This document shows positions 1 to 64,000 of a DNA stretch of 64,000 nt, one piece after another; positions within the stretch are counted from its first letter, which is position 1, and each line of letters opens with the position of its first letter. A model generated the notes under the pieces. The model saw nothing but the letters and a program-made list of their open reading frames with translations, was not told the DNA's origin and did no database searches. Made by a program: the position numbers and the translations under genes. The stretch is from Candidatus Methanomethylicia archaeon (GTDB lineage Archaea > Thermoproteota > Methanomethylicia > Culexarchaeales > Culexarchaeaceae), in contig JAVYVS010000003.1 of the NCBI GenBank assembly GCA_038727515.1, positions 152,345 to 216,344 of the forward strand, given 5' to 3'.

Positions 1-121
1 TTCCAAGATCTCTTATTTCATCTACCCATCCAAATATTACAATAGGTTTCCCATCTCTATCCTTTGTGACATCATTTGTGTAATGTGTTTTCCTCCAATT
101 CTCTAAATCATCTAACCTCAT
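1..121 (-). CDS. aspS: aspartate--tRNA ligase, N-terminal fragment (runs off window)
   Basis: Manual translation MRLDDLENWRKTHYTNDVTKDRDGKPIVIFGWVDEIRDLG matches the AspRS OB-fold start (RTHY...GWV..IRDLG). Confidence 0.85.
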   Translation of the reverse strand, partial: MRLDDLENWRKTHYTNDVTKDRDGKPIVIFGWVDEIRDLG

Positions 122-142
122 ATCAATCACACATATGTATAA

Positions 143-646
143 CTATTCCTGTACTATACGAATAACTTCTTTTGTAAACTTTGATAATACTTTTTCTATG
201 ATTTCTTTATTCATTCCAAGTTTAATTAGTTCCGACTTAGGTATTTTAATATAATTTTCGCAAGTTCCATCTGGAAGCCAAAGGGTATTTACACTTTTAA
301 CCTTTATAGGTGAAAGTATCTGCTCTGCCAATTGACGTATACTAGCTGCTTTTTCTATTACTTTAACGTTTTTATTAAGTTTATCCTTTATCTTTAGTGC
401 AATTTTGTTCCAAGTTGATTTAGATAACCTACCACTACTTTTAACTAATATCATTATAGTATCATCTACAGCCATAGCTTTATAAAAAGTAGCGTCTTTT
501 AATTCTGGAAATTTACTTTCCAACTCTAGTAGTATTTTACTTATTTCGATGTCAAGTTCATCTATTTCTCCAGAATCTAATTTATTTTGACAACTTTTAC
601 ATAAAATTCCACTTTTTATACAGATTAAACATAAGGGCAAATTCAA
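143..646 (-). CDS. archaeal NusA-like KH protein with N-terminal Cys cluster (NusA2 type)
   Basis: CxxCxKSGILCxxC N-terminus followed by KH-like domain with 'VNTLWLPDG'. Confidence 0.7.
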   Translation of the reverse strand: MNLPLCLICIKSGILCKSCQNKLDSGEIDELDIEISKILLELESKFPELKDATFYKAMAVDDTIMILVKSSGRLSKSTWNKIALKIKDKLNKNVKVIEKAASIRQLAEQILSPIKVKSVNTLWLPDGTCENYIKIPKSELIKLGMNKEIIEKVLSKFTKEVIRIVQE

Positions 647-806
647 AAGCAGCTCCTCCGCGTAAACTAATCAACTAAGTTTAAATAGTTTTAAAATATA
701 TGTGTTTTCATCATTTGTTATATAATTGTGAAAATGAAAAGATTAAAATATGCAAACTTTCATGTATTATCAAAAGGTGTTTGACTTTAATAAAATGGTG
801 AAAAAA

Positions 807-1289
807 ATGGCGAGCAAGAAACAAAATGAAATTTTCCTCACAGAAAAACAATTTAAAATGTTATCAAAACTATATGAAAATTCTAGAGAAATAAATGTGA
901 GAAGCATATATAAATCCCAAAGTGAACTAGCTAATGAACTTGGAATAACAAGACAAGCTTTAAGCATCCATTTGAGAAAATTAAAGGAAAATGGTCTAAT
1001 AAGAACTGGAAGAGGGTTCATAGATTTAACCGAAAAAGCACTAAAGATTCTTGAAGAAACTACTAGTGATTCATTCGTAATGATTAAAGTACAGCCGCAA
1101 AAAAGAAATCAAGTGTATGAACAGATGACTCGTATACCATATTTAAAAAGTGCATATAGAGTGACTGGTGAAATAGATATTATAGCTGTCGTAAAACAAT
1201 CAGTTCTTGATGACTTCCTTAAAGAAATATCAAAGATAGATGGTATAATACTTACTTCTACACATGTGGTGATAACAAAAATAAAGTAA
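807..1289 (+). CDS. Lrp/AsnC family transcriptional regulator
   Basis: wHTH (SQSELANELGITRQALSIHLRKL) plus AsnC ligand domain (VTGEIDII); start chosen after GGTGA SD. Confidence 0.85.
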   Translation: MASKKQNEIFLTEKQFKMLSKLYENSREINVRSIYKSQSELANELGITRQALSIHLRKLKENGLIRTGRGFIDLTEKALKILEETTSDSFVMIKVQPQKRNQVYEQMTRIPYLKSAYRVTGEIDIIAVVKQSVLDDFLKEISKIDGIILTSTHVVITKIK

Positions 1290-1381
1290 TGGAATAAAAG
1301 TTACTACTTTTAAAACAGTATAAATGGAAAGAACAAAAATTTTATTTCAATGTAACATTTTAAAAAGTTGGGTGTTGCAAT

Positions 1382-1543
1382 ATGCCTTTACAGGACCAGG
1401 AGGCCTTAAAAATAGCACAACAAAAAAGACTCTTTTTCATGATATGTAGGGAGTGTGGTGCTAGAAACCCGCCTTATGCTACAAAATGTAGACGATGTAG
1501 AAGAAAGAATTTAAGATGGAAAAAACGTGAAAAGTCTAAATAA
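1382..1543 (+). CDS. rpl40e: 50S ribosomal protein L40e
   Basis: Not in ORF track; MPLQDQEALKIAQQKRLFFMICRECGARNPPYATKCRRCRRKNLRWKKREKSK carries the L40e Zn-ribbon. Confidence 0.95.
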   Translation: MPLQDQEALKIAQQKRLFFMICRECGARNPPYATKCRRCRRKNLRWKKREKSK

Positions 1544-1556
1544 GAATCCTATTTAT

Positions 1557-1630
1557 GGGCGGGTCGTCTAGTTGGTTAGGATGTCGCCCTCACACGGCGG
1601 TGGTCGTGGGTTCAAATCCCACCCCGCCCA
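1557..1630 (+). tRNA. tRNA-Val(CAC)
   Basis: Acceptor GGGCGGG/CCCGCCC, anticodon loop CT-CAC-AC, T-loop GTTCAAATC; CCA not encoded. Confidence 0.95.
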
Positions 1631-1682
1631 TATACCTCTTCTCCAAAGAAAAACTTGAAGCAAAAATAATTAGAGCTTATAT

Positions 1683-2942
1683 TTATAATGGTATTTCTTC
1701 CCCGACCTCTGGTATGATGACCTGTTCAGCTAATTTTTCCTCTTCAAGGATTTCTTTAAATTGTTCTAGTTTTTTCTTTTCACCATGTACTAATATTACC
1801 CTTTTTGCGTTAATTGATTTTATCACATTCACCAACTCTTTATTACCACAATGCGATGAAAAATCAAAATATTTAACTTTTGCACTTATTTTCTCAACAT
1901 TCTTACCAAAGTTATATTCACCGCTTTTAATTAACATAGCTCCAGGAGTATCTTCAACCTGATATGACACAAGAAATATTGCGTTTCTCTCTTCTTTAGC
2001 TATCTTCTTTACATAAAATCGTACTATACCACCTTTAAGCATACCAGCAGGAGCTATTATAACTCCAGATTCCTTACATATTTTCCGACGTTTAGACCAA
2101 CTATCCACCCATGTGGCTTTTTTAAGCGCATCAGATAAAAGTTTATAATCTCTAAAGTATTGAGGATGATCAAGGAAGATGGTACTTGCAGTTTTAGCCA
2201 TACCATCAATAAAAATTCTATCTCTAATTCCGTGATGATATAATACACAAAGTATTTCTTGGGATCTTCCAACAGAAAATGCAGGTATAACTACGGTTCC
2301 ATTACTATTTATAACTTCATGAATGGAATTTATAAAGTTGGCTTCAACAATCGATCTTTCTTCATGATCAACCGTCGCATAGGTTCCTTCCATAATTATA
2401 ACATCTATATCTGGAAAATTTATCTTCGCCCCATGTAACATCTTTGTATCAATAGTGTTAAAATCTCCAGTATAGAGAATCTTTTTACCATAAGCCCTTA
2501 TTAAAAACATTACACTTCCGGGAACATGTCCAGCATTCAATACATATATGTTCAAATCTTTTATTCTTAATTCATCTCCAATTTCTATGGGTTCAATGGA
2601 TTTAAGCATATAGTTAAGTTCTAAAAATTCATAAGGCAAGTAGTATGAGGATATTTTTATTAAATCCTTTATAAGTAGGTTGGTTATCTCTCCAGTAAGC
2701 TTTGTGGTTAATAATTTTGGTTTTGAAGATGCATAAAATAGGGGAATGCCACCAGAATGATCCAAATGCGCATGAGTTAATAATATTGCATTTAAATCCC
2801 TACTTGAAACAGGTAAAGGAAACTTTGGTTCATCTCTGTGAATCAAAACACCATAATCTAACAATAGTTTAGAGTTATCGGTACTTAGTTTTATTGCGGA
2901 TCTTCCTATTTCCATGGCTGCGCCAAGCACCTCTATTTTCAT
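1683..2942 (-). CDS. beta-CASP metallo-beta-lactamase ribonuclease (aCPSF2-like)
   Basis: THAHLDHSG, AGHVPGS, YTGD, FSSH and VHGE motifs; no KH domains. Confidence 0.9.
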   Translation of the reverse strand: MKIEVLGAAMEIGRSAIKLSTDNSKLLLDYGVLIHRDEPKFPLPVSSRDLNAILLTHAHLDHSGGIPLFYASSKPKLLTTKLTGEITNLLIKDLIKISSYYLPYEFLELNYMLKSIEPIEIGDELRIKDLNIYVLNAGHVPGSVMFLIRAYGKKILYTGDFNTIDTKMLHGAKINFPDIDVIIMEGTYATVDHEERSIVEANFINSIHEVINSNGTVVIPAFSVGRSQEILCVLYHHGIRDRIFIDGMAKTASTIFLDHPQYFRDYKLLSDALKKATWVDSWSKRRKICKESGVIIAPAGMLKGGIVRFYVKKIAKEERNAIFLVSYQVEDTPGAMLIKSGEYNFGKNVEKISAKVKYFDFSSHCGNKELVNVIKSINAKRVILVHGEKKKLEQFKEILEEEKLAEQVIIPEVGEEIPL

Positions 2943-3023
2943 GATTTACCAACCCAAGACTATTGTATGGGTACAATTATTAGGAAATCTCAAATATAAT
3001 TTTTACTTTAGAGTAGTGAAAAG

Positions 3024-4619
3024 TTATTGTTTAATTTTTTCTAGAATAATTTTAAATTGTGGAAATTTTTTAAATATTAAACTTATTTTGATACCTTTAT
3101 ATTTGAGTAACCTAATTAGTTTCTTTAGTGAAGATTTAGTCATATAATTGCTATTGAAAATTAGTATCACTTTGTTATAATTTCCTTTTTCGATAAGTAT
3201 TTTTAAGGCATGGAGTATTACCTTTTCAGATTCTTTATCTACAATATCAGGTTTTTCATACTGCGAAAGAGGATAAACCTCAAGAAGTTCTATTGGTATT
3301 ATACCAAAAGGAAATCCATAAATACATATGTGAATCTTATAGAATAGATCATTATATAATAAAAGTTTGTCTAATAGATATTTTGCATATTTCCGATATT
3401 CCGTATTTTCTGGTATGAGTATAAGTATATTTTTTTCAGTAAAAGAAACATTTTCCTTTAATCTTAAAAGATGTCTTGTAATTTCAGGTCGTGCAAGGCA
3501 GTGAGAAGAATTACAAAAAATGCCCCTAACTACACTTTTTGTTAATGGATCATTTTTTTCAATAAACTTTTTATATTTTTTAAACTTGATCAATAAGTTA
3601 AATAGTTTAGGATGCGCTTTTGATCTTACTTCCATAAGCTCCCATAAGCGTCCTTCATAGATCGCTTGTTTTATTGAATTTATTTCAGTTGTGATAACCC
3701 ATAAGTTATGTTTTGCTAGTAGTACTTCACGATCCTTTTTATTAATTTCAATTAAATCTTTAACATCATACTTCCTACAAACATCACATGAACAAGGCAA
3801 ATACTTTAAGTTTGAGAACTTTACAGTACCATATGGGGTCATATATCTATCATCTTTTGCAAATAGAGCATAAGATGCTGAATCAAATGTATCGCATCCT
3901 AATGCCACTAAGAAGGAAAATAATATTGGATGTCCAGCTCCAAAAATGTGCAGTGGTTTATTTGCTGGCAAAGATAGTTTGATGGTCATAATAATATCAA
4001 TTAACTTATCAAAATCATAACTTTTCATATATTGTGTTAATCCTCCGATAGCATACATTTGGAAAAAGGGCATTTCACTTATCTTTATTGCACATTTTTT
4101 AACTAATTCAAGATATTTCCCTCCCTGTATGGGGCCAACCCAAATGATGTCGTCCCTAGTTTTCTTATTTCCTAGCATCATAGCATTGTTTATAGTTGCA
4201 ATCACAGATTTCTCAGCTTCAAGTCGTGTATAACTTTTTAACGTAGGTACATCAAGAATTACAGAGATATCACTATTTATTTTCTCCTGCAATTCTATTA
4301 CTTCTTCAGGGGTAATAGATATTTTTCCATATTCCAGCATTTGGTAAGCACCAGAATCAGTCATTATAACACCATCAAAGTTCAGTAAAGTATGAACATC
4401 ATTAAAATGCAATTTACCTTTTTCTACAGCCTGTTTAATTAAATAAATATTTGTTATTAATTGGTTAATTTTAAAATCCTTCTTCATATCATTAGGGCTG
4501 ATGATATTTTTTACTGGATCTACTACGGGAAAAACTGTAGGTGTATGAACAATTCCACTTTTAGTTTTTATTGTACCTATTCTACCAACTAAGTCCCTAT
4601 CTATTATTTCGAAGGACAT
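3024..4619 (-). CDS. tgtA: archaeosine tRNA-guanine(15) transglycosylase
   Basis: MTDSGAYQ, GPIQGG, HIFGAGHP, DTFDSASY, CxCxxC...HN Zn site; no obvious C-terminal PUA. Confidence 0.93.
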   Translation of the reverse strand: MSFEIIDRDLVGRIGTIKTKSGIVHTPTVFPVVDPVKNIISPNDMKKDFKINQLITNIYLIKQAVEKGKLHFNDVHTLLNFDGVIMTDSGAYQMLEYGKISITPEEVIELQEKINSDISVILDVPTLKSYTRLEAEKSVIATINNAMMLGNKKTRDDIIWVGPIQGGKYLELVKKCAIKISEMPFFQMYAIGGLTQYMKSYDFDKLIDIIMTIKLSLPANKPLHIFGAGHPILFSFLVALGCDTFDSASYALFAKDDRYMTPYGTVKFSNLKYLPCSCDVCRKYDVKDLIEINKKDREVLLAKHNLWVITTEINSIKQAIYEGRLWELMEVRSKAHPKLFNLLIKFKKYKKFIEKNDPLTKSVVRGIFCNSSHCLARPEITRHLLRLKENVSFTEKNILILIPENTEYRKYAKYLLDKLLLYNDLFYKIHICIYGFPFGIIPIELLEVYPLSQYEKPDIVDKESEKVILHALKILIEKGNYNKVILIFNSNYMTKSSLKKLIRLLKYKGIKISLIFKKFPQFKIILEKIKQ

Positions 4620-5065
4620 TAAGTTTCACTTTGTTGCTTCTTCTCCTGCATAAACTGCTCATATATTTTCTTTACACGTTCTGCTATAGGACCACTGCCT
4701 TCAATCGTTCCATCCTCAGTTATTCGAACTTTATCCATAACTATTATGACACCAGCATCTTCGATCATAACGACATTATTTGGAAAAACTTTCTCCAACC
4801 TTTGAGCAAATCCTTTTAAATCAAACGGTTCTTCTTCTCTAACTATTTCTGATATAACCTCCCCCTTTATTAGTATCCTTGTATAGTGATTATTATCATC
4901 ATCCTTTGCATTGGATAGAAACAAATTTAGTGTGTTTGGATCATATCCTATAAGCTTTCCTCTAAACTTCTTGTTGTAGATAGTTTTGACGCTTATTTCT
5001 TTGTCTAGTAATGATGCAAGTTCTTTCATATATCTTGCCATACTTGGAGTACTAATACTGCTCAT
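4619..5065 (-). CDS. Sm-like protein with C-terminal extension (SmAP3)
   Basis: Sm fold (GKLIGYD..LNLFL) plus C-terminal domain FDLKGFAQRLE...GSGPIAERV. Confidence 0.85.
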   Translation of the reverse strand: MSSISTPSMARYMKELASLLDKEISVKTIYNKKFRGKLIGYDPNTLNLFLSNAKDDDNNHYTRILIKGEVISEIVREEEPFDLKGFAQRLEKVFPNNVVMIEDAGVIIVMDKVRITEDGTIEGSGPIAERVKKIYEQFMQEKKQQSET

Positions 5066-5277
5066 TATGATTCCTCCATAGATAATCGTTTTATAGGTGG
5101 TTTATTTATTTTATTTTCTAACATAAAAACATATACGTGTTTCAAAATACTTTCATAAGAGGGTATTACAAACCAATTTGTTAAAATACATATATATTAT
5201 GTTTAAAAGTAATATTAATATAGTTAAATGTATAATATTGTAGAAAAAAATTTATTAAATAATAAAAAAATATAATT

Positions 5278-6297
5278 TTGAAGAAAATGAATAATTCAGA
5301 ATTATCATTAAAATGTAAAGAATGCGGAGGTAAATTAGTTGTTTCAGAATATGGGGAAGTCGTATGTTCCGAATGCGGATTAGTTCATGAAAAAGTGTAC
5401 TTACAACCATTATTTGAAATAGAACCATTATCAGATTTTTCTGCTATAGAGAAACTCTATGTAAGTCCTGATGGAAAACCCTTAAGGGTGGAAGGATTAG
5501 GGTCTACGTTTATAAAAGTAAAAGGAAAATTTAGGGATGTTAGAGGAAAAGACATTGAAAATCCGCATTTTTTAAAACTTAAAAAAATAGATGCGATATA
5601 CGTTAAAAGCAGATGTAAAGGTTTAGATGCTTCATTATCATTACGTAGAGTATGTTCAATATTAAATATACCTAAAAATGTTTATGAGAGAGCAAGCTAT
5701 ATTTATGGAAAAATATTAAACGTAAATAAATATTTCGGAACATCGTATCAGCTTACAGCAGCAGCATTGCTAATCGCATCAAGGGAACTAAAACATCCAT
5801 TAACATTACGAGATTTAATATCTATTTATCGTAAGTTAGGCCATAAAATATCGGCAAAATCCATAATGCGAATAGTATCGAGTATATCAACTGAATTATC
5901 TATAAAAAAGGTTTTAAGAACCCCTAAAGATTATCTCTTACACATAATTAATAAATTGAAGGCTAATGATATAATAAATAGAAAAATAATTTATTTTACT
6001 GGTAAGAGTCCTGAGGAGTATTATACTGAGTTAATTAACTATTCTAGTAAGATTTACGAATTAATTGACGAAAGATTTAGAATTGGGAAAAATCCATATC
6101 TTTTAGCTACCTCAATAGTATATGTTGCAGATAAAGTTCTTTGTAGAGAAAAGGGGTATTACCAACCAGTTTTATCTCAAAAATTGGTTGCAGAAACTGT
6201 TGGATCTACAGAATACACCATTAGACAACATTGTAAATACCTAGACAAAGTAGTAAACAATACATTTAATGATAGAAGAAATGAAACAATAGCCTAG
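5278..6297 (+). CDS. divergent transcription factor B (TFIIB) paralogue
   Basis: N-terminal Zn ribbon CKECG...GEVVCSECG; two cyclin-like repeats; C-terminal SQKLVAETVGSTEYTIR HTH. Confidence 0.8.
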   Translation: MKKMNNSELSLKCKECGGKLVVSEYGEVVCSECGLVHEKVYLQPLFEIEPLSDFSAIEKLYVSPDGKPLRVEGLGSTFIKVKGKFRDVRGKDIENPHFLKLKKIDAIYVKSRCKGLDASLSLRRVCSILNIPKNVYERASYIYGKILNVNKYFGTSYQLTAAALLIASRELKHPLTLRDLISIYRKLGHKISAKSIMRIVSSISTELSIKKVLRTPKDYLLHIINKLKANDIINRKIIYFTGKSPEEYYTELINYSSKIYELIDERFRIGKNPYLLATSIVYVADKVLCREKGYYQPVLSQKLVAETVGSTEYTIRQHCKYLDKVVNNTFNDRRNETIA

Positions 6298-6340
6298 TAC
6301 TAGTATTAAAATATCAAATTCAAAATTTTTATAAAGGGAA

Positions 6341-8353
6341 TTGGAAACTTTATTATCACCTCCAACAGTAATTTATACAAATGATAACAGTGTATTAATA
6401 AAATACAATTACAAAATATACAATGGGAATCTGAATCTAATGTATACGTCAAAAGATGTTAACTTTAGTTATTTAACTTTAGTAATAATTTCTTTAATAC
6501 CAACATTCATTAATAAATTAAAGAAAATTGAACTGAAAGGCATAGAGAAAAATCTTGAAAAGACCATCATAAAGTATGTTAGTTTACTATCGAACTTAAG
6601 ATTTTTAAATAAAGAAATCACGTATTTGATTTCACGTAGTATAGATTGTGAAAATAAAATCTTGAAGGAAATGCTTCAATTATATCCGGAAGTTGGTTTT
6701 TCATATAAACCTCCCCTTAAATATGAAGAAATAAACAAAATAAAAGCGGTAACGAAAAAACTACCAGTAAATATTGGGAAGATGTTATCAAATCTATTAT
6801 TTTATTCAAAGATATTCAATGAATCACTAATGACTATAGAAGGCAACAATTATAAATGGGATGCAAAAGTGGTTAGCACTTATGAAAAATGCCATAAAGA
6901 AGAAGGATATCCAATAAATATATTCTATATTAGCAAACTTGTTGACGAGAAAAAATCAAAGATATATTATCATGTCGACATAGATAAATCATTAATAAGA
7001 TTAATACCAACATTATGGCTTTTAACTACATATTTGGAGATCAATATACCAAGGGAAGAATTAATCTTCGGACCAGGTTTTTTGGATAAAATAATAGAAA
7101 ATAGGATCAATGCCGCAAAAAACTTTTTAAATGAATATTTAGTAGAGGTACCAGTAAATTTCTTTGAAAAGATATCTATTGCATCAACCTTTGCATCTTT
7201 AGGCTTATTAAAGTTAGCACCATTTCTATTAGATCAGAATATTGAAGAAGTATACATAGATGCACCTCAAAGGAATATCTATTTAGATCATAGTGAATGG
7301 GGGAGATGTGAAACTAACTTGTCATTAAACGAAGAAGATATTGAACGTTTTGCTACGTTTTTGAAGGTTGAAAGTGGGTTACAATTAGATCATGGTTCTC
7401 CCTCGCTTAAAACAGATATAAATACTAATCTATTTAAATTAAGGGTCTCTATCGATGCGTACCCATTAATAGATGAAAAATATTCATTAGTAATTAGAAA
7501 GTTTCGAAATAGACCTCTAACAATAATTGATTTAATAAATAACGGCACAATTACTGTTGATGCAGCAACTTATCTCTTGATATCGCTAGCTCATAGATGC
7601 AATATCTTAGTTGTCGGGGAACCTTCATCTGGAAAAACAACATTAATAAATGCATTAGATATTATGACTCCATCCTATTGGAGGAAAATATCTATAGAAG
7701 AAGTTATTGAGAGTTTAAATTTAGCAAAATATGGGAAACATCAAGTGAGATATCGAGTAGATCCATTTGAAAAAGATATAAGTAATAAAAAGAGAACTGT
7801 AGAAACCATTAAGTTACTTCATCGATCGCCAAATTACATATTTTTTGGAGAACTTTTGACTCAAAAAAATGTTTCTATTTTCCTCCAATCATTAGAAGCA
7901 GGATTACATGGGATTCAAACAACGCATGCTGCATCACCTGAATCACTAATAAGAAAATGGATTCTACATTACAAGATACCCATTCAATCATTAGAACATA
8001 TAAACGTGATAGTACACATGAAAAGAGAGATTTCATATAATACAAATAGAAGGTTTGTATATAGGATTGTTGAACCGATATTAGATTTTGAAAAAGAAAA
8101 GTACCACGTAAAATTAATAGATCTATTTGTTTATGATGGAAGCGAAAGAAAATTGATTTTATTGAAAGACATCAAAGAATCAAATGTTTTTAAGAAGATA
8201 TCTAAAGAAGAAAATATTCCTATTGAAGAACTTAACCGAGAATTCGCAGAATGTAAAAAGCTTTTAATTAAATTAATGAATAGTGAAAGTGATTTAATTG
8301 ACTTAAGCCATTTACTTGATAAAATTATCTTCGAAAATAGGGACATTAAATGA
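6341..8353 (+). CDS. type IV pilus/Tad secretion ATPase (CpaF/FlaI/VirB11 family)
   Basis: IEEVYID, IRKF, Walker A GEPSSGKTT, FFGE, His box TTHA. Confidence 0.88.
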   Translation: METLLSPPTVIYTNDNSVLIKYNYKIYNGNLNLMYTSKDVNFSYLTLVIISLIPTFINKLKKIELKGIEKNLEKTIIKYVSLLSNLRFLNKEITYLISRSIDCENKILKEMLQLYPEVGFSYKPPLKYEEINKIKAVTKKLPVNIGKMLSNLLFYSKIFNESLMTIEGNNYKWDAKVVSTYEKCHKEEGYPINIFYISKLVDEKKSKIYYHVDIDKSLIRLIPTLWLLTTYLEINIPREELIFGPGFLDKIIENRINAAKNFLNEYLVEVPVNFFEKISIASTFASLGLLKLAPFLLDQNIEEVYIDAPQRNIYLDHSEWGRCETNLSLNEEDIERFATFLKVESGLQLDHGSPSLKTDINTNLFKLRVSIDAYPLIDEKYSLVIRKFRNRPLTIIDLINNGTITVDAATYLLISLAHRCNILVVGEPSSGKTTLINALDIMTPSYWRKISIEEVIESLNLAKYGKHQVRYRVDPFEKDISNKKRTVETIKLLHRSPNYIFFGELLTQKNVSIFLQSLEAGLHGIQTTHAASPESLIRKWILHYKIPIQSLEHINVIVHMKREISYNTNRRFVYRIVEPILDFEKEKYHVKLIDLFVYDGSERKLILLKDIKESNVFKKISKEENIPIEELNREFAECKKLLIKLMNSESDLIDLSHLLDKIIFENRDIK

Positions 8354-9174
8354 GACTATTTAATATAATTTCATCTATTCGCATACCGTTATTAAGTAGA
8401 ATAATATGCAAATTGATATCAGAGCAATTTCGTAGTGCTGCCAATTACTTGATTTACAAGTATGAAAAAGACGACATTTTACCCGAAGATATTTACATAA
8501 ATATAATCGTATTTGCATGTATAATTTCAATAATAATTTCATGTGTAATTTCTTTAATTTTTGTAAAAAATTTATTTATATCTCCTTCAATTTTCATATT
8601 TTTTCTACTACTCATGTATGTAATCCTTTATTATGGCATTGTTAGTGAGTATGAAAATGATAAATTAATTACTCATTTGTATTATTTCATGGCATTGAAA
8701 GATATGGCACTTGCATATAGTTCTACAAAATCCATTATTGAAGCAATAAGATTTGTTGTTTTAGGTGGATACCCAGTAATATCGGATATTTTGAAAAATA
8801 TTATTAAAAATATTGTAAACGGACTAGACCCTGAGAAAATATTGATTGAAAGTAATGTAATTATGGAATTCGACAAAAGTCTAGATTTACAATTGAGTAA
8901 ACTATTATCTGAAGTTAAGAAGGGAGAAAGTTTTTATCCACAACAGATTTCGATCATATATGATAAAACATTTGCAAAATTGGAAATATATTGCTTACTG
9001 TTATTATTTTTAGGATTTCTTCTTCCTATGATATCACTTTTTATCATTATGTCTATGAGAATTATAAACATAGAGATCGTACTATCATTCATTTTAATTC
9101 AAATAATTGTTTTAACTATTTTCTCAAAATTTTTACTTACAAAAATTTATTATTTGGTTGGTGTGAAAAGATGA
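8350..9174 (+). CDS. TadB/TadC-like pilus assembly membrane protein
   Basis: Multi-TM; overlaps the ATPase stop; T2SS-F-like cytoplasmic segment; assignment mainly from context. Confidence 0.6.
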   Translation: MRLFNIISSIRIPLLSRIICKLISEQFRSAANYLIYKYEKDDILPEDIYINIIVFACIISIIISCVISLIFVKNLFISPSIFIFFLLLMYVILYYGIVSEYENDKLITHLYYFMALKDMALAYSSTKSIIEAIRFVVLGGYPVISDILKNIIKNIVNGLDPEKILIESNVIMEFDKSLDLQLSKLLSEVKKGESFYPQQISIIYDKTFAKLEIYCLLLLFLGFLLPMISLFIIMSMRIINIEIVLSFILIQIIVLTIFSKFLLTKIYYLVGVKR

Positions 9175-9971
9175 TGCTATTATTTTCATTTCTTAATTAT
9201 ATTAGTTATAACATTTTAAACGTTAATATCCTATTTTTATTAGTTATAATAAGTGTATCATTGATTTTTATAGCAATTATTAAAACACGTTCAAAAAAGG
9301 TTAAAAGTTTAGACCGGTTATCAATAAAAACATATCTAGAAAGAGAAAGAGAATTTGAAAATTTTATAGCAAAATTTATAGAAAATTTAAAATTTATTAA
9401 AAGTCCAGAAGCGGCACTACTATACACTTCAAAAATATATAATGGAAAATTCAGTGATATTATTTTTCAAAATATTTCATTGGGATTATCTATAGGAGAA
9501 ATATTTAATAATTTAAGTAATTTCTTTCCTAGTAATAAGCGCGTATTAAATCTTTTTTCAAGATCTTTATCCTATGATACAACACGTTTTATTTCTATAT
9601 CGGATGATGTACTAAAATATATAAAAGAGACCATATACTTAAAGAACCAAATAGAAGCCTTACTCACGAAAGTACGAATAAAAATGACAGTTTTGTCTAT
9701 ATCATCATCAGCAACTTTAGCACTACTATCAAAAATTATACCGTTCATTTTGAATCTTATTATAATAGAAACGAACATAAGTATGTACTTTCCATTATTT
9801 AATGATTTATCTCTGGTTTCATTTTTATTGTTTCTTACTATTTCACTATATAACACATATATAGTTTCAAAGACGATATTTCATTCCCATTCTATTATTC
9901 TATCTATACTTTCATCGCTAATTTTCATATTTTTATATATCCTTACTCCAGAAGTAGGTGCAAGATTTTAA
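9171..9971 (+). CDS. second TadB/TadC-like membrane protein
   Basis: ATGA overlap with previous gene; multi-TM; 'SPEAAL' T2SS-F-like motif. Confidence 0.6.
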   Translation: MMLLFSFLNYISYNILNVNILFLLVIISVSLIFIAIIKTRSKKVKSLDRLSIKTYLEREREFENFIAKFIENLKFIKSPEAALLYTSKIYNGKFSDIIFQNISLGLSIGEIFNNLSNFFPSNKRVLNLFSRSLSYDTTRFISISDDVLKYIKETIYLKNQIEALLTKVRIKMTVLSISSSATLALLSKIIPFILNLIIIETNISMYFPLFNDLSLVSFLLFLTISLYNTYIVSKTIFHSHSIILSILSSLIFIFLYILTPEVGARF

Positions 9972-10003
9972 ATACTTAAAAAGTTATTGAAAATAAGGGA
10001 TTT

Positions 10004-10237
10004 ATGTTCTTCTCCTGTAATATAAATAAAAGGAGGAAAGGATCACCACTATTAGAAGAAGGTTTACTTATAGCGTTAGCAGTTATAACAATGTCAATAG
10101 TTTTTTCAATGATATTGGGAATATTGGATGGTGTACAAAAAATGATCCAAAATCTAGGGTTTAATACTCAAAATTTTGCTAATTCATTAAATGATATATG
10201 GAATAGAATAATTTCATTTTTAGGACTCGGAGGATGA
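10004..10237 (+). CDS. Flp-like type IV pilin
   Basis: Class III signal peptide KRRKG|SPLLE (E at +5) followed by hydrophobic helix; 77 aa; ends the pilus operon. Confidence 0.8.
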   Translation: MFFSCNINKRRKGSPLLEEGLLIALAVITMSIVFSMILGILDGVQKMIQNLGFNTQNFANSLNDIWNRIISFLGLGG

Positions 10238-10840
10238 AAATTTTGTTAAATATTCTTTTAGCATTCCTTCCCTTTCTAAAGTTTCAAACCAATTTATATA
10301 CTTGTTTTTACTAGTTTTCAAATTAGCGCAAAATAAAATATCCAAGATTTCCTTTACGATATCATCAGCTTCCTTGTTTGTAACATCTATTTCCACAACT
10401 TTATCAGCACCATAAGCTTCCAGAGCACTTATTAAACAGGCATCTAACATCTCAGCGAGCACATTTTCATATATCTTCTTTTTTTCCCATCCCTTCATTT
10501 CCAATACTTTTTCTAGTTTCAAAGGATGCATTCTTAATACAAAAGCTTTATAAACATATGGTGAAGGAATTATATCAGCATAATGTCCTTCTATAATTAC
10601 TAAAGATTTACTCTCGGATATTAATTCAATAATCCTTTTAAGTAAGAGATCAAGATTGGGTACGTAAGATTCTCTTACTTCATCAAAGGCAATCAATATT
10701 CTTTCTTCTATGACGATTTTTGATAGGTTTATATATTTCGCATTTAAGACTTTACTGAGCTTCTCACAAACTGTAGTTTTTCCTGTACCTGGGCATCCGT
10801 GAATTATTAATACCTTTTCTTGCATCATTACCACAAACAA
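10220..10840 (-). CDS. AK6/Fap7-type adenylate kinase
   Basis: GCPGTGKTT, IIEGH, KIYENVLAE motifs. Confidence 0.88.
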   Translation of the reverse strand: MFVVMMQEKVLIIHGCPGTGKTTVCEKLSKVLNAKYINLSKIVIEERILIAFDEVRESYVPNLDLLLKRIIELISESKSLVIIEGHYADIIPSPYVYKAFVLRMHPLKLEKVLEMKGWEKKKIYENVLAEMLDACLISALEAYGADKVVEIDVTNKEADDIVKEILDILFCANLKTSKNKYINWFETLEREGMLKEYLTKFSSSES

Positions 10841-10872
10841 TATTTAATGTAGTAAGCGTATATATAAAAAAT

Positions 10873-11163
10873 GTGAGAGTAAGGGATGTATTGAACAAAA
10901 TATATTGGCATAAAGATGAAAATAAAAGTGATTATGAAATATTATTTATCCATAGAGGGGCTCCAAATAATTTAAAATCATTCTCTGCAAACGACATAAT
11001 AAAGATAGGGAAAGAAAGTGTAAACTATAAGAACAAAGATGATGACGTTGTAACTATACCATTTCATAGGATCATACTAATAAGAAATATAAAAACAGGA
11101 AAAATTCTATGGAAGAAAGGTATGTTGATGAGAGATGATGAGAAATGTGATGCTATAGGTTAA
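10873..11163 (+). CDS. DUF504/UPF0248 (MJ1316-type) protein
   Basis: RDVLNKIYW...HRGA...IPFHRI signature. Confidence 0.85.
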   Translation: MRVRDVLNKIYWHKDENKSDYEILFIHRGAPNNLKSFSANDIIKIGKESVNYKNKDDDVVTIPFHRIILIRNIKTGKILWKKGMLMRDDEKCDAIG

Positions 11164-11198
11164 AATTTAAAATCATTGTAGAAATTATTAGTTGTAGG

Positions 11199-11741
11199 GT
11201 GTTTATTATCATGTATATTCGTGGACTATATGTAGGACGTTTTCAGCCTGTTCACTTAGGTCATGTGGAGTGTATAAAATATGTATCAAAAAAATGTGAA
11301 GAAGTTATAATAGTTATCGGTAGTGCGCAGGCAAGTCATACTCTTGAGAATCCATTTACCACCGCTGAAAGGATTCAAATGCTTAGGTTAGCACTCCAAG
11401 AAAATAAGTTCGATCTAGGGAAAATAATAATTGTTCCTATTGAAGACACATTAAATAATAATCATTCAGTATGGGTTTCAAAGGTTAAAAGTATGGTTCC
11501 AAAGTTTGATGTTATTTTTACTAATAGTCCTTTAACTAAAAGATTATTTGAGGAAGAAGGCATGAAAGTTGAAGAAATCCCATTTATTGACAGGGAAATC
11601 TATAATGGAACAAAAATTAGATCATTAATTATTGAGGGGAAAGAATGGAAGGAATTTCTTCCAAGAAGTGTTTATGAATATATTAAGGAGATAAAAGGAG
11701 ATGTGCGATTAAAATGTTTAGCGAAGAAGGATATTGTATGA
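11199..11741 (+). CDS. nadM: nicotinamide-nucleotide adenylyltransferase
   Basis: GRFQPVHLGH, GSAQ.SHT..NPFT..ER. Confidence 0.93.
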   Translation: MFIIMYIRGLYVGRFQPVHLGHVECIKYVSKKCEEVIIVIGSAQASHTLENPFTTAERIQMLRLALQENKFDLGKIIIVPIEDTLNNNHSVWVSKVKSMVPKFDVIFTNSPLTKRLFEEEGMKVEEIPFIDREIYNGTKIRSLIIEGKEWKEFLPRSVYEYIKEIKGDVRLKCLAKKDIV

Positions 11742-11846
11742 GTTGATAGTGTAAACTAATGGCTTAGTTATTAGTATACGGCTTATTATTGTAACTTACG
11801 CTTACAAAGTTTTTGAAAAGTGAACCATCACTCATCTTTGAATTAA

Positions 11847-11916
11847 AAATCAGAGCTTTTAACTTTCATCATCGTTGATGTGAATACAACTAAGTGCTCA
11901 ACCAGCTCATCATCTA
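11847..11916 (-). ncRNA. box C/D guide sRNA
   Basis: Minus strand: C ATGATGA, 12-nt guide, D' CTTA, GTTG/CAAC stem, C' ATGATGA, 12-nt guide AAGTTAAAAGCT, D CTGA. Confidence 0.8.
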
Positions 11917-11935
11917 TATTAAATCGTTGTAGTTC

Positions 11936-12166
11936 TTATTTTAATAATTTAACCTTTAATAGTTCATTCCAAACATTGATAATGTCATTAAGAGATTCTT
12001 CGTCTAATATTTGTATTGCAAATCCAGCATGAACAAGAACGTAATCATTTACTTTTATTCTCTCTTTTACTAATGTTATTATTATTTCCTTTTGAACACC
12101 ACCAAAGTCAGCTAATGCCTTATCACCATTTATTGATATTATTTTTGCGGGTATAGCCAGACACAT
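11936..12166 (-). CDS. hypC: hydrogenase maturation chaperone HypC
   Basis: MCLAIPAK start and DYVLVHAGFAI. Confidence 0.93.
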   Translation of the reverse strand: MCLAIPAKIISINGDKALADFGGVQKEIIITLVKERIKVNDYVLVHAGFAIQILDEESLNDIINVWNELLKVKLLK

Positions 12167-12236
12167 ACATATCAGTAAATGATAAGAAGCAAAAAAATAA
12201 TTAAGTGTTTTTGTAATTATTTCATTGGTCTTAAAA

Positions 12237-12944
12237 ATGTCGTTAAATAGGGGAGATTTCATACTCGTGAATTTTACAGCAAAAGTAAAGGATACTGAAG
12301 AGATAATTGATACAACAATTGAAGATGTGGCAAAGGAGGGAAAAATATACCAAGAAAATAAAGTTTATGGACCAAGGTTAATAATAATTGGGGAAGGACA
12401 ATTATTAAAGAAGTTAGAAGAAGAAATATTGTCAATGAACGTAGGGGATAGAAAAATCATTGAATTGAAACCGGAAGAAGCATTTGGATATAGAGATCCA
12501 TCAAAAGTAAGGATAATACCAGCAAGGGAATTAACTAGTAAGGGTATAACACCTAAAACTGGAACAAGAATTGAAACGGATGAGGGGGTTGCAATAGTTA
12601 GAAGTATAGGAGGGGGGAGAGTTGTAATAGACTTAAATCATCCATTAGCGGGAAAAACATTGGTGTACGATGTTCATATAATTAAGAAGATAGAAGAAGA
12701 AAACGAAAAAATATTATTACTAATTCAGCGGAGATTACCATCCGTAGATGTATCAAAATTTAATATAGCAATTAATAACGGAACTCTCGTAATAAGAATC
12801 CCAGCAGAAATATACTTACTAGAGGGACTTCAATACATAAAACGAGGTATAGTTAATGATATAGAAAGATTCTTTAAAAATATAAGAAAAGTTGAAATAG
12901 TTGAAACTTACGAGATTAAACATGAGAACAGAGAAGAGAAGTAG
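12237..12944 (+). CDS. slyD: FKBP-type peptidyl-prolyl isomerase (long SlyD type)
   Basis: PEEAFG.RD, DLNHPLAGK. Confidence 0.9.
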   Translation: MSLNRGDFILVNFTAKVKDTEEIIDTTIEDVAKEGKIYQENKVYGPRLIIIGEGQLLKKLEEEILSMNVGDRKIIELKPEEAFGYRDPSKVRIIPARELTSKGITPKTGTRIETDEGVAIVRSIGGGRVVIDLNHPLAGKTLVYDVHIIKKIEEENEKILLLIQRRLPSVDVSKFNIAINNGTLVIRIPAEIYLLEGLQYIKRGIVNDIERFFKNIRKVEIVETYEIKHENREEK

Positions 12945-12964
12945 ATTTTAAATTAGGAACTTTA

Positions 12965-13426
12965 TTAAATGATTGTAACCAAAACTTTAGCTAGATTTTT
13001 ACCATTTTGACATTTTATATGGTGTAATATCTTTTCAATCTTGATCTTGTCATTTTTAAATAGACCTAGGGGTGCACAAAGTGATTTATTTAAGCAAGTT
13101 GTTTTACATTCAATAGGGTTATAAGATACGATTACTCCTTCTAGCGCAATTCTACGTTCTACGAAAATTTCTATTGGTGATAATTTAACTTCAACTACTG
13201 ACACGAAGTCATTTAATAATTTACAAAAATGTTTTTTATCCCTAACTTTAATTATTTCATATATTCGCCCTTGTTCTAGTCTTTCAACACAAACCTTTCT
13301 TAAATTACATGTTAAACATATTTCACTAGGTTTTTCAAAAACAAACTTATAACCATTTTTAGCAACATTACTATTAACTAATGTTATTATAGTATTATCC
13401 TTTGATAACCTCTGTTTCAGCTGCAA
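12965..13426 (-). CDS. UPF0179 family protein
   Basis: ITLV...A..G..F, CxxCxLxxxC, L..GR.YEI..VR; true start may be downstream. Confidence 0.8.
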   Translation of the reverse strand: MQLKQRLSKDNTIITLVNSNVAKNGYKFVFEKPSEICLTCNLRKVCVERLEQGRIYEIIKVRDKKHFCKLLNDFVSVVEVKLSPIEIFVERRIALEGVIVSYNPIECKTTCLNKSLCAPLGLFKNDKIKIEKILHHIKCQNGKNLAKVLVTII

Positions 13427-14468
13427 TTTTTTCAGCCTCCCTCCAATTTAATTCTTTTTCATTCAATATTGTGTACCTATCTTTACGTATTTCTTTAGCT
13501 TTAATTAAAGCTTCTATTATATCATTCTCTTCTACCCCTAGTTCTTTAGCATTTGTTGGAGCTCCAATTATTGATAACGTATTTTTTATTTTTCTCCAGT
13601 TACCACCATGAAGATACATCATAATTATTGTACCCACGCCACATTGTTCACCATGTAAACCCGGTTTTTTCGCTATTATATCAAGTGCATGGCTAAACAT
13701 ATGTTCAGACCCACTACATGGTCTACTACTACCAGCAATGCACATAGCTACACCACAACTTATTAATGCTTCAACAATTGTTCTAATACTTTCATCCATT
13801 AGATGTCGTATCCTCTTGGCATGTTTTACTACGAGATTTGCTGACATTAAAGCAAGTGATGCAGCGTATTCACCATAATATTCTCCTAAACGTTGTTTAG
13901 CTAATTTCCAATCTTTAATAGATGTAAATTTTGCAATGATGTCACCACAACCACTTGCTATTAGCTTATATGGAGCTTTAACTATTATGTTTAAATCAGC
14001 TATTATTGATATAGGTGGATTAACAGTTATTGAGGTTCTACTGGATGTATTTCTAATGGAGGCTATAGGTGATGATATCCCATCGTGACTTGCAGCAGTT
14101 GGTACACTTATATATGGAAGGTTATTTTTAAAGGCTATTATTTTAGTTGCATCAATAACTTTACCGCCTCCAACACCAATTATAATATCGATATTACTTA
14201 TTTTTTGAAATTCTTCAGATATTCTATTAATTTCGTTGATAGAAGATTCTTCTACAGTATAAAGTTCGCTTTCAAACCCGTTAGCACTTAAAATGTCATA
14301 TACTTTTTCTCCAGCTATATTTTTAACATGTGGGCCAGTTAATATAATAACTTTATTCTTTACCTTTAATTCGTTGCATATTTCCCGTATATTGTTTATG
14401 ACATTTTTACCTACAAGCACTTTTTGAGGCAAAGTGATTTTATGTTGTTCCAAAGCACATGCCCTCAT
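13395..14468 (-). CDS. egsA: glycerol-1-phosphate dehydrogenase
   Basis: GGGKVID, PTAASHDGI, SRPCSGSEH, LHGEQ. Confidence 0.95.
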   Translation of the reverse strand: MRACALEQHKITLPQKVLVGKNVINNIREICNELKVKNKVIILTGPHVKNIAGEKVYDILSANGFESELYTVEESSINEINRISEEFQKISNIDIIIGVGGGKVIDATKIIAFKNNLPYISVPTAASHDGISSPIASIRNTSSRTSITVNPPISIIADLNIIVKAPYKLIASGCGDIIAKFTSIKDWKLAKQRLGEYYGEYAASLALMSANLVVKHAKRIRHLMDESIRTIVEALISCGVAMCIAGSSRPCSGSEHMFSHALDIIAKKPGLHGEQCGVGTIIMMYLHGGNWRKIKNTLSIIGAPTNAKELGVEENDIIEALIKAKEIRKDRYTILNEKELNWREAEKIAAETEVIKG

Positions 14469-14583
14469 AGAAAATTAAATAGGTAAATATATAAAAATAG
14501 ATATTGAAAAAGTAATTCTTAAATACAAGAAAGTGCTCTTTACTGTTGTATTTTTCATGTTTTAAATAATTCTGGGTGGTAAA

Positions 14584-15213
14584 ATGTATTATAGTAATAT
14601 GAACAAAATATTAATGAGTGGAACAACAACGGTTGGCCTGGTATGTTCAGATGGAGTTATACTCGGCTCTGATAGAAGAGCTACTGTAGGTTTTTTTGTA
14701 GCTCATCCTCATGTTAGAAAGATATACAAATTAGACGACCATATTGCTGCAACTATAGCCGGAGTTGTAGCAGATGCACAAAATATAATGAATATCGCAA
14801 GTGCTAACATAAAACTATACAAATATATGCATAATAGGCCAATAAGTGTAAAAGCAGCATCAAGTTTACTTTCAAATATATTGATTAATGCAAGGGTATA
14901 TCCTTTTATAGTACAACTACTTGTAGGAGGGGTTGACCACTCTGGACCTCGTCTTTTTGCTTTAGATCCATTTGGAACGGTGACAGAGGAGAAATATACG
15001 ACTACAGGATCTGGTTCCCCCATGGCGATAAGCATATTAGAGGACTCCTTTAGGAGGGGACTCTCAATAAAAGAAGCTATACCAATAGTTTCACGTGCAA
15101 TATCTTCTGCTATTAAGAGAGATCCAGCAAGCGGAGGAGGATACGACATTGTTATAATAACAAAAGAAGGAATGCAAGAATTTAGCAGTGAAGAGTTATC
15201 AAGGTCGAGATAA
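14584..15213 (+). CDS. psmB: proteasome beta subunit
   Basis: Short propeptide then G|TTTVG; GSGS; RD..SGG. Confidence 0.95.
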   Translation: MYYSNMNKILMSGTTTVGLVCSDGVILGSDRRATVGFFVAHPHVRKIYKLDDHIAATIAGVVADAQNIMNIASANIKLYKYMHNRPISVKAASSLLSNILINARVYPFIVQLLVGGVDHSGPRLFALDPFGTVTEEKYTTTGSGSPMAISILEDSFRRGLSIKEAIPIVSRAISSAIKRDPASGGGYDIVIITKEGMQEFSSEELSRSR

Positions 15214-15216
15214 CAT

Positions 15217-17118
15217 ATGGAAGATGCTATTTTTAGGATTAGAGAATCAATAATGAAAAATATACCTCAAAAAGCAGAAATAACAAGAATAGAATTTGAG
15301 GGCCCGGAGATAGCCGTTTATGTATCAAAACCAGAACTGTTATCAGAAGAGGTATTAAAGAAAATAGCTAAAGAGATAAAGAAAAGGATAACTATTAGAA
15401 TAGAGCCAAATGTAAGATTAGATAAACAAAAAGTAATTGAACATATTTATGCTGGGATTCAAAAAGAAAATGAAATAAGCAATATTTTATTTGATGATGC
15501 ATTTGGTGAGGTATATATAGTGGTAAAAAAGGGGGTAAAGACGCTTCTTGAAAACGAAGAAATTCTAAAAAGGATGACTGCATTAACTCTATGGAAAACT
15601 AAAATAGTTAAAGAACCTCCTATAAAATCATCAGTAAATGATTTTATAATAAAACTTAAGCTTCAATATGGAGAAACTAGAAGAAAAATATTGAGAGATG
15701 TTGGCTCAAGGATTCATAGACCACAAATCTTTCAGTCAGGAGAAATTAGAATGATTTGTCTAGGTGGATTTAGAGAAGTTGGACGTTCTGCTATATTGTT
15801 AGAGACTAGTGAGAGTACAATATTATTAGATTGTGGAGTAAAACCAGGCTTTACACATCCGTTACAAAGTTTTCCAAGGCTTGATATATCTGAATTTTTA
15901 ATTGAAAAATTAGATGCAGTAGTAATATCACACGCACATTTAGATCACTGTGGATTTTTACCTTATCTTTTTAAGTATGGTTATGATGGTCCAGTATACT
16001 GTACTCCCCCAACACTTGATCTAATGACCTTATTACAGCTGGATTATTTACAAGTAGCAGGAAAAGAGGGTTTAAACCCCCCATACTCCCTACAAAACAT
16101 TCAGGAAGCAATACTACATACAATACCAGTTGAATATGGTGAAGTAACCGATATAGCACCCGATATACGATTGACATTTTATAATGCAGGACACGTTCTT
16201 GGATCCGCTATTGTTCATCTTAACATAGGTGATGGGGAACATAATATTGTATATACAGGAGATTTAAAGTTTGGAAGAACAAGACTTTTAGAACCAGCAA
16301 CTTATTCATTTCCAAGAGTGGAAACATTAATCATTGAGGGAACATATGGTGCCCCCACAGATATTCTTCCACAGAGGATAGAGACTGAGGCAAAGTTAAT
16401 AGAAATAATATTGAAAACAATAAATAAAGGTGGCAAGATATTAATACCAGTACTTTCTGTTGGAAGAGCACAAGAGATATTAATACTGTTGAATGAAGCT
16501 TTTAAAATGAATTATATAAAGCCAATACCAGTGTTTATTGAAGGTATGGTTCAAGAGGCTACTAGTATTCACTTGATTTATCCCTATGGACTTTCAAAGA
16601 ATATTAGGGAAGAAATATTGGTAAAAGATGAAAACCCATTTTTAAACGAATATTTTCACATATTGTCCCCCTCGACGGACCGTGAAATGATAGCAAGCGG
16701 CGAACCATGTATAATCATGGCAACTTCAGGAATGTTGACTGGAGGCCCTTCACTAGCTTATTTTAAACTTCTAGCACCTGATGAAAGGAATTCTATAATT
16801 TTCGTTTCATATCAGATACCTGGAACATTGGGTAGACGTGTATTAAATGGTATGAGGGAGATTCCCATAATATCAGAGGATGGTAAAAGCGAAGTTATAA
16901 AAGTTAATATGAATGTTTTTTCTGTAGAAGGTTTTTCAGGTCATAGTGATAGAAGACAATTATTAGGATTTGTAAAGAGGATATCACCTAAACCTAATAA
17001 AATATTCGTTTGCCATGGTGAAGAAAACAAAGTAATAAATCTAGCTGAAACATTCTCAAAAATTTTCAAGATAAATGCATATGCTCCAAATAATATGGAT
17101 GTTATAAGGTTGAAATGA
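15217..17118 (+). CDS. fttA: aCPSF1/FttA beta-CASP ribonuclease (transcription termination factor)
   Basis: N-terminal KH domains (IEFEGPEI), HAHLDH, GFSGHSD; adjacent to psmB as is typical. Confidence 0.93.
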   Translation: MEDAIFRIRESIMKNIPQKAEITRIEFEGPEIAVYVSKPELLSEEVLKKIAKEIKKRITIRIEPNVRLDKQKVIEHIYAGIQKENEISNILFDDAFGEVYIVVKKGVKTLLENEEILKRMTALTLWKTKIVKEPPIKSSVNDFIIKLKLQYGETRRKILRDVGSRIHRPQIFQSGEIRMICLGGFREVGRSAILLETSESTILLDCGVKPGFTHPLQSFPRLDISEFLIEKLDAVVISHAHLDHCGFLPYLFKYGYDGPVYCTPPTLDLMTLLQLDYLQVAGKEGLNPPYSLQNIQEAILHTIPVEYGEVTDIAPDIRLTFYNAGHVLGSAIVHLNIGDGEHNIVYTGDLKFGRTRLLEPATYSFPRVETLIIEGTYGAPTDILPQRIETEAKLIEIILKTINKGGKILIPVLSVGRAQEILILLNEAFKMNYIKPIPVFIEGMVQEATSIHLIYPYGLSKNIREEILVKDENPFLNEYFHILSPSTDREMIASGEPCIIMATSGMLTGGPSLAYFKLLAPDERNSIIFVSYQIPGTLGRRVLNGMREIPIISEDGKSEVIKVNMNVFSVEGFSGHSDRRQLLGFVKRISPKPNKIFVCHGEENKVINLAETFSKIFKINAYAPNNMDVIRLK

Positions 17119-17124
17119 TAATGA

Positions 17125-17649
17125 TTAACTGTTTGGAAAATGATGTTTAAGAGATACCCATATTTTATCACCTACATGATGAAGATTTCTAATAACTTTT
17201 CCATGTTTAATCGTATGAATCATAGTTGATGAAAATAGAGCTTTACCAATAGCTATAGTGATATTATGGTTACATTCAACTATTTGTACTATTTCGTTTT
17301 CATTGAAAAAATCTTTGATTTCAATAATTCCAGGCGCCATAACATCGGCTCCATTAATTATGTGACGGATTGCCCCATCATCAACTACAACTTTTGGCAG
17401 TATTTCTTTCACTTTGTCATTTAATATGTTTATTGTGGGGATGAAGAGGTTTTCTTGTAGTTTTAGTATTATCGGGCTTCTCTCTATTACATAAACCTCA
17501 AATTTGTCAAATAATAAATATTCTATTTGAGGATTATTGTATGTAGCAATAACTTTTTTATACAATTCTGGATATAATTCACGTATTTTATTGATAATTT
17601 CTCTCGAATTTTTCCCACTTAATAAATGTCTTTTCTTAATTTTTGACAT
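17125..17649 (-). CDS. DUF1947/PUA RNA-binding protein (MCT-1/Tma20-like)
   Basis: VVVDDGAI..I.NGADVMAPGI; HHVGD. Confidence 0.9.
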   Translation of the reverse strand: MSKIKKRHLLSGKNSREIINKIRELYPELYKKVIATYNNPQIEYLLFDKFEVYVIERSPIILKLQENLFIPTINILNDKVKEILPKVVVDDGAIRHIINGADVMAPGIIEIKDFFNENEIVQIVECNHNITIAIGKALFSSTMIHTIKHGKVIRNLHHVGDKIWVSLKHHFPNS

Positions 17650-17752
17650 ACCAACTTAAAGTAAGATTATCAGTAATTAATAAAATTTAATAATCAAGTT
17701 TAACCGTTATTTTTAAATTTAGATAGACGTTAAATAGGGTAGGTGTAAACCA

Positions 17753-17980
17753 ATGACTGAAACTGCAACAAGCGAAGTTTTATCTAAATCATTGGGAGGA
17801 ATGGTCTACGTAAAGTTAAAAGGTGAAAAAATCATTAGGGGGCTTTTGAAGAGTTTTGATCAACACCTAAATTTGGTTTTAGAAAATGCAGAGGAAATTG
17901 AAGAGAATAGTACAAAATCTCTAGGGACTTTAATAATTAGAGGGGATAATATAATCTTGATTTCACCAGTATCATCATAG
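17753..17980 (+). CDS. Sm-like protein (SmAP1/Lsm)
   Basis: [14 protein letters not shown]...IRGDNI; directly upstream of rpl37e as is typical. Confidence 0.93.
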
Positions 17981-17993
17981 TTGGTGTGATGAC

Positions 17994-18158
17994 ATGGTAA
18001 AAGGTACTACTTCATTTGGAAAGGCAAACAGCAAAAAAACTCATATAATTTGTAGAAGATGTGGAAGACATTCATACAATGTAAGAGGAAAATACTGTGC
18101 AGCATGTGGTTTTGGTCGTTCAAGTAAGATTAGGAAATACAAATGGTTGTTAGAATAA
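17994..18158 (+). CDS. rpl37e: 50S ribosomal protein L37e
   Basis: Not in ORF track; [10 protein letters not shown]...[14 protein letters not shown]...CAACGFG. Confidence 0.96.
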
Positions 18159-18194
18159 TTCAAATGCATAAAAATAAAATAAAAACTATTCATT

Positions 18195-18271
18195 TGGTGG
18201 ACCGGGCGGGATTTGAACCCGCGACCTCCTGCGTGCAAGGCAGACGCTCTTCCAGGCTGAGCTACCGGCCC
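18195..18271 (-). tRNA. tRNA-Ala(TGC), CCA encoded
   Basis: GGGCCGG/CCGGTCC acceptor with G3:U70; loop CT-TGC-AC. Confidence 0.95.
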
Positions 18272-18347
18272 AAACAGATTAAAATTGTAGTGCTCAGAAT
18301 TTGTATAAAGGCATGATAAAATTTAAAATTTTTGTGAATATTTGAAG

Positions 18348-18422
18348 GGCCGCCGGCGGGATTTGAACCCGCGACCTACAGGTCCACAGCCTGCCGCTCT
18401 TCCAGACTGAGCTACGGCGGCC
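18348..18422 (-). tRNA. tRNA-His(GTG), G-1 encoded
   Basis: G-GCCGCCG/CGGCGGC-C; loop CT-GTG-GA. Confidence 0.95.
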
Positions 18423-18521
18423 ATTTTTATTCAAATGTATTATATGGGAAGATATTATTGAGAGATTTCATAAGCTTATATCTAATAGGTCACACATTTA
18501 TATAAGTGTTATTTTAGTTGT

Positions 18522-19778
18522 TTACTTTATATTGTCGCTAATTTTATATCTTAATATGGCAGCTACACCACCAAAGGATTTACGTAATTGTTCCCCCTCT
18601 TCGGTTTCAGTGGATATTAATTCTATTTTTACACCATTAGCTTCAGCCTTTTCAATAATTTCATCTAAAATTATTTTTTTATCATTTATTATCATTTGAC
18701 CATTACACTTAGGGCACGGTTCACTTAGTATTTTTGATTCTTCAGACAAGTTAATGACTTTCTCCATACGATACCCGCAATTTGAACATTGAAGAATTAT
18801 TCTTTCTAAATTTTCGAGATCTGTTGATAATAATATTTTTTCAACAAGATTTAGAGAAAGTAAATTTTCCACATTACTTAGTCCATATGATATGCAACTG
18901 TCATCTTTGTTTAAGATTGTTAGAAACTCTTGCATGATATTCTTCTCACGTATATACTTGACATTTTGTAGCAAATCTTTACTTCTATTCACCAACTCAT
19001 AGATACCTTCTTCACTTGTATATCCAGTATCGACCACTCCGAGGATTTTAGATTGAAGTTGATAGTGAAGATAGTTTCCTTTAGCAAATTCTTCTTTAGT
19101 TTTACCAGGACCACCAATTATTATTCCTTGTAAAGTTATGTTCGTGTTTAAAAAGAATTTTTCAGCATATTCTGCAACTCTCTTATAGAATTCATGTGCC
19201 ATTTGTTCAATTACACGTTCATACCTTCTTTGAGATTGCCCTCCAGCATCATGTTTTCCTGGAACCCCAGAAGTTATTGTATCAAGTATGTATAACTGTC
19301 TACCTTTTAGAATAGCAAATGTTGCTTCGTTACGATCCATCACGATTAATCCATAAAACTCTTTTTCAGTAATTATCTCTTTTAGTGGATCTAAGTAAAA
19401 TTTGCTATCACATCTGTATAAATATGTTCTTATTGGTTCAGATGGTATTATCATATGTATTTCCATTTTTTCATCACCCGGGATTCCTGTTGAAATATAT
19501 CCGCAAAAAATCACTAAACCATTTTCAGGAACTGTTTTAAATAGTTTTAATCTTTGTATACAAGATGTTAATGCATCAAGTACATGGTGTCTAGTTCTCC
19601 TGTCTTTAATGTTACTTGCTTGTGAATACTCTTGTTTTAATGCATTCATGACGTCAGATATTTGACGCCCTGGAGGTATGTATAGGCTTATTAATTCGGT
19701 TCCTCTACCTTCTTTACTTTCTAACTCTTTTATTAATTTTTGAAGTTTATACTCTTCAATTGAACTTTTTTCACTCAA
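18522..19778 (-). CDS. prf1: peptide chain release factor aRF1
   Basis: GTELISLYIP, NIKD, YRCD, GGQS motifs. Confidence 0.96.
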   Translation of the reverse strand: MSEKSSIEEYKLQKLIKELESKEGRGTELISLYIPPGRQISDVMNALKQEYSQASNIKDRRTRHHVLDALTSCIQRLKLFKTVPENGLVIFCGYISTGIPGDEKMEIHMIIPSEPIRTYLYRCDSKFYLDPLKEIITEKEFYGLIVMDRNEATFAILKGRQLYILDTITSGVPGKHDAGGQSQRRYERVIEQMAHEFYKRVAEYAEKFFLNTNITLQGIIIGGPGKTKEEFAKGNYLHYQLQSKILGVVDTGYTSEEGIYELVNRSKDLLQNVKYIREKNIMQEFLTILNKDDSCISYGLSNVENLLSLNLVEKILLSTDLENLERIILQCSNCGYRMEKVINLSEESKILSEPCPKCNGQMIINDKKIILDEIIEKAEANGVKIELISTETEEGEQLRKSFGGVAAILRYKISDNIK

Positions 19779-19864
19779 TCAATACACCCCTACAAATCTG
19801 AGAAAATTCAAGTTAGAAAATATTATAAACTTTCTTATGAATTAAACTTTATTATGATGATTAT

Positions 19865-20572
19865 ATGAGAAAAATTGTTGTAAGAATAGGGGGACATTTA
19901 TTATTCTCTTCAAAGAATAAGATAAATGTTAATTTAATTAATGAATTTTCCAGAATACTTAAAAAAGCTTGTGACGAAGGAAATATTATACGGTTAGTTA
20001 TTGGTGGCGGTGATTATGCAAGGGAATATATAAGTGCAGCTGAACGCATAAATGCATCAGAATTCGAGAAGGATTATCTAGCGATATTAATAACACGTGC
20101 CAACGCGTTTTTATTTAAATTGGCACTTAAAGAGTACGCATATGACTATATCCCACAAACATTAGATGAAATATTGAGAGTAAATAGTTTAACAAATAAG
20201 ATAATAGTTTGTGGGGGATTAACCCCAGCTCAATCTACTATGAGTGTCGCTGCCACCATCGCAGAAGCAATAAAAGCAGATTTAATAATAAATGCTACTA
20301 ATGTGGAGGGAGTATATTCAAAAGATCCTAAAGTATATCATGATGCAAAACTCTTAAAGAAAGTATCTACACAAGAATTAAAAAACATCCTAAAAGACCA
20401 ACAAACAAAAGCAGGGTATTACGAACTTATAGACCAACAAGCAATAAATATAATTGAAAGAGCAAAAATACCATTAAGAGTTATCAATGGTGAAAATGCT
20501 GAGAATATAATTAGAGTAATCAATGGTGAAGACATAGGAACTTTAGTAGTACCAAAGAATAACTGTTCCTAA
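19865..20572 (+). CDS. pyrH: UMP kinase
   Basis: GGG..AR.YI, D.LAI..TR.NA, TNVEGVYSKDP. Confidence 0.92.
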   Translation: MRKIVVRIGGHLLFSSKNKINVNLINEFSRILKKACDEGNIIRLVIGGGDYAREYISAAERINASEFEKDYLAILITRANAFLFKLALKEYAYDYIPQTLDEILRVNSLTNKIIVCGGLTPAQSTMSVAATIAEAIKADLIINATNVEGVYSKDPKVYHDAKLLKKVSTQELKNILKDQQTKAGYYELIDQQAINIIERAKIPLRVINGENAENIIRVINGEDIGTLVVPKNNCS

Positions 20573-20729
20573 AGAGAGTAAAATAAATATATAAGAAAAT
20601 TGGTAATAATATTTGGCCCACACTAAAAAGGCGGCGTCGACTAGACAAGGGGTTAAACCCCTCGTATGAATAGTCGGCCTCCAAGTGTGGGTAAACTTAT
20701 GTGGACCTAAAATTTCTTTTAGGTCTGAA

Positions 20730-22326
<1,597 letters not shown>

Positions 22327-22436
22327 AGATGCAATCTGAAGAGTAAACTCTTCAGATGAAGGGTGGAGGGATATTTATCCTAATGACTACCATGCATAGT
22401 TAGGTGCGTGACTTGGTATAGTTTACAGGATGTGTT

Positions 22437-25495
<3,059 letters not shown>

Positions 25496-25561
25496 ACATC
25501 CTGTAAACTATACCAAACGAAACGCCTAACTATGCATGGTGTCTATTTTAAAATGGGGGGA

Positions 25562-25904
25562 ATGTAGGGTAAGTAGCGAGGCGGGTTCCGAGTAAAACTG
25601 GCGACAGTTTTACTTGAGGAAGCCCACCCCCACTGTGGCGCCGCAACCCCATAAGGGGTAGGGCGAAAGCCCTAGCTATGGCACAGAAATAACACCCCTT
25701 CTGGTTATATGAGGATGATACACGCACCAAGCCTTGCAAAAGGCTGAATTAAGCTGTTGACGAGACCAGAAGAGTGGTTGAAAAAGCCAGGCTTGCGGGG
25801 GCAAGGCCAAAAAGAGCTGATGAGCTGCCACACGAAGCTCAGGTAGGCCGCTTAGACGAATCCCGCCATAAACAAAAGGTGGGCTATCGCTACTTACCCT
25901 ACAT
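25562..25904 (+). ncRNA. rnpB: RNase P RNA
   Basis: GAGGAAGCCCACC...AACAAAAGGTGGGCTA (P4), ACAGAAA, GGGGCAAG; terminal stem ATGTAGGGTAAGTAGCGA/TCGCTACTTACCCTACAT; mature ends may be shorter. Confidence 0.93.
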
Positions 25905-26421
25905 AACCCAAAAATTGTTTACGAAACTCGTTTTCTAAATTCATTAATTCAATACTATTTTTTGAATTAATATAACATTTAATTAATTTTTCATTTATTG
26001 ACATAAAGTTTAATCCCCACTTAAAAAGTGATAATAATTTCACGGCTAAATTCATTTCATCTAACAAAATCAGTGCTGCTGCAAATGCCTCAACGCTGCT
26101 TAACATATATGGTTTCGCATAATTAACAGGGTTAGCTGCAAAAAATAATGGTAAACGTCTACTATTGTAAAGGTCTTTGAAATTATTTAAGATATCTTGA
26201 TTCTTCCAAGAACAATCAATGACTACTAATCCCCCGTTTCTCACAATAGGTTTATCTAGTGTACTTAATATTTTTGTGGAAAATGGATTCAAAATAATAG
26301 AATTTTTATACACATTTTTCAATGATTTAATAAATTTTACAAACCCAAATTTTTTAAGTTTTATTGAAGTACATTTTCGAGGATCGCATTCATGAAGATG
26401 CCAAACATATAAAGGGAACAT
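25894..26421 (-). CDS. tsr3: rRNA aminocarboxypropyltransferase Tsr3 (DUF367)
   Basis: CDPRKCTS.KL, IDCSW, R.LP...AANPVNY, LSSVEA, F.WG..F. Confidence 0.93.
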   Translation of the reverse strand: MFPLYVWHLHECDPRKCTSIKLKKFGFVKFIKSLKNVYKNSIILNPFSTKILSTLDKPIVRNGGLVVIDCSWKNQDILNNFKDLYNSRRLPLFFAANPVNYAKPYMLSSVEAFAAALILLDEMNLAVKLLSLFKWGLNFMSINEKLIKCYINSKNSIELMNLENEFRKQFLGYVG

Positions 26422-26497
26422 ATTATCATTAACCTAAAAAATATCTTAAACTAAACACTTAAATTTTAGTTTTAATCAAATATGAGTGTGATGAAAA

Positions 26498-26743
26498 ATG
26501 AGCACAGCCTTCGTTCTCATAAACACAGAAATAGGTTCGGAAAGAGAAGTTGCTAAAGAATTAGTGAAAATAGATGGTGTTGAAGAAGCTTATGTTATTT
26601 ACGGTGTTTACGATATAATAGCAAAAGTAAAAGCTGAAAACTTAGATAAGTTAAAAGAAATAATAACACTAAAAATAAGGAAGATGGAAAAAGTAAGATC
26701 AACATTAACTATGATTGTCGTTGAAGAAGGTAAGAAGAAATAA
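26498..26743 (+). CDS. stand-alone Lrp/AsnC ligand-binding domain protein
   Basis: AFVLIN.E.G.E..., YGVYDII.KV, STLTMIV. Confidence 0.88.
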   Translation: MSTAFVLINTEIGSEREVAKELVKIDGVEEAYVIYGVYDIIAKVKAENLDKLKEIITLKIRKMEKVRSTLTMIVVEEGKKK

Positions 26744-26755
26744 GAATGAAGGTAA

Positions 26756-28111
26756 ATGGTCATAAAATTTCATATAGGAATTGACAATACAGATTCAATT
26801 TATGGGGGATGTACAACATATGTAGGAGCATTAATCATAGAAGAGCTTTTAAAAATCAAAGGTATAAACTTTATAGATTACCCAAACTTAATAAGATTAA
26901 ATCCCAATATACCATGGAAAACTAGAGGAAATGGTGCGATAGCGCTCAGAATAGAAATTTTAAATGATGAAATAATCGATATAATAAAAGAGAAAGTTGT
27001 TAAAAAAGTTTTTGAAAGTTCACGTATAGATGAGGGTGCTGAACCTGCAGTAGCTTTCTTGAGGGGTGAGATCCCAAAAATACTAAGAAATTTTTCCGTA
27101 GATGTTATAAGGAGATTGGTGAATTTAGAAGAAACAATCAGAATAGCAAAGGAAAGCCATGTTGAATTTGTAACGTTAGAAGAGAATAAAAATAAAGGAA
27201 TTGTTGGGGCCGTAAGTGCAATAGGAATGACTATGGAAGAAGATTACACTTTTGAACTTCTTGCATATAGGAAGAAAGAAAATTACGGAAAGAAGAGGAT
27301 GGTAGATGAAAAAAGTGTATATGAAATGGATAGATTAACCTCACCATACACCTTTAATAACATAGATTATAATGAGAGAAGAATATTAATTACGCCTAGA
27401 GGACCGGATCCAGTATTGTTTGGAATTAGAGGCGAAACCCCAAAAATACTCTTAGCAGCTCTAAAAAAATTGAAAATATATGAACCCATAGAGAGATGGG
27501 TAATATACAGAACAAATCAAGGCACGGACAATCATTTCAAACATACAAAGGATCTTATGAATATAAGAGAATACGACTCTGTGAAGGTATGTGGCACTAT
27601 TTGCACATCACCAAAAATAATACAAGGAGGACACACGATATTAACAATGACGGATGGAAAAAATAACATTAAGTGCATTATATATGAGCCTACAGGTCAT
27701 CTAAGGAAAATAGCATACCACTTGCTTCCAGGAGATATTATAGAGGTTTACGGTTCAGTAAAAAAGTCGGGAAAAGAGGACCTGACAATAAATGTTGAAA
27801 AAATTTATATAAAGAAAATAGCACATATAAAGGAAAAAGTTAATCCAAAATGCCCAACATGCAACTCAACAATGAAATCAGAAGGGAAAAATAAAGGGTA
27901 TGAATGTAAAAAATGCAAATATAAAGCAAATTTAGTGAAAATAGAAATAGAAAAAGTAAGGAGTATTATAGAGGGTTTATATATGCCTACCCCAAAAGCT
28001 CAAAGACATTTAACGAAACCACTAATAAGGTATGGACAAGAAAAGGAAAAACATCAAATAAAACTAATTAAAAATTGGTATTGGAGTGAAACTATTAAAT
28101 GTAGAGAGTAA
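26756..28111 (+). CDS. tiaS: tRNA(Ile2) agmatinylcytidine synthase
   Basis: IGIDNTDS..GGCTT, RLNPNIPWKTRGNG, TNQGTD, OB fold and Zn ribbon. Confidence 0.95.
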   Translation: MVIKFHIGIDNTDSIYGGCTTYVGALIIEELLKIKGINFIDYPNLIRLNPNIPWKTRGNGAIALRIEILNDEIIDIIKEKVVKKVFESSRIDEGAEPAVAFLRGEIPKILRNFSVDVIRRLVNLEETIRIAKESHVEFVTLEENKNKGIVGAVSAIGMTMEEDYTFELLAYRKKENYGKKRMVDEKSVYEMDRLTSPYTFNNIDYNERRILITPRGPDPVLFGIRGETPKILLAALKKLKIYEPIERWVIYRTNQGTDNHFKHTKDLMNIREYDSVKVCGTICTSPKIIQGGHTILTMTDGKNNIKCIIYEPTGHLRKIAYHLLPGDIIEVYGSVKKSGKEDLTINVEKIYIKKIAHIKEKVNPKCPTCNSTMKSEGKNKGYECKKCKYKANLVKIEIEKVRSIIEGLYMPTPKAQRHLTKPLIRYGQEKEKHQIKLIKNWYWSETIKCRE

Positions 28112-28153
28112 AACTTATTGCCCAGAAAAGAATATTTAATCATAAATAGAAGA

Positions 28154-28231
28154 AGCGGGGTGGGCTAGCCAGGTTATGCCGCGGGGCTCATAACCCCGAG
28201 GTCGGTGGTTCAAATCCACCCCCCGCTACCA
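28154..28231 (+). tRNA. initiator tRNA-Met(CAT), CCA encoded
   Basis: A1:U72 (AGCGGGG/CCCCGCT), consecutive G-C pairs in anticodon stem, loop CT-CAT-AA. Confidence 0.93.
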
Positions 28232-28850
28232 ATTTTTAATTAATGTTCTTCCTTTGGCTTGTTTCATTCTTACAAGCAAAACAGAACTGATATACTAAAG
28301 TTTATTTAATGTCATTTTACGATCTAAAAACCATTACAGATACAAAGTAGTCAAAAATTTTGACCATACTTTAACTAAAAACTATGATTTATGGTTCCTT
28401 TAGGAACCATAAGAAAGGCTTCTTTTAAAACCTCTTCTTATAGTTTACAACGAATAAAAACTGAATATAATGGTTACTTATTGGATGCAAAAATTCTCGT
28501 TTTAATAAAAGCAAACTTAAAATAGTTATATTTATAATGAACTATAATGATGCGTATAAAATCTCTAAAAATCATATATATAAATATTTCTATAATCATA
28601 AACATAAAGAACCCCATTTATCATAGTATTTATGTTAAGTTAAATCATTATATGTTAACTAGTTTGCTAAAATACATCTAGATACTTTAAAACTAAAAGG
28701 AAAAAACAATTTATGTATAGTTTACTGCACAGTCAATGGTTTTAAAATATTTATTTTTAATATTTTTTAAAAATAATGAAATTATGGAAAAATTAGAATC
28801 ATCCATAACTATCATTAATCACTAACAATAATTAAAGAACATTTGGAGGA

Positions 28851-29854
28851 CCCCGTTCTCTTCCTATGGAATAATAAGAGAGTGATAGATGTATCTATCT
28901 TATTATGTTGAAGTTTTTAGAGTAATTACTCTATTTCTTTTTATAAAAATGATTATATAATGTAATTCGGAATATATTATAGAGTATTTCTTCACTACCC
29001 AATAACATAACAAACATTTTAAAGGTATTTCCATAAGAAATAATGGGGTGACCCTTTGCCTTATATTGATGATGAAAAAGCATACAAATTAGCACAATTT
29101 GTTCCAGCAGATGAGAGGTTAAAACTAATAAAAATAGTTTTTGAAGCATGTGGTGAAAATATATCTAAAACTGCAAAAGAAATAGGGGTAACACGAGCTC
29201 AAATATATCGATACTTAAAAAGAGCTGAAAGAAAGGACACTCCTTCAGACAAAATATTTTCGAAGGTAATAATTGCTGCATATCGTCTTCGACCTGCACA
29301 AACACAAGACTTCTTTAGATTTATCCTGAGGCAAATGAGGGAATTAGTTTCCAAACTATAAAAACTTTGTTTCATCTAATTTTGTTATATAACTTTTAAT
29401 CCCCAGGATCGAGGTCCTTAAACTTCATAGGTTCAAAAATAATATATTATAGATCATTATTAACCCCCATATACTTTAATTTATAACGGTACTTTTCCTA
29501 TTTTTGTTATATGTGTGATGAACTATTGTTGTAACGTTCACAAATGATTTATTTGTAATATATAAATTTTTCTATCATTAAACACATAAAACTTAATAAT
29601 CTACTTAAATTTATGATTTTTCCACATCATAACATTTCAACTAATTTGTATATACAAATCAAGATTTATTTCAACTAACTAAACTAAACACTTTTTTAAA
29701 TAGTTCACTCTGCAGGTTCTGAATAACTTCACACTTAATTAATACTTATCATACCCCTTAAAAACCCCTTGTAACTTCAAAAATACAATGGGAAATGGAA
29801 TAGGCTAATTAAAAAAAGTTTAATGCAGTCTTTACCCCTACATTTCCATTGGAA
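28851..29854. promoter_or_regulatory. candidate replication origin: three ORB-like elements (28851-28871 -, 29029-29048 +, 29835-29854 -) in AT-rich DNA
   Basis: TTCCATAGGAAGAGAACGGGG, TTCCATAAGAAATAATGGGG and TTCCAATGGAAATGTAGGGG resemble ORB consensus TTCCAnTGGAAAnnAAGGGG. Confidence 0.5.
29056..29361 (+). CDS. small HTH protein
   Basis: NISKTAKEIGVTRAQIYRYL HTH; TTG start after GGGGTGA SD. Confidence 0.8.
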   Translation: MPYIDDEKAYKLAQFVPADERLKLIKIVFEACGENISKTAKEIGVTRAQIYRYLKRAERKDTPSDKIFSKVIIAAYRLRPAQTQDFFRFILRQMRELVSKL

Positions 29855-30115
29855 AATTACAAAAAAGTAAATAAATTTTAGTTTATACGATTTTTTAATT
29901 CTATAAGCTCATTTTCGAATATTTTAGTAAAAAAAACCTTTTTTTAAATAATTCAGTTTTTAAATATCTTTTTTATTATATTATGCTGTTGTATTCAAAT
30001 ATTTTTGCAAAAGATTTATTACTTCCTTCAATTATAATATTTTATAACCTCCTTTTTTCCTGGAACCACGCATGAAATCATCATCAAGTAGATGATAAGA
30101 AAGAGGGGATGAAAA

Positions 30116-30526
30116 ATGAAAAAGGGCAAATGGCTATTACAGTATACTTCCCCTAGTGGTAATAGAGTTACGATCTCCTTAGAAGGCAAGTTTGATGTAG
30201 AGAAAATTAAACAACTTGCTGAATTAATAGAATTAATGAACATGTCTGATGAGACTGATTTTAAATATGATATCACAAGTGAGAGTAAATCACGTAGAAC
30301 AAATTTGAAGGAGTCATTAGTTTTATTGATAGAGAGGGAATTTAAAAATCGTTGGTTTAGCAGTAAGGATGTTGTAGAGGCCTATTATAAGGTATATGGG
30401 GAAAGGATACCCATGAGCACAGTTTCTTCCTACTTATCGAGATTATTACATGCTGGTGTTTTATCGTGTAAAGGACCTAAATCTAGAAGATTGTATAATA
30501 TTTCAGCAAATGTTGTAGATGCTTAA
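30116..30526 (+). CDS. winged-helix protein of unknown function
   Basis: C-terminal WFSSKDV.EAY...STVSSYLSRL...G.L wHTH; SD GAGGGG. Confidence 0.75.
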   Translation: MKKGKWLLQYTSPSGNRVTISLEGKFDVEKIKQLAELIELMNMSDETDFKYDITSESKSRRTNLKESLVLLIEREFKNRWFSSKDVVEAYYKVYGERIPMSTVSSYLSRLLHAGVLSCKGPKSRRLYNISANVVDA

Positions 30527-30564
30527 CTTATAATTGTGTGATACGTGATATATTTTTTATAAAG

Positions 30565-31131
30565 TTACATCACACTATCCTCTAGTAATATATATTGTTT
30601 TACTTTTTCAGGTACAATATACTTATATGGCCAAGTTTTTTCATCCCTTATTAAAATTCCTTCATTTGCAAGTTTTTTCAGTAACCTGCTTATGTGTTCC
30701 CTAGTTTTACCAATACGTTTTGCTAAAGCAGTTCCACCTTTTATCTCTGGATCTTTTGCAATAATTTTTATTATTTGTTTTTCAGTTTCTGTGAGGGTAT
30801 TTATTTTGTCAACAATGTCTTCTCCTTCTGTCTTCTTAGTTTTTTCTGTAATTTGAGGTTTTCCATGTATTTCCTTAATTTTTTTATATTCTAAGGGGGC
30901 TGGTTTTCGATTAATTTCCTCATTTATATTTGCATATTCTCTTATAAAACTTTCAATTCTCCTTATTCTATTATTTATTGCATGTAAATGATCCTCTATA
31001 ATTCCAAGTCTCTCTTCTATTATTTGTATTCGTGCAAATCTCCGATTTATTAAGTCGAGATAATCTATTATTTCCCTGTAAATTTCTTGCAGTATTTTAT
31101 CTGATGACTTTTTTTGATGTTCTATGTTCAC
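30565..31131 (-). CDS. coiled-coil plus winged-helix (MarR-like) protein
   Basis: N-terminal heptad-like segment; LTETEKQII...LAKRIGKTREHISRLLKKL..EG.L.R wHTH. Confidence 0.78.
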   Translation of the reverse strand: MNIEHQKKSSDKILQEIYREIIDYLDLINRRFARIQIIEERLGIIEDHLHAINNRIRRIESFIREYANINEEINRKPAPLEYKKIKEIHGKPQITEKTKKTEGEDIVDKINTLTETEKQIIKIIAKDPEIKGGTALAKRIGKTREHISRLLKKLANEGILIRDEKTWPYKYIVPEKVKQYILLEDSVM

Positions 31132-32464
31132 TTTTAATCACATTTATCATATATCACTTCTCACTTAAAGCTCTTTTGGGTCAAATTTTTTGCAATTAAA
31201 ATTTATCCTCTTAATGTATTTTGGGTCAATACTTTTGGGGAGTTTTTGAAGCCAGCTCTATTTCGTGGAGTGGGCAATTCCCCAATTATGCTAACAATAA
31301 TATTTAACATATTTTTATGATAAATGATGTGATTTTGATACTAAAATCACATATTACAATAAACGAGATAACTTCAAAATATTTTTTAAACCTTATTCCC
31401 TTCCTTTTTAGTGTCGTTTAATTCTTTAAAATTAACAGAAGATTCGGGCAATTTATTTTTTGGCTAAGTGATGATTATTCTAAACTAGAAATAAATAATA
31501 AAAATAAAACTAAAATCCTAGGATACTATTTAAATATTTAGGTCAGCCATACTTTTTCAAGTTTATACCTTCAGTATTAATATGGTAGTATTGATAGACC
31601 CTCCAGAATATTTTCGCTACTTCTAAAGAAATGTAATTTGTGGGGGATTGCTCATCCCACAAATTATGAACAATTTTAAATCACATGACTACAATTTGAT
31701 ATGTCATGAACCAATGTATGTTTGCTTTTATCTAAGAATTTCTCTTGTTAGAGGGAGAAATTTCCTCGCAATGTGTTCATTTTTTAAGAAAATTGTAAGG
31801 AGATGGAATTCAAGTAATATTTAAAGTTTATTAGGGGACCTTAAAGATCGTGGAAACCATATTAAACTAAATGAACTTCATCAACTTTTTTACGATCTCA
31901 TAATATACTTTCTTTCGTGTTTTTAATTGGAGATAAAGTCTTAAGGTTACTGTAATTCTCCGTATTACTTATCATTTTTGCATTTATCTTTATAGCCTTC
32001 ACCGTGAATAAGGATTTTGATGTTTCGAAGTCCAAAAGAATTAACCTTAAATTACTTTTTTGGTTCCTATAATTTAACATTGCTATTTAATGAATTTTAA
32101 TATCCTTTAATCGAAACATCAAAAATCCTCTAACAATAGCAGATTATATGCCGATTATAGGTAGACAATTGGGATCTATACTTGAGCCAAGAAAAAAAAA
32201 ATGCCAGAACCAGTATCACCTACAGGTAATTTGAGGTTAATTGAGTTATTGATATCCTTTCAATCTTACATTCATAGGTTTAAGTCTTATGAAAATTTGC
32301 TTTTGATCAAGAGGGGTATCAAAGTTTTAATTAACAAAAAAGGATATCAATAAATGAATAATATTAAAAAAGGTAATAAAATAATTCCCCTTTGATCAAT
32401 GTAATACTTTTGTACAGTATTTATACTTAAATTGTAAGTGAAATTATTATCAACTCCACCCTAA

Positions 32465-33321
32465 TATAAACATAAATATTTTTATCTACATTTTAAATTA
32501 GATTTCATTGGTATAAGTAGTTAATGGCAAAGAATATGGGATATACTCCAACCTCATCATCAATTGCAAGAATTTGAGTCTAAAGATATGATTAATAATT
32601 GTGGGGTTATAATATGGATTTCACTTTAATTTAATGAAAATCAAGTTAAGATCAGCATTAACTTTGTATATACACACATCTACTTGTGTATATTAGGATT
32701 TAAACTTAAAAATTAATTAAAGCGCAGTCACATACATGATTGCTAATAAAGTAAAAATATGAACTAATCTTGAAAAATTTAATGCAAAATATGAAAAAGT
32801 AATGTAATGTGACTAAAATCACTTAATAATCATATATCACAGCTCGTTATCATAACTTGATGATAAATAAATAGATAGAACCTTTTTTTGTTTTGGTCCA
32901 AGAACACTTCAAATTTTTAGACCTGATTTAAATTCCTATTTAATTGAATCCATAAGGAATCATAAAAATAAGGTAATCAATTATTTAATCTAAGAATATA
33001 CAAAAAGATTTTGAGAAGGATAAATAATAAATACCCATAAAATAATTTGATTTATCTTCATATTTTTATAAATGTGAAAACCCCCATATTTCCAAGTATT
33101 ACTAAAATCATAAATATTGAAACAAAAACTACTATTTGAATGGGTGTTACCTTTATTCCTCTTATTTCCTCTTCAAAGAAGCGTATGAGCCCGGCACCTG
33201 TTACCGGCATATAAGGGGATTCTTTCTTTTTCTTGGACATTTTATTCACCTTATTCATAGTTATTAGAACTATAAACATAAATATTTTTATCTACATTTT
33301 AAATTAGATTTCATTGGTATA
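32465..33321 (+). repeat. perfect 51-bp direct repeat (32465-32515 and 33271-33321)
   Basis: tataaacataaatatttttatctacattttaaattagatttcattggtata read identically at both positions. Confidence 0.9.
33058..33240 (-). CDS. secG: preprotein translocase subunit Sec61beta
   Basis: MSKKKKE...GAGLIRFFEEE..GIK.TP then one TM helix. Confidence 0.92.
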   Translation of the reverse strand: MSKKKKESPYMPVTGAGLIRFFEEEIRGIKVTPIQIVVFVSIFMILVILGNMGVFTFIKI

Positions 33322-33324
33322 TTT

Positions 33325-33615
33325 ATGCAGTTGAGTGAAGTGCAGCAACTTATTAAAGAAATATACTTTAATAGAGATCGTGAAAGAGGTATAGAAAAAA
33401 CATTTATATGGTTTGTTGAAGAGGTAGGGGAATTTGCAAAAACTTTGAAGAAAGGTTCAAAAAGTGATGTAGAAAATGAATTAGCAGATGTGTTTGCTTG
33501 GCTTCTTTCACTTGCTAATCTTCTAGAGATAGATTTGGAAAACGCTTTTACTTCTAAATATAATTGGTGCTGCCCACGATGTAAACAGAATCCTTGTAAA
33601 TGTCCAATGGAATAA
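33325..33615 (+). CDS. MazG-like nucleotide pyrophosphohydrolase
   Basis: WFVEEVGE.A...E.ELADVFAWL.SLAN; C-terminal CPRC...PC.C. Confidence 0.88.
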   Translation: MQLSEVQQLIKEIYFNRDRERGIEKTFIWFVEEVGEFAKTLKKGSKSDVENELADVFAWLLSLANLLEIDLENAFTSKYNWCCPRCKQNPCKCPME

Positions 33616-33873
33616 ATGTATCCTATAGGAACCAAGAATTTATTATTAGATGAGAGATTACCTAATTCATTATTAAGTAAGAGACGGCAACAATGAAATA
33701 AAAACTATAAAATAATAAAGATACCAGATAAAGATAAAAAGTAAACTATATATATTTCACAAATCCTTTATTTAATTAAATAAAACAATAATTTTCTACC
33801 AATGTTGAAAATTTCCTTAATATTGAAAATCAAAAATTCTTTTAAATGTTGACCTGAGGAGGGTTTAAAGATA

Positions 33874-34719
33874 ATGTATGAAGTAAATAAGGTTCGTGAA
33901 ATAATGACAGAAAATGTTATATATTGTGAAGTTCCGAGCACTCGAGTAGAAGTTTTATCCATTATGAAAAAACATAATCTAACATGCTTACCAGTTGTGA
34001 AAAAAGGCACTAAAAAACTTGTAGGTATAATAACTCGTTATTCTCTTTTAGAAAAACCTATGGAAGAGCAGACGGCGTTAATAATGACTCGTGATCCCAT
34101 ATATGTTTCCCCTAATCACAGGATAAAAGATCTAGCAAAAGCATTTATTGACCATAGAATTAGATACATACCAGTAGTAGACAATGACGAATTAGTAGGG
34201 ATGGTTACAGTTAGTGATATTGTTCATAAAGTATTAACTAAATCGACCTTTTATCAACCTATAAAAAACTTCATAGAAAGAAACTTCATAGCGTTATGGG
34301 ATAAAACTCCTATAAATGTTGGATGGAGAATTATGGAATTAGCAAAAATTTATGCTGCCCCCGTTATAAACTCTAAACTTGAGGTAGTAGGTATTTTTTC
34401 AGCGTCTGATATTTTTTCTCATATAGAGATAGTTGTTGATGAACATAAACATGTTGTTAAAGCCGCTACTGAAGGTCAAGAATGGGATTGGGATTCATTA
34501 ACGATAATATATGTAGGAAGTAAAAAGCTTATACTTCCCGAAAAACCAATAAGTGAAATAATGAAACGTGAAATTGTTACATTAAGGGAGGAAACCAGTA
34601 TAAGTCAATGTGCAAAGAAAATGCGAGATTTAAACTTGCATATACTTCCAGTCGTTAATTCTGAAGGCGTATTAACTGGTGTTATAAATGATGTGAATTT
34701 AATTAAAATTTTAACATGA
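33874..34719 (+). CDS. CBS domain protein (4 CBS)
   Basis: Repeated (L/I/A)PVV...VG(I/M) motifs; WDWDS insert. Confidence 0.88.
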   Translation: MYEVNKVREIMTENVIYCEVPSTRVEVLSIMKKHNLTCLPVVKKGTKKLVGIITRYSLLEKPMEEQTALIMTRDPIYVSPNHRIKDLAKAFIDHRIRYIPVVDNDELVGMVTVSDIVHKVLTKSTFYQPIKNFIERNFIALWDKTPINVGWRIMELAKIYAAPVINSKLEVVGIFSASDIFSHIEIVVDEHKHVVKAATEGQEWDWDSLTIIYVGSKKLILPEKPISEIMKREIVTLREETSISQCAKKMRDLNLHILPVVNSEGVLTGVINDVNLIKILT

Positions 34720-34734
34720 ATATCTTGATTAATT

Positions 34735-37700
34735 TTATTCATTCATAGACATAGACATATACTCTATTATTTTTGCTTGTTTTCCCTTTTTACTCTTCTC
34801 GAATAACAGTTGTATTTCCTTCATAATTAAATCAAGTCTTTGTTTATAGTATATTGGCAAATTATATTTTGATATTAAATTGTCTGCAAAGGCCATGTAC
34901 TTCATAATATTACTCTTATGTACGGTTAATGATAACTTTCCGCCACACTTTATACATCTACCGGAAAATGGAGGTCTATTGTATTTTGTATTACATTTTA
35001 TGCAACGTACTGTTTGAGTGGAAAATGCCCTTAAATTACCCATTAAATCTGGTATAAAATGATGTTGTAAAACTCTCTCAATAACATCTCTTACATCAAC
35101 AGCACGAATTTTTTCTGCCATTTTTATTTGTGAAATTATTTTCTCATTCATAGTCTTTAATTTTTTATACGATGAAACCTTTGGTCCTCGATCTATTGAC
35201 GTGGTATCAATTGTGAATTTAAATTCCCTATATTGTAATGAGGTTCCAAGTCTATCTTTTACCTTTTCTACAATTAAACTTACATCTTTTGGATCTACGT
35301 TTAATATAGTTTTTTCATAAAATTCTAGTGGAAAGTTTTTACATACTTCCATATTATGTACCTCGTCGTCAACCTCATTTGGATCTATAATTAAAGTTAG
35401 AACAAGTGGAGCATCCATAAATCCTCCAACTTTTTCTGGTAGGTACATTTTAGAAAAATTTAAGAAGGCATCTAATGCAAGTAATATTGAATCTTCATCG
35501 CCATCACAGTTTCTTCTTTTAGCAGCGTGCCAATATGGATGTGCAAAACATACTTTTGCATCAGTAAAACCTATAATTCTTCCAATAACTCCACATGAAG
35601 TATGAGGTGCTAAACCAATAATTATATGCCCTACTAGATCTTCTTTTCTCCCTATATTATAAAATGGTTCTGATTTATAATATCTAATAAGTAACTCATC
35701 GATAAATCTTGACACTTTCACTAAATAATCTGCAGCTTCTATCGGTATTATCACATCTTGTACTTTAAGTTCAACTATTTGATCATCATTATTTAATTCA
35801 TTTCCATATATATCCCTTGTGTATCCTAACTCCCTGAGTTTTTCAATGGATGTTTTTATTTCTTTAGGTTTGAAATGTGTTAATGGCGCATTAGTGACAT
35901 CAAACCTTATAGTTCCATCCTTATAAACAAAAACCTCGTTTTTTGCTCTTAGTATACCTTTCTCAAGAGGTTCTGGTATTCCATATTTATTCATTAATTT
36001 TTTAACACCTTTTATAACTCTAGGTGGTGCAGTAATCCCAATATTTATACATGCTCTTTTTAGTTCATCATATATATCAAATTCATGTTTACGTATTGGA
36101 TGCATAATTTCATTACACCTTTTGCATCTATCCCCACTTATTTTAAGTCCACATTTTTCACAAATTTTCACTTCATCTGTTTGACTACCACATTTACTGC
36201 ATCTGTAATAGATAGTTTCATTTCCGCAATTTTTGCAGATTCTTAAAGGAGCTTCAATCTCAATGATCTTTTTACCAGCTTCTTCAACAATATTCCTATT
36301 AGTTGATTTTTCCCTTCCAACTGGAAATAGAACGTGTATTGGGGGTTTCATCTTTCTTTCTTTTGCCTTCTCAGGTCTACCCATTCTTAATCCTACAAAT
36401 GTGGGTGCTATATCCATAACTCTTATATTTGAAATTAAATTAATAGCTTCTAGTCCATTTTTTGCTTCTAATATTCTTCCGATGTCTCCTCCAATTAAAC
36501 ATGCCTCTAAAACTTTTATATCACTTTCATTTATGAATATCTTACTCTTATTCAAGTCACATTTATGTGGCATCCATATGTTTTCAAGAATTCTTTTTAT
36601 TTTCGGGTCAAATTCAAATTCCATATTATTTGATAGTCTATACTTCATCATTCTGGAAAGCCACTCTCTGAGATAAAGTACATCATTTGGATTTATTCCC
36701 TTCCAATAATATGTGTATTCTGGATGTAACGGTATCTCCAGTTCTTTAGAAAGTTTTATTGCTTCTTCAGCTGAAGGTTTAGAGTTTTTAAATATAATTT
36801 CCGTTAGCCTTTCCTTATTTATATGTGTTTTTGATGACAATGCTTCTAAATTCTCTTTAAACTTATTTTTAAATTTCATCTTCAAATCTTCTTGCCACCA
36901 TTGTTCATCATAGCCTGAAGGTAAGAGCTTACAATTATTTTCTAGAAAATCACCGTAAGATATTAATACGTCTCCAAGAAAGATTATTTCTTTTATTTTG
37001 TCTTTTATTTTCTCTAAATCCACTTGTGAATCAATTCTTACTACACTTTCATCATTAAGTTTTACTACTGGGCCGCGTAAAGTATCAACAGGCATAATTA
37101 TTCCGCTTTTTCCAGGCATTTCCATTTTTACCTGCGTTCCTACTGCTAAGAAATCCCCCAATACGGCCATAGTATATGGATGTAAACCAATGGCTGCTAA
37201 CCCTGTATTTCTACTTCTACCATACCTAAGTCTAAAACCACCTACCTTAGATGGATGTGCAAATACTGGTCTGCCAACTATTACATCCTCTAAATATTTC
37301 TCATTTATATCCCCTTCTACCTCCTCTTTTTTGCTTATATCCGATAACCATTCCCACCCTTGAAACCCTAATTTCTTTATTATTTTAGATAATTTTTGTG
37401 CTTTCCCTAAAATTCCATCATTAATAACTCTACATGCTCCTCCTCTTAACTTATTTGTTTCAACTCTTGGTAAATCACGATTTATACTTACTTCAATTTG
37501 TGCTGTGGGTACACCTGTAACTTCGACTGGTATCATTCTTATTGCTTTTTCTATTTCTTCTTCACTGTTATGATACTGAAATCTTCCAACATGTCTTTCA
37601 TGTAACCTTATCTCTTCTATGTATCTCCGTATTTCTTCCTCAGTAGGTTTATACTTGTCTAAGTGTAATAATTGCCTTATATAATCTGCTATAAACACTA

Positions 37701-38178
37701 TCAAAGCTTGTTCTGTGCCGCCTGCTGATCTAATGGGTCCTGCGAAATAAACGGCTAAATATTTTGTTTTATCCGAATTTCTTTTTATCTTTACATGGCT
37801 TATACCCTGAATAGGTGCTGCTGTAATTCCCTCAGTTAATATCGCTAATGCAGTCCTTAAAGCTATTTCAGCGCTCTTTTCAATATCAAAATCACCATAC
37901 TTTCCATAAATTATTTCTTCGGCTATTTTTAGAGCAACCACCTCTTTATCATGTTCTTTCAATAACTCTTGTATTCTTTTTGATATATTTACAATACCAT
38001 ATTCTACAAGTAGACCTTCAACTCTTTCAGCAAGATTTGTTGCCAAATATATTTCACATCTATCTGATGGATCAAAACCATTCTTCTTAACCTTATTCGC
38101 TATTTTGTAAATTTCTTCTACTTTAATCTTCAATTCTTTAAAATAAGAATCATCTTCTTCATTTTTAGATATGTGCAT
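34735..38178 (-). CDS. polC: DNA polymerase II (PolD) large subunit DP2
   Basis: AGPIRSAGGT, GGFRLRYGRSRNTG, RMGRPEKA, KRRNCDGDED; no intein. Confidence 0.97.
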   Translation of the reverse strand: MHISKNEEDDSYFKELKIKVEEIYKIANKVKKNGFDPSDRCEIYLATNLAERVEGLLVEYGIVNISKRIQELLKEHDKEVVALKIAEEIIYGKYGDFDIEKSAEIALRTALAILTEGITAAPIQGISHVKIKRNSDKTKYLAVYFAGPIRSAGGTEQALIVFIADYIRQLLHLDKYKPTEEEIRRYIEEIRLHERHVGRFQYHNSEEEIEKAIRMIPVEVTGVPTAQIEVSINRDLPRVETNKLRGGACRVINDGILGKAQKLSKIIKKLGFQGWEWLSDISKKEEVEGDINEKYLEDVIVGRPVFAHPSKVGGFRLRYGRSRNTGLAAIGLHPYTMAVLGDFLAVGTQVKMEMPGKSGIIMPVDTLRGPVVKLNDESVVRIDSQVDLEKIKDKIKEIIFLGDVLISYGDFLENNCKLLPSGYDEQWWQEDLKMKFKNKFKENLEALSSKTHINKERLTEIIFKNSKPSAEEAIKLSKELEIPLHPEYTYYWKGINPNDVLYLREWLSRMMKYRLSNNMEFEFDPKIKRILENIWMPHKCDLNKSKIFINESDIKVLEACLIGGDIGRILEAKNGLEAINLISNIRVMDIAPTFVGLRMGRPEKAKERKMKPPIHVLFPVGREKSTNRNIVEEAGKKIIEIEAPLRICKNCGNETIYYRCSKCGSQTDEVKICEKCGLKISGDRCKRCNEIMHPIRKHEFDIYDELKRACINIGITAPPRVIKGVKKLMNKYGIPEPLEKGILRAKNEVFVYKDGTIRFDVTNAPLTHFKPKEIKTSIEKLRELGYTRDIYGNELNNDDQIVELKVQDVIIPIEAADYLVKVSRFIDELLIRYYKSEPFYNIGRKEDLVGHIIIGLAPHTSCGVIGRIIGFTDAKVCFAHPYWHAAKRRNCDGDEDSILLALDAFLNFSKMYLPEKVGGFMDAPLVLTLIIDPNEVDDEVHNMEVCKNFPLEFYEKTILNVDPKDVSLIVEKVKDRLGTSLQYREFKFTIDTTSIDRGPKVSSYKKLKTMNEKIISQIKMAEKIRAVDVRDVIERVLQHHFIPDLMGNLRAFSTQTVRCIKCNTKYNRPPFSGRCIKCGGKLSLTVHKSNIMKYMAFADNLISKYNLPIYYKQRLDLIMKEIQLLFEKSKKGKQAKIIEYMSMSMNE

Positions 38179-38246
38179 TCTTGATCACTATATTCATCTG
38201 TAATCTAACTTAAAACAAAATTAAATATTCACTACTTACACATAAA

Positions 38247-39002
38247 CTATTTCACACTTTTTATTGATTTTATAATTTCTATTATTTTTGTATATTCTTC
38301 TCCCTCAATCAATGTCCCCGTAACAATAATATCTGCTCCTGCCTTAACTACTGCCTTAGCTTGTTCTACTGTTTTTATGCCTCCACCCACTATCAACTTT
38401 CCTTTTATTACCTTTTTTACCATGGATATAACTTTTGGAGGAACAGGAGTTTTTGCCCCCGAACCAGCTTCTAAGTATATGAAACGCATACCCAAATAAT
38501 TTCCAGCTAATGCATACATTGCAGCAATTTCTGGATGATCATAGGGTATAGGTCTAGCATGACCTATATATCCCGCTGCTGCTCCATCACCAACTATTAT
38601 ATACCCCATCGGTATAGCCTCAATCTTATATCTATCAATTATAACAGCTCCTTGTGCTTGTGCATCAATTATATAATACGTATTAGATGAATTTAAAAGA
38701 GACATAAACCATATAGCATCTGCATACCTACTTATACCTGATATATTGCCTGGGAAAAGTATTATGGGAATGTCTTTTGTTATTCTTTTTATACTTAATA
38801 TTAATTCATCAAGTTGACTTTCAGTTACTCCGATGCTACCTCCAATCATTATAGCTGCTGTCCCTGCTCTAATAACGTCTGAAATTCTATCAATAGTTGT
38901 TGTATCTATTTTTTCAGGATCTATTAAGGTAATATGTATAGCTCCCTCCTTATTTATCCTGTCTAAAAGATATGCTTCTGTTTTACCTATTTTTAAACTC
39001 AT
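38247..39002 (-). CDS. geranylgeranylglyceryl phosphate synthase
   Basis: TLIDPEK, IMIGGS, LFPG, YLEAGSGA, VGGGI. Confidence 0.93.
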   Translation of the reverse strand: MSLKIGKTEAYLLDRINKEGAIHITLIDPEKIDTTTIDRISDVIRAGTAAIMIGGSIGVTESQLDELILSIKRITKDIPIILFPGNISGISRYADAIWFMSLLNSSNTYYIIDAQAQGAVIIDRYKIEAIPMGYIIVGDGAAAGYIGHARPIPYDHPEIAAMYALAGNYLGMRFIYLEAGSGAKTPVPPKVISMVKKVIKGKLIVGGGIKTVEQAKAVVKAGADIIVTGTLIEGEEYTKIIEIIKSIKSVK

Positions 39003-39005
39003 TTT

Positions 39006-39263
39006 TTACCCCCTCATTTGCTTACTTAATTCTCCCGAGTAATACATGTCTATAAACTTACCATAAACATCAACATCTGTGAAGATTGATGGTATCATAA
39101 TTTCAGCATTTATTTTACAATTTCCACAGGTAATTTTAGCTTTACCCTCTTCCTCATTAATTTCTATTTTTATTGATTTTTTACCACAATTAGGGCATTG
39201 GAATATTTTTGGTATTCTTTTAGGCGGTCTTAAAGGCAATTTCTTTTTGTATTTTTTACCCAT
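39006..39263 (-). CDS. elf1: transcription elongation factor Elf1
   Basis: Basic N-terminus, FQCPNCG...CGNC, DVYGKFID. Confidence 0.88.
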   Translation of the reverse strand: MGKKYKKKLPLRPPKRIPKIFQCPNCGKKSIKIEINEEEGKAKITCGNCKINAEIMIPSIFTDVDVYGKFIDMYYSGELSKQMRG

Positions 39264-39459
39264 ATTTACCTCGACCTCTTATTTTATTTTTCAATTTTTT
39301 CTATAAGAATGTAAATTAATGATAATAACAATGTTACTATTGAAAAAATAATCAAAAAATCCATTAATGATGAAATCCACATAATGATCAGTGATACAAT
39401 CTTCTTTTAAATATTTAAACTTTAAATATTTCATTGTCCATATTGGCTATAGAATTAAA

Positions 39460-40044
39460 ATGGGAACAATACAGATAAAAACCTCTATAAAAGACCTAGT
39501 TTATATAACCCTTCAGCATATGAAGAAAAGAAAATCTAGAATATTATTATCCATTGGGAACATTTTTTTAGGTATAGCTCTAGTATCTTCGATGATGATA
39601 ATTAGCTCATCTTATGCTACTAGAAATTCTTCCACTTTATTAATGGTAAATTTAAATGAATACCAGTTATGGGTATCAATAATATCCATATTTGTGTGTA
39701 TAATTACAATATTTAATTCTATGCTGATATCAGTTGTAGAAAGATATAAAGAGATAGGCGTAATGAAATGTCTCGGTGCGAGGAACTCATTAATAATGAA
39801 ACTCTTCCTTCTTGAAGCAATATTGATAGGCTTAATTGGAGGTATTCTCGGCTTTTTAACAGCAACTTTTTTCACGCTTCCTGTGATATTACAATTGGGT
39901 AGTATACCTTCATTAATAAGTTACATACAAATACTATTTGTCGCTTTTTTTGTAGCAATTATAATAAGCACAATTGCAGCAATATACCCTGCACTTTATG
40001 CTTCTAAGATAAATCCTGTGGATGCATTAAGATATGAGGTGTAA
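39460..40044 (+). CDS. FtsX/MacB-like ABC permease (compact, no large extracellular loop)
   Basis: NSMLISVVER.KEIGVMKCLGA; YPA..ASKINPVDALRYE. Confidence 0.88.
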   Translation: MGTIQIKTSIKDLVYITLQHMKKRKSRILLSIGNIFLGIALVSSMMIISSSYATRNSSTLLMVNLNEYQLWVSIISIFVCIITIFNSMLISVVERYKEIGVMKCLGARNSLIMKLFLLEAILIGLIGGILGFLTATFFTLPVILQLGSIPSLISYIQILFVAFFVAIIISTIAAIYPALYASKINPVDALRYEV

Positions 40045-40046
40045 AT

Positions 40047-40763
40047 ATGCATCGTGAATTCTCCGTTGAGACCCTCAATTTAACGAAACACTATTTTCTT
40101 GGGGGTACCATTATAAAGGCTGTTGAAAATGTTAACATTCAAATATATAAGGGAGAATATCTATCACTTATGGGTCCTTCAGGTTCTGGAAAAACAACCT
40201 TATTTAAACTTATAGGAGGACTTGATAAACCAACTAATGGACAAGTCTTTATAGAAAATATTGACATATCAAAATTAGATGCGTATGAACTAGCTTGGTT
40301 AAGGTGTAGAAAAATTGGATACATATTTCAAACGTTTAACCTAATACCAATACTTACTGCAATTGAAAACGTATCGTTACCTATGATATTTGCGGGTACT
40401 CCAAAACAAGAGCGAATAAAAAAGGCTCAATCATTACTTGAGAAAGTTGGGTTAGGTGAAAGAGTATTACATAAACCCTCTGAGCTGTCTGGTGGTCAGC
40501 AACAACGTGTAGCCATTGCAAGGTCGTTAGCAAATGATCCATCAATAATATTGGCTGATGAGCCTACTGGAAACCTAGATTTAAACACAGGATTAGAAAT
40601 AACAAATTTATTGAGAAAAATAAATAGAGAAAAAAGCGTAACGATATTTTGTGCCACACATGATTATAAAATACTTGAAGTTAGTGATAGAATAGTATGG
40701 ATAAGAGATGGTAAGATAGAAAAAGTTGAATTTCGTAATTATATACGCAAAAAAGGCTCCTAG
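40047..40763 (+). CDS. ABC transporter ATP-binding protein (LolD/MacB type)
   Basis: [31 protein letters not shown]. Confidence 0.93.
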
Positions 40764-41089
40764 TATTTAATAGTAATTTTCCGCATAAATTCTATGTATT
40801 TATCATCACTCAAATATATTTCATCATAACTTTTAAGTTGCTCTGCAATTGATTGGGCTATTAAATGATAACATCTTTCTTTTTTCTTTTTTATAATCAC
40901 TGATATATAGAAATCTTCGCATTGACAAAATAAATTGGGCAGAACTATATATTTCCCGGTTTTTCCTTCAACAACCCATCTTTCTACATTACTTGGTTTA
41001 AATATGTACTTTTTAACCTTCTTTTCCTTGACCAATCTTAAAGCTTTTTTGTAGTCTTTTTCACGAAACTTCATACTTTCATTTGACAT
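40760..41089 (-). CDS. SWIM zinc-finger protein
   Basis: FCQCEDF...CYH. Confidence 0.8.
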   Translation of the reverse strand: MSNESMKFREKDYKKALRLVKEKKVKKYIFKPSNVERWVVEGKTGKYIVLPNLFCQCEDFYISVIIKKKKERCYHLIAQSIAEQLKSYDEIYLSDDKYIEFMRKITIKY

Positions 41090-41243
41090 GATATCTACGC
41101 ACCATCAACACTTTTTTCCCAGTTAAGAAAATTCTCTATCTATAGATAAAGTCTTACATAACTTCATATAACCTTTAAAAATAAACTTTTAGTAGGGAAA
41201 TGATTACTTTTATATTTTTGTAAACTCTTTTTATACAAATGGC

Positions 41244-42629
41244 ATGACTGACATATTTGATGTTATAATAATTGGAGCAGGTCCAGCAGGTCTTTTTGCA
41301 GCCCATGAAATAGCATATAAAAGTAGTCTGAAGATATTAATAATAGACCAAGGTAGAGACGTCGAAGAGAGAATATGCCCAGCAAGTGAGTACTACTTAT
41401 GTCGTAAATGCTCTCCATGTAACATTATGTCTGGAGTTGGCGGAGCAGGTACTCTATCTAGTGGATTATTGAATTTAAGGCCTGATATAGGGGGCAATCT
41501 AACAGAACTAGTTGATGCTGATGAAGCTTGGCGGTTAGTAAATTACGTTGATTCAATATTTCTTAAGTATGGCGCTTCAGAAAAATTATACTATGGCGAC
41601 CCAAATAAAATTGAAGAATTAGAACGTAAAGCTGCTGCTGTAGGTGCAAAATTTATCCCTATACCACAACGTCATATAGGTTCTGACAAAGCTGTTCAAA
41701 TTATAAAAAATTTTAAAAATGATCTTGAACAGAGAAATGTAAAGTTTTTGTTAAAAACTCGTGTTGCTGAGATAAATAAAGGATCAGTACTGCTTGAGAA
41801 CGGAAAATTAATACATTCAAAATACATTATTGTGGCACCAGGAAGAGTGGGTGCTACATGGCTTGTAAAACAGGCAGAGAAACTCGGTATATCTACATCT
41901 CCAGGACCAATAGATATTGGTGTACGAGTTGAAGTTCCAGCTGTGGTAATGGACCCTATAATTGAAGTAAATAGAGATCCAAAATTTCACATATATACAC
42001 GTACATATAATGATTTTGTAAGAACTTTTTGTGTAAATCACAGGGGATATGTTGTACAGGAACTTTATGACGATGGCTCAGTAGGGGTTAATGGGCATTC
42101 ACTTGCAAACATGCAATCTTCAAATACAAATTTCGCATTTTTAGTTCGTATTTCTTTAACTGAACCTATAGAAGACACCACTGCTTTTGGTCTTTCAATA
42201 ACCAAAATAGCAACAATACTTGGTGGTGGTAAACCAATATTGCAAAAGTTAGGGGATTTAAGACTTGGCAGAAGATCGACATGGAAACGTATCTCTCAAG
42301 GTCATGTGCAACCCACACTCAAATCCGTTACTCCTGGTGATATTTCAATGGTTTTACCCCATAGAATATTAACAGATATATTAGAAGGCTTAGAGATTCT
42401 TAATGAGATAATACCTGGTGTGGCTACATCTTCAACATTACTTTATGCACCTGAAGTTAAATTTTCAGCCAATAGGATTAAGACAAATAATCGTCTTGAA
42501 TCTTCAATACCAGGGATATATGTGGCAGGAGATGGCGCTGGAGTTTCAAGGGGGATAGTTATCGCTGCTGCTACTGGGATAATAGCTGCAAGAGATATAT
42601 TAGAAAAAGAAGGTTTTTCAATTGAATAG
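41244..42629 (+). CDS. NAD(P)/FAD-dependent oxidoreductase with Cys cluster (COG2509-like)
   Basis: GAGPAG, CxxxxxxCxxCxxC, VRTFC, VNGHS, AGDGAG. Confidence 0.85.
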   Translation: MTDIFDVIIIGAGPAGLFAAHEIAYKSSLKILIIDQGRDVEERICPASEYYLCRKCSPCNIMSGVGGAGTLSSGLLNLRPDIGGNLTELVDADEAWRLVNYVDSIFLKYGASEKLYYGDPNKIEELERKAAAVGAKFIPIPQRHIGSDKAVQIIKNFKNDLEQRNVKFLLKTRVAEINKGSVLLENGKLIHSKYIIVAPGRVGATWLVKQAEKLGISTSPGPIDIGVRVEVPAVVMDPIIEVNRDPKFHIYTRTYNDFVRTFCVNHRGYVVQELYDDGSVGVNGHSLANMQSSNTNFAFLVRISLTEPIEDTTAFGLSITKIATILGGGKPILQKLGDLRLGRRSTWKRISQGHVQPTLKSVTPGDISMVLPHRILTDILEGLEILNEIIPGVATSSTLLYAPEVKFSANRIKTNNRLESSIPGIYVAGDGAGVSRGIVIAAATGIIAARDILEKEGFSIE

Positions 42630-42704
42630 GGGGCCGTAGTCAAGCTTGGTTATGACGTCGCCCTCGGGCGGCGAAGGTCGTGGGTTCAAATCCCACCGGC
42701 CCCA
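42630..42704 (+). tRNA. tRNA-Pro(CGG)
   Basis: GGGGCCG/CGGCCCC, loop CT-CGG-GC. Confidence 0.93.
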
Positions 42705-42705
42705 T

Positions 42706-44106
42706 CTACATTTGTTTCTTTTTAGAGTATTTCTTTATTATTTCTGGGTCTAACCTTTTCCAGTCACTTTCAGGTATGTATTCTGACAGTAAATCCCAAC
42801 CTATGTCTAAAGTTGTTTCTAACGATCTACTTTCATAAACTCCTTGTGCTATAAACCTTTTTTCAAAAGCATCTGCAAACTCCAAATATCGTTTGTCTCT
42901 TTCCGTTATAGCTTCTTCTCCTATAACTGCAACTAATCCTCTAAGTTCTACGCCTTCAGCATAACAATAGTATAACTGATCGCTAAGTGATTGATGATCT
43001 TCCCTAGTATATCTAGTTGCTTCTTTCATTAACCGTGAAAGTGAAGGTAGAACATTTATTGGTGGATATATCCCCTTCCTATATAAGGCACGGTCCAAGT
43101 ATATTTGCCCCTCTGTTATGTATCCAGTTAAATCAACTACTGGATGTGTAATGTCCCCACCAGGCATAGTGACTATTGGCATTAAAGTTATACTGCCTTT
43201 CTTATTAGTTATTCTACCGCATCTTTCATATATTGTTGCGAGATCTGTATATAGATATCCTGGATAACCTCTTCTACCCGGAACTTCTTCTCTAGCTGCA
43301 CTAATTTCACGAAGTGCTTCTCCATAACTTAACATATCCGTTAAAATTACTAAAACATGTAAATCTTGTTGAAATGCAAGATATTCAGCGGTAGTTAAAG
43401 CTATCCTTGGAGTTATTATCCTTTCTATTGCTGGATCTTCTGCTAAATTTAAAAACATCGTTAACCTCTCTAAAGCACCTGTTCTCTCAAATTCTCTCCT
43501 AAAGTATATAGCATCTTCCATAGTTATACCCATTGCAGCAAATATTATCACAAATTCCTCCTCTTTTCCTGGTATTGTTGCTTGTCTCGCTATTTGTGCT
43601 GCTAACGTATTATGTGGTAAACCGGATTCAGTAAATAAAGGTAATTTTTGTCCTCTACTTAAAGTATTCATACCATCTATTGCTGAAATGCCTGTCTGAA
43701 TAAACTCTTTAGGATACTCTCTTGCAGATGGATTTATTGGTGCACCATTTACATCTAATTCTTCTACTGCTATTGGAGGTGGTTTATTATCTATAGGTTC
43801 ACCTCTACCATTAAATATTCTTCCAAGTACATCCATTGAAACTGGAAATTTCATGGTCTCTCCAGTAAACGTTACTGTTGTTTTCTTTGTGTCTAACCCT
43901 CTTGTCCCCTCAAAAACTTGTACAATCGCATAACCTAAACCAGTCTCAAGCACTTGTCCCATTCTTATATCTCCTTCTGGGGTTTCTATTCTTACAATTT
44001 CACCATATGCTGCCTTCTGGACTCCTTTTACTATCAATAGGGGACCACTTATTTCAGTTACAGTTCTATATCTTAAACCACTGCCAATTTTACTGAACTT
44101 ATACAT
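42706..44106 (-). CDS. atpB: A-type ATP synthase subunit B
   Basis: [31 protein letters not shown]. Confidence 0.96.
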
Positions 44107-44153
44107 CGTTAATCCACCTTGTAATACCAACAATTTATTTGCTCTTTCCCTAT

Positions 44154-45920
44154 TTATTTACTTATTTCTGAAAATTGTTCTTTAATTTTGTCCATGATAT
44201 GTTCATATACTTTTTTAAATTCTGAAAATGGCACTATTTTCATTCTTGCTATTTCATCTTTAACGGGTAAAGACATAATTTTGGAGAGAGGAACACCCTC
44301 ATTTACTTTATTTCTTGCTTCTTTATGGAATTGTATTATTGCTTTTAGCATAAGATAACTTTTTTCAATTTGGCAATAGGAATCTACTGGGTGATATGCA
44401 TGCTGAGCTAAAAAGTCTTCTCTTATCATTCTTGCTGCTTCAAGAATTTCTTTATCACTTTCTGGTAAAGCGTCAGGTCCAACCAATCTTACTATTTCTT
44501 TTAATTCATCTTCTTTTTGTAGTATTGATAGTGTTTCTTTTACTATTTGAGGCCAATCTGGAGCTATATTTTCAATGTACCATTTTTGTAACGTATCTGT
44601 ATATAATGAATAACTCGTTAACCAATTTATTGCTGGGAAATGTCTTCGTTCAGCTAATGATTTGTCGAGAGCCCAAAATACTTTTACCAACCTTAAAGTG
44701 GCTTGTACCACTGGTTCTGAGAAATCACCACCTGGAGGAGATACGGCCCCTATTATTGAAACCGACCCCACACGTTTATCTTGACCTAAAGCTACAACTT
44801 TACCTGCTCTTTCATAAAACTCAGCTAATCTTGCACTCAAATATGGGGGGAATCCTTCCTCTCCAGGCATTTCTTCTAATCTTCCACTAATTTCTCTAAG
44901 AGCTTCAGCCCATCTAGAAGTAGAATCTGCCATTAAAGCTACATCGTATCCCATATCCCTAAAATATTCGGCTATTGTTACACCAGTGTATATACTTGCT
45001 TCTCTTGCTGCAACAGGCATATTGCTTACATTTGCTATTAGTACTGTTCTTTCCATCAACGGTCTTTCTGTTCTAGGATCTTTTAATTCTGGGAATCTCT
45101 CTAGAACTTCCGTCATTTCATTACCTCTTTCACCACAACCTACATAAACTATCACTTTTGCATGCGACCACTTTGCAAGTTGATGTTGAGTTACAGTTTT
45201 TCCCGTGCCAAAACCTCCAGGTATAGTAGCAGTACCTCCCTTTGCTATTGGAAATAATGTATCAATAATTCTTTGTCCTGTAATTAGAGGTTCATCTGGA
45301 GGCAATTTACTTGTAAATGGTCTAGGTACCCTTACAGGCCATTTTTGTATCATGTTTAATTCTTCCTTTTCACCATTTTTCATTATTACTGCTATCGTAT
45401 TTTCAACAGTATACATTCCTTCATCGGCTATTTCAATTATTTCTCCATCTATTCCTGGTGGAATCATTATTTTATGTTCAACTAATGGTGTTTCTGGAAC
45501 AACTCCTATGATGTCCCCTCCGGTTACGTAATCCCCTACCTTTCTAATAGGTATAAATTTCCATTTTTTGTCTCTTGGGAGTGCATGCATAGTGACCCCC
45601 CTCTTTATAAAGTCGCCAACTCTTCTTTTTATATCTGGTAATGGTCTTTGAACACCATCATATATTTGACCAATAATCCCGGGACCTAATTCCACTGACA
45701 ATGGTTCTCCCGTTAAATATACAGGGTCACCTGGTTTTAAACCGCTAGTTTCTTCATATACTTGTATTATCCCCACATCTTCCCTCAAGGATATAATTTC
45801 TCCCATTAATCTTTCTTCTCCTACTTTTACTAACTCGTAAATTCTTGCCCCTCTCAATCCTTTAGCAGATACCACAGGACCTGCAACTCTTATTATAGTT
45901 CCTTTTGCTTCAGAACTCAT
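44154..45920 (-). CDS. atpA: A-type ATP synthase subunit A
   Basis: [28 protein letters not shown]; no intein. Confidence 0.97.
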
Positions 45921-45931
45921 ATATATTCCTC

Positions 45932-46246
45932 CTATTCCATTATTATTTCCACACCTATAGTTCTTCTTATAAGTTCTCTAATAAACTCTATTGAAGATGA
46001 AGGTCCCATTTTATCTGGTATTTCAACAATTACTGGTATTATTTCCTTATAGTACTCCTTTATGTAAGGCCTAATGCCACTTGCTAAACTTTCTGTTATT
46101 ATAATTACACCAATATCTGGAGCCTTTATTAGCTTACTAAATACAGTTCTAGCTTGTGTAAAGTCTTCAGCTGTATACGTCTCCTTTAACCCAGCTAGCT
46201 TAAATCCTATAGCTGTATCTGGGTCTGCTATTAATGCAACCTTCAT
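45932..46246 (-). CDS. atpF: A-type ATP synthase subunit F
   Basis: [26 protein letters not shown]. Confidence 0.93.
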
Positions 46247-46908
46247 AGAGTTTCTTCCCCTACCTTAGTTATGTTTTTATACAATATTTTTCGTATTTCA
46301 TTTCTACTTTTCTCAATAATTGAATCTAGAGTGTTATCATAAATCATTGATTCATCGATTGTTAATGCGATCACTCCTCCTAACTCACTTATATCATCGT
46401 ATACTAACTTAATGTTGGTTTCATTTCCTGTCCTCATCTTTACTTCGTTTTCTATTTCTTTAATATCAAATTCTATATCACAATCTTTTGTATCAATTTT
46501 TATAATTAAATTTCCACCATTTAATGCTTCGCAACTTTCTATTATCAACTTACGAAGTAATTGTTTATAATCTTCTTGTTCTCTTAATTTACTTATTCTA
46601 TTTTTTAATTCACTTATTATTTCCTCACATAATTCTTCTTGAATTTTTAATATGTCTTCCTTTACTTTTAGCTTTATCTCCGCAATTTTTTGTTTTTTCT
46701 CATCTTCAAGCTGCTTAAGATAATTTTTTATTTCTTTGTTTATTATTTCTTCTGCTTGTTTTTTTGCTTTATTTATTATATTTTCTGCTTCTATTTTCGC
46801 TTCTTCTATAATTTTTCTTGCTTCCTCCTCCGCCCTAACTATGATGGCTCTGCTCGTAGCCTCTAAATCTCCAAAAATTGATATTTCACCATTTTTTCTC
46901 ATCATCAT
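46243..46908 (-). CDS. atpE: A-type ATP synthase subunit E
   Basis: N-terminal coiled coil; LGGVI...YDNTLDS. Confidence 0.88.
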   Translation of the reverse strand: MMMRKNGEISIFGDLEATSRAIIVRAEEEARKIIEEAKIEAENIINKAKKQAEEIINKEIKNYLKQLEDEKKQKIAEIKLKVKEDILKIQEELCEEIISELKNRISKLREQEDYKQLLRKLIIESCEALNGGNLIIKIDTKDCDIEFDIKEIENEVKMRTGNETNIKLVYDDISELGGVIALTIDESMIYDNTLDSIIEKSRNEIRKILYKNITKVGEETL

Positions 46909-47200
46909 TTTTTCACGACCATGCTTAATATTTGCTTTATTATATCTTCCCTATTATTTTCAACTTTTTTAATAATTCTTTTGATATATTCTTCTTTCTT
47001 TTTGTTTTCAATTTCTTCATATTCTTTTATTTCATTATATACCTCGTTTCTAATTTCTTTACACCTTTTGTTTAATTCATTTTTTATTTCTTTGTTTATT
47101 ATTTCTTCTGCTTGTTTTTTTGCTTTATTTATTATATTTTCTGCTTCTATTTTCGCTTCTTCTATAATTTTTCTTGCTTCCTCCTCCGCCCTAACTATGA
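46723..47200. repeat. perfect 122-bp direct repeat (46723-46844 in atpE; 47079-47200 in atpH)
   Basis: Base-by-base identity; both encode IVRAEEEARKIIEEAKIEAENIINKAKKQAEEIINKEIKN. Confidence 0.92.
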
Positions 47201-47228
47201 CCATCAATGTTGATTTTAAACCTTCCAA
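46905..47228 (-). CDS. atpH: A-type ATP synthase subunit H (G)
   Basis: 107-aa coiled coil (AEEEA.KII..A) at the head of the H-E-F-A-B cluster. Confidence 0.75.
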   Translation of the reverse strand: MEGLKSTLMVIVRAEEEARKIIEEAKIEAENIINKAKKQAEEIINKEIKNELNKRCKEIRNEVYNEIKEYEEIENKKKEEYIKRIIKKVENNREDIIKQILSMVVKK

Positions 47229-47296
47229 ATTTTTCCCCTCATTTATTAAATTGATTTCAGAATAATTTATTTTTCAATAACAATTTAAAACTTTGT

Positions 47297-47785
47297 CTAT
47301 TTAAGCTGTTTTTCAATGTCTTCTAATTCTAATATTTTTTCACAAAATACACATCGTAGTCTTATTGGATTTTCGGAAATCACTTTAAATCTTGATACTA
47401 TTGGTTCTTTTTCGTCTCTGGTTACACATGATGTATTTATGCATTTTAATATCCCAACAACTTCATCTGGTATCTTTACCTTATATTTTTTAACAACTTC
47501 AAAATCTTTTATTATGTTTATAGTAGCAGTAGGTGCTATTAATGCTATTTTATTAACTTCATCATCCGTTAGTTCTCTTCCTTCTATTTTCACTATATCC
47601 TTTTTCCCGTATTTTTTACTTGGAACATTACATGCTACTGTTACTGTAAACCCTTCTTTGCAAGTGATTCCCAAAACTCTTAGCACACTTAATGAATAAC
47701 CAGCAGGTATGTGATCTATAACTGTGCCTTCTTTTATCTTCTCAACCTTTAGTTCCTGTTTTCTCAAAAGTCCCCCTCCCAACAT
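47297..47785 (-). CDS. pyrI: aspartate carbamoyltransferase regulatory chain
   Basis: GTVIDHIPAG, KKDIVKIE, C.N..C...C..C; true start may be TTG at 47767. Confidence 0.95.
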   Translation of the reverse strand: MLGGGLLRKQELKVEKIKEGTVIDHIPAGYSLSVLRVLGITCKEGFTVTVACNVPSKKYGKKDIVKIEGRELTDDEVNKIALIAPTATINIIKDFEVVKKYKVKIPDEVVGILKCINTSCVTRDEKEPIVSRFKVISENPIRLRCVFCEKILELEDIEKQLK

Positions 47786-47862
47786 TTGCCTTCATTATTA
47801 ATTTAACCTTTCGTTTTTGAATAAGAATATTTATCTTACTAATTTCCTTTTAAAATATATAG

Positions 47863-48798
47863 GTGTTTATGAGTCTCAGAGGACGTGATTTCATAGACGT
47901 CAGAGATTTCAACAGAAATCATTTTGATTATTTATTTAGACTGGCTGATAAAATGGAACCTTTTGCAAGATCAAGTTGTCCCCTATTAAAAGACAAAATA
48001 CTAGCTCTACTCTTTTTTGAACCTAGTACAAGAACTAAGTTAAGTTTCGAAGCTGCTATGTTACGTTTAGGGGGGAATGTCATTGGTTTCTCTGAACCTT
48101 CTTCCTCATCAGTAGCCAAAGGTGAAAGTTTGGCAGATACAGTACGTGTTGTTGAAAATTATAGTGATTGTATAGTTATAAGACATCCATTAGAGGGGGC
48201 AGCAAAATTAGCAGCCGACTTCGCAAAAATACCTGTGATAAATGCTGGATCTGGAGCATTATCACATCCCACGCAAGCACTATTAGATGTTTATACTATT
48301 TATAGAGAAAAGGGCAAGATAGATGGACTTAATATAGCTCTCATTGGAGATTTAAAATATGGACGTACTGTGCATTCATTAGCATATGCACTTGCATTCT
48401 ATGATGTGAACATATACTTTGTTTCTCCTCCAGAATTACGTATGCGTCGTGAAATAATAGAAGACTTAAAAAAGATTGGTGTAAAGTTTAAAGAATATTA
48501 TGAATTGACAAATGAAATTTTAAATGAAATTGATGTTTTATACGTAACAAGAATACAAAAAGAACGTTTTATAGATCCAAATGAATATCAAAAAGTTAAA
48601 AATGCATATAAGATTACTGCTGAAACCTTAAAAAATTGTAAATCTGATCTTATTGTGCTTCATCCTTTGCCACGAGTAGATGAATTAGATTATAGCGTGG
48701 ATTTTTCACCTAAAGCTAAGTATTTTGTACAAACTTATTATGGTCTCCTAATAAGAATGGCATTACTCTATGCAATATTAGGGGAAGGGTCGTTATAA
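47863..48798 (+). CDS. pyrB: aspartate carbamoyltransferase catalytic chain
   Basis: FFEPSTRT, HPTQALLD, GDLKYGRTVHSL, HPLPR. Confidence 0.96.
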   Translation: MFMSLRGRDFIDVRDFNRNHFDYLFRLADKMEPFARSSCPLLKDKILALLFFEPSTRTKLSFEAAMLRLGGNVIGFSEPSSSSVAKGESLADTVRVVENYSDCIVIRHPLEGAAKLAADFAKIPVINAGSGALSHPTQALLDVYTIYREKGKIDGLNIALIGDLKYGRTVHSLAYALAFYDVNIYFVSPPELRMRREIIEDLKKIGVKFKEYYELTNEILNEIDVLYVTRIQKERFIDPNEYQKVKNAYKITAETLKNCKSDLIVLHPLPRVDELDYSVDFSPKAKYFVQTYYGLLIRMALLYAILGEGSL

Positions 48799-48842
48799 AA
48801 TCAATGTTGCTATCGTTTTTATTTTTACAATTTGTCTCTAGT

Positions 48843-51056
48843 TTATAATAATGAATACTCTTCAATAATTTTTAAATTCTCTTCCCTCCTATACACATTT
48901 AACTTCTTAGAATAATATACTAAACTGGACAAAGAACTCCCACAAAAATTACATTTTTCACGTTTCCCATAAATGAATGACTTACACTTCCTACAATACG
49001 TATAATCTCTTGTAAATGTAAAAATAGCTAGTTTCTTTTCATTCATTAATCTTTTTAGATACTCATACAAATCATTGATTGATAATATTGGTTCTTTAAT
49101 GTTAATTTTAAAATAATGCCCTCCAAGAAATTTTTTATGAAATATAGACTCAACTTCAATTCTTTTGTTTAATGGCACATTTTCTTCATATGGAATTATT
49201 GTATTAAATGTATACCCACTTACCTTTCTATCAATTTTTTCTTCTATTACTTTAAATCCATAACGGATTCCATCTGATATTAAAAATCTTCTGCCTGCAT
49301 CTTCGATACTGACTTCAGTTAGACGTATATACCCTTTTTCCTTTATTATTGCCGTAATTTCATCAACAATTTTTTTAGAAAGATTCATTACGTTTTTCGA
49401 TTCCTGTATGTATTTTCCTGTATGTATTTTTAATGCTTCATATAGTCCTACTAATCCAATATTCCCTAATAGCACATCAGTAGGAGAGTACTTCTCTATG
49501 GAGTTTTTAGTAGATAGGAATGGCAATATTCCTTTACTTGTTCTTTCCATTATTCTATTTCTCCCTTCTTCCAAAGCTTTTATACTTATATCAATACTTT
49601 CATTTATTTTTGAAAAGAATCTTCCATCATCTCCTTTAGCTTCTAAGGCTATTCTGGGCAGATTAATTAAAATAGTTCCTGCAACGCAACTATTGCTTAC
49701 TAACGATATATTCCTTTCTAATCTTGTAAGATCCCAGCAGTAGCTTGCTATATTATTATTTTCCCAATCTATATTCACTATAACTGGTACACACCATTTA
49801 AGAATCAATTCACATACTCTACTAATTTCATTTTGAACATTTGAATCATTAAGTGAATGTGAATCCAATTTTATTATAGGTAAAGGTGTGAGAAAAGGTC
49901 TTTTAGCATCATCCCCATCTATGAATACTTCAACAAAAGCTCTAAATAGCAATAATTTTTCCTCAAATAATTCTTCTTTTAAGCTTTTATCGAGTCGCAA
50001 TCCTATAGCAAATGGTTGTGGGTTTCCCATAAAATCCAGTATTTGATTTAAATGTACTATTGCACACTTTATCTTCTTTAATATTTCATCATATTTCATG
50101 TTGCCAATAAATGTTGCCAACATCACGTTTATGTCATCAATAACTTGTCCTACTGAGATATAATTTCTCATAATATGGATTATCTTAACTATTTTCTCTA
50201 AAGCTTCATCTAAACTTTTACTTTTTTTTATAGTTGGTATAAAGCTTTCTAAATTTTCAAAATTCAATTCACTTTCTATAACCCACGAACTGTCATAATG
50301 GATACTTTCAGGTATAATTCCAAAATATGGTAAACTGTTTATATTTATTAAACCAGAAATATGTGCATCGGAAATCTCTCTTGGTAATCCTCTAATTAAC
50401 ATATATTCACTTATCACCGCGCTTCCTGACCTGAGATAAAGAGTTAAAGGCGGCATTAATGTTTGATTAATTTCACTAATCGTTTTTCTAACGTCGTAAA
50501 CTGGTAATCCTAACCTTGTCATAGCATGTCTATAGTCTTCTAACCCTCGCTCTAGTAGTATAGAATTTACTATTTCTCTTATGAGAGGTGCAGTTAAATA
50601 TTTTATGTTACTTCTAAGAATTCTTTCCTCTGCTTCTTCTGCTATTTCTTCAGCAATGGATCTTGGGGCTTCTGCTTCTCTTATTATTGCTTCTACTATT
50701 TTCCTTTTTTCAAATGGTTCCATAGTTAAATTTGAAGTTCTTACTAAAATTTTTTTATTTTCCCTCATTACATTTTCTTCCAAATTTTTTAGTAACAACG
50801 CTATTCCAATTCCCAATTCTGTTAATTCATATCTTCCTTTTTTCTCCTTTTCTTTTATAATACCTGCGTCAATCAACAATTTTAAATGATGTGTAAATTT
50901 TCCAGAATCAATTTTAGGGTTCATTTCGAGTTCTAACATTAAATCTGTAAAACTGTTTTCCTTTGCATTATATAAGTTCAATATTATTTTTCTACGAATA
51001 GGATTTCCCACAGCTTTCAAGACTTTGTTTAAGTTTTCTTCATATATCTTATGCAT
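48843..51056 (-). CDS. ArsR-HTH + ATP-cone + degenerate class III ribonucleotide reductase (NrdD-like) fusion
   Basis: NPIRRKII...GKFTHHLK HTH; VRTS...LTAPLIRE ATP-cone; AHISG.I, INLPRIA, IGLVGL.E, GGH, CxxC-CxxC; no RITGY-type glycyl-radical motif. Confidence 0.8.
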   Translation of the reverse strand: MHKIYEENLNKVLKAVGNPIRRKIILNLYNAKENSFTDLMLELEMNPKIDSGKFTHHLKLLIDAGIIKEKEKKGRYELTELGIGIALLLKNLEENVMRENKKILVRTSNLTMEPFEKRKIVEAIIREAEAPRSIAEEIAEEAEERILRSNIKYLTAPLIREIVNSILLERGLEDYRHAMTRLGLPVYDVRKTISEINQTLMPPLTLYLRSGSAVISEYMLIRGLPREISDAHISGLININSLPYFGIIPESIHYDSSWVIESELNFENLESFIPTIKKSKSLDEALEKIVKIIHIMRNYISVGQVIDDINVMLATFIGNMKYDEILKKIKCAIVHLNQILDFMGNPQPFAIGLRLDKSLKEELFEEKLLLFRAFVEVFIDGDDAKRPFLTPLPIIKLDSHSLNDSNVQNEISRVCELILKWCVPVIVNIDWENNNIASYCWDLTRLERNISLVSNSCVAGTILINLPRIALEAKGDDGRFFSKINESIDISIKALEEGRNRIMERTSKGILPFLSTKNSIEKYSPTDVLLGNIGLVGLYEALKIHTGKYIQESKNVMNLSKKIVDEITAIIKEKGYIRLTEVSIEDAGRRFLISDGIRYGFKVIEEKIDRKVSGYTFNTIIPYEENVPLNKRIEVESIFHKKFLGGHYFKINIKEPILSINDLYEYLKRLMNEKKLAIFTFTRDYTYCRKCKSFIYGKREKCNFCGSSLSSLVYYSKKLNVYRREENLKIIEEYSLL

Positions 51057-51118
51057 ACACAGTAATATCTTGTTAGATGCTGCTATATTACTGTTATCAT
51101 TGCAATAAACTTTTATTT

Positions 51119-51841
51119 TTAGTTACCCTTTTTGTTAGTCTTTTTATTAGAAATATTTTTTAAATTGTTAATAAGTTCATCTTCGCTTTCCGCATGCGAT
51201 AGAACTAGTGGAATTTGTTCTAATGTAGCTAACCTTATTGCTAATTTATCAACTTTTTCCGTGCCATGCATAACAACCATTGCAGGTTTTATTGGATGCA
51301 CCCTTATTGCGACCATAGGTGATCTTCCCGTACTTACCTTTGTGAATACTAACGCCCTCATAGATGTTTCTCCCATTAATCTAAAGAAATCCGTTCCCGA
51401 AAGGCTTTCTATGCATTTTATGCTATCAACTATTGTATGACCAAAAATTTTTCTATCTATCATATGGTTGCAAGCAACTATTTCTCCTTTTACACATACA
51501 CAAATATCATTTACAGTAACAGGTTCAGCATATTCTCTTATATCAATGATTACATCCTTTTGAATACCAGTCATTAGATTCATATACTCTTTAATAGTTT
51601 TACCCCCTCTTTTTTTATCTATTTCTATTAGTGTCATTACAAATTTTTTTATAAACTTTGATCCCGGATTTCTTCTTCCTCCCTCATAATCACTTATCAC
51701 CGAAGACGTTACATTCATATTGATGGCAATTTCCGATTGTGTGATCTTAAATATTTCTCTCCATTTTTTAATGATTATCCATGGTTTATCAGATAATGTT
51801 ATCTCTCCAGCAATTCTTTTTGCTAATTCTTCTTCAATCAT
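51119..51841 (-). CDS. XRE-HTH transcriptional regulator (COG1709-like)
   Basis: IAGEITLS, KKWRE.F, SVISDYE.GRR.PG, FTKVSTGRSPMVAIRV. Confidence 0.88.
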   Translation of the reverse strand: MIEEELAKRIAGEITLSDKPWIIIKKWREIFKITQSEIAINMNVTSSVISDYEGGRRNPGSKFIKKFVMTLIEIDKKRGGKTIKEYMNLMTGIQKDVIIDIREYAEPVTVNDICVCVKGEIVACNHMIDRKIFGHTIVDSIKCIESLSGTDFFRLMGETSMRALVFTKVSTGRSPMVAIRVHPIKPAMVVMHGTEKVDKLAIRLATLEQIPLVLSHAESEDELINNLKNISNKKTNKKGN

Positions 51842-51920
51842 CTTATATCACAATCAACATTTATTTAAATTAATTGTAGAATAAATTTATTAATGTTTAT
51901 ACAAATTTAAGAATCTATTA

Positions 51921-52009
51921 GGGGCCGTAGGCTAGCTTGGAAGGCTGCGGGGTTAGGAGTATCCCCCCATTGGGTCCCCGTGACCGGAGTTCAAATCTCC
52001 GCGGCCCCA
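51921..52009 (+). tRNA. tRNA-Pro(TGG) with 16-nt non-canonical intron at 33/34 (51955-51970)
   Basis: GGGGCCG/CGGCCCC; removing AGGAGTATCCCCCCAT gives loop TT-TGG-GT; BHB with GGGG/CCCC helix. Confidence 0.88.
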
Positions 52010-52088
52010 CATTATTTATGTTATTGTAAAGTATGAAAACAAATCTTAAAACAAGCAAATAAAGATAAATTTTTCACACAATATAAAT

Positions 52089-52574
52089 ATGTTGACTGAT
52101 TACATGAATGACCTTATAGATCTAGAAAGCATAAAAATCAGAGAAGCCCGTATGGATGATATAAGAAAAATATACTCCATCGAAGAAAAATCTTTTGATG
52201 AAAGAGATTTATATCCAATAGAGCTATTAAAGTTTTATTTAAATATTTCACCAAAAACTTTTCTTGTTGCTGAAATTTCCGGAGAAGTAATAGGCTATGT
52301 AATAGCTGTTGTTAGACGAGGTTACATTGGGCATATTGTTTCAATAGCAGTCGAACCATCCTTTAGACAAAAAGGCGTAGGACGAATGTTAATGAATAAA
52401 ATCGAAGAAACTTTAGAAAGTCTAGGATGTATAATTTTAAGACTTGAAGTCAGTGAAAAAAACTTTGCTGCACGATTCCTCTATTTAAACCTCGGTTTTT
52501 TAGAAGCATACACGATTCCTAATTATTATTGTAACGGTTGCTCTGCGATAGTTATGTTTAAGTTAAAGAAATAA
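52089..52574 (+). CDS. rimI: RimI/Ard1-type N-acetyltransferase
   Basis: GHIVSIAV...R.KGVG, LEV...N..A..LY..LGF, NYY. Confidence 0.88.
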   Translation: MLTDYMNDLIDLESIKIREARMDDIRKIYSIEEKSFDERDLYPIELLKFYLNISPKTFLVAEISGEVIGYVIAVVRRGYIGHIVSIAVEPSFRQKGVGRMLMNKIEETLESLGCIILRLEVSEKNFAARFLYLNLGFLEAYTIPNYYCNGCSAIVMFKLKK

Positions 52575-53712
52575 CATCATCAAAAGTCAATATAGTTATT
52601 GAAGGGGGGCGTCTGACAACACTTCCAATTCTTGCGCCGATTATGTATTTAACATCTTTTTCTCCAGCGGTGTCTATTATCCTTTGCGTAATAACACCAT
52701 CAAAAATTATCCCATAAACTTTGTTTTGTTGTTGGATTTCAAATATTAGATCCCTGACGGAAGTTTCCTTTATTTTCTCTCCTTTTTCATCATATAATGT
52801 TGCCTTTAAAGTTCCTATATGTTCTTTAACTTTCTCTTCAATGTTTTCAGGTAATGCTACTTTTATTTTTTCTACATGTTTTCTGGTTTGCTGTTCAAAA
52901 TATTCTTTTGCAGGAATTATATTTGATAAGCATTTTGATATTTCTTTAGCTGTTAATTCTTCGACTTCTTTTCCAGGGGGCGCTTGAGCTATATAATCTA
53001 TATCCGCCACTTGTAATAACTCTTTTAATATAAGTTCACCTGCTCTATCACCATCAACAAATGCTATTGTAGTCTTTGTTTTTGATAATTCGATTATTGT
53101 TTTTGGTATGGAAGCCCCCTCTATTGCTATTGCGTTTTTATATCCATGTTTTAATAAATTAATGACATCTGCTCTTCCCTCCACTATTATAATAGTATCA
53201 TCAACTGCAACATTTGGTCCTGCTGGCAATTGATCTTCACCAAATTTTATTATATCTAAGGCTCTTACTTCTTTGATTATTTTCTCTAAAATTTCTTGAG
53301 TATCCACTTCCTTTTCCTTTTTCCATTTGTCCAATATCTCTTTAGCTCGTTCAATGATTTGCTCCCTTTTCTTTTCTCTTAAGTCTTCTATTGATTTAAG
53401 ATAAAATTTTGCTGTACATGGACCAACTTTATCTATAGTTTCTATAGCTGCAATTATTAGTGCCGTTTCTGCTTTATCTAAACTTGATGGTATTATTATT
53501 TCACCGATAGTTTTCCCTCCCTCATTATTTAACTTTACTTCTATCCTGCTAATTCTACCAGTCCTTTGTAATTCTCTTAGATCAAGTTCTTCTCCTAATA
53601 GCCCCTCGGTTTGACCAAAAATAGCTCCTATAATATCTGGTTTTTCAACAATGCCATCTACTTCGAATCCCATGGTCACATTATATTTTGCTGTAATAGG
53701 CACTCCTCCCAT
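52558..53712 (-). CDS. dnaG: archaeal DnaG (exosome-associated TOPRIM protein)
   Basis: VEKPDIIGAIFGQTEGLLG, IIVEGRADV, DGDRAG. Confidence 0.95.
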   Translation of the reverse strand: MGGVPITAKYNVTMGFEVDGIVEKPDIIGAIFGQTEGLLGEELDLRELQRTGRISRIEVKLNNEGGKTIGEIIIPSSLDKAETALIIAAIETIDKVGPCTAKFYLKSIEDLREKKREQIIERAKEILDKWKKEKEVDTQEILEKIIKEVRALDIIKFGEDQLPAGPNVAVDDTIIIVEGRADVINLLKHGYKNAIAIEGASIPKTIIELSKTKTTIAFVDGDRAGELILKELLQVADIDYIAQAPPGKEVEELTAKEISKCLSNIIPAKEYFEQQTRKHVEKIKVALPENIEEKVKEHIGTLKATLYDEKGEKIKETSVRDLIFEIQQQNKVYGIIFDGVITQRIIDTAGEKDVKYIIGARIGSVVRRPPSITILTFDDVISLT

Positions 53713-53837
53713 ACTGTTAACACCTTCTAGATTTCCCCCACTATTAATCAAGGTTCATCTTTTTAATAGTACCAAAATTTATAATTTTTGCGTATCTATT
53801 ATATAGTGTTAGTTAGTATATTAATTAATTTACTTAT

Positions 53838-53911
53838 GCCTCGGTAGCTCAGCTCGGTAGAGCGGCGGCCTCGTAAGCCGTTGGTCGCGGGTTCAAATCC
53901 CGCCCGAGGCT
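53838..53911 (+). tRNA. tRNA-Thr(CGT)
   Basis: GCCTCGG/CCGAGGC-T; loop CT-CGT-AA. Confidence 0.95.
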
Positions 53912-54014
53912 TTAGCTTTCTAGCTTAACTCTTTTTCATATTCCTCATTTTTTTGGTACTAAAAGCAAAACCATGTAATTTCAAAAAGAGTGAAAACATT
54001 CTAGCACCTTTGAT

Positions 54015-54179
54015 TGGTGGGGCCGGTGGGATTTGAACCCACGACCAACGGGTTTCCCCTAGCTCCAGAGCATCATCATTAATTCAGATTTATTTTCTAT
54101 ACAGCTCTGGAGCCCGCCGCTCTACCTTACTGAGCTACGGCTTATCGCCTTTTTCAAGTCCCGACCCTTATACGGCCCC
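54015..54179 (-). tRNA. tRNA-Trp(CCA) with 53-nt intron at 37/38 (54054-54106) and a 35-nt insertion near the 5' end (54136-54170); CCA encoded
   Basis: GGGGCCG/CGGCCCC-ACCA; stem GCGGG/CCCGT; loop CT-CCA-G|A; cloverleaf is complete only if both inserts are removed. Confidence 0.82.
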
Positions 54180-54419
54180 AAAAAAATTAATTACAAAATT
54201 ATATGTAAACTTTTTTCTTAATGCTAATTTTAAATACTATTATATATAACAATAAAGATAGAGGGATTATTCAAAATAGAAATGAAAACATAAAAGTTCT
54301 AATAAGTTATCAAATACCATTGACTAAATTTATGAACCAAAAAAGAGTAATGAATAAAAGTGCTAAAAAGAATATTTAATCTATTTAAATACCTTGTTTA
54401 TTTGTTTTATTGATGTTAA

Positions 54420-54875
54420 ATGGAAGAGGTTGTAGCTGTCGGAGGAACTTTTGATAATCTTCATTTAGGTCATGTTCAATTATTATTAAAATGTTTTGAG
54501 ATTAGTGAACATGTTATCATTGGTATTACTAGTGATAAATTCGTTAAAAGTAAAAATCATTTCATTGATCCATTAGAAAAGCGGGAAAATGGATTACTTT
54601 CATTTCTAAAATTCTTTGGAGTAAATAAACATGTAAACGTAATAGTACTTAACGATCATTATGGTCCAACAATACATGATGAAAATATTTCATCTATTGT
54701 AGTGAGCGAAGAAACTTTAAAACGTGCTGTTGAAATAAACAAGATCCGTGCGGGTAAGGGGCTTAAACCATTAAAGATCTTTTTTATACCATTATCTAAA
54801 GACATAGATTTAAGACCAATTTCTTCAACAAAACTAAGACGTAAAGAAAGATTTTGTGAAAAGTTCCTTTTTTAA
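54420..54875 (+). CDS. coaD: phosphopantetheine adenylyltransferase
   Basis: VGGTFD.LH.GH, D.YGP, IVVSEET, IN..R...GL.PL, ISST. Confidence 0.9.
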   Translation: MEEVVAVGGTFDNLHLGHVQLLLKCFEISEHVIIGITSDKFVKSKNHFIDPLEKRENGLLSFLKFFGVNKHVNVIVLNDHYGPTIHDENISSIVVSEETLKRAVEINKIRAGKGLKPLKIFFIPLSKDIDLRPISSTKLRRKERFCEKFLF

Positions 54876-54897
54876 ATTACAACTTGTAAGGTGATAC

Positions 54898-55096
54898 ATG
54901 TTATATAGGTGGAGTGATTGTACCCCGTAAGCGATCACCATTTTTCATTGTGAGAATTTACTTCTCTCTCCAATGGCTCTCTCACTTACGGGTAATGTTA
55001 TATCACTCCACCTAAGGGGTTTCCCGCATGTGGGTAACCCTGGGATTCATTGGATTGTACTCATCCAGGTCCGTCTAATGCGGTTTACCCCTGATT
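54898..55096 (-). ncRNA. structured two-hairpin K-turn RNA (H/ACA-like)
   Basis: GC-rich intergenic island; stems AGGGGT/ACCCCT, CCGCAT/ATGCGG, CCTGG/CCAGG and TAGGTGGAGTGAT/ATCACTCCACCTA, CCCGTAAGTGA/TCGCTTACGGG; GA...NNNGA motifs; 3' ACA; upstream TTTATTTA. Confidence 0.65.
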
Positions 55097-55162
55097 TTAA
55101 TAAAACCTTCATACTTAAATAAATTTTACTTAGTTCTCTTACATACATAATATGGCGTCTAC

Positions 55163-56200
55163 ATGCCCTTCGAGTTTGAAGGCATCAAAATTGATAGAAA
55201 AATAGTTAAAATTTCCCAATCTGATAACATTCCCCTCATAGGTTGCATTGCATTTGGAGTAATAGATAGAGGTACCAATATAATTCAAATTCGTCCTATT
55301 ACACTTTGCCCTTTATCCTGTATTTTTTGTTCTACAGACGCTGGACCTAAATCAACTAAAAGACAATGTGAATTTATAGTCGAATTAGAATATTTAATTC
55401 AATACGTTAAACAGGTGCTTAAGTACAAAGGATGTAGTGGCATTGAAGCTCATATAGATACTGTAGGTGATCCACTAACTTATCCCAGCATCGTAGATCT
55501 GGTTAATAAACTTAGTGATTTACAAGGCATAAATGTAATTTCCATGCAAACTCATGGGTTTCTATTAAATGAAAAATTAATTGATGAGCTAGAAAGTGCA
55601 GGTCTTTCTAGAATTAACTTATCAATTGATGCATTAGACTCTGAACTCGCTAAATACTTATCTTCTACTGAGAATTATAATATAGAACGTATTTTATCAC
55701 TTGCAGAATATATTTCTAACTCTAAGATTGATTTGCTTATCGCACCAGTATGGGTTCCACCATTAAATACTTATGAAATTCCACGAATCATTGAGTATGC
55801 TAAGAAAATTGGTGCCGGTAAAAAATGGCCACCACTAGGTATACAAAAATACGAGGGTCATAAATATGGTAGAAAACCAAAAGGGGTCCATCCCATCTCA
55901 TGGAAGAAGTTTCATGAACAACTAGAAGCTTGGGAAAAATTATTCAATGTAAAATTGAAATTGCATCCGAAAGATTTCGGAATATTTAAAGCTCCTAAGC
56001 TTCCATACGCCTTTAGAAAGTATGAGAAAATTAAAGTGAAAACTGTGGAGTTAGGCTTTTTTAAAGGACAAAAACTTGCTGTTGCTAGAGATAGAGCAAT
56101 TACTATAATAAATGCAAATAATATACCAATAGAATCTAAAGTATATGTCAGAATACTAAGAATAAAAGACAACATTATTATAGCTGAACCATCTTTCTAA
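55163..56200 (+). CDS. radical SAM protein with C-terminal TRAM-like domain (COG2100-like)
   Basis: PLIG..AFG.IDRGTN, CPLSCIFC, SMQTHG. Confidence 0.85.
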   Translation: MPFEFEGIKIDRKIVKISQSDNIPLIGCIAFGVIDRGTNIIQIRPITLCPLSCIFCSTDAGPKSTKRQCEFIVELEYLIQYVKQVLKYKGCSGIEAHIDTVGDPLTYPSIVDLVNKLSDLQGINVISMQTHGFLLNEKLIDELESAGLSRINLSIDALDSELAKYLSSTENYNIERILSLAEYISNSKIDLLIAPVWVPPLNTYEIPRIIEYAKKIGAGKKWPPLGIQKYEGHKYGRKPKGVHPISWKKFHEQLEAWEKLFNVKLKLHPKDFGIFKAPKLPYAFRKYEKIKVKTVELGFFKGQKLAVARDRAITIINANNIPIESKVYVRILRIKDNIIIAEPSF

Positions 56201-56298
56201 ACTTATATGTATAATAAACACATTAGTACCAAGAGTTAAATATTTATAACTGATGTACACTATGATTGAACAAATAATAGTTAAGGATGTGGTGATAA

Positions 56299-56811
56299 AT
56301 GCCATTAAGACCTGGAAAATGTTACAGACACTTTAGTGGTCCACCATACACCAGGAAGGAATATGTACCAGGAGTCCCTCAACCAAAAATAAGCGTATTT
56401 GAAATGGGAGAAAAGAAAGGTGTTTTCAATGTAATTGTAAAATTGGTAGCAAAAGAAAAAGGACAAATAAGACACAATGCGTTAGAAGCTGCAAGAGTTG
56501 CATCAAATAAGATAATGGAAGAAAATACAAATAAAAACTATCATCTCAAAGTAGTTGTTTATCCACACCATATATTGAGAGAAAACAAGATGATGGCATT
56601 TGCAGGTGCCGATCGTTTACAAGATGGTATGAGGCTTTCTTTTGGCAAACCAATTGGAACAGCTGCTAGAATAGAGGAAGGGCAAGAAATTATCATAATA
56701 AGAACAAACGAAGAGAATTTGGAGCATGCAAAAAAGGCTTTAAAAGTGGCTGCATCCAAGCTACCACTTCCTACACGAATAATAGAAGAAAGAGTGCAAA
56801 TGGCCAAGTAA
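56299..56811 (+). CDS. rpl10e: 50S ribosomal protein L10e (uL16)
   Basis: [33 protein letters not shown]. Confidence 0.96.
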
Positions 56812-56887
56812 AAACATTAATATTAAACTTTCACACAAAAAAACTTAGAGTTTAAACTAATAAAATTATAATATAGGCCGAATATAG

Positions 56888-56959
56888 GCCGGGGTGGCCG
56901 AGTGGCGAGGCGGCGGACTGCAGATCCGCTCTACGGGGGTTCAAATCCCTCCCCCGGCT
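56888..56959 (+). tRNA. tRNA-Cys(GCA)
   Basis: GCCGGGG/CCCCGGC-T; loop CT-GCA-GA. Confidence 0.95.
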
Positions 56960-57038
56960 TTAAACAATCTATTAGGTTAGGTTTTGTAACTAATGAATAT
57001 TTTAAAAATTTTTTAAAAAAAGTTGTCTATTAAATAAA

Positions 57039-57437
57039 TTATTTTTTAATTTTTGAATCAAGAGTGTAGATTGCATTGATAAATAAATCACCATTACACT
57101 TGGGGCACTTACCTATACCTTTAAATATGTAATCACCTTCTTGAAAAAGACGTTCCTCCTTGTAATTACAAATTTTATTAACACACTTTATACTAGTTAC
57201 AATTTGAGGCATCTTAAGAAATCTAAGACGTAATAATTGTTTATATTTGTATGAGAAGTATATTGAGAGAAACATGCATATAATTCCTGCTATTAAAAAA
57301 TCTAGCGAGAAAATATCTAATTCATTATAATCAAATCGAATATTAATTATTGCAACAAAGAGAAATATCAATGAAAATACTGAGAAGATTGCCGACAATA
57401 TCATCAATATATTAACTTTAGATGATGATTTTTCCAT
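57039..57437 (-). CDS. two-TM membrane protein with C-terminal Zn ribbon
   Basis: Two hydrophobic helices; C..KIC...R.F..GDYIFK...CPKC; follows the DUF1512 gene. Confidence 0.7.
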   Translation of the reverse strand: MEKSSSKVNILMILSAIFSVFSLIFLFVAIINIRFDYNELDIFSLDFLIAGIICMFLSIYFSYKYKQLLRLRFLKMPQIVTSIKCVNKICNYKEERLFQEGDYIFKGIGKCPKCNGDLFINAIYTLDSKIKK

Positions 57438-57450
57438 AAGTTATCACCGT

Positions 57451-58590
57451 TTAAAGTATTCCCATACTATTCCCTACTCCAACAATGAGTATTGTTTCTC
57501 CTTCAGAGGATCTTGTATCAATTATATCAAAAATTCTTTGGACTACGTGATCAGCTGATTCAATTATATCCTTTTTCATCGTAGTTATAGCTTCTTCTAA
57601 AGACATTTTTATAATTATTGCATCAAGAGGTATTTTATACTTAGTTGCGATTTCTTCTATTTTAAATTTCTCAACTCCAGTACCACCAATTGCAGCACCA
57701 ACTCCCTCAGCTATAGAACCTGTTTTTTCCCCCTCCAATTTTAGTGCTGCATCAACCATTATTATTCGTGAGATTAATCCACCATTCATATTTATTATCC
57801 GTTCTATTGCATCATCTATATTCCCAACTTCTGCACCAGGCCCTTCAGCTTTAATGACAATGATCCTTCGTTTATTATATTCGAATTCTGAAAAAACAGT
57901 TTTATTAGCTATTGGTTTAACATTTTTTCCCCACATTAATTTAGATGCAACAAGTGCGCCAACTCCATCTCCTATTGGCGTTCCGTTAGAAAAAGCATAA
58001 GTTGCATTAAAATATGCTTCAGCATAACGCATAATTATTGGTAAATTCATTTGAAGCTGCATTATAAATATCATATTTTTAGTTTTTTTCCCTAACATAA
58101 AGTAATGACGAACCAACCTATATAGTTCATTTAAACCTATCGTTGTCTCTAATAATCCTTCAACATTTGAAATATACATTGGTGGAATATTCGGAGCTAT
58201 CTGTTTAATGAATGCTTCAATACGTTCATTACGTAGATCTATTACATGTTTCAATTTATTTACAATTCCGTAAGGATCCAATGACGTCGGTTCTATTACA
58301 AAAAAATCTAAAAAACTTTCTATGAAATTAGTAGGATCAGTTTCTAATTTCCCTAATTCCTTTATTTTCTTTATGGTAATTTCTTTAGATTTAGAGGCAA
58401 GAAATTTTAAACGTTTAAGAGAAGCTTCAGCTTCTCTTAACCAAATAAATGTCTGTAATCTTTGATTTAGAAAAGCTAATGTGAAGATTAAAATTAAGAA
58501 ATAAATAAGTTGAACTATGTAAGAGCTTATAGAATCATTAAACAAGCCAATCACGTTAGCATCGAGCTTCCCATTTGAAGATGTATACAT
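57451..58590 (-). CDS. DUF1512 family protein
   Basis: P.SLDP.G, PIGDGVG, KAEGPG, VDAALKLEGE.TG, GVGNS.G. Confidence 0.85.
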   Translation of the reverse strand: MYTSSNGKLDANVIGLFNDSISSYIVQLIYFLILIFTLAFLNQRLQTFIWLREAEASLKRLKFLASKSKEITIKKIKELGKLETDPTNFIESFLDFFVIEPTSLDPYGIVNKLKHVIDLRNERIEAFIKQIAPNIPPMYISNVEGLLETTIGLNELYRLVRHYFMLGKKTKNMIFIMQLQMNLPIIMRYAEAYFNATYAFSNGTPIGDGVGALVASKLMWGKNVKPIANKTVFSEFEYNKRRIIVIKAEGPGAEVGNIDDAIERIINMNGGLISRIIMVDAALKLEGEKTGSIAEGVGAAIGGTGVEKFKIEEIATKYKIPLDAIIIKMSLEEAITTMKKDIIESADHVVQRIFDIIDTRSSEGETILIVGVGNSMGIL

Positions 58591-58648
58591 GTAAGTCTAA
58601 AACTAATATTAAACAATAAAATAAAAATGTTATTTATTTTTAAATTTT

Positions 58649-58774
<126 letters not shown>

Positions 58775-58863
58775 AAAATGAAATTAGTTTTTCTATTTAA
58801 TAAATTTATCTTACTGAGTACTAGGGTTAAACTTATTAAACTTAGTTGTCTAAATATTTTTAG

Positions 58864-58966
58864 GCCGGGGTCGCCTAGCGTGGTAAGGGCGCCGGACTCA
58901 TAATCAACTAATTAGAGGGGTAGATGTGAAATCCGGTTCTCGCGGGTTCAAGTCCCGCCCCCGGCA
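58864..58966 (+). tRNA. elongator tRNA-Met(CAT) with 28-nt intron at 37/38 (58903-58930)
   Basis: GCCGGGG/CCCCGGC-A; CCGGA-CTCATA|A-TCCGG; relaxed BHB. Confidence 0.88.
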
Positions 58967-59123
58967 TTAGTATTTCTAGTTTAGTGTACAGATAATATGT
59001 TTTAAATGGTGAATCAATATCATGCAATTTATCTACATATTTGAACTTTTAGGAGATTAAATAACTAAACTATTTAAAAACTGTTACAGTAAATTTTAAA
59101 ATTTAGATTACAATCTATCTTCT

Positions 59124-59534
59124 ATGGTACATATGGTATCAATAAGGGGGAAGATTTTAAAATTATCTATTGTCTTCTATCGTTTACATTACTTTATAAG
59201 TGAGTTTTTCCCATTGTTATGTCTTCTTGTTTTTACATTATTTTTAAGCGGGTTTAATTTAACACTTCTTTCTCCTATTACTGGGTTATTTCCAACAAGT
59301 TTTGGTTATTCATTTATAATACCATATATGGATTATCAAACTGTAGTTGAATTTATTGTAGTATTTCTATTAATTTTACTATCTTCAGTTGGATTAATAC
59401 TAATATTGTACGGTTCAAGAATTTCGATTGACAGAAGATTCTCAAATATAGTTTCTTATGGAGGAGTATTATTGTTTATTCTTATGTCACTTATCTTGCA
59501 ATATATATTTAATATAAAGTTTAGTGGAACATGA
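59124..59534 (+). CDS. multi-TM membrane protein of unknown function
   Basis: About three hydrophobic helices; QTVVEF...GL..I segment. Confidence 0.6.
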   Translation: MVHMVSIRGKILKLSIVFYRLHYFISEFFPLLCLLVFTLFLSGFNLTLLSPITGLFPTSFGYSFIIPYMDYQTVVEFIVVFLLILLSSVGLILILYGSRISIDRRFSNIVSYGGVLLFILMSLILQYIFNIKFSGT

Positions 59535-59537
59535 TTT

Positions 59538-60026
59538 TCACCATGGAACCTTCTTAATACCAACCATATAAGCAACCATATTTGTAATTAAGTGTATAGG
59601 TATTGTAATTAAAATAATTGTAAACATTTCCCATATTGTGTATGATTCGAACTTTGATGACAATAAAAGAGCAACTATAATAAAAGTGGCTTGATCTAGA
59701 AATGGTGCTGGCCTCCCCCTTCCTATATTTAATCTTCTCTTTATAAATGAACCTAACAAATCTCCTAACATCGCACCAAGTGATAATGTAAATGCTCTCA
59801 TCAAATTACCTGGATTTTGTAAAAGTCCTGTTAATATTCCTGAAATAAATCCTACAAAAAACCCTTCAATGGTTTTTCCAGGGCCTAAAAGAGGTCTTCC
59901 ATCAATAAATTTCTTATTTAAATCTATTGGATGACCTGATCTAACCATTATCAAAGGAGTAGCATTAGCTATATATGCTGGCAGCACTTTCCAAATTAGT
60001 AAAAACATTTCTTTAATCATATTCAT
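59538..60026 (-). CDS. carS: CDP-archaeol synthase
   Basis: PAYIANA.P, P.D....DGR.LLG.GKT.EG, GDL.GSFIKRR, LDQ. Confidence 0.94.
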   Translation of the reverse strand: MNMIKEMFLLIWKVLPAYIANATPLIMVRSGHPIDLNKKFIDGRPLLGPGKTIEGFFVGFISGILTGLLQNPGNLMRAFTLSLGAMLGDLLGSFIKRRLNIGRGRPAPFLDQATFIIVALLLSSKFESYTIWEMFTIILITIPIHLITNMVAYMVGIKKVPW

Positions 60027-60741
60027 AACTAATTCCCTCCGATGTTATCTTAAACTTTATACTAATGTTTTTACTTGTTCCTTTTTTTACTTCTACCGTT
60101 AAAATTCTTTCATCATCCTTTCTTTCAAGCCTTATTATATTATCACACCAATATTTGATAACTTTTGATGCCACTACGTCTTTTCCTACCTGTGAGCTTG
60201 AACTTATTACATCCGTTGTATTTCCTGTTACTATAATCGATATTTCTTTTGATGATGCAATGTATTTCAATAATGCCATTTGTTCATTGAGGACTTTATT
60301 TGCCCATATTGATGCCTTTTTCCCTGACAAAACTTCCCTATATCTCTCCGTTATACTGTCAAATATCACTAATTTTACTTTTTGTGTAATGAAGAACTCT
60401 AACTTATATACTATTTCTGTTTGTTCTAAAAAGTTTTCTGGGGTAATTACAATTAAATTCTTCAAAATTTCCTTCTTCATATCTTCTAAAACAGTTTTTT
60501 CTGCTAATTGAACAAGTCTCTCGATCGCAAATGGTTTTTCTGTTGTCACGTATATTACTTTATACCCTTTTTCCAAACATTTTAATGTGACCATAAAGCA
60601 TAATAGCGTCTTCCCAGTACCATAATCCCCATATACTAGTGTTAATTCGCCGACTTTCAATCCTCCATCAAATAATTCATCTATTTTCATGCAACCAAAA
60701 GGTATAATTATCTTCTCTCTATAAGCTTCACTTGATACCAA
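60013..60741 (-). CDS. radB: RadB-like RecA-family ATPase
   Basis: IDELFDGG, YGDYGTGKT, FDSIT..YR; no RadA N-terminal domain. Confidence 0.7.
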   Translation of the reverse strand: MVSSEAYREKIIIPFGCMKIDELFDGGLKVGELTLVYGDYGTGKTLLCFMVTLKCLEKGYKVIYVTTEKPFAIERLVQLAEKTVLEDMKKEILKNLIVITPENFLEQTEIVYKLEFFITQKVKLVIFDSITERYREVLSGKKASIWANKVLNEQMALLKYIASSKEISIIVTGNTTDVISSSSQVGKDVVASKVIKYWCDNIIRLERKDDERILTVEVKKGTSKNISIKFKITSEGISYEYD

Positions 60742-60868
60742 TTATTTTCAATATAACCATATAATACAAATCTTTATAAATTTCTTCTTTAATTTTACAC
60801 TTTGTACTATAGCCACTTACATATTATGATTTATGTAGGAATCTAATGACTTTCTAGGTGGGAAATAT

Positions 60869-61537
60869 TTGACAAGGATAGGGTTGATGATTAAAAATCC
60901 AAAAGTTAGATTTTCAATTATAAATTTTCTTAATGAACACAACATTAACTTTACAGAATTTTCCTCTATAGATGAATTAACTAATGCAAACGTGGATGTA
61001 ATTCTTACAGACGAGGATAATTTACTTAATCTTTCTTTCAATCTCAAACACAAAATAGTTTTTATCAATGATTATTATATATCGCAAAAATTTATGTTTA
61101 AAATAATTCCTCATATATATGATAAGGATATTTTTAATGAAATAATTGTTGGTATTGATCCTGGAAAAACTTATGGTTTTATTCTTCTTGCGGATGGTAA
61201 AATTATTTTAAAGAGGGAATTCAAAGAATTAAATTTTCTTATCGAACTATTGTGGGAGTCAATAAATGAAATTCCAGCAAAAAACGTACTAGTAAGAATT
61301 GGAGATGGTGGTGGCGAATTTTTAAAGTCTCTTTTAGATAAACTAAGGGAAAAGTTATGTGATGATAAAACTTATAATAAAAGTATATGTTTAGAAATTG
61401 TTAATGAAAAATCCTTGTTTGGTGCGGTACCCAAGTATGTAAATAAATTACTTTCAAATAATGTACTCTCTGCCTATATGATAGCTTTAAATAAAGGTAG
61501 GAGGATTAAAATTGATGAGTATGCGTATAGAAGGTAA
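60869..61537 (+). CDS. hypothetical protein with RNase H-like (GIDPG) domain
   Basis: IIVGIDPGKTYG, VRIGDG, IVNE motifs. Confidence 0.6.
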   Translation: MTRIGLMIKNPKVRFSIINFLNEHNINFTEFSSIDELTNANVDVILTDEDNLLNLSFNLKHKIVFINDYYISQKFMFKIIPHIYDKDIFNEIIVGIDPGKTYGFILLADGKIILKREFKELNFLIELLWESINEIPAKNVLVRIGDGGGEFLKSLLDKLREKLCDDKTYNKSICLEIVNEKSLFGAVPKYVNKLLSNNVLSAYMIALNKGRRIKIDEYAYRR

Positions 61538-62882
61538 TAGCAACATTGTGAACATTAGTTCTGGAAAATTTCTGAAGGTGGAAGGACCAGCATATTTAGA
61601 AGTTTTACAAGGTAAAATTACTGTTCTGGGTAAGGAGGTTCAAATTAAAGAGCCTATCATAATCCCTAGATCAAAAGTTCTAGTATTCAACGTAATTAGT
61701 TCTTCCATAATTAAAATCAAATGTGGTGTTGGTGGATATTTCGAAGAAATAGAGGAGGTATTAATACCCATGGAATGGAGAAATATTGTAACAAAAGTAC
61801 TAGAGTTTAAAAAGCCTTTAGTCATAATGATTCTTGGGACTGTGGAAAGTGGAAAAACAACATTATGTACCTTTGTTGCAAATGAATCCTTTAGTAAAAA
61901 TTATAAAACAGCCGTCGTAGATAGTGATGTTGGTCAATCTGATTTAGGGCCTCCTGCTACTATAGGCGTAGGTTTTCTGGAGCGTGAAATTACTTTTCTT
62001 TCAGAAATACCTTTATTTGATATTTTCTTTGCTGGTTCAACATCACCAAAAGAAGTTTACGAAAGAATTCTATTAAGTACACGAAAAGCTGTAGATAGAG
62101 CATTAGAAAACGGTGCTGAAGTTATCGTTGTAAATACTGATGGATGGATATCGGATATTGATGCAAAAAAGTTTAAAACATCTTTAATTTTAAGCATAGA
62201 ACCAAATGTTATTCTATGTATTCAAAGGTATGGGGAATTAGAAAGCATTCTTAAAGCTTTTAAAAACTTTTCATCAATCAACATATTTCGACTTCCTCCT
62301 GCCAAAATCACTAAAACTAAAAGTAAAGAGGAAAGAAAGCTTTTAAGGGAACATGCTTTTGCAAGGCTTTTTTCAGATGCTAAAGTCATATCTTTAAATA
62401 TTAATAGACTAAGCTTTTTGTATTCAGTCTTTGGCTCTGGATTACAAATTACAAATAATAGTCTAAGAGAATATGAATCTACACTTAATATTCCCATTGT
62501 ATATGGAGAATCATCCACCGATTTTGTTTTCCTAGTTTGTAAAGGTTCATTAAATGAAGAAAAAATTAAAAATATGAAGAATATTCTTTCCAGCAAAAAT
62601 GATAAAATCACACCTATAATCGTTGACGAAAACTTTGCTAAGAATATCCTTGTCGGGCTTTTCGATTCAAATCATAAATTTTTAGGACTTGGCATAATCA
62701 TGGATATAGATTTTTATAAAAGAACAATAGATATATTCACTAATGTTAAAGAAAGTAATGTATGTACAGTGGCATTTGGAAATATAAAATTAAGTGAAGA
62801 TGGAAGAGAAATTGGAAAAATAGATCCTTGGTCCTTTCAAGATCCTACCGCTAGTAATGTACTTTCATCAAAAAGAAATTAA
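61512..62882 (+). CDS. Clp1/Grc3-type polynucleotide 5'-hydroxyl kinase
   Basis: [30 protein letters not shown]. Confidence 0.9.
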
Positions 62883-62920
62883 TATATATCACTTTACATT
62901 TTCTTTCTTGTGGTGGGAGT

Positions 62921-64000
62921 ATGTCCACAGCTTCCGCGGCAAAAACTGCTACATTAGGACAGATAGGAGGAGTACCTGTTTTAATCTTAAAGGAGGGTAC
63001 AAGTAGAACTGCAGGAAAGGAAGCCATGAGAGCAAATATTATGGCTGCAAGAGCAATAGCTGAAGTGTTAAAGAGCTCACTTGGTCCCAAGGGTATGGAT
63101 AAGATGCTTGTTGATAGTTTAGGTGATATAACTATAACTAATGATGGTGCTACTATTCTTAAGGAGATGGATGTTCAACATCCAGCTGCTAAGATGATGG
63201 TTGAGATTTCAAAGGCTCAAGATGATGAAGTTGGTGATGGAACAACAACAGCAGTAGTATTAGCAGGAGAACTACTAAAACAAGCAGAAGAACTACTCTT
63301 ACAAGATATACATCCTACCATTGTAATCGAAGGATATAAAAAGAGCATGGAAAAAGCGATACAGATACTTAATGAAATAGCTGAAGAAATTGATCCTAGA
63401 AATAAAGAGATCCTTAGAAAAATAGGGAAGACAACTCTTGCAAGTAAAGCGTTAGTTATGGCAGCATTAGAAAAACTAACAGATATGGCGATAGAGGCAG
63501 TATTACAAGTTGCAGAAGAAAAAGAGGGAAAAATGATTGTAGATATTGACAATGTAAAAGTTGAGAAAAAAGAAGGTGGATCATTAAATGATACAACTCT
63601 AGTTTATGGTGTTGTTTTGGATAAGGAAGTTGTTCATCCTGGTATGCCTAAGAGGGTTGAAAAAGCTAAAATCGCGCTATTAAATTGCCCATTGGAGGTA
63701 GAGAAAACAGAGATAAGTGCAAAGATAAATATAACAAATCCACAACAAATGAGGGCATTTCTAGACCAAGAAACAGAAATTCTTAAGAAGATGGTTGATA
63801 AGATTAAGAGTGTTGGTGCTAATGTTGTTTTCTGTCAGAAGGGTATTGATGATGTAGCTCAGCATTTCCTAGCTAAGTATGGTATCCTTGCTGCAAGAAG
63901 AATAAAAGAATCGGACATAGCCAAATTGGCTAGGGCTACTGGTGCAAGAATAGTGACAAGTATTGATGATATTACTGAGGGAGATCTAGGATACGCTGAA
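62921..64000 (+). CDS. ths: thermosome (group II chaperonin) subunit, truncated by window end
   Basis: Not in ORF track; [35 protein letters not shown]. Confidence 0.96.

Follow-up and report, generated by a model that had tools for sequence, protein, structure and literature searches.

A class III ribonucleotide reductase relative with an ArsR-type DNA-binding head and without catalytic residues, a candidate nucleotide-responsive regulator in archaea

What does an archaeon do with a class III ribonucleotide reductase (RNR) that carries a DNA-binding head and has lost the residues of its chemistry? The question is raised by P0001, a gene in a 64,000-nucleotide stretch of a Candidatus Methanomethylicia contig (hereafter the window), which a preliminary description made from the sequence had read as a fusion of an ArsR-type winged helix-turn-helix (wHTH), an ATP-cone, an NrdD barrel and a zinc ribbon. 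Every one of these parts is confirmed in a single intact ORF of 737 aa (48843–51056, minus strand; ORF list and translation). Pfam places a DUF7347/ArsR-type HTH at aa 11–85, the ATP-cone at aa 104–177 (33.7 bits, cut-off 25.8) and the NRDD family (PF13597) at aa 208–708 (215 bits). Because its score against the NCBIfam NrdD equivalog is 179 bits, below the cut-off of 326, we regard P0001 as a divergent member of the NrdD group.

The body of the protein is recognizably that of NrdD, with homology over aa 100–710. An AF2 model (mean pLDDT 88.5, pTM 0.77) finds its best Foldseek matches among class III RNRs, including the ATP-cone forms 9dca, 8p2s and 4u3e (E 1e-22 to 1e-24); solved structures of this class include those of T4 (1h7a), T. 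maritima (4coi/4u3e), P. copri (8p2s) and S. thermophilus (9dca). Like NrdD, P0001 has an ATP-cone, the ten-stranded barrel fold (aa 186–680; 49017..50501, minus strand) and the NLPR motif (aa 465–468), of which N, P and R are invariant in 120/120 family members. It also keeps a Cys4 zinc ribbon (C688, C691, C702 and C705; 48927..49016, minus strand), whose cysteines are invariant in 120/120 relatives and align with the zinc-ribbon cysteines of E. coli.

Unlike NrdD, this duplicated copy has lost the radical Gly with its Tyr, both active-site Cys and the NxN and HxHD motifs, and it has gained an N-terminal ArsR/SmtB-type wHTH while its ATP-cone is almost unchanged. We read the catalytic positions from alignments with E. 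coli NrdD (C175, C384 and G681), with the canonical NrdD of this genome and with further NrdDs from archaea. Where the radical Gly was said to be missing, proper alignment indeed gives Asn720, followed by Val721 in place of the conserved Tyr; RxxGY is absent, its position reading KKLNVY, and the glycyl-radical loop survives as a degenerate YSKKLNVY (aa 715–722) ahead of a short tail and the stop (48843..48926, minus strand). The second string quoted in the preliminary description, the Cys-less PESIHYD (aa 249–255), also stands, with Ser251 at the position of the bottom, or second active-site, Cys (E. coli C175, T4 C79); all 39 catalytic NrdDs have Cys in this column, as against 1 of the 120 family members. 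The finger-loop thiyl Cys (E. coli C384) corresponds to Thr444, a placement uncertain by the 1–2 residues by which the finger-loop register differs between alignments, with DLTRL in the place of QCCRL in canonical NrdD and of GCRSF in E. coli. A cysteine does occur nearby, Cys440 (SYCWDLTRL), four residues ahead of the thiyl position, but only the closest clade conserves it, sister lineages having Gly there. At the catalytic positions, then, alignment with active NrdDs finds neither Gly nor Cys. The NxN flap and HxHD are the substrate-holding motifs of NrdD, HxHD being the triphosphate motif (definitions from PMC11226230). In P0001 the flap has changed from ENANLQ to EINQTL (aa 195–200) and HxHD from HIHD to NINS (aa 238–241); in the 39 catalytic NrdDs the two motifs vary little or not at all, whereas across the family NxN is unconserved and HxHD has become HxxN.

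A motif census of 120 family members against the 39 catalytic NrdDs shows that such loss recurs across the family. None of the 120 relatives keeps the full catalytic set, the bottom Cys and the Gly never occur together (0/120) and all three catalytic residues are missing in 72/120. The Gly column holds A in 36, N in 20, G in 17 and P in 9 and is absent in 20, many members ending before the Gly loop. The finger loop still reads GCR(L/F) in a Bathyarchaeal subgroup, three members of which have the Gly as well. Among 293 columns that are at least 95% conserved in catalytic NrdDs, 61 are still occupied by that residue in 80% or more of the family, while in 151 it survives in less than 20%. The Gly motif is not masked by a frameshift or a sequencing error: no RxxGY, and hence no RITGY of the kind that the preliminary description named as a possible refutation, occurs in other frames or beyond the stop codon of P0001. 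The loss is not a sequencing error, since orthologues from several genomes share YSK(K/N)(L/V)N(V/T)Y.

The head (aa 1–100; 50757..51056, minus strand) is modeled as a complete α1-α2-α3-αR-wing-α5 fold with a pLDDT of 94.4. Its Pfam matches are DUF7347, HTH_45 and HTH_5, with ArsR-type scores in Pfam and NCBIfam near or below the cut-offs, and along its full length the model matches CzrA, SmtB, CadC, HlyU, BigR and PagR (TM 0.68–0.74, rmsd about 2–2.5 Å, 20–24% identity over the fold match). R21, G52, H57, Y76 and G82 are invariant in the family. The resemblance to ArsR/SmtB repressors thus covers the entire fold. Unlike them, however, P0001 has no His or Cys in helix α5 (aa 80–100) or α3 (aa 36–42) as read from the sequence, the places of the known metal or thiol sensing sites, and its α5 leads directly into an ATP-cone followed by a barrel of 500 aa, so that any signal would come from another module. 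That module may be the cone itself (aa 104–185; 50502..50747, minus strand), which includes VRTS (105–108) and APLIRE (156–161), two motifs also present in archaeal catalytic NrdDs; the V, R and S of the first and the L, R and E of the second are invariant in 120/120 family members, and the remaining positions are kept in 117–119/120. The roof of the cone reads VRTS against VxKR in E. coli NrdD. A homodimer prediction for aa 1–185 (wHTH plus cone) scored 0.02 against a mark of 0.42, a result that weighs neither way on dimerization.

By alignment and tree, the family arose from an archaeal NrdD lineage and forms one clade with Asgard members basal. It is present in about 118/401 (about 30%) of the sampled genomes of the phylum, in addition to Asgard archaea. 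In this genome, P0001 stands beside pyrI (47297–47785, minus strand) and pyrB (47863–48798, plus strand; Pfam OTCace_N and OTCace), on which it converges across a gap of 44 bp, an arrangement shared by many families of the phylum. Upstream on the same strand, 62 bp away and in an order conserved in relatives, lies P0002 (51119–51841, minus strand), a 240-aa HTH_3 protein (22.5 bits, at threshold) with a further C-terminal domain. This is the setting that had been reported for the locus, and no nrdG was found in the window, as also reported, its sole radical-SAM match reaching 22 bits. We surveyed the neighbors in 27 other GTDB families, taking a single genome per family, and found pyrB and/or pyrI within 8 kb of the family gene in 15/27, mostly adjacent, and a second, HTH-less NrdD-family gene directly downstream in 5/27. 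Three of these five downstream copies carry RxTGYY (L068, L069 and L071) and the other two (L058 and L070) are themselves degenerate; more catalytic nrdD genes adjoin the family gene in Bathyarchaeia, as nrdH-nrdD, and on one further contig. In Helarchaeota, pyrBI follows the family gene directly. Because the second NrdD-family gene can stand between the family gene and pyrB (L058 and L071), the pyrB adjacency fits tandem duplication at an old nrdD-pyrB locus and may be inherited history. The broader surroundings are conserved housekeeping genes (HMGCS operon, NAC, PUA and V-ATPase), and a P0002 homologue (44–51% identity) heads a cluster of HMGCS, thiolase, DUF35 and the family gene in Lokiarchaeia and other Methanomethylicia.

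Immediately upstream of P0001, a perfect 10-bp inverted repeat, ACAGTAATAT-N16-ATATTACTGT (51059..51094), ends 2 nt before the ATG and may be an autoregulatory operator, a role proposed from sequence. Arms of at least 10 bp are rarely expected there (8/5000 random 68-nt genome windows; 10/3000 shuffles). The arms are identical in an 89%-identical relative and carry two non-compensatory mismatches in a 68% relative; at this place the genus-g4 relatives L013 and L014 have a palindrome of 7-3-7 layout, AAGAGTAATATACTCTT, that shares the core, and L015 keeps only its GTAATATACTCTT part. Even when as many as 2 mismatches are allowed, the half-site ACAGTAATAT does not recur ahead of nrdH, between pyrI and pyrB or in the gap 3' of pyrB, and a genome-wide search for paired half-sites returned noise only. 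Nor did we find a motif common to the P0001 upstream region and those of nrdH or pyrB/pyrI in this genome, between family-gene and nrdH or pyrB/pyrI upstream regions when those of eight relatives were compared by eye, or between family-gene and class II RNR upstream regions in G042 and G066.

Several explanations could accommodate such a protein. If P0001 were a functionless duplicate in decay, or an artefact of annotation or assembly, this would account for the loss of every catalytic residue and for evolution faster than that of the catalytic copy, yet this reading is scarcely credible and already contradicted by the data on selection and conservation: the full-length ORF is intact in more than 100 genomes of two archaeal phyla, the family has invariant residues of its own, no frameshift hides a motif and dN/dS is 0.13–0.17 (0.13 overall), which rejects simple decay. 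The preliminary description had allowed that orthologues might keep the motif while this copy relaxed; the 120-member census and the dN/dS values instead find the HTH fusion and the loss of the catalytic set conserved together in relatives under purifying selection. Constraint is strongest in the ATP-cone (0.07), followed by the wHTH (0.09) and the barrel (0.14), and because the barrel is under purifying selection and holds an invariant N310 and NLPR, it probably does something more specific than serve as a scaffold. A further reading makes P0001 an enzyme still, or a protein that converts a ligand, by some chemistry other than the glycyl-radical reduction of ribonucleotides, its HTH serving autoregulation; BirA and PutA are bifunctional enzyme-repressors of this kind. 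The constraint on the barrel, the invariant N310 and NLPR, the intact zinc ribbon and the Bathyarchaeal members with GCR(L/F), three of them with Gly, speak in its favor, but we give it little credence when the motifs for holding the substrate's triphosphate and base have both disappeared, most of the once-conserved columns have drifted as counted above, no conserved Cys pair is left, many members stop before the Gly loop and no activase was found in genomes with the family copy alone.

It is similarly improbable that P0001 is a non-catalytic heterodimer partner that modulates or localizes a catalytic NrdD, the HTH anchoring both proteins to DNA. The NrdD fold is kept with high model confidence, both genes occur together in 27/40 close relatives and they are adjacent in several lineages. 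The host itself has the separate intact RNR that the preliminary description suggested looking for: a profile search found a complete nrdH-nrdD plus nrdG on another contig, the canonical NrdD scoring 500 bits with every motif present and the NrdG, the only one in the genome, 149 bits against a cut-off of 131, so P0001 is not needed for the genome's dNTP synthesis. Against a partnership, five genomes that are 96–100% complete have a family member as their sole NRDD match, with a class I/II-type RNR present and no NrdG (TIGR02495) over the cut-off (best 69 bits against 131). Within a genome, the paralogue and the catalytic copy are also only 26–29% identical, and between genomes the paralogue is conserved at 41–57% identity against 78–90% for the catalytic copy. 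A more serious contender, if still an unlikely one, sees P0001 as a general ATP/dATP sensor on DNA, for example a chromatin-like or replication-linked protein, that couples DNA transactions to energy or dNTP state instead of serving nucleotide genes. The operator searches, in which nrd and pyr promoters shared nothing with P0001, the housekeeping neighborhood in place of a dedicated operon and a weak likeness of the head to Sso10a-type chromatin proteins (NCBIfam 17.9 bits, below the cut-off of 60) would suit it. Less easily reconciled with it are the full-length match of the head to sequence-specific ArsR/SmtB repressors, the conserved inverted repeat at the P0001 start and a recurrent adjacency to RNR genes of two classes. 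That adjacency includes an RNR gene directly downstream of the family gene in two of the five genomes with no other NRDD match; in one of these, G066, the class II RNR (lgN, lgC and TSCPD) begins 159 bp past the stop.

We therefore lean, with reasonable though far from full confidence, toward P0001 being a transcription regulator that responds to ATP/dATP and governs nucleotide metabolism, analogous to NrdR without being its homologue, because the head has an ArsR/SmtB fold, the ATP-cone is the best conserved part and the genes nearby encode RNRs of two classes or are pyrBI. The modeled superposition of the head on the dimeric DNA-binding repressors CzrA, SmtB, CadC and HlyU argues for this reading, as do the statistically unusual, conserved inverted repeat abutting the start codon, the loss of the chemistry across the family, the complete RNR set elsewhere in the genome and the survival of the family gene in the five genomes with no other NRDD match. 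Against it, the sequences ahead of nrdH and of pyrB/pyrI have no motif in common with that ahead of P0001, the constrained barrel probably does more than support the other domains, the catalytic nrdD of this genome is on another contig, the family gene sits in a conserved housekeeping neighborhood and the pyrB adjacency is mostly convergent, whereas regulator and target genes are typically laid out divergently or co-directionally. As a transcription regulator, P0001 would be a one-component system built from a duplicated class III RNR: it would dimerize, as ArsR repressors and NrdD do, and its wHTH would bind inverted-repeat DNA. ATP or dATP in the cone could then reposition the heads or alter the oligomeric state, letting DNA affinity track the adenine (deoxy)nucleotide pool, and nucleotide binding at the remaining RNR allosteric sites might contribute. 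Targets would likely include its own promoter and genes of nucleotide supply (RNR genes and pyrBI).

NrdR, the bacterial RNR repressor, combines a zinc ribbon with an ATP-cone (PMC9110341, PMC12176259). P0001 resembles it in joining a DNA-binding module to an ATP-cone, in its genomic association with RNR genes and in the logic we propose, by which the ATP/dATP state of the cone would set DNA binding. Unlike NrdR, its DNA-binding domain is an unrelated ArsR/SmtB wHTH and not an N-terminal zinc ribbon; retention of the whole dead RNR body makes P0001 about five times the size of NrdR; and a search upstream of nrdH in this genome gave no NrdR-box-like repeated operator at RNR promoters. The N-terminal wHTH and the lack of a repeated motif shared with the nrdH upstream region place P0001 outside the NrdR family, and the likeness is fair as analogy only, homology being restricted to the cone.

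To our knowledge, little has been learned of how archaea control RNR and their dNTP pools, and NrdR is essentially confined to bacteria. The P0001 family offers a concrete candidate for this control in Methanomethylicia, Bathyarchaeia, Nezhaarchaeota and Asgard archaea, and as such a regulator it would exemplify a complex radical enzyme recycled into the ligand-sensing module of a transcription factor. More tentatively, and at less than even odds in our judgment, it could be an ancient archaeal master regulator of DNA-precursor supply that predates the split of Asgard archaea and Thermoproteota, in which a whole RNR became an allosteric sensor whose cone, and perhaps specificity site, reads ATP/dATP/dNTP pools and sets transcription of the cell's RNR class and of pyrimidine synthesis. 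If so, the family would be the missing archaeal counterpart of NrdR, invented independently and from an enzyme under its own control.

Our literature searches (archaeal NrdD, pseudoenzyme RNR, DUF7347, ATP-cone plus wHTH and RNR evolution) found no description of the family; one match on archaeal nrdD deals with Tn7 attachment sites only. Three hot-spring metatranscriptomes gave 0 reads on P0001 at the sampled depth and so do not bear on expression. One sediment metatranscriptome yielded three short contigs on P0001 (94–100% identical) along with pieces of pyrB and P0002, which is compatible with transcription, though DNA carry-over or a close relative may be the source. In databases, P0001-type genes are annotated as 'anaerobic ribonucleoside-triphosphate reductase', a label that inflates metabolic reconstructions and here would wrongly credit five genomes with a class III RNR.

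P0001, the gene under study (window 48843-51056, minus strand), is a single unbroken reading frame of 737 codons that carries an ArsR-like winged helix-turn-helix (wHTH; aa 11-94; Pfam DUF7347, HTH_45 and HTH_5), an ATP-cone (aa 104-177; Pfam match above cut-off) and an NRDD family region (aa 208-708; Pfam, 215 bits); it scores below the cut-off of the NCBIfam NrdD equivalog (179 bits against 326). Its AlphaFold2 model, built on 92 relatives, is confident (pLDDT 88.5, pTM 0.77), and structure comparison places it closest to class III ribonucleotide reductases (RNRs; E 1e-22 to 1e-24), with the ATP-cone-bearing NrdDs of S. thermophilus and P. copri among the best matches. When P0001 was aligned with E. 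coli NrdD (C175, C384, G681), the catalytic NrdD of its own genome and further archaeal NrdDs, every catalytic and substrate-holding residue was shown to be lost. The bottom Cys (RPFCQD in catalytic NrdD) gives way to Ser251 (IPESIH); the finger-loop thiyl Cys (QCCRL, or GCRSF in E. coli) to Thr444 (DLTRL), in a register that shifts by 1-2 residues from one alignment to another; and the radical loop (SRVTGYY) reads SKKLNVY, with Asn720 and Val721. Cys440 lies four residues before the thiyl position, and sister lineages have Gly in place of Cys440. The NxN flap, which holds the substrate base, and the HxHD motif, which holds its triphosphate, both defined from P. copri structures (PMC11226230), read EINQTL for ENANLQ and NINS for HIHD. 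The preliminary description had the radical Gly missing, and this held up: a search of the other frames for an RxxGY motif masked by a frameshift found none. P0001 retains NLPR and a Cys4 zinc ribbon, the latter kept by 120 of 120 family members. Its ATP-cone motifs, VRTS and APLIRE, survive too and vary little or not at all across the family (117-120 of 120 at any one position).

Residues 1-100, modelled separately, reach a pLDDT of 94.4, and the whole length of this head model can be superposed on CzrA, SmtB, CadC, HlyU and BigR, all of them dimeric repressors (TM 0.68-0.74). Direct reading finds no His or Cys in wHTH helices a3 and a5, so the known metal- and thiol-sensing sites of the ArsR family are absent. 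The reading that we favor, with rather more confidence than doubt, is that P0001 is a candidate ArsR-type repressor or activator: it would dimerize in the ArsR manner, and ATP or dATP at its cone would set DNA affinity and so bring about repression or activation. Bacterial NrdR would be analogous in this proposed logic, with only the cone in common. A perfect inverted repeat, ACAGTAATAT-N16-ATATTACTGT (window 51059-51094), ends 2 nt before the P0001 ATG, in the 62-bp gap that follows the 240-aa HTH_3 gene P0002, and about 50 nt upstream there is a TTTATT box. Of random 68-nt windows taken from the genome, 0.16% contain arms of such length, and the figure for shuffled sequences is 0.3%. In the 89%-identical relative the arms are unchanged and the spacer is altered; in the 68% relative they differ at two positions without compensation, a better fit to two protein half-sites than to an RNA hairpin. 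Two genus-g4 relatives (L013, L014) have AAGAGTAATATACTCTT at the corresponding site, and the left arm has diverged in L015. The half-site was not found upstream of nrdH, pyrB or pyrI; as a candidate operator, the repeat weakly suggests autoregulation only.

Sequence searching returned more than 600 relatives, and nearly all of the best 120 share the wHTH, ATP-cone and NRDD build (710-790 aa); their named sources are Methanomethylicia, Nezhaarchaeota, Bathyarchaeia, 'Geothermarchaeota' and Asgard archaea (Loki-, Hel-, Frey-, Jord-). When the relatives are clustered at 50%, the sequence starts inside the HTH for clearly more than half of the 150 representatives listed. Both a full-length P0001 orthologue (34-57% identity) and a catalytic NrdD are present in 27 genomes of 40 close relatives, and of 401 genomes drawn evenly from across the phylum, about 118 have a full-length family member, by a count of rows above about 630 bits. 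No member of the 120 has bottom Cys and Gly together, and in 72 none of the three catalytic residues is left. The forms from Bathyarchaeia end directly after ...FSRV; a small Bathyarchaeal group that retains GCR(L/F), with Gly retained too in three members, looks like a frozen intermediate. P0001's clade is a trimmed form of the family: it has no DWELDTLRTG block ahead of NLPR, and against Bathyarchaeal members it shows a gap of ~17 residues at aa ~355-362. In a maximum-likelihood tree rooted by E. coli NrdD alone, all 42 sampled family members fall on one side of one branch (SH-aLRT 95-99), shared with two HTH-less dead NrdD forms, and Asgard sequences are basal within the family, which shows a single old origin. 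In this tree P0321 and P0327, degenerate NrdDs that lack an HTH, are basal to the HTH family. Several catalytic NrdDs from Nezhaarchaeales and Bathyarchaeia (P0132, P0135, P0145, P0184, P0196, P0197 and P0223; 900-1220 aa) carry inteins (PF14890, PF14528); the Pfam matches of the 120 listed dead-family members include no intein domain.

A separate intact RNR, a point raised in the preliminary description, is indeed present in the P0001 genome (1.59 Mb, 93.6% complete): a second NRDD match (500 bits), on contig C1, is a 752-aa NrdD with all catalytic motifs, 26% identical to P0001. An NrdG activase gene (TIGR02495, 149 bits, cut-off 131) is convergent with it, and no class I/II RNR large subunit was found in the assembly. 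The nrdD is preceded by an 86-aa glutaredoxin-like (nrdH-like) gene with a CPLC motif (L001:3745-4010, minus strand; C1 near 645.3-645.5 kb), which is kept in relatives and presumably fits the thiol-reductant-dependent rather than the formate-dependent NrdD subtype. A generic 345-aa radical-SAM ORF in the window (55163-56200, plus strand) is by score no RNR activase (NrdG model, 22 bits, far under cut-off); near the P0001 orthologue in L050 there is likewise a radical-SAM gene of 345 aa. The most telling neighborhood case comes from five genomes, 96-100% complete, in which a family member is the sole NRDD match. None has an NrdG above cut-off, all have a class I/II-type RNR, and in two its gene lies directly 3' of the family gene, so that adjacency to the RNR outlasts a change of RNR class. 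In G066 this RNR (lgN, lgC and TSCPD domains) starts 159 bp after the family gene on the same strand. At the same locus an HMG-CoA reductase gene (L078:8811-10094) diverges from the family gene, which brings to three the kinds of neighbor from the mevalonate pathway seen for the family.

These genomes bear on whether P0001 could be a partner subunit of NrdD, which we consider improbable: a family member beside a class I/II-type RNR where no other NrdD was found argues against an obligatory heterodimer. An enzyme with some other chemistry seems to us just as improbable, and a general DNA-associated nucleotide sensor is unlikely, if less so. That P0001 is junk we hold to be very nearly out of the question, because the family is conserved, with orthologues in many genomes: dN/dS is 0.13 overall against the 89%-identical orthologue (wHTH 0.09, ATP-cone 0.07, barrel 0.14, tail 0.19) and 0.17 against the 68% one, and purifying selection is shown to be strongest at the head and cone. 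Across the same genome set, identity is 78-90% for catalytic NrdD and 41-57% for the P0001-type paralogue, which evolves faster yet is constrained. Sequence sources label family proteins as NrdD, and the literature that could be searched yielded no account of the family. Several points are new here: both substrate-holding motifs, NxN and HxHD, have been lost; dN/dS is given domain by domain; the inverted repeat next to the start codon is conserved; and in genomes that yielded neither NrdD nor NrdG, family members stand beside class II RNR.

Neighbors from nucleotide metabolism recur around the family. In the window, P0001 converges on pyrB across a 44-bp gap and pyrI is divergent from pyrB, a pyrI/pyrB/P0001/HTH_3 layout kept across the order. 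The comparison covered 27 further GTDB families in the phylum, each represented by one genome. In 15 of them the family gene has pyrB and/or pyrI no more than 8 kb away, in most cases as an adjacent, convergent neighbor; in five its immediate 3' neighbor is a second NrdD-family gene without an HTH; and in three an HMGCS-thiolase-DUF35 operon stands immediately 5' of it. Elsewhere the family gene precedes glutaredoxin and nrdD (Bathyarchaeia CP060866), nrdD and pyrB (one further public contig) or pyrB-pyrI (Helarchaeota), and follows HMGCS-thiolase-DUF35 in Lokiarchaeia and a Methanomethylicota MAG. Because a second NrdD-family gene stands between the family gene and pyrB in L058 and L071, the pyrB link may be a legacy of an old nrdD-pyrB locus; tandem duplication there, also proposed here for the first time, is the likely origin of the family. 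The surrounding NAC, PUA, V-ATPase and mevalonate genes are conserved housekeeping synteny. RxTGYY is present in three of the five adjacent HTH-less copies; those in L058 (SIAFY) and L070 (ending in the zinc ribbon) are degenerate. The L058 copy (4200-6065; G044), directly 3' of the family gene, reads SRSIAFY for catalytic SRITGYY, and a second degenerate form ends ...VRLPARFTPL. The L070 copy (10527-12398; G174) stops inside the zinc ribbon without a Gly domain and could be a truncated, frameshifted or split gene; an NrdG-like gene follows (12939-13454).

P0002 (window 51119-51841, minus strand) has an N-terminal HTH_3 and a C-terminal domain of ~170 aa. Its type is 44-51% identical among the P0001 genome, other Methanomethylicia and Lokiarchaeia (L032:6-644, L035:1976-2644, L054:13057-13722, L073:11476-12117), and in those genomes a same-strand cluster runs from the P0002-like gene through HMG-CoA synthase, thiolase and DUF35 to the dead-RNR gene; in the window no mevalonate operon separates P0002 from P0001. 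The 247-bp gap 5' of P0002 holds tRNA-Ser(GGA) (51921-52010, plus strand, opposite to P0002), and tRNA-Thr(CGU) lies at 53838-53911 (plus strand). Window positions 20001-26000 have a GC content of 50-56%, against about 30% in the remainder, a pattern that would fit an rRNA operon in the AT-rich genome of a thermophile.

Follow-up and report, generated by a model that had tools for sequence, protein, structure and literature searches.

A probable intron at position 3/4 and a conserved leader copy of the acceptor strand in the tRNA-Trp gene of a Culexarchaeia archaeon

The tRNA-Trp(CCA) gene on the minus strand of the window (the whole stretch of 64,000 nucleotides analysed here) carries the 5' strand of its acceptor stem more than once, which raises the question of which copy enters the mature tRNA and what becomes of the sequence in between. 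Read along the minus strand, to which all coordinates of this gene refer, the locus begins with GGGGCCGTA (54179-54171), continues with the 35-nt TAAGGGTCGGGACTTGAAAAAGGCGATAAGCCGTA (54170-54136) and GCTCAG, and then runs through the remainder of tRNA-Trp(CCA), including an intron at 37/38 and an encoded CCA. The hexanucleotide GCCGTA is present twice at the 5' end of the gene, at 54176-54171 and 54141-54136. The first-pass annotation had drawn attention to the 35 nt as an insertion bounded by this repeat, and the sequence could be confirmed on the minus strand, as could its observation on the acceptor stem, in which the internal copy accounts for 4 bp and the upstream GGGGCCG (54173-54179) for 7 bp with CGGCCCC, the 3' acceptor strand (54025-54019), to which it is complementary at 7/7 positions.

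The genome holding the window is archaeal, 94% complete, 1.59 Mb in size and 33% G+C, and its 16S rRNA, at 60% G+C, suggests a thermophile. The lineage is Culexarchaeia (Thermoproteota), and the paper on this group (PMC9723716) makes no mention of tRNA introns. The expectation that tRNA-Trp would be single-copy was borne out: a genome search for a second copy in the 94%-complete assembly found one tRNA-Trp gene among 44-46 tRNA genes. Standard tools either misplace the start of this gene or align just part of it; ARAGORN, with introns allowed, sets the start at the internal copy, and the alignment to the Rfam tRNA model covers positions 4-67 only.

The answer probably lies within the 35 nt themselves. 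It had been stated that no strict BHB was found, a motif that was missed because the intron was assumed to start at the upstream copy. A strict hBHBh' can nevertheless be read inside the supposed insert, with its 5' bulge (GG|A, 54161-54159) within the 35 nt, as GG / GTCG / GGA / hairpin / CGAT / AAG / CC. Its central helix, GTCG/CGAT, consists of 4 bp between two 3-nt bulges, GGA and AAG, on opposite strands. The 5' strand of this helix, GTCG, occupies 54162-54165, and its last base, 54162, is the mature G1; the 3' strand, CGAT, occupies 54147-54144. The 5' bulge GGA (54159-54161) holds G2 (54161) and G3 (54160), and the 5' splice site follows directly after G3, before 54159; the 3' bulge AAG ends in G4 (54141). 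On the outside, the two leader bases GG (54166-54167) pair with C5 and C6 (54140-54139) to form helix h (GG:CC, 2 bp), and on the inside CTT/AGG forms helix h' (3 bp).

The rule that cleavage falls after the second bulge base was calibrated on the 37/38 intron of this gene and on tRNA-Glu(CUC), and this geometry gives a 5' cut at 54160/54159 and a 3' cut at 54142/54141. We therefore read the gene, with considerable confidence, as carrying a standard BHB intron of 18 nt at position 3/4, ACTTGAAAAAGGCGATAA (54142-54159), an assignment that draws on the BHB alignment, covariation and restoration of the tRNA. The intron comprises the hairpin CTT-GAAAA-AGG, CGAT and the two A's of the 3' bulge, and removal of both introns leaves a perfect 77-nt tRNA-Trp(CCA) with a 7-bp acceptor stem. 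The earlier proposal of an intron at a very unusual position is thus upheld, in the form of a conserved and covarying BHB intron at 3/4, as is, in evolutionary terms, that of an insertion relative to the ancestral gene. The intron is, however, not the 35 nt bounded by GCCGTA, since its 5' splice site falls inside that segment, and with a standard hBHBh' no different excision route is needed. We infer that the upstream GGGGCCGTATAAGGGTC (54179-54163) is a 17-nt 5' leader and not mature tRNA, and that its GGGGCCG is likewise leader, not the mature acceptor strand for which it had been taken.

When applied to single sequences of intron-bearing tRNAs, a BHB scan with loose rules yields many chance motifs, and we therefore place the weight on conservation, covariation and the precision with which splicing restores the tRNA. 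The 12/12 insert-bearing loci, drawn from four families, conform to the BHB rule, and in all of them the elements follow one another in the same order, namely GNNG, GG plus one base, a hairpin, a block complementary to GNNG, two bases plus G, and CCGT. The 5' bulge is GGA or GGT in 12/12 Trp loci. All 4 pairs of the central helix are formed in all 12 sequences (100% paired), with the two middle pairs changing on both sides (GTCG/CGAT, GCTG/CAGT, GCCG/CGGT, GTTG/CAAT and GGTG/CACT). The covariation score of 0.406 compares with 0.216 in shuffles, 0/500 of which reach 0.406, and in slid controls pairing drops to just 31-47%. The same helix and bulges were recovered by RNAalifold from ten full precursors. 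In the 12-sequence alignment, the inner helix h' is 97% paired and shows compensatory changes, and the outer helix h has at least 2 bp in 10/12 relatives and 1 bp, the relaxed form, in two; a GC pair occupies one of its two positions in 12/12 sequences and the other in 10/12. When the 47-nt 5' segment of this genome's gene is folded in isolation, its MFE structure is one other than the BHB.

Across the relatives the 3/4 intron ranges from 14 to 30 nt in length, and the same junction, GGG|GCCG, is formed at all loci. Without exception, GGG is spelled out by the helix end together with the 5' bulge, and a G closes the 3' bulge just ahead of CCGT; splicing therefore rebuilds GGGGCCG at every locus. 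Family f6 forces the junction to 3/4 independently, because the upstream element of its members has three G's only.

The layout extends well beyond one assembly. Among 40 related genomes searched, it is found in 10/10 readable tRNA-Trp loci of the order, an eleventh locus cut by a contig end having been left out of this count. One further family, f6, has it in both genomes, and it recurs on 11 metagenome contigs, which are mostly sources of the same MAGs, show no variation of the acceptor stem and include one clearly new variant (L174). Such an occurrence in the order, in f6 and on metagenome contigs shows that the insert is not an assembly artefact. The 3/4 insert is absent from the other 48 genomes of the class, and a search of 149 other sampled genomes of the phylum with a Trp-specific model, R1, brought up no comparable case. 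The one weak R1 match, L178, was rejected as coding-like sequence with no tRNA features, and a scan for tRNA-Trp with GGGW upstream was also set aside as too loose, being mostly random bacterial among the matches listed.

Across the relatives the insert is conserved, but the 6-nt repeat as its boundary is not, in contrast to the 7-nt copy of the acceptor strand. The GCCGTA repeat is not preserved in families f2 and f3, where the 7-nt acceptor copy is kept; that the repeat survives in the closest relatives only (elsewhere the sequence reads, e.g., GGGGCCGAA...ACGCCGTA) speaks against an inert scar of target-site duplication.

Other families of the class differ in this gene. In f4, f5 and f7 (loci read among L012-L030), tRNA-Trp is without the 3/4 intron and has, together with the 37/38 intron, a non-canonical intron of ~20-25 nt, which was placed by eye at ~28/29 and displays H5' GACG, bulge GCA, a GC-rich hairpin and H3' CGTT. 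Hence, the intron that accompanies the one at 37/38 in this gene is of two alternative kinds within the class.

Introns at position 3/4 have been described in tRNAs of Thermoproteales, where they were regarded as an "extreme case" (Sugahara 2008 via PMC4090602). As far as the description given there allows comparison, the resemblance extends to the position, the 4-bp helix, the two 3-nt bulges and the flanking helices, as well as to the phylum Thermoproteota, the two-subunit EndA of broad specificity and the second, canonical intron in the gene. By the same description, the present case is unlike those in that it occurs in Culexarchaeia and one neighbouring family and that the tRNA is Trp. The 3/4 intron of tRNA-Trp is a known kind of intron in a new lineage.

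The remainder of the gene is more conventional. Exon 2 (54107-54141) covers tRNA positions 4-37 and is followed by a canonical 37/38 intron of 53 nt (54054-54106; BHB CTCC / AG|A ... GGGG / AA|A) and by exon 3 (54015-54053; positions 38-76), which holds CGGCCCC, A73 (54018) and the encoded CCA (54017-54015). The 37/38 intron contains box C/D-like elements together with a guide that shows complementarity to the anticodon region, and it is of the same kind as the box C/D guide intron at 37/38 of euryarchaeal pre-tRNA-Trp, as cited in PMC4090602; from that citation, the intron type is known from Euryarchaeota, whereas the host here belongs to Thermoproteota, and the likeness says nothing about the 3/4 intron. 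Two of its elements, box C (ATGATGA) and the 10-nt guide GCTCTGGAGC, recur across the order in the 37/38 intron, and the CTGA of this genome is replaced by a GACC-like sequence in relatives. Pairing of the guide competes with the BHB fold of the same intron.

If the mature acceptor strand is rebuilt by splicing, the presence of a further GGGGCCG in the leader calls for an explanation. In 10/10 loci of the order and on the metagenome contig L174, the leader copy is GGGGCCG or GGGGCTG, and the spacer that follows, TATAA in this gene (54168-54172), varies between relatives in both length (~3-7 nt) and sequence. The sole substitution in the copy, C6 to T in two genomes of family f3, preserves the pair with G67. 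The Trp leader copy of f6 is weaker (5/7, 5 bp, register-shifted), and the two f6 genomes differ from one another by this same C/T change in their shifted copy.

The position of the copy relative to the promoter is equally regular. The predicted promoter of this gene (54202-54217) combines a purine-rich BRE-like GAAAAAAG (54217-54210) with a TATA-like TTTACATA (54209-54202), its start, as read from the sequence, lying 30 nt before the first G of the copy. A promoter-like element (GAAAAA-nTTAyCAy / TATTTAGG) starts 29-36 nt upstream of the copy in 12/12 loci, and the transcript is predicted to start at the copy or up to ~6 nt before it. In class relatives without the 3/4 intron, a similar element starts ~30-35 nt before the mature G1 in 6/7 of those checked. 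Judging by the promoter spacing in loci with and without the intron, the leader copy would occupy the ancestral +1.

Folding predicts a cloverleaf with one extra arm, the BHB, in which the copy is the partner of the 3' acceptor strand; this holds for the MFE structures of 10/10 order precursors and for the RNAalifold consensus. Because the Trp acceptor stem is invariant across relatives, this pairing cannot show covariation within Trp. At the 43 other tRNA genes of this genome, no pairing-competent 7-mer was found within 45 nt upstream.

On these grounds, we lean, without great assurance, towards the view that the upstream GGGGCCG has a function, serving as a spare acceptor strand borne by the leader. 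The principal alternative, which we consider improbable though worth weighing, accepts the 3/4 intron as real and regards the copy as functionless, the ancestral 5' end having been stranded when the intron and new G1-G3 were inserted by a duplication or a mobile element. The distance from the promoter to the copy, which equals that to the mature G1 in most class relatives checked that lack the 3/4 intron, is what such an event would leave. In addition, a published model ties intron gain to the duplication of a 5' tRNA fragment by an integrating element (PMC3293823): for tRNA-Thr of Caldiarchaeum subterraneum, disruption by the element is proposed to have left the fragment in duplicate. Both cases present an intron-bearing tRNA gene with a copy of its own 5' part upstream, and a duplication of that type fits a copy at the ancestral +1; however, the tRNA-Trp copy is just 7 nt long, is 5-9 nt away in the same transcript and is conserved order-wide, and there is no recombinase or element between the copies.

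A functionless copy would also be in keeping with the small thermodynamic benefit that it brings. In cofolding at 80 C, the copy strengthens the attachment of the 5' exon by just ~2.6 kcal/mol, since GGGUCGG is itself able to pair with the 3' strand, and in the MFE structure of the spliced intermediate the leader copy, not the true strand, stays on the 3' strand, so that strand exchange is not favoured by the energy model. Neither cofolding nor folding of the spliced intermediate clearly favours the tether role or the exchange. We note that the 5' side of the 3/4 BHB, GGGTCGGG (54160-54167), can form 7 pairs with 54019-54025, one of them G-U; without a competitor, the 3' acceptor strand could unfold the 3/4 splice motif.

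What weighs against a functionless copy is its persistence. A neutral relic is expected to decay, yet the 7 positions persist in three families of the order beside a spacer that is scrambled in length and sequence, and the only change, C to T, keeps the pairing. A further argument comes from other tRNA genes. In the f6 relative G014, four tRNA genes have an Rfam match that is cut at the 5' end, and in all four the introns use the acceptor strand and lie at or before 10/11 (Trp, 3/4; a second tRNA, 3/4; Lys(UUU), 9/10; and Gln(CUG), 10/11). An upstream copy of the gene's own acceptor strand is present in 4/4, with three acceptor sequences covered: the Trp copy is the register-shifted 5/7 match, that of the second tRNA is GGGGCTG, that of Lys reads GGGCTCG against GGGCCCG in the acceptor strand, and that of Gln is identical to its acceptor strand (AGCCCGG). 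By contrast, there is no upstream copy at 24 other full-length tRNA genes of G014, two artefacts set aside. Since each copy matches the gene's own, different acceptor strand, a relic of a single tRNA-Trp event cannot explain them. The two apparent copies that were discarded are L205, a tRNA-Glu with a D-loop intron that Rfam had mis-aligned, and L192, the 3' end of an adjoining tRNA.

The second tRNA-like gene of f6 (L165:419-469, minus strand, in G017; L166:342-388, minus strand, in G014) has the tRNA-Trp layout, with the leader GGGGCTG, a BHB intron at 3/4, the central helix GGTG/CACT shared with Trp and an acceptor stem as in Trp, together with a class-I body and a 37/38 intron. Its anticodon loop CTTGAA implies the anticodon UGA, and there is no long variable arm; the Ser(UGA) label given by ARAGORN rests on an implausible fold. 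The G014 tRNA-Lys(UUU) gene (L179; C30:33100-33420, minus strand) has a 14-nt intron at 9/10 with a BHB that uses G1-G7, and its GGGCTCG copy is located 6 nt upstream and, combined with the same 3' half, could give rise to an alternative BHB. In tRNA-Gln(CUG) (L180; C30:14950-15260), the intron, at 10/11, is also 14 nt long, the BHB uses positions 5-8, and the AGCCCGG copy is 2 nt upstream.

Whether the surrogate acceptor strand is a general cis helper, acquired or retained whenever a BHB borrows the real acceptor strand, we regard, from the sequences at hand, as evenly poised. While splicing proceeds, a helper of this kind would secure or protect the 3' acceptor strand; RNase P would then dispose of the helper.

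A second alternative, which we deem very improbable, is that the upstream GGGGCCG is the mature acceptor strand after all and that the whole 35 nt are removed, at a junction anywhere from 3/4 to 9/10, through a relaxed motif or by another route. The mature sequence would be identical, and the copy does lie at the predicted transcript start with perfect pairing to the 3' strand. Nevertheless, the upstream site is without bulge-helix geometry, the preceding TTTG being unable to pair with CGAT, whereas the conserved and covarying BHB sets the 5' cut 17 nt further downstream, and EndA recognises a BHB regardless of context (PMC4090602; PMC3241643). In distant relatives, moreover, the two copies differ, with GGGGCTG upstream and GCCG downstream. 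Least probable of all is that the insert stays unspliced, in a pseudogene or in a working tRNA that bears an additional arm between its acceptor and D stems: the precursor does fold as a cloverleaf with an extra arm, but this is the sole tRNA-Trp gene found, the insert is conserved in every genome of the order, and an extra arm needs neither two 3-nt bulges at exact 4-bp spacing nor bulges spelling G1-G4. The large 8/9 loop considered earlier leaves it unexplained why G1-G3 and G4 can always be read from the helix end and the two bulges.

The genome encodes enzymes that would be called upon to splice an intron at 3/4. There are two paralogs of the splicing endonuclease EndA (PF01974/PF02778; 188 and 174 aa), the first of which is nearest to the catalytic subunits of the A. 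pernix and P. aerophilum heterotetramers (3p1z_B, 2.9e-48; 3ajv_B; 2zyz_B) and appears from this match to be the catalytic one, resembling crenarchaeal alpha subunits. EndA of the crenarchaeal heterotetramer type cuts non-canonical introns (PMC4090602; PMC5829648), and such introns are present outside the window in tRNA-Arg(UCU), Ser(UGA), Gly(GCC) and Glu(UUC) of the same genome. RtcB (606 bits) and RNase P RNA (193 bits; 25569-25897 of the window, plus strand) are encoded as well.

Within the window, tRNA-Pro(UGG), within 51921-52010 on the plus strand, has a 16-nt non-canonical intron on the 5' side of the anticodon and is labelled Ser(GGA) by plain ARAGORN, and a tRNA-Met (58864-58966, plus strand) has a 28-nt intron. 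The RNase P RNA begins just 67 nt downstream of the 23S rRNA, in the same orientation, and may be co-transcribed with the rRNA operon. The 16S-23S spacer is without a tRNA, and the 5S rRNA lies apart at 58651-58771 (minus strand).

Taking the sequence, the covariation and the enzymes in the genome together, the maturation of tRNA-Trp could be envisaged as follows. Transcription would start at or near 54179, and for as long as the BHB sequesters the true strand, the 3' acceptor strand would have the leader copy as its partner. The 5' half of the BHB would consist of the leader's GG in the outer helix and GTC at the start of the central helix, followed by G1 of the tRNA and by G2-G3 in the bulge. 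The two-subunit EndA would cut after G3 (54160) and before G4 (54141), and RtcB would join the exons, thereby creating GGGGCCG. Strand exchange would then put the true 5' strand onto the 3' strand, RNase P would cut before 54162 and release the 17-nt leader, and the 37/38 intron would be excised in the usual way. Pairing between the copy and the 3' strand would keep the precursor tRNA-shaped, protect the G-rich 5' side of the BHB against invasion by the 3' strand and retain the tiny 5' exon until ligation. Since the BHB's own 5' side, GGGUCGG, is another potential partner of the 3' strand, the copy may mainly shield the BHB; on folding models, it may also tether the 20-nt 5' exon.

Several features of this pathway have counterparts in the split and permuted tRNA genes of Nanoarchaeum equitans, Caldivirga, Thermofilum and Cyanidioschyzon (PMC4033280, PMC3218864, PMC3978253), in which part of the BHB is made from leader sequence that does not enter the mature tRNA, the pieces stay together until ligation through base pairs absent from the mature fold, and RNase P processes the ends once splicing is done. 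Unlike those genes, tRNA-Trp here is one continuous transcript in normal order, and its putative holding helix is formed between the acceptor-strand copy and its own 3' strand, not between leader and trailer. The reviews of archaeal tRNA introns that we consulted do not mention a leader copy, and a limited literature search returned no description of a conserved leader copy of the acceptor strand.

Collectively, these results correct the annotation of the sole tRNA-Trp gene of a whole archaeal order and, with the 3/4 intron read as above, extend the range of a rare class of introns beyond Thermoproteales. The 5' exon of pre-tRNA-Trp would supply just three bases of the mature tRNA, and the spare strand offers a testable answer to how a precursor can fold and be ligated when its splice signal consumes the acceptor strand. 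If the helper proves general, it would represent an element of archaeal tRNA maturation that has so far gone undescribed, and the leader copy could be a usable signature for hidden introns close to the acceptor stem. If it is both real and general, an origin of acceptor-stem introns would also suggest itself, in which the old 5' end was kept as a helper.
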